From Thecamonas trahens ATCC 50062 (Eukaryota > Protista > Apusomonadida), in NCBI RefSeq assembly GCF_000142905.1, contig NW_013657666.1, positions 196,631-260,630 of the forward strand: a stretch of 64,000 nucleotides of DNA, written 5' to 3'. The notes under the pieces were generated by a model. That model was not told the origin of the DNA and did no database searches. It was given only the letters and a program-made list of their open reading frames with translations. This document shows, piece by piece, positions 1 through 64,000 of the stretch. Every line of letters begins with the position of its first letter. Position 1 is the stretch's first letter. Made by a program: the position numbers and the translations under genes.

Positions 1-2
1 AC

Positions 3-881
3 GTTCGTGCCAAGGATCTGGGGCGGGCGCGCAAGATCCTCGGTCACGGAATCGGCGCTGCGCCCTCGCACGCGCTTTTTGACTACTACATCCAGCTCGA
101 GTACGACCTGCTCAACTTTGACGCTGCGCGCTCGCTGTACAACAAGTACCTCGAGTTTGAGCCCGAGGCCGTCGAGGCCTGGATCAAGTACGCGTCGTTT
201 GAGGCCTCGCTTCTCGAGCCCGAGCGCGCCCGCGGCCTCTACGAGCTCGCCATCGAGCAGCCGCTCCTCGACATGCCTGAAGTTCTCTGGAAAGCGTACA
301 TCGACTTTGAGATTGCCGAGGACGAGCAGGCCAAGGCCATCCAACTCTTCGAGCGCCTGCTCACCCGCACCAAGCATGTCAAGGTCTTTGTCACCTATGC
401 CAAGTACCTTGCTTCGCTCGGCGCCATCAGCGACGCCCGGGCCGTTTACACCCGGGCTGTCGACCACACCCGCGTCCACAACCTGCCCGACCAGCGCCTC
501 ACTGCACTCAAGGCCTGGCACGCCCTCGAGCTCGAGCACGGCTCGCAGGCGGAGGCCAAAGCCGTCACCGACCAGATGCCGCAGCGGGTCAAGAAGCGTC
601 GCATGGTCCGCGATGCCGAAGGCAACGAGCTCGGCTGGGAGGAGTACTACGACTACATCTGGGCCGACACCGTCGATCGCTCGCAGGCCAACCTCAAGTT
701 TCTCGAGAAGGCCCGCCAGTGGGCCATGCAGAATGCCGCCCAGGCCCAGTCGCAGCATGCTAGTCCCGCTGCTGGTGGTGGTGCCGCTGTTGGTGGTGTC
801 GCTGGTGGTGGTGCCGCCGCTGGTGGGGCCCCTGGAGTTGCCGAGCCCGCCCCGTCTGCCCCTCTCGGCCCATCAGCGTAA
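3..881 (+). CDS. CRNKL1: Crooked-neck/CLF1 HAT-repeat splicing factor, 3' part (gene begins before the window)
   Basis: Frame is open from position 3: ARKILGHGIG...YIQLEYDLLNFDAARSLYNKYLEF...ERARGLYELAIEQPLLDMPEVLWKAYIDFE...MPQRVKKRR...GWEEYYDYIW...ANLKFLEKARQW. This is the characteristic Crn C-terminus. Confidence 0.93.
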   Translation, partial: VRAKDLGRARKILGHGIGAAPSHALFDYYIQLEYDLLNFDAARSLYNKYLEFEPEAVEAWIKYASFEASLLEPERARGLYELAIEQPLLDMPEVLWKAYIDFEIAEDEQAKAIQLFERLLTRTKHVKVFVTYAKYLASLGAISDARAVYTRAVDHTRVHNLPDQRLTALKAWHALELEHGSQAEAKAVTDQMPQRVKKRRMVRDAEGNELGWEEYYDYIWADTVDRSQANLKFLEKARQWAMQNAAQAQSQHASPAAGGGAAVGGVAGGGAAAGGAPGVAEPAPSAPLGPSA

Positions 882-1077
882 TACCAATGATCCATCGAAA
901 CCAGACTCTCTCCCCCCTCCCCCTCTCCTCCCCCCCCCCCCCCCCCTCCCCTGGTCACTATGATCAGCAGCAGTATTCCAGCTCACCTCCCTCCCCCTCC
1001 CTCCCCCCTCCACCCCGTCGCGCCCCACCCACCACCCACTCCCACCTATCCCCACCACCTCACGCCAGACCCCCACC

Positions 1078-1176
1078 ATGTCTGCCGACGCACCATCTGA
1101 ACTTCACACCTACACTACTGACGCCGAGGCCGCTACGGTAAGTGCAGGAGGAGGATGGTGAGGGTGAGGGTGAGGT

Positions 1177-1220
<44 letters not shown>

Positions 1221-1369
1221 AGGGTGAGGGTGCATAGGTTGGAATGATGGGCGAGTATGGAGCGGAAGGGGGGGGGGAGGGGGGGGAGGGGGGGGGAGGG
1301 GAAGGGGGGGGGGAGGACTCATGCAAGTGGATGGTGTGTGTGTGTGTGTATGTGTGTGTGTGTGCATGC

Positions 1370-1417
<48 letters not shown>

Positions 1418-2610
1418 ATGCATATGTGTGTGTGTGTGTGCATGCATATGTGTGTGTGTGGTGGGGGGGGGTATGTCGGTGGCATCGGTGACGGCAGGCC
1501 GAGGAGCACCTTGCGGCCCTGGTCGCCGGGGGCGAGCATGCTGCGGCGGAAAAGGTGGCGCGGTCGCTCTCTGTCCATTACGAGCAGAGCGAGCCAGACA
1601 AGGCTTGCCAGTTTCTGACGACGGCGATGACTGCGATCGAGGCTGCTGAGGGCACGCAGATGGTCGATCGTTATGTGGTGTGCCTGGTGGACCAGGCGTT
1701 CCTCAAAATCACCCAGCGCAAGGTGGAGGAGTCTGAGGAGATTCTCCTCCGCGCCCGGGCCATGGAGGACGAGATGGCCACCGTGCCGCACGTGTCATAC
1801 CTGCCGATGGCCCGCGTCATGCTCGCCAAGGGTGCGTTTGACGAGGCCGAGACGCTGCTGACGATGGCCAAGGACGAGCAAGAGCCGCTTGCGCTCGAGC
1901 AGCAGGTCGAGCTCGACCAGATCTACGCCACGCTCGCCATGGTCCGCCTCAACTCGAACCCTGCCGACGAAACCGTTGCCCAGCTGATGGACGAAGCCAT
2001 CGAGTACTGCAAGTCGGCGTACGGCGACGAGTCGGACGAGGTTGCCGAGGCGCTCACCAACAAGGCCATGTACTTCCGGCAAGTCGGCCAGATTGACGAG
2101 ACCATTGCCACGCTTCGCCTCGCGGTCGACATGTACGCTGCGCTCGAGTCGCCCAAGATCATGCAAGTCTCGCAGGTCCTCGTCTCGTTCCTTGCCTCGA
2201 CCGGCAAGACCGCCGAGGCTGCCGAGGTGCTCGACCAGCTGCACGGCGTCATGCAGGGCAAGCTCGGCGACGAGCACCCGATGGTGGCCAATATCAAGGC
2301 GACCGCCGACGCGCTCCGCTCCGGCAAGATGCCGCCGATGCGCGGCGGTGGGCACGGCCACTCGCACGGCGGGCAGCCGTGCCACGGCCACGGCGGTGGA
2401 GGGCATAACCACGGCCACTCGCACTCGCACGGTGGCGGGCACGACCACGGCCACTCGCACTCGCACGGTGGCGGGCACGACCACGGCCACTCGCACTCGC
2501 ACGGCGGCGGAGACCATGGTCACTCGCACTCGCACGGCGGCGGCGACCATGGCCACTCGCACGGCGGCGCGGCGCCGGCCGGTGACGACGCAGGCTGCTC
2601 TGTCATGTAA
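1078..2610 (+). CDS. TPR-like helical repeat protein with a His/Gly-rich tail and C-terminal CaaX (CSVM); exons 1078-1137 and 1498-2610
   Basis: ATG at 1078, donor GTAAGT at 1138, acceptor GGCAG at 1497, phase 0 and in frame with ORF 1555..2610. Kinesin-light-chain-type TPR motifs (YGDESDEVAEALTNKA; LGDEHPMVA). GHxHGHSHSHGG repeats, ending in CSVM*. Confidence 0.75.
1156..1232 (+). repeat. (GGTGAG/TGAGGG)n hexamer array, about 12 copies
   Basis: Seen directly: ggtgagggtgagggtgaggttgagggtgag... Confidence 0.95.
1334..1460. repeat. Interrupted (GT)n microsatellite
   Basis: Seen directly. Confidence 0.95.
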
Positions 2611-2639
2611 AGTATTGTGTTATGCTATGCTATGCTATG

Positions 2640-3674
2640 CTATGCCTTGGCCCGCTCCGGAGACGACTCCTCGGTCATGACGGCGGTGATAGCGCCCATG
2701 ATGGCGCCGACCTCCGCACGCGCCGACGCCGACGCCGCCTCCGACGCCGCAAGCTGCCCACGCAGCGCTTCAACCGCCGCTGCCGCCGCTGCCGCGTCGT
2801 CGGTAGCCGCCGCCAGCGACGCTGACAGTTGCGCGTTGGCAGCCTCGGTAGCGGCGGCGCGGGCTTCGGCGGCGGCGGCGCGGGCGTCGGAGCTCTCCAC
2901 CCGCCGGATGAGCTCGTCAAGCTCGGCGTCACGGTCTTCCAGCGCGCGGACGTGCGCGTACGTGTCGTCGACCATGATGTCCTGCGCGCGGTCGAGCGCC
3001 TCACGCAGCCGTGATGCGCGGTTGTTGGCGTCGGCAGCCTCGGTCTCGGCGTTCTTGAGCGAGTCGAGCAGCGCCTCGACGTTGCGCTCGGCATCGGCGA
3101 GATCATCCTTGAGACACCCCACCTCCTTGAGTGCCTTCTCCTCGCCCATCCGCGCCTCGAGCAGCGAGTCGCGGGTCAGCAGCAGACGCTCGTCCCTCGC
3201 CTTGAGCCGCTCCTCCAGCGACACGATCTTACCCTCGTACCAAAGGTTTGACGCCGTCAGTTCGTCGACCCGCGCGGTGAGCGAGGCGACAAGCCCGTCT
3301 TGGGCCTCGCGGGCGCGATGGGCGTCGGCCAGCCTTGCCTCAGCCTCATCGCAGGCACGGGCGCTGGCGCTGCCTGCATCCTGGGCCCGGCGCGCCTCGC
3401 GCAGCGCCTCGTTCAGCCGCTGCTGCAGATCATCGACCTGGGCCTCCAGCTCGGCGTTGCTCCGAGCAGCAGTCTCCAGAGCGTTGCGAGCCTCGACCAG
3501 TAGGCTGTTGCGATGTGCGACTTCGGACTCGGCCTGGGCCACCCGCCCGTTGGCCGCCGTCAGCTTGCTCTTCAGCGCCGCATTGTCCTCCGCCAGTGTT
3601 CGGCCCTGCACCTGCAGGTAAGCGTTCTCGTTGCGCAGCGCCGTTATGGAGCCTGTAACCCTAGTGACTGCCGG

Positions 3675-3730
<56 letters not shown>

Positions 3731-4001
3731 GGGAGGAGGAGGGGGGGGGGGGGGCGAGGCCATGGCCCGGACGGTGACGGAGCGTACATCCATGATCAAA
3801 CCCTACCGTGTGGCTTGCACAGAGGTGCTGCGGAAAGGAGCTCGGTGTGTGATGGGGAGAGTAGGGATGAGGGGAGGGAGGGAGGGAGACCGGTGGCTTT
3901 CTCTCCAGCCGTAGTTGCAGTGATAGTGCTGGCGGTGGTGGCGGTGGCAGTGGTGCGGCTGCCGTGGCAGTGGCAGTGGCGGTTGCCGTGGCGGTTGCCA
4001 T
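2640..4001 (-). CDS. Coiled-coil protein of unknown function; probable intron around the (CA)n tract near 3670-3890
   Basis: A/E/L/R-rich heptad sequence with host-like codon use from about 3660 to the stop at 2640. The 5' structure is uncertain. Confidence 0.6.
3676..3727. repeat. (TG)n microsatellite
   Basis: Seen directly. Confidence 0.95.
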
Positions 4002-4193
4002 GGCGGTTCATTCGTTGGGCGACTTGCTGCGCGGCCAACGGCGGCGGCCGGCGGAAAGCGGAAATGTGTGCCCCCAACGCCGTGACGGTTGGACAGTTGG
4101 CCGGACGACACAACCAGGGCAACGACTACCATTGCCTTCTCATACACCCTCTCACACAGACACACTTCTCTCACTGACTCTATCTACCCCAAC

Positions 4194-5906
4194 ATGGCGG
4201 CAGATGCCCCGACACAGAGCCTGGATGTCGAGTTTGAGTGTGACTTTGAAGGAGGTGCTAGGGAACGGTCTGTGTGGGGTCGGCTGCTCCCCTGCTCGGA
4301 GTGGCCCATGGTGAAGCTGGCGCAGGACGAGATAACATTTGGCCGTGCTGCCACAAACGATGTGGTGTATGCCGGCGTGGGCCAGATTTCATCGCATCAC
4401 TGTCGCATCACCACCTACTACAGCGCCGGCCGGCGTGTCTTTGAGCTCCACGATTTATCTTCAAACGGCACTTTTATCAACAGCCACAAGGTCGGGCGTG
4501 GCCAGTCGAAGATGCTGGCATCAAACGACACGGTGACACTGCTGGAGCGGCAGCCTGGTTCCAGGGCCATCTCTTATGTCTTTCAGACCGCAGAGGCGCA
4601 TGAGTCCGCCGTCGATGCAGAAATCCGCAAGGCTACGCTCATCGGCTCGTCCGCCGTCGGGGCGTTGGACCAGCCGACGTTTGAGGACGCGTACTGGCTC
4701 GACAAGGAGCTGGGCGTGGGTGCATTTGCGCGAGTGTGCCTAGCGAGCCGTAGGACCGACGCCAAGCTGTTTGCGGCTAAGATCGTGAACAAGCGCAAGG
4801 CGTTGCGGTCCACGGTCCGCGACGGCGCCCTCATGGACGAGGTCAACATCCTCAAGTCCGTAACACACCCCAACGTCATTGGGATCCAGGACGTGTACTC
4901 GTCCCCGACCAACCTCATTCTCATCCTTGAGCTTGCTACCGGCGGTGAGCTGCTGGATACCATCATGGCACGCGGATTGTTGAGCGAAGACGAGGCCCGC
5001 CATGTCTTTGCCCAGCTCGTCGATGCCGTTGCCCACCTGCACGAGTCTGGCATTGTCCATCGCGACCTCAAGCCCGAAAACGTGCTCATAGCCACGTCCA
5101 ACTCGCTGGATATCAAGATATCTGACTTTGGCCTCTCGCGCATTGTCTCCGACTCGTCGTTCATGGGCACCCTTTGTGGCACGCTCGCGTACACTGCACC
5201 CGAGGTGTTCGAGCAAGGGTCCTGTGGATACACCTCTGCGGTCGACATCTGGTCGCTTGGCGTAATCCTCTACGTCATGCTCTCGGGCTACATGCCGTTC
5301 TCCGAGCAGGGTGAAACACCGATCCAGGAAACTATCTGCAAGGGCATGTACTCGCTCGACGACGCGATGTGGGGCTCTATCTCGTCGGATGCCAAGGACC
5401 TCATTGCGGCGCTGCTGCAGGTTGACCCGAAAGCGCGACTGACCGCTGAGCAAGCTCGCGCCCACCCGTGGTTGCAGAGCGGTAGCGGCGCGCCGCCTCC
5501 GCCATCGTCACAGCTCAGTGCGCCCACTGCGACCGCCATCGCACTCGACAACGACACCACTAGAGAGCTGGATGCGGAAGGCCCGCTGTCGTGGCTGCCC
5601 GCTTCTGCGTTTCAGCTCATGGCTGAGATTGGCGAGTCCTTGCCGGGGCAGCGGCTGGCGCGGCGACGTTACACCGAAATGGTTGTCTACGCGCTCGGTG
5701 TGCTGGCAGAGCCGAAGGGATCAACAGTGGACGACATTGCCGCCACCGTCACAGCCAACTTTGATGTGCCTGATGCAGCCCACGTGGCGTGCACCGTGCG
5801 GCGAACGCTGAAGCAGCTGCTCAAGGACGGCACGCTGCAGACAAGGCAGCGCGGACGAGTGTATCTTTTCGCTCAGTCAAAGTTGTCTACACGGGCACGG
5901 ACGTAA
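4194..5906 (+). CDS. CHEK2: CHK2/Cds1/Rad53-like FHA + Ser/Thr kinase with a C-terminal linker-histone (H15)-like winged helix
   Basis: FHA (ITFGR...ISSHHC...DLSSNGTFIN). Kinase motifs LGVGAFARV, AAK, HRDLKPEN, DFG and TLCGTLAYTAPE. Tail YTEMVVYALGVLAEPKGSTVDDIAATV. The gene symbol rests on architecture only. Confidence 0.8.
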   Translation: MAADAPTQSLDVEFECDFEGGARERSVWGRLLPCSEWPMVKLAQDEITFGRAATNDVVYAGVGQISSHHCRITTYYSAGRRVFELHDLSSNGTFINSHKVGRGQSKMLASNDTVTLLERQPGSRAISYVFQTAEAHESAVDAEIRKATLIGSSAVGALDQPTFEDAYWLDKELGVGAFARVCLASRRTDAKLFAAKIVNKRKALRSTVRDGALMDEVNILKSVTHPNVIGIQDVYSSPTNLILILELATGGELLDTIMARGLLSEDEARHVFAQLVDAVAHLHESGIVHRDLKPENVLIATSNSLDIKISDFGLSRIVSDSSFMGTLCGTLAYTAPEVFEQGSCGYTSAVDIWSLGVILYVMLSGYMPFSEQGETPIQETICKGMYSLDDAMWGSISSDAKDLIAALLQVDPKARLTAEQARAHPWLQSGSGAPPPPSSQLSAPTATAIALDNDTTRELDAEGPLSWLPASAFQLMAEIGESLPGQRLARRRYTEMVVYALGVLAEPKGSTVDDIAATVTANFDVPDAAHVACTVRRTLKQLLKDGTLQTRQRGRVYLFAQSKLSTRART

Positions 5907-5956
5907 CACGCAAGCGAGCTGGATTGAGTACAGTTTACGGAGCAGCAAGGAGCGCC

Positions 5957-6631
5957 TCAGATGGAGCCGCGGAACAGAATCCGCATGCCCTTAAAAAAAG
6001 CGCGGAGGTTGTTCGAGCTGTTGAGCTTGGCGAGCAGCGCATCTGTGCCCGGAACAGGCGGCACGCACTCGCAAAGCACATACTGCGAAGCAGAGTTGAC
6101 CTTGAGGGCAAAAAAGAACTCGCGATCGTAGTTGAGCGGGTCGATCGATGTGAAAATGAACCGCAGCGACTGGTCCGAGAGCGACTCGAAGCGCATGCCG
6201 AGGCGGGAGCGGTAGAAGGCAATGCCCTTCTCGAGCTCGGATGCCCGCGAGCAGTGCGAGACCTCAGCCTCTGCAAGTGCCATGGAGATCTGTGCCACAT
6301 TCTCCTTCTCAGTCGCCAGCGAAGCCTGGTACTGGTTCTCCTTGGCGTCGAGGGCGGCGACGGCGGCGGCGGCCTGCTCGGCGGCAGCCTTGCGCTCGGA
6401 GAGCTCGTTCTGCAGCGAGGCCTTTTTGGCCACTGACGACTGGGCCTTGGAGTCCACTTGCTTGCGCACCTCAGCCAGCTGCGCCACCGAGTGGGTGTGG
6501 TCGTCGATGGCCGACGCCAGCGAGGTCTGCAGCTGCGCCGCCGACCGCATCTGCCCGCGCTCGTACTTTTCCAGCATCCGCCGTGCGGCCATAAGGTCCT
6601 CCTGGAACGACTCGTGCTTCACCGTCCACAT
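5957..6631 (-). CDS. SPC25: Kinetochore Ndc80-complex subunit Spc25
   Basis: N-terminal coiled coil followed by the RWD-type head YRSRLGMRFE...LRFIFTSIDP..DREFFFAL...YVLCECVP...LNSSNNLRAFFKGMR. An extra 5' exon is possible. Confidence 0.85.
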   Translation of the reverse strand: MWTVKHESFQEDLMAARRMLEKYERGQMRSAAQLQTSLASAIDDHTHSVAQLAEVRKQVDSKAQSSVAKKASLQNELSERKAAAEQAAAAVAALDAKENQYQASLATEKENVAQISMALAEAEVSHCSRASELEKGIAFYRSRLGMRFESLSDQSLRFIFTSIDPLNYDREFFFALKVNSASQYVLCECVPPVPGTDALLAKLNSSNNLRAFFKGMRILFRGSI

Positions 6632-6921
6632 GCTGTCACTGCTGTATGCGGCTAGTCTCTGTATCGGGTTATCTGTGGCTGTGCGGCTGTGTGGTTGTGG
6701 GGGAGGGTTGAGTGTGCGTCCCTTGCCTGCGGTTGACTCTGTCTGCCGGCCTTCGCGCCATTCCCTGTGTCCGCCGAAAATTTCAAACTGTTTGGCGAGT
6801 GCCCTCCCCCCCCCCCCCCCCCCCCCCCCTCCCGTCACCCCATGCGCCTGTCAGGCCCAGCCAGCCCCCGCTCGGGGCCCCTGCCTGAGGCACCCCCCGA
6901 CATACACCTCTATCCCCTACC

Positions 6922-8163
6922 ATGTCGCCCTCCACCTCGCTGCTCGTCGTGGTCATCGCTATCCTCGCCGCACTCGCCGCACGGACCGTCCCCCACCGGT
7001 ACACCGCCTCCCTGCGCTGCCTGTGGCCTCCTTCTCCCCCTCCCCCTCACCTCGCCACTCACCTCCTCTTCCCCGCCGTCCCCAGCCCACTGCTCATCGT
7101 GCCGTTCTACCCCAAACCGCCTCCGGCTCTCGACGGGCCGTACGCGCTCAACACCGTGCTCACTGATCTGTGCGTCGACGTCACGCTCGCCCATCCCTTT
7201 GACCTTGCAGGTGCAGAGACCGCCATTGCTTCGCCCGACGGCCTCTCGTGGTACACTGCCACCAGTGCAGGCGTTGTTGCTCGTATCGACGTCGATGGCG
7301 ACGTCGACGCCGGCACCGCCCTTCTCACCGCCCACCCGCTCGCCTACCTCGGCGGCCGCCCGCTCGGCCTTGCACTCCACCCCGAGCTCGGCGTCGTGGT
7401 TGCCGATGCGGCCCGCGGCTTGTTCAGCGTGAGCGAGGAGACCGGCATCGTCACACTCCTCGCTGCGAGCGTCGATCCTGAAGGTACCGACCCAATCCTC
7501 TACGCCGACGACGTCGACGTCGACGCCGACTCTGGCACCATCTACTTTTCCGACGCATCGACCATCGCACCGTGGCGCAACGCGGACAACTCGTTTGAGA
7601 CCTTTGAGGCCTCGGTCAAGGACGCGCTCGAGGCCGGCCACACCGGCCGCCTCCTCGCCTATCATCCGGCCAATCGCTCGGTCGAAGTCCTCGCGGACGG
7701 CCTCTACTTTGCCAACGGCGTGGCTCTCTCTGAGGACAAGACTTTTGTCGTTGTCGCGGAGACCTTTGCCGCCCGCGTCTCGCGGGTCTGGCTCACCTCG
7801 GACCGCCGCGGCGACGTCGAGGTTCTCATCGACAACCTGCCTGGCTACCCTGACGGCGTCTCGGCCTTCAAAGAGACGTTTTGGATCAGCATTGCCGCCC
7901 CGCGCTCCAAGTTCCTCGAGCTAGTGCACCCTTACGCACCAGTCAAGTCGGTTTTCTCGCTCCTCCCCCGCTGGATGGTGCCCAAGCCGCGCAAGCACGG
8001 CATGGCCATCCAGATTGATCCCACTGGCGCCGTCGTCCGCACCCTCCACGATCCCTCTGGCGAAGTCGTCCCCATGGTCACTGGCATCCACGCCATGGCC
8101 GTCGACCGCCTTCTCATCGGCAACCTCAAAGGCGATGGCATTATCCTCTGCCGTGGCGTCTGA
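6922..8163 (+). CDS. Strictosidine synthase-like / APMAP beta-propeller protein with an N-terminal signal or anchor
   Basis: GGRPLGL, YADDVDV, IYFSDAS, TGRLLAY, DGLYFANGVALSED, LPGYPDGV. Confidence 0.9.
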   Translation: MSPSTSLLVVVIAILAALAARTVPHRYTASLRCLWPPSPPPPHLATHLLFPAVPSPLLIVPFYPKPPPALDGPYALNTVLTDLCVDVTLAHPFDLAGAETAIASPDGLSWYTATSAGVVARIDVDGDVDAGTALLTAHPLAYLGGRPLGLALHPELGVVVADAARGLFSVSEETGIVTLLAASVDPEGTDPILYADDVDVDADSGTIYFSDASTIAPWRNADNSFETFEASVKDALEAGHTGRLLAYHPANRSVEVLADGLYFANGVALSEDKTFVVVAETFAARVSRVWLTSDRRGDVEVLIDNLPGYPDGVSAFKETFWISIAAPRSKFLELVHPYAPVKSVFSLLPRWMVPKPRKHGMAIQIDPTGAVVRTLHDPSGEVVPMVTGIHAMAVDRLLIGNLKGDGIILCRGV

Positions 8164-8248
8164 GCACACGCCCGTTTCGCCCCCCGCGCCCCGAACACAG
8201 CCGAACCCATCGATACACACACACACACCCCTCCCTGCCACCTGCGTC

Positions 8249-8506
8249 ATGCACCCTTGCCTCTGCTGCGGCTACCGCACTCTGCCTGACCCACCGCCGG
8301 GTACCTACGCCCTCTGTCCGGTCTGCTTCTGGGAGGACGATGGGTTCCAGGCTGCCAACGTCCACGAGGCCGGCGCCAACTCGGTCTCGCTCGCCGCCGC
8401 CCGCGCCAACTATGCCACCCACGGCACCTGCGATGAGACTGCTGTCGCACACGTCCGCCCGCCCACCGCCGCAGATGGCCCGCGCGTCATACACCCGCCA
8501 CTTTAG
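8249..8506 (+). CDS. Small Cys-rich CPCC-family protein (bacterial type), 85 aa
   Basis: MHPCLCCGYRTL...YALCPVCFWEDDG...GANSVSLAAARANYATHGTC matches the CPCC consensus CPCCG..TL....ICPVCFWEDDG...N..SL..AR.NF...GAC. Confidence 0.8.
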   Translation: MHPCLCCGYRTLPDPPPGTYALCPVCFWEDDGFQAANVHEAGANSVSLAAARANYATHGTCDETAVAHVRPPTAADGPRVIHPPL

Positions 8507-8799
8507 CCGTCATCTGCATGATGTGCTCGGCAACCGGGCTGCTGGACTAGCTTGGAGAGCTACTGCTCGCCGCCGTGCTCGATGCCGTGCTCGATGTCAC
8601 CTCACTGCTCACCCCGTCGCCACCCGCTCCAAACCTTGCCTGCTCCTGTACAGCTGCAGCTGCTTCTTCATCACTCGAGCCCTTGGCAAGGAGCCGCACC
8701 ACAGATAATCCTTTTTCGGCGCCATCCCGTCTGCGGACGCATGACAACTATGGGCGCTTGCTGCGAGCGGGCGGGCGGGGAAGACAAGGGAGGAGGCTT

Positions 8800-10368
8800 C
8801 TACGAAGACCCGATTTCGTCCCAGGTGGCAATGGTGACGACGGTGGAGATGATGCCACAGACGACGCCGATGACGGCGAGGGCAACGCAAGCAATCTGCT
8901 TGCCCGGCCGCGAGTAGTTGGCCTTGTAGCCAAACATGCCCGGGAGGATAAAGGCGATGCCCATGCCACAGGTGGCGCCGACCACGTCGAGCATGCCGGG
9001 CAGATTCGGCACAAGCATCGAGGTGATGAGGGCGATGGCGTTGAGGGCCGTGGTGAGGGCAATGCGAGCGGGGAGGCCGCGCGAGCGGATGTCGACAATG
9101 GGCGCGAGAATGAGCGCGATGGTCTCGCGGAGCGGGAGGAAGAAGAGCGGGTAGGAAAAGGCGAGAACGAGAAAGAGCGCGACGCGACCAACGTTGACCA
9201 GAACGTCGTCGCTGCGAAAGTTGAGCAGGACGTCTCCCTTGGTCGCTACGCCGAACGAGTAGATGCCGACGAGGCCAAAGAGGATGTAGAAGACGAGGCA
9301 GACCGAGACGGCGCCGGTAGAGACAGCCAAGACGCGCGACTTTGTCGGGTTGCGCAACTCGTTTGCGACACGCACGGCGTTGAACTGGCCATTGAAGGCA
9401 ACGGCAATGATGGGGAGGGCGAGGAAGAACTTGGACGAGACAATGGCGTAGCGGAGGCGGATGATGTGCGGATCTGGCGACGGGTCAGTGCCCGACTCGA
9501 CACGGAGCGTACTCACCGACTGAAAGAGTCGGACGCAGAGTGCGATGAGGAGATAGATGAGGCAGCCGAGCGCAGCCATCGAGGTGTGCCGTAGGAACCG
9601 CAGGTCTTGCGCGAGCGTCAGCGGATAGATGAGCGCCACCGCATAGACCGAGAGCCAGTCGCGCGAGAGCCAAGGCGAAGCTGGTGCGTACTGCGAGACT
9701 ACCGGGTGGAGCGAGTCCGACATGAGGATGGCGTAGATGATGGTGGCTCCGATGAGGAGGAGGACCAGCGAGGCCTGGACCACCCGCCGCCCAGCCTGTC
9801 CAAAGTAGAACGCTGCAATGTCTTCGTACGACCGTTGCCCCGAGAGCCGGCGGGTCTCTGCCAGAAGATAGAACGAAAACATGGAGAGGAGCGCGACCGC
9901 GACGAGGAGCGCGAGGCCGAGAGCAACGCCCGTCACCGAGAGCGCGTACGGCACCGCGAGGACGCCTGCGCCGATGCAGGTGTTGGCAAGAACAACCACC
10001 GACTCGACAATGGTTGACTCGCCGTCCACCAGATCGGACGCCAACAGCGGATGTGACTCGCCGCACTCGGAGACGTCGGCCACCGACTCGACCTCGCCCA
10101 CTAGCCACAGCGACGTCGTGGGCGCAATCGTCGGTGGCGGCGGCTGTAGCAGCCCGATCGCGGCGTAAAACTTGTGCCGCGCATACGGTTGTGGCACAGA
10201 CGGCACCGCCGCCCCTTTCCCTCCCCTTCTCCTCTCAGCTCCATCTCCAGCCCCAGCTCCAGTCCCAGCTCCAGCTCCAGTCCCGCCTGTGCCCATCGGC
10301 CGGCCTGATTCGTCGTCACTGCCAAACCGATTGACCGAGGTGAGCAGGGCGGCCTTGTCGAGCGCCAT
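8800..10368 (-). CDS. AAAP/SLC38-family amino acid transporter
   Basis: LANTCIGAGVLAVPYA, SYEDIA, LPIIAVAFNGQFN and about 11 hydrophobic segments. A possible extra 3' exon at 8547-8730 is unresolved. Confidence 0.9.
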   Translation of the reverse strand: MALDKAALLTSVNRFGSDDESGRPMGTGGTGAGAGTGAGAGDGAERRRGGKGAAVPSVPQPYARHKFYAAIGLLQPPPPTIAPTTSLWLVGEVESVADVSECGESHPLLASDLVDGESTIVESVVVLANTCIGAGVLAVPYALSVTGVALGLALLVAVALLSMFSFYLLAETRRLSGQRSYEDIAAFYFGQAGRRVVQASLVLLLIGATIIYAILMSDSLHPVVSQYAPASPWLSRDWLSVYAVALIYPLTLAQDLRFLRHTSMAALGCLIYLLIALCVRLFQSVSTLRVESGTDPSPDPHIIRLRYAIVSSKFFLALPIIAVAFNGQFNAVRVANELRNPTKSRVLAVSTGAVSVCLVFYILFGLVGIYSFGVATKGDVLLNFRSDDVLVNVGRVALFLVLAFSYPLFFLPLRETIALILAPIVDIRSRGLPARIALTTALNAIALITSMLVPNLPGMLDVVGATCGMGIAFILPGMFGYKANYSRPGKQIACVALAVIGVVCGIISTVVTIATWDEIGSS

Positions 10369-10862
10369 GTTGCCTCTCTGCCTACGTGCGCCCGCTCTGC
10401 GCCTGCTGCTCTCCCTGAGCAGTGCTCGACAGGTGGGTGGGTGTGCGGGGTGTGCGAGTGGGTGGACAAGCGGGCAAGCGGGTCGGGTGGAGCCTGCCGT
10501 CTCCCTCTCCGCTGCCACAGCCAGCCACCCACTTTGGAGTCCGAGCGTGAGTCGGACGGAATCACAGACACACACATACACACCCGCGCACATACACGCA
10601 CGCACAACGGCTGCATCGATCATGGGTTGACCCCCCCCCCCCCCCCCCCCCTTTCCCCACATGCCCCGCACAATCGAATCACCTCCATGTTGCAACAGAT
10701 CTGCATCGGAATGCCCATCGAAGCCATTGGAGCTCGGCGGGAGCAGCCCATCCTCTCCCGCTGCTCCCCCCCCCCCTCCCCCAGTCCCCCCCCACCCCGC
10801 CACGCCATAGCCTTTGGCGACAACACCTCAGCACACCACTCTTCCACTCTTACTCGAGCAAG

Positions 10863-13298
10863 ATGGCGATGGCAGACGTTGGAGCGAGTGCTAGCGTGCC
10901 GATGGAGATGGAGCAGGCTGGGAGCAGGCTGGAGACCGTGGCGCCGTATGGCCTGGTGGAGGTCAAGGTGGTGGGGACCGGGGCGGTCGATGCGCCGCCG
11001 TCGGTGGCGCTCTCGTTTGGCTCTGCAGGCATTCTGTTCAACTGCGGCGAGGGGACGCAGCGGCTGTGTATGAACCACAAGATCCGTGTCAAGCGCTTCA
11101 CCCATGTGGCGCTGACCTCGCTGCGGTGGGCGGCGACGGGCGGCTTGCCCGGCATGCTGCTCACGCTGGCCGACACCGGGCTGACTGCCATCAACCTCAC
11201 CGGCCCGCTGTATACCGAGCACTGGCTCGATGCCACACGGTTCTTCCTCCAGCGCAACGATCTGGACATTGCGGTAGCGACAGTCGGCTGCAATGCTCCG
11301 CTGGTGGTCGACATTCCGGCCGGCGATCCATCGTCTGCCAACCGGCCCATCATGCGGATGACGGCGGTGGCGCTTGTGCCGGCAGGCGCCCCGGCAGATG
11401 TCGAGATCCCGTCGACGGGGCGGATCAACATCCGCGCGGCCTCATGCCGCGGCAAGCGCAAGCGCATGGAGCGTGAGTCGGTCGGCCCGGCTGACGGGAG
11501 CGCGGCCTCGGCGGGCAATGACGACGACGCAAAGCGGTCCAAGCTCCTCACTACCGACGCAGGCGAGACCAACGCCCGCCCCCAGCCGTATACCATACCT
11601 GACGAGGTCATTGCCGCGGTTGAGGCCGATCCGTCGACCCGGTTCCTGCGGCCGTTCGACTCGGAGGCGAGGGTTCCGCTTGTCGACGCCGCCGCGGCCT
11701 ACGTCGTCGAGCTCCCGCCAATGGTCGGTAAGTTCAATGCCAAGGCTGCTCGCGAGCTCGGCGTCCCGCCTGGTCCGCTGTACAAGCAGCTGCAGCACGG
11801 CCAGCCGGTGGTGCTCGAGTCGGGCGGCGTAGTCCAGCCACACCAGGTCATGGGCCCGCCAACGCCCGGACCGGCAGTGGCCGTCATTCCGTGCCCGAAC
11901 GCGGGGTATGTGGACGCGGTAACGCGCTCGACAACGCTTCGCGCCTCGCTTGCAGGCGTCCAGAAGCTCGCGCTCATCGTCCATCTCACGCCGCCGGCGG
12001 TCTTTGAGTCGCCCGAGTATCTGAGCTGGGCGCAGAGTCTCGGCGAAGGCGTCGAGCACATGGTGCTTGATGGCGGCTACGCGTCGAACCGGTACATGTT
12101 CACGGCTGCGACACGGGCGGCGCTCAAGCTGCACGCGCTCGAGGCCTCACTCTACCCCAAGCCGTGGCGGTGCGTCGCCGGCGGCGCGCAACTACCGGAC
12201 GACCTCCCGATTGCTGCCAAGCGTGGTGACATGCTCGACACCTATCTCCTCTCACCGCCCAAGAAGCTGGGCTGGGTGGCTGGCACCCAGCCGGCGCTTA
12301 TCGACGAGGAGGCCATTGCTGCCAATGTTGCCATAACGCTTGCCAGCGTGCCGCCACCAGAGACGCCAGCCGAGACGGTGGCGCCGGAGCCGCTGCAGGT
12401 CCTCTTCCTCGGCACCGGCGCCGCGCTCCCGTCCAAGTACCGCAACGTCTCGGGCACGCTCATCCACGTGACCGACGACACGCGGCCTCCATACGCCTTT
12501 CTTCTCGACTGCGGTGAGGGCTCGGTCGGGCAGCTGCGGCGGCGGTACGGGCCAGACGGCGCCGACGAGGTTCTTGCGAGCCTTGCCTTTGTCTTTGTCT
12601 CGCACATCCACGCCGACCACCACCTAGGGCTCGTCTCTGTTCTTGCGCGGCGGACCGCGCTTGGCCTCCCGCCGACAGTGGTGATCGGCCCGGCGGCGCT
12701 CGGCCTGTGGCTGGCCGAGATTGCGTGCTTGGAGGGCATGGCGTACACCTTTGTCGACTCTTGGCACTGCCGAGTGACGCGCGCCGGGGCCACGCCGGCG
12801 ATGGACGATCCCGAGGCCGCGCCGCTCGGTGACGCGCTGGCCGCTGTCGGCATCGCCTCGCTCGCCGCTGTGCCAGTTGACCACTGCTTCCGGTCGTACG
12901 GCGCGGTCGTCCGCAGCGAGGCCGGGTGGAGCGTGGTTTTCTCCGGTGACTGCCGCCCGTCGCCGCTCCTCGCCGCCGTCGGCACCGACGCCACCGTTCT
13001 CATCCACGAGGCAACGTTCGAAGACGAGCTCGCCCACGAGGCTGTGGCCAAGAAGCATGCAACAACTGGCGAGGCCGCTGGCGTCGGCGCCGACATGGGC
13101 GCCACAACCGTTCTCCTCAACCACTTTTCGCAGCGCTACCCCAAGATCCCGGTCATGGACGTCGGCGCCTACGCCGCCCGCACCGCCCTCGCCTTTGACT
13201 ACATGACCATCACTCCCGCCGACGTCCCGCTCGCAGCCTCGCTAGTCCCTGCTCTCCAGGCGCTATTCGACGAGCCCGATGACGATGACGAGGCATAA
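10863..13298 (+). CDS. ELAC2: Long-form RNase Z (tRNA 3' endonuclease)
   Basis: LFNCGEGTQR, GLPGMLLTL, GP-rich exosite LGVPPGP, FLGTGAALPSKYRNVS, SHIHADHHLG, SGDCRP, HEATF, HFSQRYPK. Confidence 0.95.
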   Translation: MAMADVGASASVPMEMEQAGSRLETVAPYGLVEVKVVGTGAVDAPPSVALSFGSAGILFNCGEGTQRLCMNHKIRVKRFTHVALTSLRWAATGGLPGMLLTLADTGLTAINLTGPLYTEHWLDATRFFLQRNDLDIAVATVGCNAPLVVDIPAGDPSSANRPIMRMTAVALVPAGAPADVEIPSTGRINIRAASCRGKRKRMERESVGPADGSAASAGNDDDAKRSKLLTTDAGETNARPQPYTIPDEVIAAVEADPSTRFLRPFDSEARVPLVDAAAAYVVELPPMVGKFNAKAARELGVPPGPLYKQLQHGQPVVLESGGVVQPHQVMGPPTPGPAVAVIPCPNAGYVDAVTRSTTLRASLAGVQKLALIVHLTPPAVFESPEYLSWAQSLGEGVEHMVLDGGYASNRYMFTAATRAALKLHALEASLYPKPWRCVAGGAQLPDDLPIAAKRGDMLDTYLLSPPKKLGWVAGTQPALIDEEAIAANVAITLASVPPPETPAETVAPEPLQVLFLGTGAALPSKYRNVSGTLIHVTDDTRPPYAFLLDCGEGSVGQLRRRYGPDGADEVLASLAFVFVSHIHADHHLGLVSVLARRTALGLPPTVVIGPAALGLWLAEIACLEGMAYTFVDSWHCRVTRAGATPAMDDPEAAPLGDALAAVGIASLAAVPVDHCFRSYGAVVRSEAGWSVVFSGDCRPSPLLAAVGTDATVLIHEATFEDELAHEAVAKKHATTGEAAGVGADMGATTVLLNHFSQRYPKIPVMDVGAYAARTALAFDYMTITPADVPLAASLVPALQALFDEPDDDDEA

Positions 13299-13547
13299 AA
13301 CGCAAGGATCCCCCCTCCCCCCCCCCCCTCTAGCCGCCCACCGCCCGCCGCCCGCCACCTCCGCCACCTCGCCGCTCACCAACAATTCTTATTCATGGCG
13401 ACAGCCAGCCACCCCCCGTCACCCTCCGCAACTCGCACACCCACATACACATACACACCCCACCCCCACCACCCCCACCCCCTACCCCCTCCCTCCCTCC
13501 CCACACAAGACTGCAGGTCGGCGAAGCAAGAACACCCCAGCAGCAAC

Positions 13548-15917
13548 ATGTCGTCATCGTCGTCTTCGACAGCGTCAGCGTCGTCGGCGAATGGAGGAAC
13601 CAAGCCGGCGACCAAGAGCGGAGAGACTATTCGCCTCGACGAGCCTGAGGAGCTGCCGCCCATCGCCAACGAGGTTGCCATTCCGCTGGAACCTGTGAAC
13701 GGTGGTGGCGGTGAGCACGGGGCCGGTGCCCGAGATGAGGCTGGGGAAGCAAGCAAGAGCAACGACGTGGAGGGCGGACAGACGCGGACGCAGCAGGTGA
13801 CCGGGTACGTTCTGCGGGCGCGGGACGTGGTGATGGCCTCGCTGGAGGTTGTGCTCTACATCCTGTTCTTGGTGGCGTTCTGCCTCATGGCGTACGGCGC
13901 GCGGAACTCCACGTACTCGTACCACTACAACGCGCTGATGAAGGATCTGTTCCTGGAAGAGGAGTTTCCGGTCTCGTCGTCGCACATCCTCAAGAACTTC
14001 TACGACTGCGCCACCATCGAGGAGGTGTGGCAGTACCTCAATGGGCCATTCCTGGCCGGGCTGGCCGACAACGGGTCCAACGGGCCCGACGGGTACATTT
14101 ACGGCGTCAACAGGCTCATCGGCATGGCGCGACTGCGACAGCTGCGAGTTAAGCCGGGCAAGTGCCCGCTGCTCGGCGCCTTCAAGTCGTCGTTTGCCGT
14201 GCAAGGCTGCCTTGCGCCGTACAAGGAGCAGTACGAGAGCCGCGAGACGTTCTCGGCCGGCACGGCACCATTCCGGTACGCCTCCGAGAGCGAGGTCGGC
14301 GGCTTTGAGGTGCTTGGCCGGATCACCCGGTACGACGGTGGCGGCTTTGTCGAGTACTTTAACGGGACGAGCAGCGACGCGAGCAAGATGGCGTTTCTGC
14401 AGACCAACAACTGGCTCGATGTGCAGACCCGGGTGGTTGTCGTCGACTTTTCGACGTACAACGCCAACATCAACATGTTCTTTGTCGGTCAGATGGTGTT
14501 TGAGTTTCTTCCGTCGGGTGGCGTCGTACCGTCGTCAGTCTTCCGGGTCATTCGCTTCTACCGCTACCCGCCGACGGCCTCTGGCCGGTTCCAGATCTTC
14601 CTCGAGCTCACTGTTGCGGCATTTGTCCTCTTTTATGTGTTGCAAGAGCTGTTTGAGATGAAGCAAAAGGGCATCGGGTACCTCTCGGACGGATGGAACT
14701 TTTTCGACATTGTCAACCTGCTCCTCTTCATCACTCTCTTTGTCTTCCGCATCATCATCACTGTCGAGTTCAACAAGCTCCAGCTGACCAACTTTGAGGG
14801 CAGCTTGCGGTACTACAACTTTACCAACCTGGTCACCCTCTCGTCGGCCGAGTTCAACATCCTCTCGCTCAACGGTTTTCTCCTCTTCTTCAAGGTTCTC
14901 AAGTATGCTCGGTTCTCAAAATCGGCCCTCATCATCACCAAGACCATCAAGCGGGCGGTCCTCGGCATCGCCGCCCTCACCGTCATGGTCATGTTCCTCC
15001 TCCTCGGCTTTGCCTTTTTCGGCAACCAGTCGTTTGGCACCGACGTCGACAGCTACCGCACCTTCACCTTTTCGCTCCTCACCATGGTCCGCGGCCTGCT
15101 CGGCGAGCTCGACTTTGAGTCGCTGTGGGCCAACAACCGGCTCATGGGCCCGATCTTCTACCTCGCCTTTGTCATCCTCTTTGTCTTTATCCTCATGTCG
15201 GTCTACATTTCCGTCATCGACGACGCCTACGGCCGCGTGCAGGACAAGTACGAGAACCGGCCCAACCCGCACGCCCTGTGGATGACCTCGCTCAAGGACT
15301 ACGCCGCTGGCCACATGCCGGCTAAGGTCAAGTCCTGGCGCGAGGCGCTCCGCAAGCAGAAGGAGATCGAGCGCGCCCAGCGTGGCGTCCTCGCCGCAGA
15401 CACCAACAACGACGACAAGATCGACCGGTCCGAGGCCCAGGCCCTCCTCGCTCAGCAGCAGGACATGGCCCAGTACCTCGGCGTCGACAACGTCGACGAC
15501 CTCTTCGCAATGTACGACGCCGACCAGGACGGTCAGCTCGATCTGGAAGAGCAGGCTGCCATCATGGCCCGCCTCGAGGAGGAGCGTGCCCGCTACTCGG
15601 CCATCTGTCAGGACCTCGCCACAGACGGCGCCGCCGACGACTCGGACCTCCCGCCGCCATCCGCGCACACCGCCATGCGCCTCCGCGCTCTCGCAGCCGC
15701 CGACGATGACCGCGACGAACTGGGTACCCGCGTCGAGTCGCTCGAGACCCTCGTCGCCTCGCTCCACGGCAAGCTTGACGTCGCCCTCGACTTTTTGCGC
15801 TCCATCACAGCCCAGCAGGCCCGCGCTCGCCGTCGCCGCCGCACCGCCTCGGTCAACCTCTCCCAGCTGGCTGACGCCCGTCCTGCCCATGCTCGTCCGT
15901 CGTCAACCATGCAGTAA
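13548..15917 (+). CDS. PKD2: Polycystin-2 (TRPP)-like cation channel with C-terminal EF-hands and coiled coil
   Basis: NRLIGMARLRQLRV, YDGGGF, NWLDVQTRVVVVDFSTYNANINMF, six TM segments, NRLMGPIFY, EF-hand loops DTNNDDKID and DADQDGQLD. The start could instead be 13395. Confidence 0.9.
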   Translation: MSSSSSSTASASSANGGTKPATKSGETIRLDEPEELPPIANEVAIPLEPVNGGGGEHGAGARDEAGEASKSNDVEGGQTRTQQVTGYVLRARDVVMASLEVVLYILFLVAFCLMAYGARNSTYSYHYNALMKDLFLEEEFPVSSSHILKNFYDCATIEEVWQYLNGPFLAGLADNGSNGPDGYIYGVNRLIGMARLRQLRVKPGKCPLLGAFKSSFAVQGCLAPYKEQYESRETFSAGTAPFRYASESEVGGFEVLGRITRYDGGGFVEYFNGTSSDASKMAFLQTNNWLDVQTRVVVVDFSTYNANINMFFVGQMVFEFLPSGGVVPSSVFRVIRFYRYPPTASGRFQIFLELTVAAFVLFYVLQELFEMKQKGIGYLSDGWNFFDIVNLLLFITLFVFRIIITVEFNKLQLTNFEGSLRYYNFTNLVTLSSAEFNILSLNGFLLFFKVLKYARFSKSALIITKTIKRAVLGIAALTVMVMFLLLGFAFFGNQSFGTDVDSYRTFTFSLLTMVRGLLGELDFESLWANNRLMGPIFYLAFVILFVFILMSVYISVIDDAYGRVQDKYENRPNPHALWMTSLKDYAAGHMPAKVKSWREALRKQKEIERAQRGVLAADTNNDDKIDRSEAQALLAQQQDMAQYLGVDNVDDLFAMYDADQDGQLDLEEQAAIMARLEEERARYSAICQDLATDGAADDSDLPPPSAHTAMRLRALAAADDDRDELGTRVESLETLVASLHGKLDVALDFLRSITAQQARARRRRRTASVNLSQLADARPAHARPSSTMQ

Positions 15918-16066
15918 TGAACATACACGCCTGCCTGCCACACGGCTCCACCACCACCTCTGCGAACGAACAACCTGCGGCACACCCTCACCACTCGCAC
16001 ACCCAGCCCTCCCCCTCCCCCCCCCCTCCCCCCCCCCCCACCACTCCACCTAATCGTGTAGCTTCC

Positions 16067-17449
16067 ATGCCCGAGTCTCCCATCGTTTACCGGCGACGTC
16101 CCGCGTCGTCGCCGTCGGCCCCGTCCGCCAACGGGTCGTCGTCGGCGGCGGCCGAGACCAAGCAGGCGGGCTTGGCGGCCAGGACGGCATTGCGCCGCGG
16201 GTTCTGGGGCTCACAGCACCCGATGGTGCATCGGACGGTGATTGTGGCCACCTTTCTGGCGCTGACAGTGGTGACGGACGCGCTGGCGCCGACGTCGGAT
16301 GAGGCGAGCCTGCTCGAGGCCTTCATCCCACGCAGCGTCTTCCGGGCCGTCCTCATCACCTGGGTCTCAGCCTCGCTCTTCACCTACGATCCGGCATACG
16401 CCTACCCCTACACGCTCGCCTTTACTGTCCCGCTCGTAACCATGTACTTTGCGCACCTGGGATGCTACCACATGGTCGTCCTGCAAGTCTTTGGTGTCAT
16501 TCCGGCGCTGGAGCTTGTCTCGCCCAAGAACCACTTTGACCTCACCCGCGAGGAGGAGAATCAGCTCCGCAGCATGCGCTCGTTCCGGTACATCACCTGG
16601 ATCTGGGTCCCGCTCCAGCTCGCACACATTGTGTGGGGCATGTACGTGGCCTCGGCGTGGGGCCTCTCCCGCTCACAGCTTGCGCTCCTCACGGCGTCGA
16701 TCGGGATCTCGACCGGCGGCCTCGGCATCAACTTTGCGCACGAGCTCATCCACAAGCCGACCAAGCTCGAGAAGGGACTTGGCCGCATCCTTCTCGCCTC
16801 GGTCTGCTACGGCTCGTTCTACGTCGAGCACCTGTACGGCCATCACCGGCACGTCTCCACGCCGCACGACCCGGCGTCGGCGCGCTACTCTGAGTCGCTC
16901 TACGCCTTTCTTCCGCGCACGCTCGTCGGCTCGTTCCGCTCGGCATGCCACATCGCGGCAGCGCGGTGCGTCAAAGCCGGCGTTCCGGTTCTGTCGCTCT
17001 CGAACGAGGTCTACTCGCTCCTGGCCGTCTCGGCTGGCATGGCCGCCTGCGCCTGGGCCATCTTTGGCGCTCTCGGCCTCGGCATGTTTTTCGGGCAGTC
17101 GGCCGTCGCCATCCTCCTCCTCGAAATCGTCAATTACATCGAGCATTTTGGTCTTGCCCGCAAGCCGTCGGACAAGTACGAGGGTGAGTTCGAGCCGGTC
17201 ACCCCCATTCACTCGTGGAACTCGACCGCGTGCATCACTGACCTCTTCCTCCTCAATCTCCAGCGGCACTCGCACCACCACGCCAAGGCTGGCGATCGCT
17301 ACCAGATACTCCACTCTTACGACGACTATGAGGCTCCGCAAATGCCCACCGGATACGCCGGCATGATGCTTCTCGCCCTCGTCCCGCCGCTGTGGTTTGC
17401 GGTCATGCGGCCGCGCGTCGATGCGCTCCGCGAGCGCAATCTGCTCTGA
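16067..17449 (+). CDS. alkB: Membrane di-iron alkane 1-monooxygenase (AlkB family, not the DNA-repair AlkB)
   Basis: All four His boxes are present: AHELIHK, EHLYGHH, NYIEHFGL and LQRHSHHH. Also TPHDPASAR, HSWNS and PQMPTGYAGM. Confidence 0.92.
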   Translation: MPESPIVYRRRPASSPSAPSANGSSSAAAETKQAGLAARTALRRGFWGSQHPMVHRTVIVATFLALTVVTDALAPTSDEASLLEAFIPRSVFRAVLITWVSASLFTYDPAYAYPYTLAFTVPLVTMYFAHLGCYHMVVLQVFGVIPALELVSPKNHFDLTREEENQLRSMRSFRYITWIWVPLQLAHIVWGMYVASAWGLSRSQLALLTASIGISTGGLGINFAHELIHKPTKLEKGLGRILLASVCYGSFYVEHLYGHHRHVSTPHDPASARYSESLYAFLPRTLVGSFRSACHIAAARCVKAGVPVLSLSNEVYSLLAVSAGMAACAWAIFGALGLGMFFGQSAVAILLLEIVNYIEHFGLARKPSDKYEGEFEPVTPIHSWNSTACITDLFLLNLQRHSHHHAKAGDRYQILHSYDDYEAPQMPTGYAGMMLLALVPPLWFAVMRPRVDALRERNLL

Positions 17450-17672
17450 CTCTTACAGCCTGACGATGCAGGAGAGAGAGAGAGTGTGTGTGTGTGTCTG
17501 TGTGTGTTTGTGCGCTTGCTTGTACGCACTTGATGATTTGTGATAATTATCCCCAAGCACAACTTCCTGTGCGATGCCCATCATCGGCCCGGCCCGGCTG
17601 GCCCAGGCGAGGAGACGATGTTGCGTTTGGAGGAAGGAGGGGCGGGAAAAAGTACCACTCAACTGCGCAACC

Positions 17673-18309
17673 ATGCCGCTCAACGACTTTGTCAAGGTAG
17701 GTGGCAGGGAGTGGCAGAGGGTGGATAGTCGGGGAGGCGGACGGAGGAGGGAAAAGATGGGAGTGTGTGTGCTTGTGTGGTGGCAGAGGAAGGGGGTGGG
17801 CAAGGGCGTGGTGGCTGGCTTGGCTGGGCTGACTTGGCCTGGCTCGGGCGTGTGGGATCCACTGCGGTGAGGTTTCTTGGCGCGCGCAACCGAAGGAAGC
17901 AGGGGGGGAAGGGGAAGGGGGGGGGGGGGGGGGGGGAGGGAGGGGGAGGGAGGAGAGTGTGTGTCAGACACTTACACATGTGCGTGTGCGTGTGTGTGTT
18001 TGTGTGTATGTGTGTGTGTTTGTGTGTTTATGCGCATGGCGTATGGTCGTGGCTTGCGTCTGGCGGTGTTCGCCCGCTCCCTCCCCGCCGTGGCGCGTTT
18101 GGGGGGAGACCAGGCCAACATGGGCCTCTGCATCGGCGCCAGTGTTCTCCTCACGGCTGCCGTCTACTTCCTCGGCCGCATGCGCCGTCGCCGCCGTGTC
18201 GCGCTTGACCCCAAGGTACGGGAAGAGGAGGGGTAGGGGTAGGGAGGGCGTGGGCGGTGGTGGGGGTGGGTTGCAAGGCGGCATGGACTGATACCCACTG
18301 TGTATGTAC

Positions 18310-18386
<77 letters not shown>

Positions 18387-19179
18387 GTAGCGTAAGATCG
18401 CGCTGCCGCTGATCAAGAAGGTGGAGCTGTCGCACGACACGCGGCTGTTCCGGTTCGGTCTCCCGAACGAGGATGATGTGCTGGGTCTCCCGATTGGCCA
18501 GCACGTCTCGCTCTCGTACACCTCTGACGAGGGCAAGCTTGTGGCGCGGTCGTACACGCCGACGTCGTCGGACGACGATGTTGGCTACGTCGACTTTGTG
18601 ATCAAGGTCTACTTTGCCAACGTGCATCCCAAGTTCCCCGAGGGCGGCAAGATGTCGCAGCACCTCGAGTCGCTGGCGCTCGGCGACACCATTGACGTGC
18701 GCGGACCCAAGGGCAAGCTCGACTACAAGGGCCGTGGCACCTTTGCCATCCAGGCCAAGATGGGCCAGCCGGCCAAGATGGTGACGGCCAACAAGGTTGG
18801 CATGGTGGCCGGCGGCACCGGCATCACGCCGATGCTGCAGATCATCCGCGCCATGCGCAAGGATCCGCTCGACAACACCGAGGTCTGGCTTCTTTTTGCC
18901 AACCAGACCGAGGACGACATCCTCCTCCGCGAGGAGCTCGAGGAGGAGGCTGCCCGCAACCCGGAGAAGTTCCACCTGTGGTACACCGTCGACCGCCCCA
19001 CCGACGGCTGGCAGTACTCGTCCGGCTTTGTCTCGGAAGACATGCTCCGCGAGCACATGCCCGAGGCTTCGGACGAGACCCTCATCCTCTTCTGTGGTCC
19101 GCCGCCCATGGAGAAGTACGCTGTCGCCCCGCACGTCAAGACTCTTGGCCATGCCGATGACAAGTACTTTGTCTTCTAA
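17673..19179 (+). CDS. CYB5R: NADH-cytochrome b5 reductase, membrane-anchored; exons 17673-17696, 18114-18215, 18391-19179
   Basis: Two phase-0 GT-AG introns give MPLNDFVKANMGLCIGASVLLTAAVYFLG...LSHDTRLFRF. Motifs GLPIGQHV, RSYTP, GGKMSQHL, AGGTGITPM and CGPPPM. Confidence 0.93.
18309..18384. repeat. (CG)8(TG)30 alternating purine-pyrimidine tract in intron 2 of CYB5R
   Basis: Seen directly; it ends immediately before TTGTAG, the 3' splice site. Confidence 0.95.
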
Positions 19180-19250
19180 CTCTGTTTTCCCCTGAGCAAC
19201 CCGTAAATGCAAACTCTGCTCTCGCCCGCCGCCCCCGCTACTGCCGCCAC

Positions 19251-20306
19251 ATGCGCGGACGATCGCGCCGCCGCCGCACATCCGTCTTTGCCGCTGCCGC
19301 CACCGCCGATGCCCGCGCCAAGGCTGCCGCCGATGCTGCTGCCAAGGCCACCGCTGATGCTGCTGCTGCTGCCTCCGCCCGCCGCGCCGCCCTGCATGCC
19401 CGCCTCTCGCTCCCGGCCGCATCGACATCCACCAAGCCCATGCCCGCCCCACCGACTTCCGCGCAACCGGCCCCACCGACTCCCCCCCCGGCATCTACGC
19501 CCTCACCGCCGCCCTCGCCGTCCTCGGCTCTGTTATCGAACCCGTCATCATCATCATCATCATCATCATCATCGTCGCCATCGTCATCGTCGTTGTCCTC
19601 CTCCTCCTCCTCGCCTGCTGCGCCTACCGCTGCCGAACTTGCTGAAACGCTCTCGGCGGCGTTGCGGCACCGCTGCGACCGCAGCAAGCTAGTGGCGCTT
19701 GCAACCGCGCTCGAGCTTGCGGCAGCGCAGCCTGCGGTGGTCGCCGACGCCGTGCTCCAACTGTTGGGGCCGGCGACCGGGCCCGAGGCCGCGGCGGTCG
19801 TCGACGAGGTGATGACAACCGGATCCGGCTCAGCACGCCTAGCGCGAGCGCTAGCACAAGCGCTGGGCCCCGCACTGCCACAAGTGGTACGCGCCCGTGG
19901 CGGCCCACACCCACGGCGCGCCTGGCTCACCGTCCTCCGCCAGTGGGAGGCGTCGTTTGTCCTCGAGCCCGCGGCCATCGACCCCATGCTCGCGGCCACC
20001 GTTCCTCAACCTGCTGCCGCCGTCTGCGCCGCCCGCGCCGCCCTGGCCCAGCTTTCTGCCGCACCATCATCACAGCTCATTGCCGCCCGCACCGCACTTG
20101 GCGGCAACGTCCTTACCAGCAACGATCGCGACCCGGTCGTCCCGCCACACATCACCGCCGCCATCGTCGACTCGGATCTCGGGCTCGACGGGGTTCCGCT
20201 CCGCAAGCGGCGGACATCCCACAGCTACGAGTCGCCCAGCATCCGCCGCCATCATCTGCCGCCCAGATCCGACAACGAGCAGGCGTATGCTTCGGCGGGA
20301 CAATGA
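19251..20306 (+). CDS. Hypothetical protein with a poly-Ser linker and a helical domain weakly resembling a CID
   Basis: 351-aa ORF with host-like codons. The VLRQWEASFVL segment resembles the end of a CTD-interacting domain, but the match is weak. Confidence 0.45.
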   Translation: MRGRSRRRRTSVFAAAATADARAKAAADAAAKATADAAAAASARRAALHARLSLPAASTSTKPMPAPPTSAQPAPPTPPPASTPSPPPSPSSALLSNPSSSSSSSSSSSPSSSSLSSSSSSPAAPTAAELAETLSAALRHRCDRSKLVALATALELAAAQPAVVADAVLQLLGPATGPEAAAVVDEVMTTGSGSARLARALAQALGPALPQVVRARGGPHPRRAWLTVLRQWEASFVLEPAAIDPMLAATVPQPAAAVCAARAALAQLSAAPSSQLIAARTALGGNVLTSNDRDPVVPPHITAAIVDSDLGLDGVPLRKRRTSHSYESPSIRRHHLPPRSDNEQAYASAGQ

Positions 20307-20492
20307 GCGAGATGACCGGTTTGATAACAGGCAGCAGCGTGCGCATGAGCGAGGCCGGGAGACGGTGCGGTGACGTGAGGTTGGCGTCGGGCGTACGGCG
20401 GCGTACGCCGACGCCACCCTCTCAGCATACACCCCACCCAGCCAGCCAGCCAGGCCAGCCAGTCAGCCACCTACATATAGACACAGACGGGG

Positions 20493-22106
20493 ATGGACTA
20501 CGACGACGATGCCATGTCGGCCATGGCGCCTACGCCGACTGCTTCTGCGGCACTCTCCTCCTCCTTGCTCCGGTCACCCCACTCGGCGGCACCGCTGGAC
20601 GCCTCGGCCGTCTTTGCCGAGCCGGTGGACACGGCGGCACCGGCGGTGGTTGTCTCATCACGCCCGGCGGCGGGGCCCGAGGTGGTGGTGGGGGCTGCTG
20701 CAGGAGGGGCTGCCGGGCGTGGTGAGGATGACGGCGACGGCGAGGACGGGGTCGGCGGCGGCGACCGGCGTGGCGGAGCGCCTGACGCCGACGCTTCCAT
20801 CGCAGCGGCGGCAGCGCTGACCGATGCGCTGCTGCTAGGCGATGGAGCTGGTGGTAGCAACGGGAGCGGGAAGAACGGGGCCGAGGCGGAAGTGGGTGGA
20901 CCGATGGCGCTGGGGAGCGCGCCGGCCAATGCGGCGACCATGGTGGTGGCGGTGGTAGATCCGGTCAAGCACGGCTCGGGCATCGACGCCTTTGTTTCTT
21001 ACAAGGTGCAGTCACGGGCGGCGATTCATGTGGGCAGCGAGGGCGGCGTGACCTCGGTCATCCGGCGGTACCGCGACTTTCTCTGGCTCCACGACCAGCT
21101 GCAGGCCACCCAGCCGGGCATCATCGTCCCGCCGCTGCCGGAAAAGGTGGCCCTTGGGCGGTTCCACGTCGATTTTATCGAGCATCGGCGTCGCGAGCTG
21201 GAGCGGTTCCTCGTCCGGCTCACACGTCACGCACACATCAAGACCTCGTCTGTCCTCGCGCGCTTCCTCGCCGATCCGGACACGCTGCCATCGACCAAGT
21301 CGAAGAAGGCCGATCTAGTGGCGGCGATGCGCGGCTTTGGGCGGACGCTGTCGGCGCTGTCAGGCGTGTCGCCGGCGACGACCATCCCGGGCGAGGCCGA
21401 CTCGGTCTTTACTCAGCAGACTGCGCTGCTGGCTATGCGCGAGGCCCAGCTGGCCCAGCTCATCCACGCGCTGGAAAGCTGCGTCAAGCGGCGGCGTCAG
21501 ATGGCAGACGCCTTTGACGTCGTCGCCGGTGCTGCGCAGGAGCTCGGGGCCAGTTCCGCGGCGCGTAGCTTGTCAGACGACCTCATGCGGTTTGGGTACT
21601 CGACTGAGCGGCTGTGCGTGGTGTACCAGGAGATGACCAACAACGAGATTGTGTTCTTTGTCGACGCGCTCCGCGAGTACGTGCGGACGATCGAGGCGGC
21701 CAAGGTTGCGCTCTCGTCGCGGGCAGCGGCGTACAACGGGTGGCAGTCGGCCATCCGTGCACATCAGCAAGCACAGACACGGCTCAACCGCATGGCCGCC
21801 GCGCCGGAAAAGTACGGCGACCGCGTGCCGGAGCAGCGGGCTGCTGTCGAGCATGCGCGCGCTGCGGCCAATGAGGCCAAGCTCGCCTTTGACGACATCT
21901 CGGACATGCTCGAGTCGGAGTTTAAGCGGGTCGAGCGCGAGCGGATCCGCGACTTTCGTGCCGCACTCACCATGGAGATCCGGACCCAGGTGAGCCACCA
22001 GACCAAGGTCCGCAACACCTGGGTCCGCCTCCTCGATGAGCTCGTCCACCGTGGACCGGAGGCTGCCGCCGCCGTCGCGGATGCCGCCGCCTCTGATGAC
22101 TCGTAG
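20493..22106 (+). CDS. SNX-BAR sorting nexin (Vps5/SNX1/2-like, PX + BAR)
   Basis: VVDPVKHGSGIDAFVSYKV, VIRRYRDFLWLH, PGIIVPPLPEK, FIEHRRRELERFL, followed by BAR helices (EFKRVERERIRDF). Confidence 0.9.
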   Translation: MDYDDDAMSAMAPTPTASAALSSSLLRSPHSAAPLDASAVFAEPVDTAAPAVVVSSRPAAGPEVVVGAAAGGAAGRGEDDGDGEDGVGGGDRRGGAPDADASIAAAAALTDALLLGDGAGGSNGSGKNGAEAEVGGPMALGSAPANAATMVVAVVDPVKHGSGIDAFVSYKVQSRAAIHVGSEGGVTSVIRRYRDFLWLHDQLQATQPGIIVPPLPEKVALGRFHVDFIEHRRRELERFLVRLTRHAHIKTSSVLARFLADPDTLPSTKSKKADLVAAMRGFGRTLSALSGVSPATTIPGEADSVFTQQTALLAMREAQLAQLIHALESCVKRRRQMADAFDVVAGAAQELGASSAARSLSDDLMRFGYSTERLCVVYQEMTNNEIVFFVDALREYVRTIEAAKVALSSRAAAYNGWQSAIRAHQQAQTRLNRMAAAPEKYGDRVPEQRAAVEHARAAANEAKLAFDDISDMLESEFKRVERERIRDFRAALTMEIRTQVSHQTKVRNTWVRLLDELVHRGPEAAAAVADAAASDDS

Positions 22107-22182
22107 CTGGCCAAAAGTTCAATATGTGTACATGCCTGCCGTAGCTACAGCCGAAGTCGCTAGCCCCCGCGCGCGCCGCCGC

Positions 22183-22758
22183 TCACTTTGTCTTGCGCTC
22201 GAGGTCGGCGAGACGAGCGACGATCTTGTCGAGATGGTCGCCGTCCTCCTTGCGCATAGCGGAGAGGACGAGCGGGATGAGCGAACGCTTGAGATAGACA
22301 GTAGTAGAGACCTCGCAGAGGCACGAGACTACGGTACCACCAGAGCCGTTATCTTCGAGCGAGTACGTGTACTGGACACGGATGCCCATGGTGTCGGCGT
22401 AGATGGCGTACATGGCCGGCGGCTCCCATGCCGCGACGACCAGCTCGACGGTCTCTTCGACGCCACTGACACTGCGGATCTCCTCCAGACGGGTGCCTAC
22501 GCCAACAGGGCCGTCAGAGACCTTGCGCATGCGGACGCAGTTCTCCATGAGCTGCGGCGCGCGGTCAAAGTCGGTGAGGATGTCAAAGACCTCGCGAGGG
22601 CGTCGGCCAGAAAAGGTCGTGGAAATCGAGAACGAGGCCGACGGCGAGCCGAGGAGGAAGCGGACGAGGAAGAGCATGCCGGCGCACACCGCAGCTGCTG
22701 CGTAGTAGAGGGTGGGCGGCGTGGTGAGTGCTTCGAATGCCTCCATGACAGCGGCCAT
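22183..22758 (-). CDS. SRPBCC/polyketide-cyclase-like (START superfamily) protein with an N-terminal TM segment
   Basis: PREVFDILTDFDRAPQLM...SDGPVGVGTR...WEPP...YTYSLEDNGSGGTVV, preceded by a hydrophobic segment. Confidence 0.75.
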   Translation of the reverse strand: MAAVMEAFEALTTPPTLYYAAAAVCAGMLFLVRFLLGSPSASFSISTTFSGRRPREVFDILTDFDRAPQLMENCVRMRKVSDGPVGVGTRLEEIRSVSGVEETVELVVAAWEPPAMYAIYADTMGIRVQYTYSLEDNGSGGTVVSCLCEVSTTVYLKRSLIPLVLSAMRKEDGDHLDKIVARLADLERKTK

Positions 22759-22856
22759 GTTGCACAGTCGACGAGGGTGAGGTGGTCTGACCTGGCCACG
22801 CACGCGCCGGTCGATCCCGCTACGGGCTTCACTCATTTACTCCTGCAACCTAGAAG

Positions 22857-24590
22857 CTACGCGCGACTTGATGGATATCGGAAGGCCTTGCGCCGCGGGC
22901 CAAAGATGGAGCCGGCGGCGAGGGTGCGTGCAAACGGGAGGACGGTGGCTTGCGGGCGGGCGTTCTCGGCGTTGGTGTCGGTAGGCGAGGCACGCGAGCC
23001 GGCACCACTATGATCATCGTCATGGACATCGTCGTCGTCGTCTCCGCTCTCATCATCGCTGTCATTGTCACTGCCGTCGTCGTCTTCATCGCTGCTAGTG
23101 CGGTTGGCGTGAGCGGCAGGCGAGGCGGCCGGGCGGGCAAGGGGGCGCGGACGCTTGAGCGGGCGCTGCGATGTGGCGATCAGCGGACGAAACGGGAGCG
23201 CGGTGTGGGCGAGCGGCGAGGCGATGCCGCCGCGGGTTCCCTCGGTGTTGGCAGGGGAGGGCAAGGGGGCAGAAGCGACACCAGATGGGACGCGGACGAG
23301 TGAGGCTGACGAAGACGAGCGCGAAAAGACGTTAGCTGGGCGGGCGCCGAGTGGTGACGACGAGGCCGACGGCGAGGCGAGCGAGCCGGAGCGCGAGTAT
23401 GACGGGACACGGATGACTAGCGGCGTCGATGCCGGACGCGGAGCGAGAGACCACGGGGCGGGGTTGGGCGCCGGGCCGGCCGACGCCGATGATGGGCGCT
23501 TGCGCTTGCCTGGGCGCAAGAGCGCAGCACTGCCGGCGGGCGAGGTCGGCGCCGGAACCAGCGGGGCATGGGTGTCCGGGTGGAGGAGGCCGGCGGCAAT
23601 GGCGCGAGCCACGTGCTGGGTCGGCATTGGCCCGACAAAGGTAGAGATCGGAAGCGGGATGGGCGGCGCTGATGACGGCAGATCGGACAGCTCGGCGACG
23701 TCAAATGGCTCGAGCGGGACGGCGCAGCGGGCGTGGGTGTCGTAAACAGTTTGGTGGCGAAAGGTGAGCTTGGCCCGGAGAAAGTCGGTGATGTACGAGA
23801 GCGGAAGCGTGCGCGAGGTGACGAGACGAGCAAATAGATCTGGAAGCGACTTGGACTGACTGACGAGCCGGTTCGCGGTCTTGAGCCCGACGTTAGTGGG
23901 TGATGGCAAGTAGTCGCAGCCTGCGAGGATGCACATGTGCATGAACTGATGGTGGCTCCAGCCGTGGAGATCGAGAGACGACGAGGCCGACAGGTTTGCG
24001 GCATTGATCTCGACACCGGCGCCGAGGCGGTCCATCTTGAAGATGACGCGCTCGACGCCGTAAACCAGCAGGTCCGAGTCTTCGGTGATGACGGCGTCGA
24101 CGACGCCGTTGCGGGCGAGCCATGCGAGCTGGGCGTCGGCCTCGTACGGCGCGACAATGCACTCAACGCCCTGTGCCTGCATGGCCGAGATGACGGCGGC
24201 AGCCATCTCGGCGGTGACCTCAAATGCCTTCTGGAAGCACGAGTCGGCCTTGGCGTGGTTGCCGTCGGCGAGCAGTGCCTCGCCCTTGGCACGCATGGCG
24301 GCGCGACGGGTGCGGCGGCCGGCGTCAGTCGCACCCTTGGACGGCAGCGAGGCGCCGTCAAATACCAGCACCGGCGTCACGCCATGATGCCGCAGCATCT
24401 CGACCCGGAACTCTACAAACCGGACGTACATGTCGGTCGGCTCGCCGAGGCATAGCCTGCGAGCGCAGCCGTAGCCGCCGCGATGCAGCCAGCAGTATGT
24501 ATCGACGCCCACCGTGAGTCCGGCGAGCTGGGCGGCATGGACCTCGGTGCTTGCACCGCGGAGGGCTTGGAGCAGGCCAGGAATACCCAT
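22857..24590 (-). CDS. EXO1: Exonuclease 1 (XPG/Rad2 family)
   Basis: MGIPGLL, GVDTYCWLHRG, LVFDG, VAPYEADAQLA, ITEDSDLL, CILAGCDYL, FRHQTVYD. Confidence 0.95.
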   Translation of the reverse strand: MGIPGLLQALRGASTEVHAAQLAGLTVGVDTYCWLHRGGYGCARRLCLGEPTDMYVRFVEFRVEMLRHHGVTPVLVFDGASLPSKGATDAGRRTRRAAMRAKGEALLADGNHAKADSCFQKAFEVTAEMAAAVISAMQAQGVECIVAPYEADAQLAWLARNGVVDAVITEDSDLLVYGVERVIFKMDRLGAGVEINAANLSASSSLDLHGWSHHQFMHMCILAGCDYLPSPTNVGLKTANRLVSQSKSLPDLFARLVTSRTLPLSYITDFLRAKLTFRHQTVYDTHARCAVPLEPFDVAELSDLPSSAPPIPLPISTFVGPMPTQHVARAIAAGLLHPDTHAPLVPAPTSPAGSAALLRPGKRKRPSSASAGPAPNPAPWSLAPRPASTPLVIRVPSYSRSGSLASPSASSSPLGARPANVFSRSSSSASLVRVPSGVASAPLPSPANTEGTRGGIASPLAHTALPFRPLIATSQRPLKRPRPLARPAASPAAHANRTSSDEDDDGSDNDSDDESGDDDDDVHDDDHSGAGSRASPTDTNAENARPQATVLPFARTLAAGSIFGPRRKAFRYPSSRA

Positions 24591-24745
24591 GACGGGGGAG
24601 GGTGGAGGGGTGGAGGGAGGGGGGTGGAGAGGTGGGGGGGTGCGGTGTGGAGGTGGGGGTGGCGAGGGGAGGGGGGGGGGGGGGGGGGGGGGCGGAACAA
24701 AAAGGGTCGGTAGGAAGGTGGGCGAAGGGTTTAGGGTGGGCCGGG

Positions 24746-24845
24746 NNNNNNNNNNNNNNNNNNNNNNNNNNNNNNNNNNNNNNNNNNNNNNNNNNNNNNN
24801 NNNNNNNNNNNNNNNNNNNNNNNNNNNNNNNNNNNNNNNNNNNNN
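24746..24845. other. Assembly gap (100 N)
   Basis: Run of N. Confidence 1.
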
Positions 24846-25146
24846 CTCGAACCTATTGGGGGGAAGGCCTGTCCCGCTGAGTGTACAAGTCAGGTGAGGG
24901 TAGCGTTGCAGTCTTACCGTGTGTTCGGCGTTCGAGTGGGGGGGAGGGGGGGGGGCAAAAAAAGGTCGTGAAGTGGGCAAGGGTTTAGGGTGGGCGGCCG
25001 GCTGGCAAGCTAGGCGCAAGCGAGTTGTCGCTCACACGAGCGGGCATAGGCAACAACACACGGCTTACGGACGAGACAAACGGGAGGCAGGTTGGACTGG
25101 ACCGCAGCGCAGGTAGATACCAGACAAGATCGTGTCAAGCTTGCGT

Positions 25147-27626
25147 ATGGGCCTAGACAGGTTGGGCGTGGCCATGGCCGTGGCTGTCGTCATGGCGGTG
25201 GTCGTGGCGGACGTTGTCACGTGCGTGGCGGGAAGCACACCATGTGAGAGCCACAAGACATGTCCGACGTGCTCAGCAGGGAGCAAGGAGTGTCTCTGGT
25301 GTGCTGCTGGGGGTGTGCCGCATTGCTACAACGTGACGGCACACCCGCACGCGTGTGACGAGGCGTGTGTGTCACCAGCATGCAACGCAGGCGGATGTGA
25401 GGCGCACCTCGACTGCCGGACGTGCGCAGCGGACAGCGGGTGCGGGTGGTGCTCGCAGTCGAGGGCGTGTATGCAGGGCACGGCCTCGGGGCCGTGTCAA
25501 AACGGCATGTGTGCGCAGTCCGAGTGGAACTTTGCCAACTGCTCGAACAACTGTCCGCTCTTTGAGGGCTGCGCCGAGTGCACGGCTGCGCCGGGCGACG
25601 GCTGTGCGTACTGCCTCACCGAGGAGGTGTGCGTGGGCGGTGACGACGCCCACAAGTGCCGGTGTGCGCGTGAGTCGTGCGGAGTGTGTGAGGCCAAGAC
25701 TGGGTGTGCCGATTGCACCGACGATCCTGCGTGCGGATGGTGTGCGTCGGCAAACGGTGGCAAGGGCGGGTGCCTGCCTGCGTTTGACCAGCACGAGCCG
25801 TGCGACAAGGGCGCATGTCCGGCGCCACTGGCCAAGAACTGGCAGTATGGCAAGTGCGCCGTCAACTGCACTCTGTTCTCAGCAAGCTGTGCAGAGTGTA
25901 CCGCCCACTACGCGGACTCGGGCTGCGAGTGGTGCGAGGCGACCGAGGCGTGCCTCGCCCCGGCGCAGTTTACCTCGTGTCCTGCGTGCCTGGTCTCGAC
26001 CTGTCCCGACTGTGGAAGCTACGAGAGCTGCTCCGAGTGCATCGGAGACGCAAGCTGTGGATGGTGCTCCGAGTCTGAGGCGTGTGTGCCGGGAGAGGCC
26101 GGCGGTGCGTGCGGCGGGCCGCAGGTCTGCCCGGCGCCGGAATGGAACTACGAGACGTGCGCGGCCGACTGTGCGTCACTCGAGACGTGCACCGCGTGCA
26201 CGGCGATGGCGACTGAGGCCGGCTGCCGCTGGTGTGCCGACGAGGGCATCTGCCGCTTTGGGCCCGAGTTCAACGGGACAGCGTGCCGATGCGTCCGTGA
26301 CTTTTGCCCGGCCACCAGCTGTTCGGCGCTCTCGGGCACATCTTGCGCACAGTGCGTGGCGACTCAGGGCTGCGGGTGGTGCCCCGAGACGGCGTCATGC
26401 CTCTCGGGCTCTGACGCTGGGCCGTGCTCGTCCACCGCGCAGTGCAAGGCAGGATGGTCGTACGGAACATGTGACGGGACGTGCGGGCAGCACGGCGACT
26501 GCACGTCGTGTCGGGCCGACACCGAGGCGGGATGTGGGTGGTGCGCTGGGACGCAGGCGTTCCCGGGCTCGCTCACGCCGGTCTCGCTCTGCGTCCAGGC
26601 CGATACGTCCGACTCTGCGCCGGCCGACGGCCGGCAGTGCGCGCGTTGGTACGGCTCGCACAGCAGTGAGACGTGTCCAGCGTGCGGTGATAGCGAGCAC
26701 AACACGTGTCAGACGTGCACGACTGATGCGTCGTGTGGATGGTGCGGCGAGTTTTGTCGCGAAGGCGACGCCAACGGCCCGTTCAACTCCCCGGGCTGCT
26801 CATCGTGGTCTTTCGGCGACTGTCAGTCCGAGTGCCCACTGGTGGGCAACTGTGGCGACTGTGTGCAGGTGCCTGAATGCGGGTGGTGCAAGAACCCGCT
26901 GCACATTGGCGGCTTTTGCACCGGTGTCGATTCCAAGTCTCAGTGCTACGAGTGGCAGCCATCCAACTGCGAGCCCGAGTGCGAGACGAACCTTGTGTGC
27001 TCGGCTTGCACCGCCAACTCGTCGTGCGGGTGGTGCGAGTCCAAGGGCTCGTCCGGCTCGACGGCGACGTGCGTGCGCGGGACCGGGCAAGGCCCGCTCG
27101 ACACGACGTGCTCGCTCGGCTGGTCGTATGGCCACAAGTCGTGTGTCTCGTCGTGTGCCCGCTATCTCGACTGCGGCTCGTGCGTGCTCAACGCTGATTG
27201 CGGATGGTGCTCGGCAGCCGGTGGTGCATGCATGGCCGGCAAGTTTGACGGGCCGGACCAGGGCGTGTGTCCGCCCGACGACTGGACCCATGCGCCGTCG
27301 GTCTGCTCGTCGCCGTTTGACAACTGCGTTGCGCACACCGAGTGCTCCTCGTGCATCGCGCGCAACTCGTGCGGCTGGTGCGATGCCGACAAAAGTGCTA
27401 CTCCGGCCACAAGTCGTCGCCCATCGCGCCTAACACCTGCCCGCGCGACTGGCTCTTTGCCTCGTGCTCGGCCGCCCTCCCCATCCCGGCGCGCTCCAAG
27501 GAGCTCTCTCCCTGGGTCGTCGCCGCCATCACCGCCGGCGCCATCCTTGTCCCCATCGTCGGCGGCGCCGCCTACATGTACCGTCGCTACCTCGCCAAGT
27601 ACGGCTACCCCGCACTCGAGGGGTGA
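25147..27626 (+). CDS. Type I membrane protein made of many PSI-like Cys-rich repeats; frame break near 27391-27394
   Basis: Signal-like N-terminus and more than 12 copies of CxxC...CGWC....C. Adding one A to AAAA continues the frame as KKCYSG...WVVAAITAGAILVPIVGGAAYMY (TM) RRYLAKYGYPALEG*. Confidence 0.8.
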
Positions 27627-28066
27627 AGCTCGGCATTGGCATTCAACTTTGCGACTACCACCAACTGACTCGGGCTGCACCCGTTTCGGCGTTTGGCGGT
27701 CGGCGGCGTGTTGCGGGTGGCGGGCAACTCTCGTCTCTCCAACCAGTATGTACATTGAGCAGGCTAAACAAGCCGTGTCCTGACGGCATGGGCCCAGCAA
27801 AGCGAGAAAACATGGACTGGACGTGTGTGCAAGGTGTATACCTCGTGCTACATGCTACAAAGGACATGATTTGTGGTTGCAGTGGCCGCAGAGGAACCGG
27901 GTGGCCTGTGGAGGGTGTGTGGAGAGATGGCGCGCGATACGAATCAAACTCACAAAACTTGAAATTTTCATGTGGCGGGCTTCCGGGCACTGGCACGAAC
28001 ACAGCCTGTATCCTCAAACCACCACTACCACTCACCACACCAACACCGTCTACGACCTACCTAGCT

Positions 28067-31000
28067 ATGTCCATCGTAGTTATTGACAAGAGCGGAGCCG
28101 ACCGGATGCGTGTTCCGCTGCATGGGACGTGCACTTTCGGCCGGGCACCCGAGTGCGACGTCCGGGTGCAAAAGTCGGACGTCTCACGGCAGCACTGCCA
28201 GCTCGCCATCGACGAGAACGGCAAGTGCGTGCTGACGAACCTGTCGTCAACCAATGCAACGTATGTCGACTCTGAGGCGGTCGAGACACACATGATTCTC
28301 GAGTCCGGCATGATGTTTGCTGTCGGGCCGCGGTACTTTCGCTACGAGGCGCCCGAGGGCATCGCGGTGAGCAAGAAGGCCGAGGCCACGCCAGAGCCGG
28401 CGCCCACGGCGGCGCCAGCACCTTCGTCTGTTGTCAAGGCTGTCCAGCCGGTGCCTGCGTTCCAGTGGACCGAGTCTGAGGCCTCGCCAACGACCCAGGC
28501 CAAGTCTCAGCAGTTGAGGGCGATGCAGACGCCGCTGCGGCGCGAGATTGCCGCTCGCGGCTCGCGCCCGAACCCGGTGTTCCAGGACAAGGCCAATAAG
28601 ATGGCCACGCCGCTCAAGCGGGCGCTTTTCCAGGAAGCTCAGGCCCGTCAGCGCACCTTTGCCGAGTTCTCAGACGCCGACGCCGACGCCTCGTTTGCGT
28701 CCGACGCAACAGACACTGAGCTCGGCATGTTTGAGGACGAGGAGCTGTCTATTATTGCACCGCGCAAGCTCATGCAGGTTCTCAACACTCCGCTCAAGGA
28801 GGACATTGCCAAGCGCGGTGCCACCAAGCTTGACGTTGTCTATGTCTCGGACGCACCAGTTATGGCGACGCCGATGAAGAAGGCGATCCGCAAGCGCGGT
28901 GCTGCCAAGCGCGAGGTTGTGCCGGTGGCTGACGCGCCGGTCATGGCGACGCCGATGAAGAAGGCGATCCGCAAGCGCGGTGCTGCCAAGCGCGAGGTTG
29001 TGCCGGTGGCTGACGCGCCGGTCATGGCGACGCCGATGAAGAAGGCGATCCGCAAGCGCGGTGCTGCCAAGCGCGAGGTTGTGCCGGTGGCTGACGCACC
29101 GGTCATGGCGACGCCGATGAAGAAGGCGATCCGCAAGCGCGGTGCTGCCAAGCGCGAGGTTGTGCCAGTGGCTGACGCGCCGGTCATGGCGACGCCGATG
29201 AAGAAGGCGATCCGCAAGCGCGGTGCTGCCAAGCGCGAGGTTGTGCCGGTGGCTGACGCACCGGTCATGGCGACGCCGATGAAGAAGGCGATCCGCAAGC
29301 GCGGTGCTGCCAAGCGCGAGGTTGTGCCAGTGGCTGACGCGCCGGTCATGGCGACGCCGATGAAGAAGGCGATCAAGGCCAAGGCCAATGCGTCGCGCAT
29401 CCCTACGCCCAAGACCATGGCAACGCCGATGAAGAAGGCAATCCGCAAGCGCGGTGCCGCCGAGCGTGAGGTTGTGCCTGTTACTGATGCTCCGACGATG
29501 GCGACGCCGATGAAGAAGGCAATCAAGGCCAAGGCTAGCGAGTCGCGCATTCCGACCATCAACACGGCTCCGGTCATGGCGACGCCGATGAAGAAGGCAA
29601 TCAAGGCCAAGGCTAGCGAGTCGCGCATTCCGACCATCAACACGGCTCCGGTCATGGCGACGCCGATGAAGAAGGCAATCAAGGCCAAGGCTAGCGAGTC
29701 GCGCATTCCGACCATCAACACGGCTCCGATCATGGCGACGCCGATGAAGAAGGCAATCAAGGCCAAGGCTAGCGAGTCGCGCATTCCGACCATCAACACG
29801 GCTCCGATCATGGCGACGCCGATGAAGAAGGCAATCAAGGCCAAGGCTAGCGAGTCGCGCATTCCGACCATCAACACGGCTCCGATCATGGCGACGCCGA
29901 TGAAGAAGGCAATCAAGGCCAAGGCAGCCGAGCCGCGAGCGGCAGTGAGCAAGCCGATCGAGGAGAACTCCTCCCAGCACAAGAAGACCAGCAAGTCGAA
30001 GAAGAAGAAGAGGTCTGCCGTCCGCAAGCCCATCAAGCACGCTCAGCCAAAGGAGTATGTGCCGAAGGCTGCGCCTGCCGCTGTCAAGGTTGCGGCTAAG
30101 GTTGTGGCTGAGGTCAAGGCTGAGGTCGAGTCCGAGGTCGAGGCTGAGGTCGAGGTCGAGTCCGAGGTCGAGGCTGAGGTCGAGGCCGAGGCTGAGGTCG
30201 AGGTCGAGTCCGAAGTCGAGGCTGATGAGGTCGAGGCCGAGTCCGAGGTTGAGGCTGAGGTCGAGGTCGAGGCTGAGGTCGAGGCCGAGGTTGAGGTCGA
30301 GGTCGAGTCCGAGGTCAAGGCTGAGGTCGAGGTCGAGTCCGAGGTCGAGTCCGAGGTTGAGGTCGAGGTCGAGTCCGAGGTCGAGGCTGAGGTCGAGGTC
30401 GAGTCCGAGGTCGAGTCCGAGGTCGAGGCTGAGGTCGAGCAAGAGGTCGAGGTCATTAACTACTCCAAGTGGAAGGTCGTCGAGCTTCGTGCCGAGCTCT
30501 CTTCCCGCGGCCTCGCCACTACTGGCCGCAAGGCTGAGCTTATCGCCCGCCTCGAGTCTGCCCCTACCGATGCCGCCGACAGCGCTGCTGCCGCAGTCGA
30601 GGCCGAGGCTGAGGTCGAGGCAGAGCCCAAGATCGAGGCAGAGCCCAAGATCGAGGCCATCAACTACTCCAAGTGGAAGGTCGCTGAGCTGCGTGCCGAG
30701 CTCTCGGCCCGTGGCCTCGCCACTACCGGCCGCAAGGCTGAGCTCGTCGCTCGTCTCGAGGCCAATGCCTCAGCCCCCGTGTGCTCGTCGGCAGCTGCTG
30801 AGGAGACCGAGCCGACTCCCGAGTCAGAGGCCCAGACCGTCGACTACTCCAAATGGAAGGTTGCTCAGCTCCGCACCGAGCTCTCCACCCGCGGCCTCGA
30901 CACTACGGGGCGGAAGGCCGAGCTGGTGGCCCGCCTCCAGACCGCCGGCGACGCCTCCACCACTGACGCGATCAAGGTTGCCGACCAGGCCATCGATGCT

Positions 31001-31135
31001 GATGACGCTCAGGCCCAGCCGATTAACTACGCCAAGTGGAAGGTTGTTGAGCTTCGTGCTGAGCTCTCATCCCGTGGCCTCTCGACCGCCGGCCGCAAGG
31101 CTGACCTGGTCAAGCGTCTCGCCGATCTACAGTGA
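28067..31135 (+). CDS. Ki-67-type FHA + TPxK tandem repeats + acidic block + four SAP domains (1022 aa)
   Basis: FHA: IDKSG.D...CTFGR.PECDVRVQ...VSRQHC...NLSSTN.T...RYFRYE. Fourteen copies of MATPMKK. Four copies of YxKWKVxxLRxELSxRGLxTxGRKAxLxxRL. Confidence 0.85.
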   Translation: MSIVVIDKSGADRMRVPLHGTCTFGRAPECDVRVQKSDVSRQHCQLAIDENGKCVLTNLSSTNATYVDSEAVETHMILESGMMFAVGPRYFRYEAPEGIAVSKKAEATPEPAPTAAPAPSSVVKAVQPVPAFQWTESEASPTTQAKSQQLRAMQTPLRREIAARGSRPNPVFQDKANKMATPLKRALFQEAQARQRTFAEFSDADADASFASDATDTELGMFEDEELSIIAPRKLMQVLNTPLKEDIAKRGATKLDVVYVSDAPVMATPMKKAIRKRGAAKREVVPVADAPVMATPMKKAIRKRGAAKREVVPVADAPVMATPMKKAIRKRGAAKREVVPVADAPVMATPMKKAIRKRGAAKREVVPVADAPVMATPMKKAIRKRGAAKREVVPVADAPVMATPMKKAIRKRGAAKREVVPVADAPVMATPMKKAIKAKANASRIPTPKTMATPMKKAIRKRGAAEREVVPVTDAPTMATPMKKAIKAKASESRIPTINTAPVMATPMKKAIKAKASESRIPTINTAPVMATPMKKAIKAKASESRIPTINTAPIMATPMKKAIKAKASESRIPTINTAPIMATPMKKAIKAKASESRIPTINTAPIMATPMKKAIKAKAAEPRAAVSKPIEENSSQHKKTSKSKKKKRSAVRKPIKHAQPKEYVPKAAPAAVKVAAKVVAEVKAEVESEVEAEVEVESEVEAEVEAEAEVEVESEVEADEVEAESEVEAEVEVEAEVEAEVEVEVESEVKAEVEVESEVESEVEVEVESEVEAEVEVESEVESEVEAEVEQEVEVINYSKWKVVELRAELSSRGLATTGRKAELIARLESAPTDAADSAAAAVEAEAEVEAEPKIEAEPKIEAINYSKWKVAELRAELSARGLATTGRKAELVARLEANASAPVCSSAAAEETEPTPESEAQTVDYSKWKVAQLRTELSTRGLDTTGRKAELVARLQTAGDASTTDAIKVADQAIDADDAQAQPINYAKWKVVELRAELSSRGLSTAGRKADLVKRLADLQ
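28862..29925 (+). repeat. Coding tandem repeats: six near-identical 81-bp units, two intermediate units, five 78-bp units and a partial unit
   Basis: Units start at 28862, 28943, 29024, 29105, 29186, 29267, 29348, 29417, 29498, 29576, 29654, 29732, 29810 and 29888; each begins ATGGC(G/A)ACGCCGATGAAGAAGGC. Confidence 0.95.
30108..30452 (+). repeat. Coding (GAGGTC/GAGGCT/GAGTCC)n low-complexity repeat encoding an E-V/A/S acidic block
   Basis: Seen directly. Confidence 0.9.
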
Positions 31136-31149
31136 GGTATCGTGTCGCG

Positions 31150-32370
31150 TTAAATGTGTACTCTTGCAACCCCGGAGTCGGCGTCAGCAGCACAAAGACG
31201 TGGCCAGCGACTGGAGCGCGACCGGCGTAATGTGACTTTTGTGTCGGCGACAGTCAGCGCTAGCCGTCCGCCGCTCTCGTCTGCGCGCACGATGTCATTC
31301 GGTGTCGCTGCAGAAGCCCACCGCAGCGCGATCGACGACGAGCCCGGGCGGATCGATCGCCCCAGTACTAGATCATCACCAAGGGCGGAAACCAGAGTAC
31401 CGTCATCTCTTTTCTGCCACAGCTGGTTGGCCCAATGCCGCTTCCGTGCCCGCCGCTTCCGATAGAGCACGACACGTGCCCCGTCATCGGTCTGCCCGTA
31501 GTCGACATCTACGACGAGTCCGGAGCTGGCGTGCTCAAGATGCATCCAAGGTGCAAACTGCGACGCGACGAGGGAAAATCCATCGATGGTCTCTTGCACC
31601 CGGGCCGTGTATGCCAGCTCTATCACGGCAGCATGCGGAATCATGTCAAACGCTGCGTTGACAAAGGTGGTGCCATCTCGGACCTCACTGTGCGCGCCGT
31701 ACTGGTGAACGTGGCCGAAAAGATGGAGCCGGGCAGACGAGGCAAGAACCCGCTCGCGAAGGGCGGCATCTCCCCAGTGGCGTCGCCACGCTGGATGGAC
31801 TTTTCCGCATACACGACACTCGTAGTCGCTCCCGCTCCGTCCATTCGACGCCAGATCGAGGATGCCTGCCGGAGGCATGTGTGTGACGATGACGTCGACG
31901 TCTTCGGGACAGGTTTGCCATCGCGAGGCCCTCGCTGCAGCGTCCGGCTCGCCAAACATGTGGCTTCGCGACGCACTTGTCCACGGCGATCCCCAGACCC
32001 GCAGCCCAAAGGGAGCCACGATGGTGTCCGAGTCCTGCAGGTAGTGGGTCGCGTTGTCCAGCGCTTGGCCTATCTCGTCCGCGCTCATCCCTTTGAACGC
32101 GATGTCATGGTTGCCGAGCACAACAATCCTGGCCTCATACTCGAGCGCTAGCTCGCCGAGCCAGGCGTTAAAGTCGCGGGCGAGTGCTTTGCGCTCTTTA
32201 CGCGGCGCGTGGCGATCGATAAAGTCCCCCGAGACCACCAGCACATCGCCCGGTGGCAGAGCAGCCGTCGTCTCGCGATGCCGCCCGTGCAAATCTGACA
32301 GATGCACGATCGTCACATGGTCCGACCCGCTCCCTGCACTCACACTATTCACCATCAGTGTGTCATCCAT
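31150..32370 (-). CDS. Calcineurin-like metallophosphoesterase (MPPED/239FB-like) with a C-terminal ricin-B-like segment
   Basis: SDLHG, SGDFID, GNHD, VTHMPP, HLFGHVH. Tail SSGLVVDV...DGARVVLY...NQLW. Confidence 0.85.
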   Translation of the reverse strand: MDDTLMVNSVSAGSGSDHVTIVHLSDLHGRHRETTAALPPGDVLVVSGDFIDRHAPRKERKALARDFNAWLGELALEYEARIVVLGNHDIAFKGMSADEIGQALDNATHYLQDSDTIVAPFGLRVWGSPWTSASRSHMFGEPDAAARASRWQTCPEDVDVIVTHMPPAGILDLASNGRSGSDYECRVCGKVHPAWRRHWGDAALRERVLASSARLHLFGHVHQYGAHSEVRDGTTFVNAAFDMIPHAAVIELAYTARVQETIDGFSLVASQFAPWMHLEHASSGLVVDVDYGQTDDGARVVLYRKRRARKRHWANQLWQKRDDGTLVSALGDDLVLGRSIRPGSSSIALRWASAATPNDIVRADESGGRLALTVADTKVTLRRSRSSRWPRLCAADADSGVARVHI

Positions 32371-32556
32371 CGCTCCACCACACACCCTGGAACCTGGTCT
32401 GCCTGTTCACGATCGCCTTCATTGCCCTTGCCGCCGAGCCAGTTTTTGATGGTGGTAGGCGTCGAAGACCCGCGAAGGAAAGAAGGAATTCGCCCAGCCA
32501 TCGCTGACAGCATCGACCGCCACTGCCCACCACTCCACCCGCCCGACCCCCACCCT

Positions 32557-35433
32557 ATGAGCCAGCAAGCGGCTGAGGACGCGTTTGCAGCACTTGCCCA
32601 GGCACACACCAGTGGCATGGCGTCGGCAGTGGCCAGAGTGGTCGACGCAGCTCCACCGCCGCCGCATGGTGCGGTCCTGCTCCCCAGCCTGGCCATGCTT
32701 GCCTACGCACTGCCGGAGCCAGACAGCGACGTGGTGGAGCGGGAGGCCGAGGCGTCGGCCGCCGCGGACAAGATTGCCGGCTATCTCGACGCGCACTTCC
32801 AGGCACCAGCGATCCTTGCCCTGCTCGACGCCGGGCTGGCCTGGCAGGCCGATGCGCCGCGTCCGGTCCCGCCCAAGGATCCGGCTGGCTTTGCCGCCGC
32901 CGCGCCTCCCAGCCAGCTCGCTGTCGCCGCTGACCTGCCGCCGGCGTTGCTGGCCGACACAGCGGCGGCGCCGCGGGTCACTGCCGCACTGGCGGTCGGT
33001 CTCTTGACCGGCGTCGCCGAGCCCGAACGGGTCTTTTCCCACCTCGCTGCTGCTGCGGCCGCCACTGCCGAGCCCGGGCCAGTGGTGGCGCGCATGGCTG
33101 CCCTCCTCGCCAATGCACCGTTTCTCTTCCCGGTCGCGCTCCGCGCCATCGTCGCCTGTGACAATCCAGAGCCGAGTCTGGTGGCGCTGCTGGTCCGTCT
33201 TCGGCCCGATGCGCTGCAAGCGGTCCGCGCTGGCCTCCTCGCCCATCCAACGGGTCCGCGGGCCATTGCTGCGGCCCTGGAGTTGACACTGGCCCACGCT
33301 CGCGCCGAGCTGCCAGCGGTTGTCGAGGCTGCGCTCGCTTTGCCGGAGTGTGTGGCCAAGCTGGCAAGGGATGGCGGCCTTGACGCGGTGGTGGACGCGC
33401 TGGTGTCGGTTACTCCGGCCAGTGCCGGCCCAGCGCATGTTGCGGCCGCGCTCAAGCTGATTGCGGCGATTCTGGGCGTGGCCAAGGCCAGCGTCGGAGA
33501 TGACGTGCTTGTGCGGGCGCTTCAGCTCATCACCGCGCATGCTGGGCGCTCGGGCTTGGTCTGCCGCATCGGGCTCTGCTTCCTGCTCGTGGTACCGAGC
33601 CTCACCGCCGCTGTCGGCAACGATACAGTGTGGGAGGCGCTGCGGGCGCTGCGAACGAGCTCCGAGGCGACGAACCTACTCCTTCTCATTTCGATCCACT
33701 TTCACACTGGTGCGCACGTGGCGGTGGCCGACACGGTGCGGCGGCTGCTTGGTATGCGGGTCGCACTCCACAACGAGTCGCTCTCGGCGATGGCCAAGCT
33801 CTTCACCTCTGTGCAGCTGTTCGACGAGCGCGAAGTGGCGCGGTCTGCGCCGCAGCTTGTGGTCCCGTCACCGCTGACGGCGAGTGCGGCGTCGCACTCG
33901 ACGGCCCTCGAGTCGATGTACCACCTGTGCAAGTCGTCGGTCCTCACCCGGCATCAAGTTGATGTTTCGGCTTGGGTGTGGGATGCGGTGGCTGCAGCCG
34001 ACTATCCGCTGCATCCGCTGCTGCCTGCGCTGGTCGCGGGACTTGTGGCGTCTTCGGATCCATCGCTTCCTTGGTCGATGGCGCTGTTTGAGCTCGACGC
34101 TCTTAGCAAAGCGCTCGAGGCCAAGACCGGCGCCCTGGCGCGGCCGCTGTCGGCTTCGGCTGTTCTGCTCATCTTTTACGTGTTGAGTGTCAACTACCGA
34201 GCGCTGACCGCAAGTTCGAGCACGATCGCGGCGTGCAAGTACCCCGATGAGTTTGTAGAGGCGCTGCCTTTGCAGGCGCTGTGGGTGCAAATGGCGTCGG
34301 AGCGGGCACCGCTTGGGAGCAAGGATGCTTCGGGCCTCGCGCTGGTTGAGCCGGCAATGGCCAAGATGATGCTCGGACTTGCGCCGCACGCGTTTACGGT
34401 AGTCCAGCTGGTGGCGATGGGCACAACGGCACTGCCGGCAGCGCACATGCCGCCCATCTCGCTCTTTCGGCGGCAGCGAGAAGCGATGGCTGCAACGGGT
34501 GCCGAGTTGGCGGCCGAGGTGGAGAGCGCTGTCCGCGACGGTGACGGGCCGCTGCTGGCCACGGCGCTGGAGCGCGGAGCGGTATGGATGTGGCGGATGC
34601 GCGGAGCGGGAGGCAACAAGCTCCGGAGCGCGGTGGTGAAGCATGTGGTGGGGCGCGAGGTGGCCGGCGCCCTCAGCAGCACTGCGTCAGCCGCGCTGTA
34701 TTGGCTGCTCTGGGGTGCGATGCAAGAGACAGCTTGGCAGGTGGTGTGCGAGATTGTGGCGCATCTGCAGGAGGCGCCGACGCTGACGCCGGCGCAGCTG
34801 GCGCACGACCCGCTGCTCTTTCTGCGCCTGCCAGACGAGGCATTTACCGTTGCGCCTCTGGTCGAGCTTGTGCTTCATGGCCTGCATATGGGCCTTGCGG
34901 CGGCGACCTCGTCTGTGTTGCGGACCAAGGCCGGGACTCGGGAAGAGACGTCGACGTTGCTGATGGGCCAAGAGTGCGCAGTGGTGCTGATGGCCATCGA
35001 GGCTGTTGGCGTGGCCGCGCGCGAGGGTGCCGAGGAAGCGATGGCAGTTCTCTGCCAGTTTGTGCACGAGAAGTTCATTGCCAACGTCCTGCTCTGCAAA
35101 CTCGTGCACTTTCAGATGTACAGTCCTGAGCTCATTCCGTTGCTTGTGGCCGGCGTGCCGTCAATGCATGTGGCATCGTCGTTTATGCCCGAGTTGCTGA
35201 TGGCGCCGTCGACAGAGCACGTCCGGTTTGGCATCCTGGTCATGGCTGCACTTGCGGAACGATACCCGCTGCCGAGCATGTGTGACGTAGCTGGCCTTGC
35301 TGTTGGGCGCGCCAGCGAGGTTGCCGGAGAAGGCGATTCCATCATCAGCGCGGCGGCCGAGCAGCTGCGTGAGGTCTTTGGCGCGCATCTCCGGCCACAC
35401 ACCCGACCCGGCGGCGAGCCTGGCCGCGGATAA
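32557..35433 (+). CDS. INTS2: Integrator complex subunit 2
   Basis: LLLLISIHFH...LGMRV and C-terminal CQFVHEKFIANVLLCKLVHFQMYSPELIPLLVAGVPSMH, matching the conserved INTS2 motif (...KLVHFQGY..L....V.GIPSMH). Confidence 0.85.
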   Translation: MSQQAAEDAFAALAQAHTSGMASAVARVVDAAPPPPHGAVLLPSLAMLAYALPEPDSDVVEREAEASAAADKIAGYLDAHFQAPAILALLDAGLAWQADAPRPVPPKDPAGFAAAAPPSQLAVAADLPPALLADTAAAPRVTAALAVGLLTGVAEPERVFSHLAAAAAATAEPGPVVARMAALLANAPFLFPVALRAIVACDNPEPSLVALLVRLRPDALQAVRAGLLAHPTGPRAIAAALELTLAHARAELPAVVEAALALPECVAKLARDGGLDAVVDALVSVTPASAGPAHVAAALKLIAAILGVAKASVGDDVLVRALQLITAHAGRSGLVCRIGLCFLLVVPSLTAAVGNDTVWEALRALRTSSEATNLLLLISIHFHTGAHVAVADTVRRLLGMRVALHNESLSAMAKLFTSVQLFDEREVARSAPQLVVPSPLTASAASHSTALESMYHLCKSSVLTRHQVDVSAWVWDAVAAADYPLHPLLPALVAGLVASSDPSLPWSMALFELDALSKALEAKTGALARPLSASAVLLIFYVLSVNYRALTASSSTIAACKYPDEFVEALPLQALWVQMASERAPLGSKDASGLALVEPAMAKMMLGLAPHAFTVVQLVAMGTTALPAAHMPPISLFRRQREAMAATGAELAAEVESAVRDGDGPLLATALERGAVWMWRMRGAGGNKLRSAVVKHVVGREVAGALSSTASAALYWLLWGAMQETAWQVVCEIVAHLQEAPTLTPAQLAHDPLLFLRLPDEAFTVAPLVELVLHGLHMGLAAATSSVLRTKAGTREETSTLLMGQECAVVLMAIEAVGVAAREGAEEAMAVLCQFVHEKFIANVLLCKLVHFQMYSPELIPLLVAGVPSMHVASSFMPELLMAPSTEHVRFGILVMAALAERYPLPSMCDVAGLAVGRASEVAGEGDSIISAAAEQLREVFGAHLRPHTRPGGEPGRG

Positions 35434-35462
35434 AGCCACAACCCTAACAATCGCTGCCCTTC

Positions 35463-36557
35463 TCACTTGGAAATCCAGACGACCGGAACCTCAGCGTGGG
35501 TTACCACGTGCTGCGAGACCGAGCCGAGGGCAAACATGCCATCTGCCGTCGAGTCGCGGCATCCGAGAGCAAGCACGTCGATGCCTTCGGCGTCAGCGAC
35601 GGCACAGATTTGCGACCCCGGGTGCCCGACCTGGAATTCTGTCCGAGCGGTGATGCCGTAGTCGGCGAGCACGGCCGGTAGCGAATTGAACAAGGCTTTG
35701 GCCGGGCGCTTTTCGTACTGGTCGTCCGAGACACCGACAGCTTCCTCGACCGAGAGGACCGAGAGGAGAATGAGGGTGTCGTCAGGTCGGATGATTGGAA
35801 CGAGCGAGGCGACTGCGCGGAGCGAGGACGGGAAGCCCTCCGGCCGCATGTCCATGGCCACCATCCACTTGGCTGGCCCGTCGTTGCAGGCGACGTCGTA
35901 CGGCAGCGGCGCCTTGGCGATCATGGTGGGGAGCGGCGCCAACTTGGCGAGGGAGGCCGAGACCGAGCCGAGGAGCCACGATGAGATTCCGGACCGGCCG
36001 CGCGAGCCGAGCACCAGCAGATCGATGGGATCGTGGACAAAGCCGGGACGGACGCATTCGTCGCCGCCGGGACAGCGGGCAGCGTTGGCGCGGCTCCGCT
36101 CGGCGTAGTCGAGCAGAGCATTCTTGGGCTTGGACGAGATGATGACGTCGAGCACAGCGTCAAAGCCCGAATCGACAGCAGCATCGAGCGCTTCTCCGGC
36201 AAAGACCGCGTCATCGGCCTCGTCGCCCGTGAGGTTGGCGGTGGGATAGGGACGGCCGATGCCCGCCGCGTCCTTGAAGGCCACCAGGAAGTCAGCGTAG
36301 TCCTGCTCGTCGGCGAGCGGATGAACGTTGTCATGGGCAAGGCCTGTGGCCTGTAGAGCCTTGGCAACAAGCCCGTGCTTGTGGTGCAGCACCATGATGA
36401 GCGTCAGCCTGTCCGCGTCCTTGCGGAGGACCACCAGCGCCGACGAGAGCGCCGTCCGCGAGTGGGGCGAGGCGTCGAGGGCGATGGCCACGTGCCGCCC
36501 GCCGGTCTCGACCAGCTCCGGATCCCACCTGTACGATGATTGAGTGTTGTCGGCCAT
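35463..36557 (-). CDS. Universal stress protein, two USP domains
   Basis: HVAIALDASPHS...DLLVLGSRGRSGISSWLLGSVS, then MVAMD...IDVLALGCR...LGSVSQHVVTHAEVPV. Confidence 0.88.
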   Translation of the reverse strand: MADNTQSSYRWDPELVETGGRHVAIALDASPHSRTALSSALVVLRKDADRLTLIMVLHHKHGLVAKALQATGLAHDNVHPLADEQDYADFLVAFKDAAGIGRPYPTANLTGDEADDAVFAGEALDAAVDSGFDAVLDVIISSKPKNALLDYAERSRANAARCPGGDECVRPGFVHDPIDLLVLGSRGRSGISSWLLGSVSASLAKLAPLPTMIAKAPLPYDVACNDGPAKWMVAMDMRPEGFPSSLRAVASLVPIIRPDDTLILLSVLSVEEAVGVSDDQYEKRPAKALFNSLPAVLADYGITARTEFQVGHPGSQICAVADAEGIDVLALGCRDSTADGMFALGSVSQHVVTHAEVPVVWISK

Positions 36558-36857
36558 GATGCGCAAAGGTAGAGGAGTGGGGTATGGTATGGCAGGCGCA
36601 AGGGCAGAGGTAAGAGGAGGAACCCCCAGACTCACCGTGTCGCCTGACTGACCCACCACCACCAACCCGCGATGAAAGGAACAACGGCATGGGCCACCCA
36701 ACCAACTGAATGAACCAACCAACATGTCAGACGGGCAGGCCCCACCCCCCCCCCCCCCACCCCACACACACGCCCCTACCCACTCCACTGTCTACCACTC
36801 AAGCACACCACACACACCACACTTCACACACTCCTCCCTCCCTCCTCCACACACAGC

Positions 36858-38561
36858 ATGGCACGGTACCTCAGCATGCGCGAGGAGGCGTTCGTCATCT
36901 GGATGAACGATGTCCTTGGTGCCACACACCCCGAGGTCGGCGAGGTGGCCCGGGTCGCCCAGCTCGCGGACGGCCTCGTTCTTCCAGGCCTGGTGGAGGC
37001 TCTGGGCGTGGCCAAAGGCGTCCGGTTTCACCCGCCGCCGCTGGAGCCGCAAGCTGCTGACGAGAATCTGACACTGGCCCTGGAGGCGCTCTCGCGGGCG
37101 GGGCTCGACCACGGCCTCGACGCGGCTATGCTGGCCGAGGCCGAGACCAAGAGCCTGCTCTCGCTGCTCTGGCTTGTGGTGGCCAAGTTCCACGTGGGCG
37201 CTGGCATGGATGCTGACTTTTCCGCCTCACGGGCCACCGCCATCAAGGCCGTCACCTCGCGTCTGCTCAAGTGGGTCTCCGCCACCGCCGCACACATGGC
37301 CTCGCAGGGCGAGGCACCCGAGAAGGCCTCCAACTTTAGCTCTTGCTTCCAGAACGGCCGCCTTCTTGCCCTGCTGCTTGAGGCGACTGCCGCCCGCGAT
37401 CCGGCGCTCGCTGCAGACATCTCACTGCAGCTCTACTCGTCGCCGGCGTCGCCGGACATTGTCGCCCAGCTCGCTGCAGTCTTTGACCGTGCAGAGGCCG
37501 CCCTCTCCATTCCGCAGGTCCTCGCACCGCACCCGACGCTGACTGATCCGGACCCATTTGCCATCATGACATACGTGGCATACTTTCGCAACCTGTGCGA
37601 AGCCTCGGCGTCGAGCCCATCGCCGCCGGCAGCCGCCGCAGCCGCCGCAGCCCGCCACCCGCCACGCTCGCTTGCCGCCAAGCTCGCAGCCCGCAAGGCC
37701 TCGCGGACTATGTCTGGCCGCACTATGTCTGGCGCTTCGATGGGCTCCGCCATCCGAGCCGCTCGCGAGCGCGACGCGCTCCAGCGCCGCGTTGCTGTCC
37801 TCGAGGCCGAGGTTGAGGACGCGCACGCTGCCGCCGCCAAAGCCCGCGCCCTCCTCGAGGCCTCCGAGGCCAAGGTCGCCGACCTCACCGACGCCCACCA
37901 GCACTCGGTACTTGACGACCAATACACAGGCACGTCATCCGCTCAGTCGCCTCGCGGTGCGGCGAGCAACGATGACTCGGTCTCCGCCATGCAGGACGAG
38001 CTGCAGGCCCTCACCGACCGTCTCCTCGCTGAGGCCGCCGCCGAAGCTGACCTGCAGAAGCAGCTCGCCGCCGCTCGCGAGCACATGACCTCGTCTGAGC
38101 GCGAGATGGCCGACCTGGCGTCAGCTAATTCGGAGCTCCGGTCCGCCCTCGAGGCTTCGCACCAGCGCCGCGACGCCGTCATGGCCGAGCTCGCCGCTTA
38201 CCGCAATCGCGCCGAAAAGCACCTCGCATCCAAGGCCACCCTCAAGATGCAGCTCTTCACCGCAAAGTCACGCCTTGCAAAGGCCGATGAGCAGCTCGCG
38301 GCCTCCAAGGCCCTTCTCAAGAAGGCTGAAAAGACTGCTTCAAAGACAACCAAGAAGTACGAGAAGCTCAAGGACAAGAACGAGAAGCTCTTTGATCGCC
38401 TGGGCATGGTCAAGGAGGCGGCAGAAGCCGAGCGCAAAAAGTACCGCCGTGCACAGCTCGCCCTCTACGTCGAAGACTGCAAGCGCGCAGACTACGTTCT
38501 CGCCGATGTCCTCGCCCGCCAGCGCCTTGACGAGCTCGCAGCCTCGGCCGCGTGCAGTTGA
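36858..38561 (+). CDS. Tandem calponin-homology actin-binding domain + coiled coil (cortexillin-like architecture)
   Basis: EEAFVIWMN, LADGLVL..LVEAL, ENLTLAL, LLSLLWLVV, LLKWV, NFSSCFQNGRLL, DPDPFAIMTYVAYF, then a long coiled coil with a basic end. Confidence 0.8.
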   Translation: MARYLSMREEAFVIWMNDVLGATHPEVGEVARVAQLADGLVLPGLVEALGVAKGVRFHPPPLEPQAADENLTLALEALSRAGLDHGLDAAMLAEAETKSLLSLLWLVVAKFHVGAGMDADFSASRATAIKAVTSRLLKWVSATAAHMASQGEAPEKASNFSSCFQNGRLLALLLEATAARDPALAADISLQLYSSPASPDIVAQLAAVFDRAEAALSIPQVLAPHPTLTDPDPFAIMTYVAYFRNLCEASASSPSPPAAAAAAAARHPPRSLAAKLAARKASRTMSGRTMSGASMGSAIRAARERDALQRRVAVLEAEVEDAHAAAAKARALLEASEAKVADLTDAHQHSVLDDQYTGTSSAQSPRGAASNDDSVSAMQDELQALTDRLLAEAAAEADLQKQLAAAREHMTSSEREMADLASANSELRSALEASHQRRDAVMAELAAYRNRAEKHLASKATLKMQLFTAKSRLAKADEQLAASKALLKKAEKTASKTTKKYEKLKDKNEKLFDRLGMVKEAAEAERKKYRRAQLALYVEDCKRADYVLADVLARQRLDELAASAACS

Positions 38562-38785
38562 ACTGCGCCTGCCGGCCAGCCATGCGTGTCGCTGCCCGAC
38601 AAAGACTGTCCGCACTTTCGCCGGCTTTGACCGCGACAACCATCAATAACAGCCCAAGCCGCCGCACCACCAACGCCCACCCGCACCCCTCCCAACCATC
38701 GCCCCTCTCACCCACCGCCTCTCTCACCCTCCCCTTCCACCCACCATCTCATCATACAACCCCCACCACCCCTGGTCGTCTCGGT

Positions 38786-41700
38786 ATGGGTCCTGAGTGC
38801 AGGTCCAGACCGGCCAGCCCTGCCATGGGCGCCATGGAACAGGACGAGCCAAACGGCGTCACTCCCGCCTGGTGGTCTGGAGACGATACCCAATGCCAGC
38901 GGTGGAAGGTGAGTCGACAGACGCACTGTGTGGTAGTGCTCTTTGCGCTGGTCCTGCTCTTGACAACCATGCCTAGCTGTTGCACCGGCAAGTATGTGGT
39001 CTCCTACCACGGTGGGCCGGTGGCCATCGTGGCTGAGGCCGAGCTGCCGATCGTGGTCCCACCCACCGTCGCCGGCTCGGTCACCTACGTTGAAGTCCGC
39101 GTCCAGTTCATGCACACTCAGCTCGTAGATCTGCAGTCGTGCAGTCTTGTTGCGCCCATCGGCACATCCGTCGCCTTGCTTATCGGCATCGACCTCCCGC
39201 CCCTCCGCTGGGACGTCCACTTTGACGACGGCGCCTCGGTCTTTGTCCTCCAGCAGGCGCAGGCTGTCTTCCGCGATGGCGTCCGCCGCAAGCCGACGTC
39301 GGCGCTCTCGTCGCTCCGCGGCTCGCTTGCTGCTGGTACTTGGCGTCTCAAGTGCGAGGATACTCGAATCTCGGCCTACCACGGCTTCCTCTACAACGCC
39401 ACACTCATCCTCTCGACCTCGCCCGCCAGCTGCGGCGACGGCGAGTGGTTCTCAGACTCGGAAGCGTGCGACGACGGCAACACCTCCGATGGTGATGGCT
39501 GCTCCTCGACATGCTCGCTTGAGCCGGGCTTTTCGTGCTCCAACCAAGATCCGGCCGCGCCTACGCTCTGCACGCCGGTCCCTTGTGGCGACGGAACCTG
39601 GGTCCCCGACGTCGAAGAGTGTGACGACGGGAACACTATGAGCGGCGACGGTTGCTCGTCAGCCTGCAAGCTCGAGCACGGGTACGCCTGCAACCACTCT
39701 AGTTGCCGCCCGATCGTCTGTGGCGACTCGATCGTGGACGCACCGACCGAGCTGTGCGACGACGGCAACGCCGTCGGCGGCGACGGCTGCTCAGCCGCGT
39801 GCTCGCTCGAGGCGAGCTACACCTGCGACACACCCGGTGAAGCCTGCAATCCGCTTGTGTGCGGTAACGGCATTGTCCAGCCACCAGAGACCTGCGACGA
39901 CGGGAACGTGCTCGGCAACGACGGCTGTGCGAGCGACTGCACCATCCCGCCCACTTGTCTAGGCGAGGCAACGTTCACCGAGAGCCGCGGCATTGTTCGC
40001 TCGCAATATGCTTCCCAGGCCTACACCGCACCGTTGGAGTGCGTGACGTACGTTCGGCCAACAGTCGCCGCTCGCGCTTTTGTCGTCTCGATTGTTTGGT
40101 TCCGTCTCCGTCCGGGCACCCTCGACCTCATTCGCATCTACGACGTGGCAACCACGCCGTTTAAGCTCCTCAAGACTGTCACCGCAGACTCGGCAGCAGC
40201 TACGCTCGCTCCTGTTGTTGTCGAGGCTTCGTCGTTTGCCATCGAGTTTGTTGCTGCCAATGTGCCCGGCGGGTCTGCACCGTCCCTCGACAGTTCGCTG
40301 TATTATGGCTTTGTTCTCGAGTACTACGCGCTGCCGCAGCTCCAACCGCCGAGCGGCTTTGCCATCACACTCGAGCCTGTGTTGCCGCCGCCGGCTGCCC
40401 AGCACTTGCGCTCAACCTCGGGCCTTGTCGCCAATGTCAACTTGCTCTGCAACCCAGAGTGCGTCTTCTACCTTCCGTTCACCAACACTATCTCGCTCTA
40501 CCTCCACCGGCTGTCGTGGCCGCCGGGGTCAGGCGCGTCGCTTGTTGTCGAGGCGTCCAATGGCACCGTTGTGGCGCGCATCGACGCACCTGATGCCAGC
40601 ACCGCCACGGCGCTGGGCTACTCGGCCGGACGGTCGGTCGAGATTGCCGCCAACTCCAGCTCGAGTGAATGGGCCATGTTCGTGCGCCACGGTGTGCTCG
40701 GCGCTGCCAGCCTCCCGTTCCCGGTCGAGGTGCAAGCGCCAACTGGCTTGACGAGTGCACAGGTTGTGGTGCGATTTTCATCACCGCCGCCGCCGCCGGG
40801 TTGGGAGCTCCCTCATTTTGAGATAGTGTACAGCGCGGACTCGACGTGCTTGCCAGGCGTGGAGATGGCCGCGGCCAGCAGTGCGAGAGCGCAGATTGTG
40901 GTCGGCCCCTCGCCGCAACTCTTCTCATACGCATCTTTGCTCGCACCACTCATGCGCTGTGTGTGGGGCTTTCCCACCCCGCTGCTCGCTCCGCATGGAT
41001 ATACCCAGCGCCTGGTCGTCGACTATGTGGACTTGCCGGACCCGCAGGATTCGCTCCAGATTTCTGCCGATGACGTCGTGAGTGGCGCAGCGAGTGTTCC
41101 TCTCGCGGTGGCGCGTATTTCTGCAGCATCTTTGCTCTCCTACGGCTCGCTCCCTGTGGCCACGACATCCTCGCTTGAGTTTACCGTCACGACTGGCAAG
41201 GCGCTAGTCGAACTGGAAACCTCAGAGTTTTGGCCATCAAACGGGTTCGCGGTCACCTCGTCGTGGGGCTGCGGCTTACCGCTCTACTCGGCCGGCCACA
41301 TTAACCGTCCAAGTGCCGCGGCTGGCTACCTCTCGGTCGACGCATCGCATGCTATCTACGCAGGCTACAGCTACTCGACAGCGCACTGCGCGTGGCGAGT
41401 GGATGGCCCCAGCCACGAAGCAGGCCGGGCGCCGGTGCTAATCAACATCATGGCGCTGGCGCTTTCCGACTCATCGGATGTGATCCTCATTCTCAACGGA
41501 ACGTCAGACGCCTCATCGCCACAGCTTGGCTCACTTGTCGGTAACGCTGTCCTGCTAGCCGACAGCGGCTTTGCAGCGCTCAACGAGTTGCGGTGGGCAG
41601 CCGGTCTGGGCAGGCTTTCATCTGCGTCGCTGGCGGCGTCGATGGGCCAGATGTACGTTCCGTCTGGCCAGTCGTACGTCTCGTTTGTGCCTGGCTCGGG

Positions 41701-44700
41701 TTCGGCCGACCCGCCCACGCTTCCGCCACTAGTCAATCCGCTCGATGCCGAGGCCGGCACCTCTCGCAATGGCTTCCTTGCCTCGTACCAGGCTGGCTCG
41801 TGCATTGCAAAAGCAGTTCTTGTCGGCGCCCAGGGCATTGTTGCTGACGGCTCGGGCGCTTCGCTCGCGCCTGTTATCCTCGATGTTTTTGAGCGCGACG
41901 CGCTAGCGGCTGTCTCGCTCGACGCGCTGCACGCGGCCTACGCACCCATGGTTGGTCAGACTCAGGCGACGTTGTGCCACTGGCGGCTCTCGCCGCCGAC
42001 TGTGCCGCAGTTCCGCTACATCACGCTTCGAATTTCCAAGTTGGCGCTTGCAGAAGGTGCAAGTCTTGCCGTCAAGGTTGGCGGTGAGATCCTCGTCTAC
42101 TTTGACGCACGGTCGACGCGCTCGCTCTCGGCGCTACAGCTGGCGTCACCGCTGGCAACATCTGATGTGGCGCTTCCCGAGCACGATGCGCTCTTTGGCC
42201 CTGCTGCACTCTTGCTCCCGGCGTCGTCGGCGCAGCCGCGAGTGGTCTTTGCTGTCGACAACTCGACCAAGACTAAGAGCGGCTCAGTGGCACACGTGCT
42301 CGAGCTCGTTACCATGGCCTCCGAGCTGGAGCTCGAATGGTCTGTTCCGCGTGGCGCAAACTCGCCCTCGCACATGCTCGCCGGCTATCAGGTCGGCTAC
42401 ACTTGCCCGCCTGGTGCGGTGCAGGCGTCGGCCATCTCGACCGGGTGCGCCTTTTGCGAGCCGGGCATGTACTTGTCGACTTTGTCCGGCGAATGTACCA
42501 CGTGTGAGACTGGAACGTTCTCGCTCGTCCATGGAGCGCATGCCGAATGCTGGACGTGCCCGACGGAAATCCTGTCGTTACCGTCGGCGGCGGCCGCAGA
42601 CGAGCTCCCGGAGCGACTGGTAGTCTCCAACACGACGGTTGCCACCTCTGTTCTTCTGCCACTCTGCATGCCGTCGTCGTTCCCTGTGGCGGCCACACCT
42701 TCAGCGAGCTCCTCGCTCTCCATGCTTGTGGTCGGCCTCATCGGCATCGGTCTTGGCCTCGTGTTTATGGTTTTGGTCGGTGCAGCATGCTTCACGGTCT
42801 GGCGGCGGCGGTCGGCATCCAAGATTGATCCCGAGTCGATGCTGGTGGGGCGGGTCGGTTACGAGATCACCTACGACGAGATCACGTTTGACAAGGCGAT
42901 TGGCACCGGGTCGTACGGTGAGGTGTGGCGCGGGCTCTGGCGTGGAACCGACGTGGCCATCAAGCGCATCCACAACCGGGACTTTTCGGCCGAGACGCTG
43001 GAAGAGTTCCGGCGCGAGGCCAAGATGATGTGTGATTTGCGACATCCTAACGTAGTGCTCTTTATGGGCGCGTGCACACAGCTGCCAAACTTGGTCATGG
43101 TCACCGAGTACCTCGAGCGCGGCAACCTGTTCAGTATTCTCCACGATGCAGAGGTTGAGCTCCCGTACGGGCTCCGAGTTCGCATGCTTCTCGGTGCGGC
43201 GTCGGGCATCAACTTTCTGCACTCGGCCACACCGCCTATCCTGCACAACGACCTCAAGTCGCTCAATTTGCTAGTGACAACCGACTGGAACGTCAAGGTC
43301 GCCGACTTTGGACTCACCTGTATCAAGGATGATCTGGCCGACGACGCTGACATCGGAACAGCGTTCTGGACAGCACCCGAAGTGCTCAACGGGTTAGGCT
43401 CGTCGACAGCCTCGGATGTGTACTCGTTTGGCATCATCATGTGGGAGGTGCTCACACGCGAGACGCTCTACGACGGCGTCAACCCGAACGCGGTCATGCT
43501 CAAGGTGTCAACAGGCGAGCTGCGGCCGCACGTGGCTGACCTGGCTAATGAGAGCAAGCTGCGGACGGTGTGGCGGTCGCTCATGGTCTCGGCGTGGCAG
43601 CAGGAGCCGGAAAGCCGGCCTACCTTTGGTGCCATTGTGTCGGAACTCAAGGCGCTTGCGGTCCGGGCGGAGAGCGTGACGGCGACGTCTGCTGAGCACG
43701 CGTCGGGCGTGGCGTCCGAAGACGGCCTCCTCTCGGCCAACGGACCGGCGAGCGAGAACGAGATCGGGGCCATGGACGTCGGCCAGCCTGGGCTTTCGGC
43801 GGCGGCGGCCCGCGCGGCAAGGTCTCGTTCATCTTTGCCGACATCAAGGACATGGCGGCTCTGTGGGACGAGACGCCGGCGGCGGCACGCGACGCGATCG
43901 AAATGTTCAACACGCTTGTCGACGAGATGCTCGAGGAGCTCTCTGGGTACCGGGTCGAGAGCCGCGAGGGCGCGTTTGTGGTCAGCTTTTCGTCATCTGA
44001 CCAAGCCATGCTCTTTGCCACCTCGCTCATGCTCAAGCTCCACAACGAAGACCGGGTCTGGCCGCCAGCGCTGCAGATGCTGGACGTGACCATGCCTGGT
44101 GCTGGCGGCGGGAGCGACGTGGTCATCATGCGCGGCCTCCGACTCGCCATTGGCATCCACACCGGAGTGCCGTCGGCGGAGATTAATCCTGTAACCAACC
44201 GCATGGTGTACACGGGGCCCGTGGTGCGCAAGGCAACGCTTGTGGCGGCCATGGCGGTCGGCGGACAGGTTGTAGTCTCCGAGGCTGCGCTTCGTGACAT
44301 CAAGGCCTCGCCGTCGTCGCCGCCGTTTGCTGAGCAATCTTTGGGCCTCTGCCTCTTGCCGGGCTTTGACGAACCGGAGACGGTGACGGCGGTACTGCCA
44401 CCGCAGCTCGCGGCGCGGCTGACGATGCTCAAAAAGGCGACTGGTCGGAGCTTTGCCACTGCAACGGACAAGTACGTTTGGCAGTCATTCGGGATGGAGC
44501 CCGACCCGCATGTCGACTCGATGGAGGGCCAGTCGACGTGGGAGCGGGTCAAGGACCGCTACGTGCTCTCGTCGATGTACCGGGTGCGGTACGAGGACGT
44601 CGAGATCGTCGAGCGTTGCGGGATGGGCACCTACGGTGAGCTGTACCGTTGCAGGTACCGCGGTGAAGAGGTGGCCATGAAGCGGCTGCTGCGCAAGAAG

Positions 44701-45801
44701 CTACCCGAAGCACTGCTGCTTGACTTCAAGTGCGAAGTCATCATCACAGCACAGCTGAACCACCCCAACATTGTGACGTTCCTTGGCGCGTGCACGTTCC
44801 CGTACCTCTGCCTCGTCACCGAGTTCTGCACTCACGGCTCGGTTCACTCCAAGCTGACGGATCCGTCGGTGCGGTTTGATTGGCCGCGGCGGGTGAAGAT
44901 TGCGCACGACATTGCAAAAGGCATGCACTACCTGCACTCACTGGACATGCCGATTATGCACCGTGACCTCAAGACGCCCAATGTACTGCTCGACTCGACG
45001 TGGACGGCCAAGCTCTGTGACTTTGGCCTTGCGCGCATCAAGTCCTCACACTCGACCATGACCAAGTGCGGAACGATTGCCTGGACGGCGCCCGAGGTGC
45101 TGACCGGCAAGCGGTACTCGCTCAAAGCCGATGTGTACTCGTTCGGCCTCGTCCTGTGGGAGTTGGTCACAGCCAAGTTTCCGTACATCGAGCTCAAGGG
45201 CACGCCAACTGTCAAGATTGTCAAGATGATTCTCAACGGGCACAGGCCCAATGTCTCGCGCGAGTGGCCCAAGGGCTACGTGGCGCTCATGAAGCGGTGC
45301 TGGTCTGACCAGCCAAAGTCTCGCCCGACCTTCTCCGAGCTTTTGGTCGAGCTTACTGCCATGATAGACAACTTTACCGCCGGTCAGTCGTCAGCGGCCT
45401 CTGCCACCGCCGCTGCGTTGGCCCCGGCGTCGTCGACATCCATGGTGCCCGTGGCTCCGCGAGCGTCGCCAACGCCGGGCGCCGGTGCCTCTTCAACAGC
45501 GCCTCCTCCTGCAAAGCCGGGCGTTCCCATCACCAAGGAGCCTCAAGAGCGGCCAAAGACACCGGTAATGCCTGGCACCCCGCCGCCTTCCAGTCCCCCA
45601 TTGTCCTCCCCCGTTGGTCCTTTACCTGCGGCGCCTATCTCGGCGCCTGGCCCGTCCAACTCGCAACAGGGCCACGGCATCAGTTGGAGGGCTTCGACCG
45701 CCTCGCTTGGTGCTAGCGGCGCGTCGATCGCCAGCCCGACGAGTCCGGTGAATCGATTGGGCTCCGAGTCGTCGTCGACCGCAAGGAGCTGGCGGAGTTG
45801 A
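38786..45801 (+). CDS. Large receptor kinase: P-domain, Myxococcus-type Cys repeats, CUB-like, GCC-like, TM, TKL kinase, degenerate class III cyclase, second TKL kinase; frame break near 43809
   Basis: ORFs 38552..44089 and 43852..45801 join by adding one base. Four CDDGN...DGC repeats; TM near 42725-42800. Kinase 1: GTGSYG, HNDLKSLN, DFG. Cyclase: PRGKVSFIFADI...RGLRLAIGIHTG. Kinase 2: GMGTYG, HRDLKTPN, DFG, WTAPE. Confidence 0.85.
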
Positions 45802-45812
45802 GAACTGCAACC

Positions 45813-46400
45813 ATGGCGCCGGCGCTGCCTCCGAGCTCGAGCAAGGACAAGTCCAAGGACAAGTCCAAGTCCAAGGCCAAGTCCAAGTCGCACAAGCGTA
45901 AGCACCGTCACAAGCGGTCGCACCGGTCACGGCACAAGTCAAAGTCCAAGCGCAAGTCAAAGTCCAAGACAAAGTCAAAGTCAAAGTCGAAGGCCAAGCT
46001 GGACGAGTTGATCACCACCGGTGACTCTGCGATTGCCACCGATGATGACTCGCTCTCGTCCACGTCGTCATCGTCCGTCTCGTCGCCATCGTCGTCAACA
46101 TCATCGCTCGACGAGAACGACTCGGGTGAGAGCTCGGACAAGCATGTACGTCAATCACGGTCAAAGCACAAGTACAAGCGCCGCTCGCACCGCCGCCGTT
46201 CGCGGCACCACCACAAGTCGCGCCGTTCGCGGCGGCGGCGACGCTCGACGTCGCCGTCCTCACCTCCATCGTCATCCTCGCCATCGTCTTCTTCGTCAGC
46301 TGCGCCGGCTATGGCCACGCCCGCTGCTTCCAGTACGTTTGGGGTGGATCAGGTCGCGCCGCAGCCGCAGCCGCAACCAGAGTCGCAACCAGAGTCGTAG
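45813..46400 (+). CDS. K/S/R/H-rich low-complexity ORF; possibly the true C-terminus of the upstream kinase
   Basis: The frame is open from about 45717 and has host-like codons. It lies -1 relative to the kinase, so one added base would fuse the two. Confidence 0.4.
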   Translation: MAPALPPSSSKDKSKDKSKSKAKSKSHKRKHRHKRSHRSRHKSKSKRKSKSKTKSKSKSKAKLDELITTGDSAIATDDDSLSSTSSSSVSSPSSSTSSLDENDSGESSDKHVRQSRSKHKYKRRSHRRRSRHHHKSRRSRRRRRSTSPSSPPSSSSPSSSSSAAPAMATPAASSTFGVDQVAPQPQPQPESQPES

Positions 46401-46546
46401 CCAGAGTCGTAGCCAGAATCGCGTGTGCCTGGTCCGCTGCCGCAGCAGCGCGAGTGGTTGTAAATGTGGCAACGCCGCACGGACAGCGCAGCGCCTCTCT
46501 CCCCAAACCCGACCCCAAGCCAAGCCAAGCCAAGCCAAGCCAACTC

Positions 46547-47479
46547 ATGAGCGAGGCCGAGGAGCTGGCCATGGACGCCGTGTCGCAGGTCATCTGCGAC
46601 GCCCTCTCCACGGCAGAACACGTCGCCCTCGCCGCCGCCATGCGCGCCGGTACCGCTCCTGTCCTCGCCGCCCTCGCCGCCTTTTCCTCCTCTCGCGATG
46701 CGGATGCCCTTGTTGCCGACCTGCGTGTTGCGTTGGCTCACCCGCAAGAGTGCTCGGACAAGGCCGCCGCTGCCCTTCCCGCCGTGGGCGAGGCCGATGG
46801 CGCAGAGAGTGTGGAGAACGCTGCGCCCGATGCCGCCGCACTCCGACTGCTCGTCCCGGCCATCCGTGGCCACACGGCGGAAGCTGCAGCCGCAGCTGCG
46901 GGCTGTGATGACGGTGAGGTCACGCCATGGGTCACCATTGGCCTCGTTGTCAGTGCTGCTTCGGATGTTCACGTTCTGGCCCATGTGGCTGCCGTGCTTG
47001 CCGGCGTCCGCCTCGCGGGGCATCCGGTCGGCTCGCCGTTCCGGGTCGTGGTGGTGGCCGCAGCGGATAAGCCGGTCGTCCGCACTCTTACAGGGCTCAC
47101 CATCCTGGCGGATGCAGTGCTGACCGACGTACCGCCGCTCGACGCCATCATTGTTGTCCCAGTCTGGGCCAGCGACGGTCGTGGCATGCTTCAATCTGCG
47201 GCAGAGAGCGTGGAGGCCCTTGGCCCAGCCGCTTGCGAGTGGCTCGCTGCTCGTGCACAGGTCGTCCAGTTCACGATCGGCCTCCATCGCGCTCTGGGAT
47301 TGGGCCCTTCTGCTGAGCCTGCGGTGTTTGCCCAGTTTGTGGTCCGCGGCGGCTCGCCCGAGCCGTCGATGCCGCTTGCTCAGGCTCTTGGCAGGCTCGC
47401 TGCCCACTGGCTCGGCGGCTCGGGCACGCTGCCGGACGTGAACGCGATTTCGTACACTCCACCGGCGAGCTGGACATGA
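46547..47479 (+). CDS. Protein with a divergent DJ-1/PfpI-like C-terminal domain
   Basis: FRVVVVAA.DKPVVRTLTGLTILADAVLTDVPPLDAIIV resembles the DJ-1/PfpI N-terminal strands. No clear nucleophile Cys motif. Confidence 0.5.
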   Translation: MSEAEELAMDAVSQVICDALSTAEHVALAAAMRAGTAPVLAALAAFSSSRDADALVADLRVALAHPQECSDKAAAALPAVGEADGAESVENAAPDAAALRLLVPAIRGHTAEAAAAAAGCDDGEVTPWVTIGLVVSAASDVHVLAHVAAVLAGVRLAGHPVGSPFRVVVVAAADKPVVRTLTGLTILADAVLTDVPPLDAIIVVPVWASDGRGMLQSAAESVEALGPAACEWLAARAQVVQFTIGLHRALGLGPSAEPAVFAQFVVRGGSPEPSMPLAQALGRLAAHWLGGSGTLPDVNAISYTPPASWT

Positions 47480-47493
47480 CGTCACTTGGAACT

Positions 47494-50400
47494 TTACTCG
47501 CGACCCATGGCGCGACACTCGACCAATGCGTATGCTAGTCGCTCGCGGGCGACCTCGTAGCTGGACCAAGGCGGGAGGTAGAGCATGAACCAGCAGGTCG
47601 ATGCTTGTGGCAAGACAGTGTCTGGCTCAGTACCTGGTGGGACCACAAGCCTACGTAGTGTCAGGTGCTTCTCCGCCATCTCGCACGGCGAGAGCCGCCT
47701 CCGGCCCCAGACAAACTGGACAAAAGCGGCGCGGAGGTCTGCGTCAAACGAAGTCAGCGCCTGCCAGGTGTACTCGACTTCGGGCGAGGTCTCGTCGAGC
47801 GGGGCGACAACAAGTGCGGCCTCGCGCAGCTGCTCCAGATCGAGCTCGCGGTGGCCGGAGACTGCCAGCTCGAGCTCATCGGGCAGCATGATTCTGAGAA
47901 CACTCGGCGGGACAATGGCTTCCAGTCCATCGCGCACCGCCGCCTCGGCTGCTGACGTTGCCGCCAGAAGTGCATTCGCAGCCGCGTCGGCGGCGCTGAC
48001 ATCGTCGCCATGGTTCGCCGCAAGCGACATCGCCACCAGGCTGTCTTGCGCCGCCAGCACCCCGACGCCGCCGGCCTCGCGCGAGTATGTCAAGGCACGC
48101 CACACCCGTAGCGGAAGGTCGAGTTCGAGAAGACCCGGCGATCGCACACAGTAGCCCATGAGCATGCCGAGCGCGCGCAGCATCTGCTTCTGCGACACAC
48201 TCGGCTCACCCGAGACAAACACCCAGTCACTGCGGCTCTCGCCCACGTTGAGCGCCTGGTTCGGCGACGGCTCCAGAACAATGGCCCGGAGGCCTGTGGC
48301 AAAAAGCGAAAGAGCCTCACGGAACGGCCCGCCAGCGTCAGCAGCAGGGAGCCCCCGAAAGGCCACCTTCCACGGCCGCGACTGGGTCCGCAGCTCAGCC
48401 GCAGATCGGGCCGTCACGTGCGCCGTGAGCTGCGACGCGACGAGCGCTGCAGCGTCACCGCCCCCACTCAGCCCGACATCGAGCTCGATGGTCTCGACCG
48501 GCGCCGGTGCACCCGTCTTGACCTCGCCCGCCGTCCGCGCCAGCTCTTCGTCGGCAAACACACGCCTCACCTGTGGATGCACCAGGCCACGCAGAGCGGA
48601 GACCATGCTCCCAAGCGCGCTCGGTCTGGCGTCTAACGTGCTTAGCGAGAGCGCAGCCGAGACGCACCACTGCAGGCCAAAAGTGGCCGCGTCCGGCAAG
48701 GTCGCCTCCAGCCCACCCCGCATGCTACCGCGAAGCGCAAGCGTGACTGGTGCGTCCGCCATCGCAACAAGTAGCGAGCCACGGGTGGCAACCTTGACCA
48801 CCGTGGAGCTGGTGAAGGAGACCACAGCCGTCGGTGGCAACCCGCTCAATACCGCGCTCGCAAACGCCTCGCTAGGGCTGGTTTGCTCATCGTGCTCTAG
48901 CACGTACAGCTCGACAGACGCGGCCTCGCCGCCGCGCGGCGGTCCGCAGTACACCACCGACACCTCAGTGACCTCCTCGAGCTCTGGTGGGAGCGTCGCC
49001 ACCAGCGATGCTGATGGGTCGACGAGTCCGTAGCTCACTGTGGCGCTGGCGCCCAGTCCGGTTACAGCCAGCGGTACCACGGCCTCAGCAGCTCCGCCAA
49101 CCTCCCTCTCGCCCTCACCACCGTGGACCAAGGCGCTCACACGCGCCGCCCAATCCGTAAACGCGTCCTGTGGCTCTGCTTCGTCGTAGCCGTAAGCCAT
49201 CAGCGTTTGTAGGGCCAACAGCGGGAACGCGACCTCGTTCGGCGAGCCAGAGCCGACAGCAGTCGTCCACAGTGCAGCCTCGGTGAAGATGCCAGCCTTT
49301 GACGGCTTGCCCATCAGCGGCGGAAGGTGGCCAGTCTGGTCGACATCCCATGGCGAGAGAGCTATGGCCTCGATCTCGCTGGCCAGCTCCTTCCAGCCCT
49401 GCGTGCGTTCGGGGAGGTGGTCACGTCGGCCGCCAGCGCACAAATGGCGCGGCCGGCGAGTGGCGCCAATCGGTACGCGACCGCCACGCTCGCCCACAGC
49501 CATCGCGAGACAGTTGCGGCAAGCTGCGGCTGCCTCGCCAGCTCGAAGCGGGTGGCTGCGCAGTCGAGCGCACCCAGGAGCAGGTGGAGCGACGGCTGCG
49601 AGAGCCACGCGGCGTCGAGCGAGAGCTCGTCGGGGCGCAGTCCAACAGCACACACCGCTGTCTGAGCCGCGTCGTTCATCCGAAGCCACGGATCCGCATG
49701 TGGCACTACAAAGCTCCCCATTGCGCCAGGCGTGCCCTCGAATCGGGCGTATGCCTCACGGGCTGACCGGCTCGCAAAGACCGCGCCCGCGACCACACCG
49801 GCACCGGGCTGATCGCGGAAAGTGATCAGCCAGCCAGCAACTTCGCCGTCGCGATGGGTGCTGGTGGACGCTAGCGAGGAGAGCGGGGTGCGAAGGACCG
49901 GGCTGGCGGACACCGAATGCTTCCAAACGTCCAGTGGAGTGAGCCGGCATGCGGTGCTGCCAGACTCCAGACTCACACTCACGCGGTGAGACTGGGAAGA
50001 GAGGCTCGCGACGAGTGCGTGTGCCACAAGGCGGCCGTTGTGCGCAACAGCGACTACGGTTGTGTCTGGCTGGTTGGCGATGCCGAGCTCGGTAAGGCTC
50101 TCAGCCCGGTGCACTACGCCGACGTGGACCACATCGTCGCAAGTCATCTCGACCACAAATGTGGGGTCTTGATCTGTCGCTGCCTGTGAGACCGCCCCGA
50201 CATCGTGAGCGATGCCAATGGTAACCTGGTGGGTGCCATCGAGTACCTCAACGCGGCACGCATCACAGTCGGCGCCAAAGCCAATACTTGAAATTGCATT
50301 GCCGTGGCTACCGCCCGCAGGCAGCCACAGCGGCTCGCTGGTGGACACATCGGCTCCCGGTACTACCGTTGCGCCCGGCAATGATGATCGGCTGGCTCTG

Positions 50401-53400
50401 GGCGTCCGCACCGACGTGGCGGCGTCGAACCACGCCGCAGCGCGAGTCAGAGCGAGGTTGAGCAGAGAGCTGCGCAGGCGCGGCACATGTTCGGCAAGGC
50501 GCCCGAGCGCCGCAGTCATCGGTGGCAGCTCTCCGGCCCAAGAGTGCTGGCCCTCGACATCGGCTACTGCAAGCAGCAAGTCGAGTACAGGTACGACAAG
50601 ATCATGCGCATCAGTGGTGGCGATAGCGCCTCTGGCGACCGCCGCCGCGAGCTCGTTGAGTGTCGACACTAGGCCTGTCCGAGCCCGCTGCACTCCGAGC
50701 GCAAACCGCAGAACGGCAGCCGCACGCCCAGTGGCATCGAGACTCGCCATGGGTGCGTGGAGATCAGCAGTCGCATTGGCCGTCACATCGCGCAGCTGGC
50801 CATGGCTGTGATTCGAGGAGAGCGCCGCCAGCGAGTCATACTCGCGGCTAGAGAGCTCCGAAATCGCTTGTTCAGGAACGGCTCGTGGCTCAAGTACGGC
50901 CGGGATGGAATGTTGGCCGGTGGCACTCAAGCCCGTGCTGAACGCGAGCAGTTGGGCATGGTCGGCTTTGGCAACCACAATGAGCGGCATGTCGCCTCCA
51001 AGCGCATGGTGGGGCGAAGCGTCGGGAGAGCTGAGGATAAGGCCGAGAGGGCGGTGAGCGGCGGCGGCAGCTTGGACCGCCAGTTCGGCGATGGTGGCCT
51101 CATCGCTCGCTAGCGGGGCGAGCCAGAACGATGGCACACTGCAGTCTGTTGTCGCCGGCTCCTGGGCCATTGCCGCAACTGGAAGAAGCCAGACAGTCCG
51201 CTTGCTGACCAGCGCCTGCTGCAAGGTTGCGGTCGACGGGGAGCTTCCAAGTGACGCTGACGGATCGTCGGCAAGGAGTGAGCCTGTGATCTCACACGGC
51301 CCTGTAATGAGTGAACCGACGTCCAAGATGACTCCGACGCCGTCGGCATCCACAGACGGGAGACCGTCAGGGCAGGCGGCGATGGCTGAGAGGAAGAACG
51401 TTCGCAGGCCGTCGTCGTCTGATCGCGATGAAGACGACTTGGTCGGAGGTGGGGTGGCAGTTGCCAGGATTGAAGCTCGTAGAAACGAGAGCACGTCGAT
51501 CCGGCCCGAGTCTGGCCGACGGCATGCCGCAATGTAGCTCGCAAACAACGGCGACGAGACCGGAAGGCCAGCAGCCGCAAAGTCGGTGACATCCAGAAGC
51601 CCGTCGTTGTCTGTGTCCAGCTCGCGGAACCGGGCCCAACCGCGCTCGAGGTGGTCGCGAGTGAGTCCGGCGCTTCGGGCGTCAGCCTCGAGGCCAGCAA
51701 CTTCGTTGGCGACAAAGCGCCGCGAGCCTAGCGAGATCTTGACTGAGAGCCCACCGGGAAGGTGTCGGGCAGTAGCTAGCTCGTCCAGCGCACCGACTAG
51801 CTCGCTGTGGGGCACTTCCCGGAGGAGCGGTGAGGGAAGGGCGGCCAGACGCGCGAGCTGCTCGATGGCCAGGGGGCTTGCGGCGACATGGCGGGGAACT
51901 AGCCAGGTGGTGACGGCGACCAGAGCTGCGACGCCGTCGGGGTCGCCTCCCACGACGAGCGGCGACAATGCTAACGCAGCGGCAAGCGCTGTCAGCAACT
52001 CGTGGTCAAGGCCGTCCAGTTGCGCAGGCCGGTGGGCCGATAGTACCGAGGTGAGCGCGTGCTGGACGTGGACAACGTCGCCGTCGTCAGTGAGCAGCGC
52101 AATCGTGTCGGTTCCCAGACTTGCAGTCGCGACAAAGCCAAGCGAGACGCCGTGGACAGCCACTCCGCGTATTTTGGTGGTTAGAGGAGAGCCCGGTGCT
52201 AGCAGTGCAGCGTCGCGGGGAGGTGGCGGCATGAGGCCCGTGAACACAGCACTGGCAGATGCTCCACCGAGTGCGCGCACGGCAGCAGCCGTAAAAGCGG
52301 TGCGACTCTCGGGTGGTGCACTGGGCGAGATGCACCATTGAAAGGTCCGCAGCCGCGACGGGATCATTGGGGCCGACCATCGGGAGTCGTCAAATAGAGC
52401 GTCTGCGGCAAAAGAAACGAGGTTGGTGTCATGGAATGCAAGAGATAGCAGCGCGCTGACAATGACGTCGGCCTCTTCAGGCGCGACGTCGGTGGCGGCT
52501 GAGTCGAGCAACTCTCGGCTGGCCGCTGCCGGTAGAGCATCCAGTACGACACGGCGAGCGAGGGGGCTCGCAATTGCTATCAGGACCAGGCATGTGGCAG
52601 CGGTAAGGCCGCAGACGACATTGTCGACTAGTGTGGTGAGAGCGGGCGCCGACTCGCGGGCCAGCGCACGCAGCGTCGGCCAGAGCAGCACGTGAGTCAA
52701 ACGCGGAGCAAGAGCGAGGCCCAGGAGCCAGTGGAGGAGCTCCGGTCCGAGCGGGTCGTGGCAGACGTCAACTAGATGGGCGACAAGGGAAGCGTCGACG
52801 TCACTGAGGCTGGAATCGAGTCGGACAACCAAAGCGTCAATGACAACTGCGGCCACGCAAGGAAGAGCACGGAGGAGCGGGCGAGCAAGCGAAAGCGGCA
52901 GCGAGTCGATTTCGGTAGCCAGCAACGGTGCGAGCTCGCAGCAGAAGTGGGCGTGGTCGGAGAGGACGGTGGCAGCGGCACGGAGGGTGTCGAGGTCTGC
53001 GTCGGACGGATGTGGCCCAAGGCCGGCGACAACGTCAAGGAGGATCGTAGGGGAGACCGGGAGGTCAGGCGCTTGCCAGTGCTGGGGGACGAGGGTGCAG
53101 AGGGTACGCGCGGCGTGACGGGTTGGTCGGTCAGCGTAGTGGATGGCGCGAACGAGATTGGCGACGCTGCGGGCAAAGGCCAACGAGGGGGAGGTCGGCC
53201 GGCCAGCGAGGTGCCAAGAGGCGTGGAGAGCGAGCGTGAGATGAGGTGAAGCAAGGATGATGGACGCCTGCGAGGCCGAGGCAAGCAGGGTGCGGAGTTC
53301 GGCAGCAAAGCCGTGTGGCAACAGCGGAATGTGGGTGGGGCTGGAGGCGACGCCAGCCCGCAGCGCCGGGACGGCAAGCATTGGCGCAAAAACAGTGCAG

Positions 53401-55419
53401 GCGTGCGAGAGAGCCGGCGATACAAGCAGGGCTGAGAGTGCAGTCGCGGTGTGGTTGATGACCGTCAACGCCATGTCAGGAAGAAGCGAGTCGTGCAGGA
53501 GAGAGGCAAATTCGAGAACGCGGCCGACGGCATCGAGGTCTGGCGACGTGAGGGCGCGAGGCAGGACGGCGAGCACAACCGCAGCAAAGGCCGGCGCAAT
53601 TATACCAGAGCGCGGCAGTGCGGTGATAAGGATGCGGAGGACGGTGGCCGGTGTGAGGCTTTGAAGAGCCGACGACGTGGCGAGGAGCGCGCGGGCGCAG
53701 CCTGCGACCATTGGTGGGAGAGGGGCAACAGATGATGCCGGCCCGACTGCAAGAGCGGCGAGCACTTTGCCGAGAGCAGCAGCCTGGTCGGCCGGCTCGG
53801 GTACGAGCGCGTGCCAGTTGGCGGCATAAAGTGCGGCAACCGGGCCCGGAAAGTGCGGTGCAAGAGTGACCAGGTGGCCGGCGAGTGCTGCAGTCGTCTC
53901 GGGATCGGCTAGCGGGAGCACGTGGTGCCAGACCAGCCAAAGCGGCGCCGGCGAGGGGAAGGTTGGGCGCAGAGCCGGCTTAGGACGTGAAGAAGGAAGG
54001 CGGCCCGGTCCGGTGAGGGTGGTGCGGCTGGAACGTGGGTGAGGAGCGCAGCAAGGCTTGCGATGGGTGTGTCTGCAGGCGCGGCGTAGTAGCTGGCAAA
54101 CGGCGACGGGGCGATGGCACTTTCAAAGAGGAAGGCGTCGAGAGCACGGTCATAGAAAAGCGGTGGTGGGGTGTGTGGTCCGAGTGCGTGGGGACGCCAA
54201 GCATGTCGCCGGACGCAGTGTCGAGCGCGAGAAGGTCACGGTGAGGAGGCGGAGTGAGAGCAAAGGCGAGCGCGGGGCTGGGCGAGTCGAGAAGAGACGA
54301 GCCCGGAGGAAGGGCGACGGCGGTGCGCGAGGTGAGAGAAGCAGTGGCGCGATCTGACAACGCATCGGCGATGGCAACGGTGTGAAGGACCGAAGAGGTG
54401 CCCCGCGCAAAGGTGGCGGTAGTGGCGACGAGGAGCGTTGGGGGAGCTTTCGGATGGACGAGGGCGGCGATGGTGAGTGCAGCATTGGGGCAAGGGATAA
54501 GCTCGGTGAGAAGGTGCGAGAGATGAGGTAGGTGCTCGGCAGGCGCACGAGGGTTAAGAACAAAGGCCAGCATGACCTCGGAGCCGCAAGCAACAATGAG
54601 TACAGTGTCATCGCACAAGACTGCTATCGACGACGGCGGATGGGCTTCGTCGGGGAGGTCAAGTTGTTGCGAGGTGAGCGTGACTGAAGATACCTTGCAG
54701 AGCGTGAGCAGCTCGCCGGAGGGGAGGAGGACAAAGTTGGCAGACGCGCCCGAGGCGAGCAGCGCCGACGACGAGGGACCCGGCAGTGTACACGCACCCG
54801 GAAGCGGGTAGCGTGGCAGGTAGGAGGTAGCAACAAGCTCACGAGAAGCGGTAGCGGCACCTGTGCGGACTGCATCTAGTTGGCTGTCTGAGAGCGCGGC
54901 CGGTGTGTCGAGGGCGAGCGAGATGGCGCAGAGCAGCGTGTCGGTCGAGGGGGCGGCGCGGGCCAGCGCGACAGCGGCATCGAGTGCAGCCGGGGACGGG
55001 TGGGCAACAACAAGCGACGAGAGAACCGTGACGGCGTGAGCGGCCAGGCCATCGCGGACGAGGAGAACACCGGGCGGTAGAGCGGAGAGGGCGGCGGTAA
55101 CAGAGGCGGCGGCTGCAGGCAGATGGTCGGGCGCCGCAGCATGGAGCAGCGGCAGCAGAGCGGCCAGAATGGCCGAGGCGGCACCGGCCGCCGGATCGCC
55201 CTCTGTCTCGCCATCCGCGCTGCCTGTGCCACCAGCACTTGGAGCGTGGGGAAGAGGATGCAGCAGTGGCGGCAGAGGGGGTGGCGGTGGTCGTAGGGTA
55301 AGAGGCCGCGAGTCGGGCGAGTCGTGGGCATGCAGGGTGTGAAGAATCGGCAGCGGTGAGCCTGTAGCGAGCCAGGGTGCGGCAGCTGCGGCCGCGCCAA
55401 CCCGTGGAGGTAGGCGCAT
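47494..55419 (-). CDS. Giant HECT E3 ubiquitin ligase (about 2640 aa) with an EF-hand-like loop; three frame breaks
   Basis: HECT C-terminus WKVAFRG...DAGGPFRE...FVQFVWGRRRL...LPQASTCWFMLYLPPWSS. ORFs 53980..55473, 49362..53921 and 47494..49689 join by adding one base at each of about 54170, 53956 and 49412. EF-hand-like DTDNDGLLD. Confidence 0.7.
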
Positions 55420-55622
55420 GTGGGAAGGGGGGGGGGGGGGAGGGGAGGTGGGGTGTGCGTGGTGGTGGGCCAATGGCCGTCACTCGTTCCTTCTCTTCCT
55501 TCGCACGGTTTGGCTCCGCCGTGTCGCACAGCTCGCGGCTTGTTCGGCGAGCACAACACCAGCGTACGTGACGGCTAGAGATTTGGCTGCGGTCACGGCC
55601 ACACCTCACTCACTAGCTTCTA

Positions 55623-56576
55623 ATGGCGGCGATAGCAGATACCGCGGCGCCGGCAGAGTCGGCGGTGGCTTACTTTGAGGGAGAGGCGACGGCGCCAGAG
55701 TGGCTGGAGAAGGCGGCTGGACAGGTTGAGGCCTTTGTGGCGGCCAGCGATGAGGTCTTGACGGTGGTGGTCACCTCGGGCGGAACGATGGTGCCGCTGG
55801 AGCGGCGAACGGTGCGGTTTGTGGACAACTTCTCGACAGGCACTCGCGGCTCGCGATCGGCTGAGGCCTTTTTGGCTGCGGGCTATCGAGTTGTCTTCCT
55901 CCATCGTGCCGGCTCGAAGCGGCCGTACCTGTCGCAGATGAGCATGGAGGCTCTGTTTGATGCCGATGGCCCAGGCGCGCTGGTTGAGACCGGCGACGGC
56001 TCTCTGCTGGTGCCAAACGAGTCGCCAGTGGTGGCGTGTGTCCGAGCCCGCCGCGCCGCCAAGGCCAGCGGCATGCTGCTGGAGATTCCGTTTGTGACCG
56101 TCGAGGACTACCTGTGGCTGCTGCGGCGGGTGGCGCAATGCGTGGAGAGCCTGGGCGCGCGGGCGATGATGTACCTAGCAGCGGCAGTGTCGGACTACTA
56201 CGTGCCGACAGCCGCCATGCCTGAACACAAGATCCAGTCGTCAGCCGAGGCGCTGGTGCTGGAGCTCGAGCCGGTGCCCAAGATGCTCGGTGCGCTGCAT
56301 GCGGAATGGGCGCCGGCTGCACTGGTGGTCTCGTTCAAGCTGGAGACCGATGCGGCGCTGGTTGAGGCCAAGGCACGGCGCGCCATCGCCAAGTATGGCG
56401 TCAACCTGGTGGTGGCCAACCGGCTCGACAACCGCAACGAGCTCGTCCACGTCGTCCACGCCGACGCCAGCCGGCCCGTGGTCGACGTCTCCCCAGGTGC
56501 GCCTGGCGAACCGATCGAGATTCAGCTGGTGCAGACTCTCAAGGCCGAACACGAGGCGTTTGTCAGGAACTCGTAG
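55623..56576 (+). CDS. PPCS: Phosphopantothenate-cysteine ligase
   Basis: VTSGGTMVPLE..TVRFVDNFSTGTRG, YLAAAVSDYY, HKIQS, VPKML, SFKLETD, VVAN. Confidence 0.95.
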   Translation: MAAIADTAAPAESAVAYFEGEATAPEWLEKAAGQVEAFVAASDEVLTVVVTSGGTMVPLERRTVRFVDNFSTGTRGSRSAEAFLAAGYRVVFLHRAGSKRPYLSQMSMEALFDADGPGALVETGDGSLLVPNESPVVACVRARRAAKASGMLLEIPFVTVEDYLWLLRRVAQCVESLGARAMMYLAAAVSDYYVPTAAMPEHKIQSSAEALVLELEPVPKMLGALHAEWAPAALVVSFKLETDAALVEAKARRAIAKYGVNLVVANRLDNRNELVHVVHADASRPVVDVSPGAPGEPIEIQLVQTLKAEHEAFVRNS

Positions 56577-56803
56577 CTGGCTTCGGGGCGAGGAGCTGGA
56601 TGAGCACTCCATCTCATCGGATGCGAATAAGAGCCAACGGCCGGCTGTGCTAACTGCCGTCGGCAACTGCTGACATCAGGTAGCCACTAGGCGGTGCCAC
56701 CTGGAATGCGACTCGGCAGCCAGCGGCTCTGTCACGTCCTCACCTCAATCGCCAGCCACACCACCACGTCGTTGTCCACACTTCACTCGGACACCTCCAA
56801 AAG

Positions 56804-61348
<4,545 letters not shown>

Positions 61349-61538
61349 TCCGTTGCAGTAACACGCATACACACCACCTCGGCGCACCCGCACACCCGTC
61401 CTACACCCTCTCATTTTCTTACATACATGGTACATCCTCTTTTTATCGTACTTTCGCACATGCCTCTTCCGTGCACGGCTGAACCCCCCGCATTTCGCCG
61501 CCAACCTCCTGCGGCTCCAAAACCAAAGTGGGTCAGTG

Positions 61539-61598
61539 CAGGTCGGTGAACCCCGGCACACGACCACCAGGTCGGTGAACCCCGGCACACGACCACCA
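61539..61598. repeat. 29-bp perfect tandem duplication between CDC48 and the ABCA start
   Basis: CAGGTCGGTGAACCCCGGCACACGACCAC, two copies. Confidence 0.9.
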
Positions 61599-61631
61599 CG
61601 CGACTCGCTCTGCTGCTGCCACTCCACTGGC

Positions 61632-64000
61632 ATGTCATCGACAACATCATCCGCCAGCAGCAGAGATGCTCGCGGACCGGCCGCCCGCATTTGCTTTCAA
61701 ACACTCACCTTGCTCCGCAAGAACGGTCGGACGTACCTGCGCTCGCCGGGCTCTATCGCTACCTTTGTGGCTCTCCCGGCGGCGGTCCTGATCGTTCTCG
61801 GCCTACTCGCCCTCATCTCGCAGTCCAACTCGGATCTGGCCACCGCCAACCGGACGCCGTCGCGGACTCTGGTCGGCGCCATCCCGGCTTGTACAGCCTC
61901 TGTGACCGGCGCCCCTTGTAATCGATTCGCCTACAACTACGCCGGCGTTCCGGTCGTCGACCGCCTCATCGGAGCCATTCTCGGCGCGCAGGGCATTCCC
62001 GCCTCTGATGTCGTGGGGCTGGCCGGCGATGCCGACGCCGTCGAGGCATACATGCTCGCCAACTACAACACGACCCAGGCGGCGTACATCTTCGACTTTG
62101 ACAACGTGACCCATGCCAACGCGCTCCCCACCACGGGGCCGTTCTACACCCTCATGGCCAATCTCTCCATCTACGAGGACGCATGCAGCGAGACCTCGGT
62201 CTCTGATCGGTTCTACAACTGTCCGCAGCCGGCCTCGCACCTAGTCCTCCCCATGCAAAAGGCGCTGCATGAAGCTACAGTCGCCGAGCTCGGTCTTGCC
62301 GCGACGCCTGCCTCTTTTGACGTTGCCTACGTCCAGTTTGCGCACCCGGTCATCATCGAGTCAGACCTTCGCGCCTCGGCTGTGGTGCTGTTCCTCGTCA
62401 TCGCCGCCTGCATCCCGCTTGTTATGATCACCAACGCGCTTGTTGGCGAGAAAGAAGCCAGGCTGAAGCACATGCTGGACGTCGTCGGCGTCTCGAGCCT
62501 CGCCCAGTTTGTCTCGTGGTGGATGACTCTGACGCTGCTCACCTTGCTCTCAGTCGTTGTCCTCATGATTGCACTCGCCGTCTTCCAGTTCCCCATCGTC
62601 GTTCGCAACGATCCCGCCCTCCTCTTTGTCCTTCTCCTCATTCACGCTTTTGCCCTCGTCTCCACCGGCTTTGCACTCGCCGCCCCGTTCAACGCGGTCA
62701 AGCCGGCGCGGACAGTTGGCCAGATCTACATTGCGCTCTTTGCCATCTCGGCCTCGGCCATCGCGCTTGTTCTCGAGCTCGACAATGACGTCGCAAAGCA
62801 GTGGCGCCCCATCCTCAACTTTGTCCCGCCGGCCATGCTCGCCAAAGGCATCAACGACCTCGCGACCGCCGCCATGCAGCGCTCAACCACCTCGGGCCTC
62901 TCGTGGGCTGATCGCACCTCCAACGCCACGTACTACCCGCTTGCAGACGTCTACGGCTGGCTCGTCCTCGACACCTTCCTCTACCTCATCCTCGCCTGGT
63001 TCCTCGCCAACGTTACGCCTGACGTCATCGGCGCACGCCGCCCGCCCTGGTTCTTCCTCACCCGCGAGTACTGGGGCTGTGGCGCGTCCACGCGCGTCGA
63101 CAGCCGCAGCCTCGAGCCGCCGTCGCTCGACTCGGACGCCGACTCGGACGTCGAGCGGCTTGCCGGTACCATCGTTCATGAGCCCGCGCCCGGATCGCTC
63201 CACGCCATCGGCATCTCCCGAGTCTTCCGCTCGATGTACGAGACCCTCACCTGCGCTTCTGGCTTCACCGCCGTCCACTCGGTCTCGCTCGAACTTCGGC
63301 CGAACCGTTGTTTTGCCCTCCTCGGGCCCAACGGATCCGGCAAGTCGACAACCATCAACATGCTCACTGGCGCCCTGGCCGCAACATCGGGCATCGTTGC
63401 CCTCGACGGCGTCGTTCTCTCGGAAGCCTCGCTCGTTTCCATCCGGCGCGCCCTCGGCGTCGCCCCGCAGTTTGACGTCGTGTGGGACCATCTCTCGGCC
63501 GCCGAAAACGTAGCCTTCTTTGCCCGCCTCAAGGGCGTACCCGAGTCAGCCGTCGCCGACGAGGTTGAGGAACGGTTGACCGAGGTCGAGCTTTGGGATC
63601 ACGCTAGCAGGCCCGTCGGTGGCTTTTCCGGCGGCATGCGCCGTCGCCTCTCGGTGGCTATGGCCCTCACCGGCTCGCCGCAAGTTGTGCTTCTCGACGA
63701 GCCATCGTCAGGTCTCGATCCGGTCTCGCGCCGAAAGCTCTGGGATGTCATCCAGCGCGCCTCGCTTGTCCCTGGCCGCATCGTCCTCCTCACCACCCAC
63801 TCGATGGAAGAGGCCGACGTGCTCGCCGACGACGTCGCCATTCTCGTCAACGGCCACCTCCGGGCCCTCGGCTCGCCGCTCCATCTCAAAACCAAGTTTG
63901 GTGAGGGCTATCGCGTCAAAATCGCTTGCCGCTCCAGCGACCGTGCCACGCTCCTTGCTGACCTCACCGCGGCGTGGCCCAAGTTTGTTCCACGCGCTGA
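61632..64000 (+). CDS. ABCA-family transporter, 5' part (runs off the window, so absent from the ORF track)
   Basis: QTLTLLRKN followed by a TM segment, VGEKEARLKHML, Walker A LLGPNGSGKST (about 63320), signature FSGGMRRRLS, Walker B LLDEPSSGLDP, and LTTHSMEEAD. Confidence 0.93.
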   Translation, partial: MSSTTSSASSRDARGPAARICFQTLTLLRKNGRTYLRSPGSIATFVALPAAVLIVLGLLALISQSNSDLATANRTPSRTLVGAIPACTASVTGAPCNRFAYNYAGVPVVDRLIGAILGAQGIPASDVVGLAGDADAVEAYMLANYNTTQAAYIFDFDNVTHANALPTTGPFYTLMANLSIYEDACSETSVSDRFYNCPQPASHLVLPMQKALHEATVAELGLAATPASFDVAYVQFAHPVIIESDLRASAVVLFLVIAACIPLVMITNALVGEKEARLKHMLDVVGVSSLAQFVSWWMTLTLLTLLSVVVLMIALAVFQFPIVVRNDPALLFVLLLIHAFALVSTGFALAAPFNAVKPARTVGQIYIALFAISASAIALVLELDNDVAKQWRPILNFVPPAMLAKGINDLATAAMQRSTTSGLSWADRTSNATYYPLADVYGWLVLDTFLYLILAWFLANVTPDVIGARRPPWFFLTREYWGCGASTRVDSRSLEPPSLDSDADSDVERLAGTIVHEPAPGSLHAIGISRVFRSMYETLTCASGFTAVHSVSLELRPNRCFALLGPNGSGKSTTINMLTGALAATSGIVALDGVVLSEASLVSIRRALGVAPQFDVVWDHLSAAENVAFFARLKGVPESAVADEVEERLTEVELWDHASRPVGGFSGGMRRRLSVAMALTGSPQVVLLDEPSSGLDPVSRRKLWDVIQRASLVPGRIVLLTTHSMEEADVLADDVAILVNGHLRALGSPLHLKTKFGEGYRVKIACRSSDRATLLADLTAAWPKFVPRA

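What the first reader, a model, noticed from the sequence alone, without database searches (positions are those of the whole stretch)
28067..31135. A Ki-67-like chromosome-coat candidate in a protist: Ki-67-type FHA, CDK-site repeats, acidic block, four SAP domains
Seen: the N-terminal FHA (IDKSGAD..PL..TCTFGRAPECDVRVQ..VSRQHC..NLSSTNAT..RYFRYE) closely parallels human Ki-67 as I recall it (IKRSGVD..PL..TCLFGRGIECDIRIQ..VSKQHC..NFSSTNPT..RSFRYE). It is followed by 14 basic repeats, each with T-P-M-K (full CDK consensus), a roughly 115-aa acidic block and four SAP DNA-binding motifs. Established: Ki-67 consists of an FHA, CDK1-phosphorylated tandem repeats and a C-terminal chromatin anchor. It acts as a mitotic chromosome surfactant and is usually described from vertebrates. 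Inference: the same design with unrelated repeats and SAP anchors points to an ancient or convergent perichromosomal-layer system. I saw no RVxF PP1 motif.
Basis: partly seen in the sequence, partly recalled or inferred. Interest (0 to 1): 0.82.

Follow-up and report, generated by a model that had tools for sequence, protein, structure and literature searches.

The report
Thecamonas Ki-67 homologue with SAP anchor
This intact gene of the flagellate Thecamonas trahens encodes a true early-branching relative of the proliferation marker Ki-67; a June 2026 preprint already lists this protein, but neither its four DNA-binding SAP domains nor its family-wide repeat motif is mentioned there.

Summary
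Window 28067-31135 (+) is one uninterrupted 1022-aa ORF. It holds an N-terminal FHA, 3 degenerate plus 14 near-identical TP[LM][KR] units, a 116-aa Glu/Val block and four SAP domains.

The FHA is of the Ki-67 type:
- Its best solved-structure match is human Ki-67 (E 5e-17); the next is Rad53 (3e-6).
- It sits in a 99-100% supported Ki-67 clade.
- It is the reciprocal best hit in its genome.

This is not new. Haider et al. (bioRxiv 10.64898/2026.06.18.733134) list this very protein, Thecamonas trahens A0A0L0D4Q8, as a Ki-67 homologue.

What I add:
- The C-terminus is a folded SAP array.
- FHA-plus-SAP proteins of this clade also occur in a choanoflagellate (with the Ki-67/RepoMan PP1-binding domain), a haptophyte and an unnamed marine eukaryote. 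The last is colinear with Thecamonas.
- The repeats are not unrelated. Their TP[LMV][KR]xxI core recurs in cnidarian, choanoflagellate and unnamed environmental (JGI) Ki-67-like proteins.

The PP1 motif, KI67R repeats and a NIFK-type ligand are absent. A chromosome-coat function remains untested. The scan's earlier notes cover this same stretch only, not other DNA.

The parts
28067..31135 (+). Whole single-exon gene, 1022 codons plus stop; identical in its properties to UniProt A0A0L0D4Q8 of Thecamonas trahens
   Evidence: ORF and translation. Length, D+E 14.87%, FCR 0.3101, NCPR 0.0127, 21 S/T-P and no RVxF all equal Table 1 of the preprint. Single copy in the genome.
28067..28366 (+). Ki-67-type FHA domain (aa 1-100). 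The canonical GR...SxxH...N phosphothreonine-binding residues are present (G25, R26, S40, H43, N63).
   Evidence: Pfam FHA E 2e-14. PDB best hit is human Ki-67 FHA at E 5e-17, against 3e-6 for Rad53. It scores 62-80 bits to 51 N-terminal Ki-67-type FHAs and at most 47 bits per domain to all others. Clade support is 99/97 and 100/97. Reciprocal hit E 5e-21.
28367..28852 (+). Linker (aa 101-262) with three degenerate repeat units (TPLR at 155, TPLK at 181 and 241) and an acidic stretch. This is the position where relatives carry the PP1-binding domain, which is not detectable here.
   Evidence: Motif positions. Pfam gives no PP1_bind hit at E<=1. A local PP1_bind HMM scores 1.9 bits, while shuffles reach 12. 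BLAST to Mylnosiga aligns this stretch to its PP1_bind region, but only as part of the FHA-driven HSP.
28853..29941 (+). Tandem basic repeat array (aa 263-625): 14 units of 26-27 aa in two subtypes. Each unit has ATPMKKAI with a full CDK consensus. Net charge is +63.
   Evidence: TRF finds 81 bp x 6.5 and 78 bp x 5.8 copies at 97-98% matches. Counts and charges. A repeat HMM built without Thecamonas units hits all 17 units at 7-16 bits, against a shuffle maximum of 7.4.
29942..30106 (+). Lys-rich basic patch (aa 626-680, net +13), NLS-like
   Evidence: Composition. The NLS reading is an inference.
30107..30454 (+). Acidic block (aa 681-796), a strict Glu-[Val/Ala/Ser] alternation with net charge about -54
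   Evidence: TRF period 12/18/30 arrays at 30106-30454. Composition.
30455..30562 (+). SAP domain 1 (aa 797-832)
   Evidence: Pfam SAP, 4 stretches, E 3e-59. Motif positions.
30659..30766 (+). SAP domain 2 (aa 865-900)
30839..30946 (+). SAP domain 3 (aa 925-960), the best Pfam stretch (926-959)
   Evidence: It aligns to the third SAP of P0212 within a four-SAP colinear alignment, E 7e-19.
31022..31126 (+). SAP domain 4 (aa 986-1020). The protein ends two residues later, with no RRGR-type basic tail.

Best explanation
This is an intact gene of Thecamonas trahens (Apusomonadida, the sister lineage of animals plus fungi). It encodes a deep-branching member of the Ki-67 family.

Shown:
- A Ki-67-subfamily FHA (a phosphothreonine reader) sits at the extreme N-terminus.
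- There are 17 units carrying a full CDK consensus TP[LM][KR], in a strongly basic block (+76 with the Lys patch).
- An adjacent acidic block carries a charge of -54.
- Four SAP DNA-binding domains end the protein.

Inferred mechanism:
- The tetravalent SAP array tethers the C-terminus to chromosomal DNA.
- The basic repeat block binds nucleic acid or folds back on the acidic block.
- CDK phosphorylation of up to 17 sites (about -34 charge) releases or extends it in mitosis.
- The FHA at the free end then captures pThr-Pro ligands. No NIFK-type ligand is detectable in the genome. The protein's own phosphorylated TP units are a candidate, and that would cross-link molecules.

The net result would be a chromatin-anchored, cell-cycle-gated charged brush, as in Ki-67, but without PP1 recruitment.

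Confidence is about 0.85 for family membership and architecture. It is about 0.3 for an actual perichromosomal or surfactant role.
For: FHA:
- PDB best hit is human Ki-67 at E 5e-17; the next is Rad53 at 3e-6.
- A full HMMER scan of 1.84 billion representatives gives a bimodal result. 51 N-terminal Ki-67-type FHAs score 62-80 bits and all other FHAs at most 47 bits per domain. Names confirm Ki-67 proteins.
- ML trees place it in the Ki-67 clade at 99/97 and 100/97, with four Thecamonas FHA paralogues outside. In the first tree it is sister to all opisthokont members at 98/95, as the species tree predicts.
- An annelid Ki-67-type FHA finds only this locus in the genome, at E 5e-21; the next hit is 0.03.

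Architecture shared beyond the FHA:
- Mylnosiga fluctuans P0111 has FHA + PP1_bind (E 8.5e-12) + TP repeats + 2 SAP.
- P0192 has the same set.
- P0212 has FHA + TPM[KR] repeats + an acidic region + 4 SAP, colinear with Thecamonas.
- The haptophyte P0226/P0234 has FHA + RVSFG + 2 SAP.

Repeat motif: it is shared with cnidarian, choanoflagellate and unnamed environmental (JGI) members.

Published support: the preprint lists the same protein and reports an AlphaFold3-predicted fit of its FHA to human NIFK.
Against: - No PP1-binding RVxF/KiR-SLiM.
- No KI67R repeat here or anywhere in the genome.
- No hNIFK_binding motif in the genome. The preprint also scores its own NIFK as non-binding.
- Whole-protein net charge is only about +13, far below vertebrate Ki-67.
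- The SAP profile has no similarity to the vertebrate C-terminal tail, hhalign probability 0.1%. The anchors are therefore analogous, not homologous.
- There are no localisation, expression or phosphorylation data for this organism.
- The tree outgroups were drawn from hits to the query itself. The branching order inside the clade is unresolved.
Confidence: 0.7

Rival explanations
1. Same ancestry, different job. The protein is an interphase chromatin or nuclear-scaffold adaptor. Its SAP domains bind DNA and its FHA recruits phosphoproteins, for example in ribosome biogenesis, replication or the damage response. It has no role at the mitotic chromosome periphery.
For: The PP1 module that drives the mitotic-exit function of Ki-67/RepoMan is missing. 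Net charge is near neutral. No NIFK-type ligand is found. SAP domains are typical of interphase scaffold-attachment proteins (established knowledge of SAF-A, SAFB and PIAS).
Against: 17 full CDK consensus sites concentrated in one block argue for mitotic regulation. The repeat motif and layout are conserved with animal Ki-67-like proteins. In the preprint, Ciona and Drosophila homologues expressed in human cells reorganise chromatin, and the Ciona protein localises like human Ki-67, whereas the Drosophila one does not enter nucleoli.
Confidence: 0.3
2. The functional unit is only FHA plus SAP. The TPMK array and the Glu/Val block are recent, largely neutral low-complexity expansions.
For: Units are 97-98% identical at the DNA level, and the acidic block is a 12-bp microsatellite-like array. 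The related P0208-P0221 proteins differ by whole 56-aa units, a copy-number polymorphism.
Against: The TP[LMV][KR]xxI core is kept in five distinct Thecamonas unit types and in distant lineages. An acidic region lies between the repeats and the SAPs in P0212 as well.
Confidence: 0.15
3. Convergent mosaic. A Ki-67-type FHA was joined independently to SAP domains and repeats in Thecamonas, so the layout says nothing about the ancestral protein.
For: SAP domains are short, mobile modules. The best SAP-array hits (P0206, P0207) lack an FHA. Animal and fungal members have no SAP.
Against: The same order (FHA, TP repeats, acidic region, SAPs) occurs in P0212 with four SAPs. FHA...SAP occurs in Mylnosiga, P0192 and a haptophyte. 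All these FHAs lie in the Ki-67 clade.
Confidence: 0.07
4. Gene-model or assembly artefact, for example a collapsed repeat or fused genes.
For: Near-identical tandem units are prone to mis-assembly, so the unit count may be wrong.
Against: The frame is open over 3069 nt. The FHA starts at residue 3, as in all family members. The stop lies 14 bp from a convergent gene. The length equals the public model.
Confidence: 0.02

Closest known systems
Vertebrate Ki-67 (MKI67, human P46013; FHA structures 1R21/2AFF)
   Same: The N-terminal FHA is of the same subfamily (about 42% identity, E 5e-17). Both have a long low-complexity middle part of tandem repeats rich in CDK sites, a DNA-binding C-terminus and a basic pI.
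   Different: The Thecamonas protein is one third the size. It has no RVxF/KiR-SLiM PP1 module and no 122-aa KI67R repeats. Four folded SAP domains replace the LR tail, with which the SAP profile shows no similarity. It has a 116-aa acidic block, its net charge is near zero, and no NIFK C-terminal ligand is found in the genome.
Non-vertebrate Ki-67 homologues of Haider et al. 2026 (bioRxiv 10.64898/2026.06.18.733134), e.g. Acropora/coral P0153-P0155, Rhopilema P0152, Mylnosiga fluctuans P0111
   Same: They fall in the same FHA clade. They share ~20-27-aa repeats built on [ML]xTP[LMV][KR]xxI. Mylnosiga also has C-terminal SAP domains. The preprint's Table 1 already lists this Thecamonas protein.
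   Different: Those proteins keep PP1_bind and have G-x-x-L-[KR] after the core, plus RRGR-type basic tails. Thecamonas lacks all three. The preprint treats everything after the FHA as disordered and mentions neither the SAP domains nor the shared motif.
P0208-P0221 family (P0212, 1156 aa) of an unnamed marine eukaryote (ENA/JGI metagenome contigs up to 989 kb)
   Same: It is colinear over its full length: Ki-67-clade FHA, 9-15 TP[LMVI][KR] units (mostly TPM[KR]), an acidic region and four SAP domains. It also has no RVxF.
   Different: The FHA carries an insertion and is only about 30% identical. The repeat units are 56 aa long and not basic. The organism is unknown.
SAP-domain chromatin proteins (SAF-A/HNRNPU, SAFB, PIAS, Ku70, NuSAP)
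   Same: They share the SAP helix-extended-helix DNA-binding module that tethers proteins to chromatin.
   Different: None is known to me to combine SAP with a Ki-67-type FHA, and they usually carry a single SAP. No paper in the searched library joins Ki-67, FHA and SAP domain.
RepoMan (CDCA2)
   Same: It is a chromatin-bound, CDK-regulated mitotic scaffold that shares the PP1_bind module with Ki-67.
   Different: That shared module is exactly what is missing here, and RepoMan has no FHA.

Membership tests
Ki-67 family | N-terminal FHA of the Ki-67 subfamily (InterPro/CDD FHA_Ki67 type) | tested here: met
   PDB E 5e-17 to Ki-67 against 3e-6 or worse for other FHAs. A score gap of 62-80 bits against at most 47 bits. 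Clade support 99/97 and 100/97. Reciprocal best hit.
Ki-67 family | PP1-binding RVxF plus KiR-SLiM (Pfam PP1_bind PF15276; motif as defined in PMC5005033) | tested here: not met
   No Pfam hit at E<=1. No strict RVxF. A local HMM of 54 family PP1_bind regions gives 1.9 bits, within the shuffle range. Only the (S/T)PL[KR][KR] core recurs. The preprint also records 'no'.
Ki-67 family | Tandem repeats with many CDK (S/T-P) sites in a low-complexity middle region | tested here: met
   17 full-consensus sites and 21 S/T-P. Tandem arrays. The core motif is shared with non-vertebrate members.
Ki-67 family | Vertebrate-type 122-aa Ki-67 repeat (Pfam KI67R PF08065) | tested here: not met
   No hit in the protein or in the whole genome. 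The genome search rang in none of its 14 control genomes, so its negative says little; the protein-level Pfam scan is the test. Non-vertebrate members also lack this repeat.
Ki-67 family | C-terminal chromatin/DNA-binding region (the LR domain in vertebrates) | tested here: inconclusive
   A DNA-binding C-terminus is present, but as four SAP domains. hhalign finds no relation between the SAP profile and the vertebrate tail. The analogy is met; homology is not shown.
Ki-67 family | FHA ligand NIFK with the C-terminal hNIFK_binding segment (PF12196) | tested here: not met
   The best genome hit is E 0.89 at 14.6 bits, below the cut-off. The preprint states that the NIFK C-terminus is not conserved, although AlphaFold3 docks human NIFK.
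Ki-67 family | Highly basic protein whose charge reverses on CDK phosphorylation | tested here: inconclusive
   pI is about 9.0-9.6 and net charge about +13. The preprint gives +11.4 going to -30.8. Charge is strongly segregated: +76 in the basic part and -54 in the acidic block.
Ki-67 family | Nucleolar or perichromosomal localisation and chromosome-dispersal activity | not testable with these tools
   No experimental data exist for Thecamonas. Only Ciona and Drosophila homologues were tested in the preprint.
SAP-domain DNA-binding proteins | SAP motif (Pfam PF02037) above the gathering score | tested here: met
   196 bits against a cut-off of 23.9, in four stretches.

The most novel reading that the evidence does not exclude
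The ancestral Ki-67 was a SAP-anchored protein with FHA, an RVSF/PP1 site, CDK-gated TP[LMV][KR]xxI repeats and C-terminal SAP domains. It existed before apusomonads and opisthokonts split. Because a haptophyte also has such a protein, it may date to near the root of eukaryotes. On this reading, animals later replaced SAP with the LR/RRGR tail, vertebrates replaced the short repeats with 122-aa units, and Thecamonas lost PP1 binding. In Thecamonas the FHA may read the protein's own CDK-phosphorylated TP units, so that mitotic phosphorylation cross-links SAP-tethered molecules into a coat on chromosomes.
Probability: 0.3. Interest if true: 0.7.

Novelty: new variant of a known kind. Interest (0 to 1): 0.45.

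Why it matters
Ki-67 is a major proliferation marker and the organiser of the mitotic chromosome surface, and its origin was long thought to lie in vertebrates.

- The kinship of this protist protein is already public as a preprint table entry, so the headline claim is not new.
- The SAP-anchored layout and the shared repeat core are not described there.
- If they hold, they give the family a folded, assayable DNA anchor and a candidate functional repeat unit.
- They also provide a choanoflagellate intermediate that carries both the animal PP1 module and the protist SAP anchor.
- They offer a small (1022 aa), intron-free version that is convenient for biochemistry and for rescue tests in MKI67-knockout cells.

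Tried and rejected
- A word-based homologue search with the FHA region found nothing. This is a limit of the tool, not a sign of absence.
- An exact look-up of the protein returned nothing, because records of the window's own genome are withheld.
- Single-sequence AlphaFold2 of the FHA was unusable, with pLDDT 44.
According to the preprint, FHA folds do not discriminate subfamilies anyway.
- A 'relic PP1-binding domain' at aa 150-188, suggested by the BLAST extension to Mylnosiga, is rejected. The profile score is within the shuffle range.
- A weak PP1_bind hit elsewhere in the genome (C27, 20.8 bits) is low-complexity sequence without RVxF.
- The idea that the vertebrate LR tail is a degenerate SAP is rejected by hhalign.
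- The WH2 reading of the family repeats rests on one sub-threshold Pfam hit and does not apply to the Thecamonas units.
- ESM Atlas hits scored below 0.9 and were uninformative. The second Atlas call failed.
- The genome search with long proteins failed twice. A short query worked.
- The organism of the P0208-P0221 family could not be named from its neighbouring genes.
Full report
**Observation**

Window 28067-31135 (+) is a single open frame of 1022 codons in a 64% GC region. Pfam finds an FHA domain at aa 22-87 (E 2e-14) and four SAP domains (E 3e-59, 196 bits).

Between them lie four segments:
- A 162-aa linker with three degenerate units (TPLR at 155, TPLK at 181 and 241).
- Fourteen near-identical 26-27-aa units of two subtypes, each with ATPMKKAI. 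They are encoded by 81-bp and 78-bp arrays with 97-98% matches.
- A Lys-rich patch.
- A 116-aa strict Glu-[Val/Ala/Ser] block encoded by a 12/30-bp array.

There are 17 full CDK consensus sites and 21 S/T-P sites. No strict RVxF, SILK or LxxIxE motif is present. Charge is segregated: repeats +63, patch +13, acidic block -54, whole protein about +13.

**Identity of the organism and the protein**

Earlier notes of this scan name the genome as Thecamonas trahens. I tested this against a preprint found by literature search: Haider et al., bioRxiv 10.64898/2026.06.18.733134, June 2026.

Its Table 1 lists Thecamonas trahens A0A0L0D4Q8 with these values: 1022 aa, D+E 14.87%, FCR 0.3101, NCPR 0.0127, 21 S/T-P, no PP1 motif, and repeats '15x25+'. 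My values computed from the window ORF are identical to the last digit.

So this very protein has already been proposed as a Ki-67 homologue. [quoted passage not shown] Taxid 529818 is Apusomonadida. By established phylogeny this is the sister group of Opisthokonta.

**Is the FHA of the Ki-67 type?**

- Against all PDB chains, the best hits are human Ki-67 FHA 2aff/1r21 (E 5e-17, 65 bits, about 42% identity over 93 residues). Rad53, GarA/OdhI, MDC1, CHFR, NIPP1 and the others lie at E 3e-6 or worse.
- A full HMMER scan of 1.84 billion representatives gives a bimodal picture. 51 proteins with one FHA at residues ~5-103 score 62-80 bits (40-48% identity). All other FHA domains score at most 47 bits per domain.
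- The 51 are named Ki-67 proteins of fishes, birds, reptiles and a tunicate, with KRVSF, PP1_bind and KI67R, plus a choanoflagellate protein.
- Maximum-likelihood trees (LG+C20, 102 columns) put the Thecamonas FHA inside a Ki-67 clade with 99/97 support (27 rows) and 100/97 support (30 rows). Four other Thecamonas FHA domains and 30 other FHAs fall outside.
- In the first tree it is sister to all opisthokont members at 98/95, as the species tree predicts. In the larger tree the internal order is unresolved.
- The gene is single-copy, with the next FHA in the genome at E 1.8e-4. An annelid Ki-67-type FHA fragment finds only this locus, at E 5e-21 against 0.03 for the next hit.

**What else is shared with the family**

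(a) SAP domains.
- Mylnosiga fluctuans (choanoflagellate, EukProt) P0111 has a Ki-67-type FHA and the Ki-67/RepoMan PP1_bind domain (E 8.5e-12). Its sequence fits the KiR-SLiM FDxxLP(P/A)N(T/S)PL(R/K)(R/K)Gx(T/S)P defined in PMC5005033. It also has TP repeats and two SAP domains.
- P0192, an environmental transcript, has the same set.
- A word search with the Thecamonas SAP region returned 23 hits. Eleven of them carry FHA plus SAP in the precomputed Pfam lists: ten of the P0208-P0221 family and P0226. Three further members of that family are N-terminally cut gene calls that keep a partial FHA.
- The P0208-P0221 family comes from an unnamed marine eukaryote. The spliced form P0212 has an FHA, 11 TP[LMVI][KR] units (mostly TPM[KR]; 9-15 across the family's variants), an acidic region and four SAP domains (Pfam E 3.5e-44). 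It is colinear with Thecamonas in BLAST, with SAPs at 7e-19, FHA at 8e-7 and repeats at 2e-6.
- P0226 has FHA, RVSFG and two SAPs. Its cluster mate P0234 is from the haptophyte Tisochrysis lutea.
- All these FHAs fall in the Ki-67 clade. Cnidarian, tunicate, vertebrate and fungal members have no SAP.

(b) Repeats.
- The core [ML]xTP[LMV][KR]xxI recurs 7-20 times in coral, jellyfish, Mylnosiga, P0192, P0196 and P0202 proteins.
- Apart from Thecamonas itself (17 copies), all 11 proteins with 7 or more copies either have a Ki-67-clade FHA or, as P0203-P0205, lack an FHA and carry PP1_bind.
- No other protein among the 205 examined, vertebrate Ki-67 included, has more than 2 copies.
- An HMM built only from non-Thecamonas units hits all 17 Thecamonas units at 7-16 bits. 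The best score in 2000 shuffles is 7.4.
- One caveat applies: the units were picked with a regex anchor, and the Thecamonas units are not independent of each other.

So 'unrelated repeats' is true only against the vertebrate KI67R. The preprint states that the non-FHA part has no conserved sequence and never mentions SAP. No paper in the library joins Ki-67, FHA and SAP domain.

**What is missing**

- PP1_bind is not detectable. Pfam gives no hit. A local HMM of 54 family regions scores 1.9 bits, within the shuffle range.
- Only the (S/T)PL[KR][KR] core is shared, and it is also the repeat core.
- The genome has no KI67R match (though that search rang in no control genome, so it shows little), no convincing PP1_bind and no hNIFK_binding motif.
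- The SAP profile is unrelated to the vertebrate C-terminal tail.
- Unlike Mylnosiga, cnidarian and fish proteins, Thecamonas has no RRGR-type basic tail.

**Mechanism (inferred)**

The SAP array gives multivalent DNA tethering at the C-terminus. The adjoining acidic block and the basic, CDK-site-laden repeats form an oppositely charged pair. Phosphorylation at up to 17 sites (about -34 charge) would shift their balance. The FHA sits at the far end as a pThr reader.

Human Ki-67 FHA reads pThr-Pro sites in NIFK. With no NIFK-type ligand in this genome, the protein's own pTP units are a plausible ligand. None of this was tested.

The main rival is a purely interphase chromatin adaptor of the same ancestry. 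Convergent assembly is unlikely given the colinear relatives.

**Verdict**

The feature is real, and its Ki-67 kinship holds up under independent tests. However, that kinship was published five months before this scan, so the headline is not novel.

The undescribed parts are three:
- the SAP-anchored variant of the family and its spread across protists;
- the choanoflagellate form with both PP1_bind and SAP;
- the conserved repeat core.

Function at the chromosome periphery remains a hypothesis.

Noticed in passing
P0153, P0152, P0111, P0192, P0202 (related proteins, not the window): The ~22-aa repeats of cnidarian, choanoflagellate and unnamed JGI (P0192, P0202) Ki-67-like proteins fit the WH2/beta-thymosin pattern L-x3-I-x2-G-x2-L-[KR]-x-[TV]. 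Pfam WH2 gives only one sub-threshold hit (P0192 aa 486-498, 18.1 bits against a cut-off of 23.1). Thecamonas units keep only the first half.
   Followed up: partly
window 30107-30454: The acidic block is a strict period-2 alternation of Glu with Val/Ala/Ser, which is a beta-strand-like pattern. It is encoded by a 12/30-bp microsatellite-like array. Pfam gives only noise-level Bactofilin and MspA hits.
   Followed up: no
P0208-P0221; loci L010-L012: Variants of the FHA-repeat-4xSAP protein of an unnamed marine eukaryote differ by whole 56-aa units (1046, 1102, 1158 and 1214 aa), a repeat copy-number polymorphism. The gene has one short intron inside the FHA, so ENA gene calls start at an internal Met. 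The organism could not be named (GC 57%, contigs up to 989 kb).
   Followed up: partly
P0001 (Coregonus sp.): This gene model has two Ki-67-type FHA domains (about aa 7-97 and 1046-1109). It probably represents two tandem gene copies fused by annotation.
   Followed up: no
P0111, P0192, P0196, P0202, P0193, P0152 and fish Ki-67 C-termini: Repeated RRGR/KRGRK AT-hook-like motifs recur in the C-terminal tails across choanoflagellate, fungal, cnidarian and fish members. Thecamonas lacks them, apart from an RKRG inside its type-A repeat.
   Followed up: no
window 31135-31150 and 31150-32385 (-): A convergent metallophosphoesterase-like ORF ends 14 bp from the stop codon of this gene, so no C-terminal extension of the protein is possible.
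   Followed up: partly
window 27464-28066: The reading frame stays open for about 600 nt upstream of the ATG, back to a GTG, and this stretch has no similarity to anything. The FHA begins at residue 3 from the ATG, as in all relatives, so this is a stop-free 5' region and not coding sequence.
   Followed up: partly
window 25132-27783 (+): The upstream neighbour is a large Cys-rich protein made of PSI-like repeats. It is unrelated to this finding.
   Followed up: no
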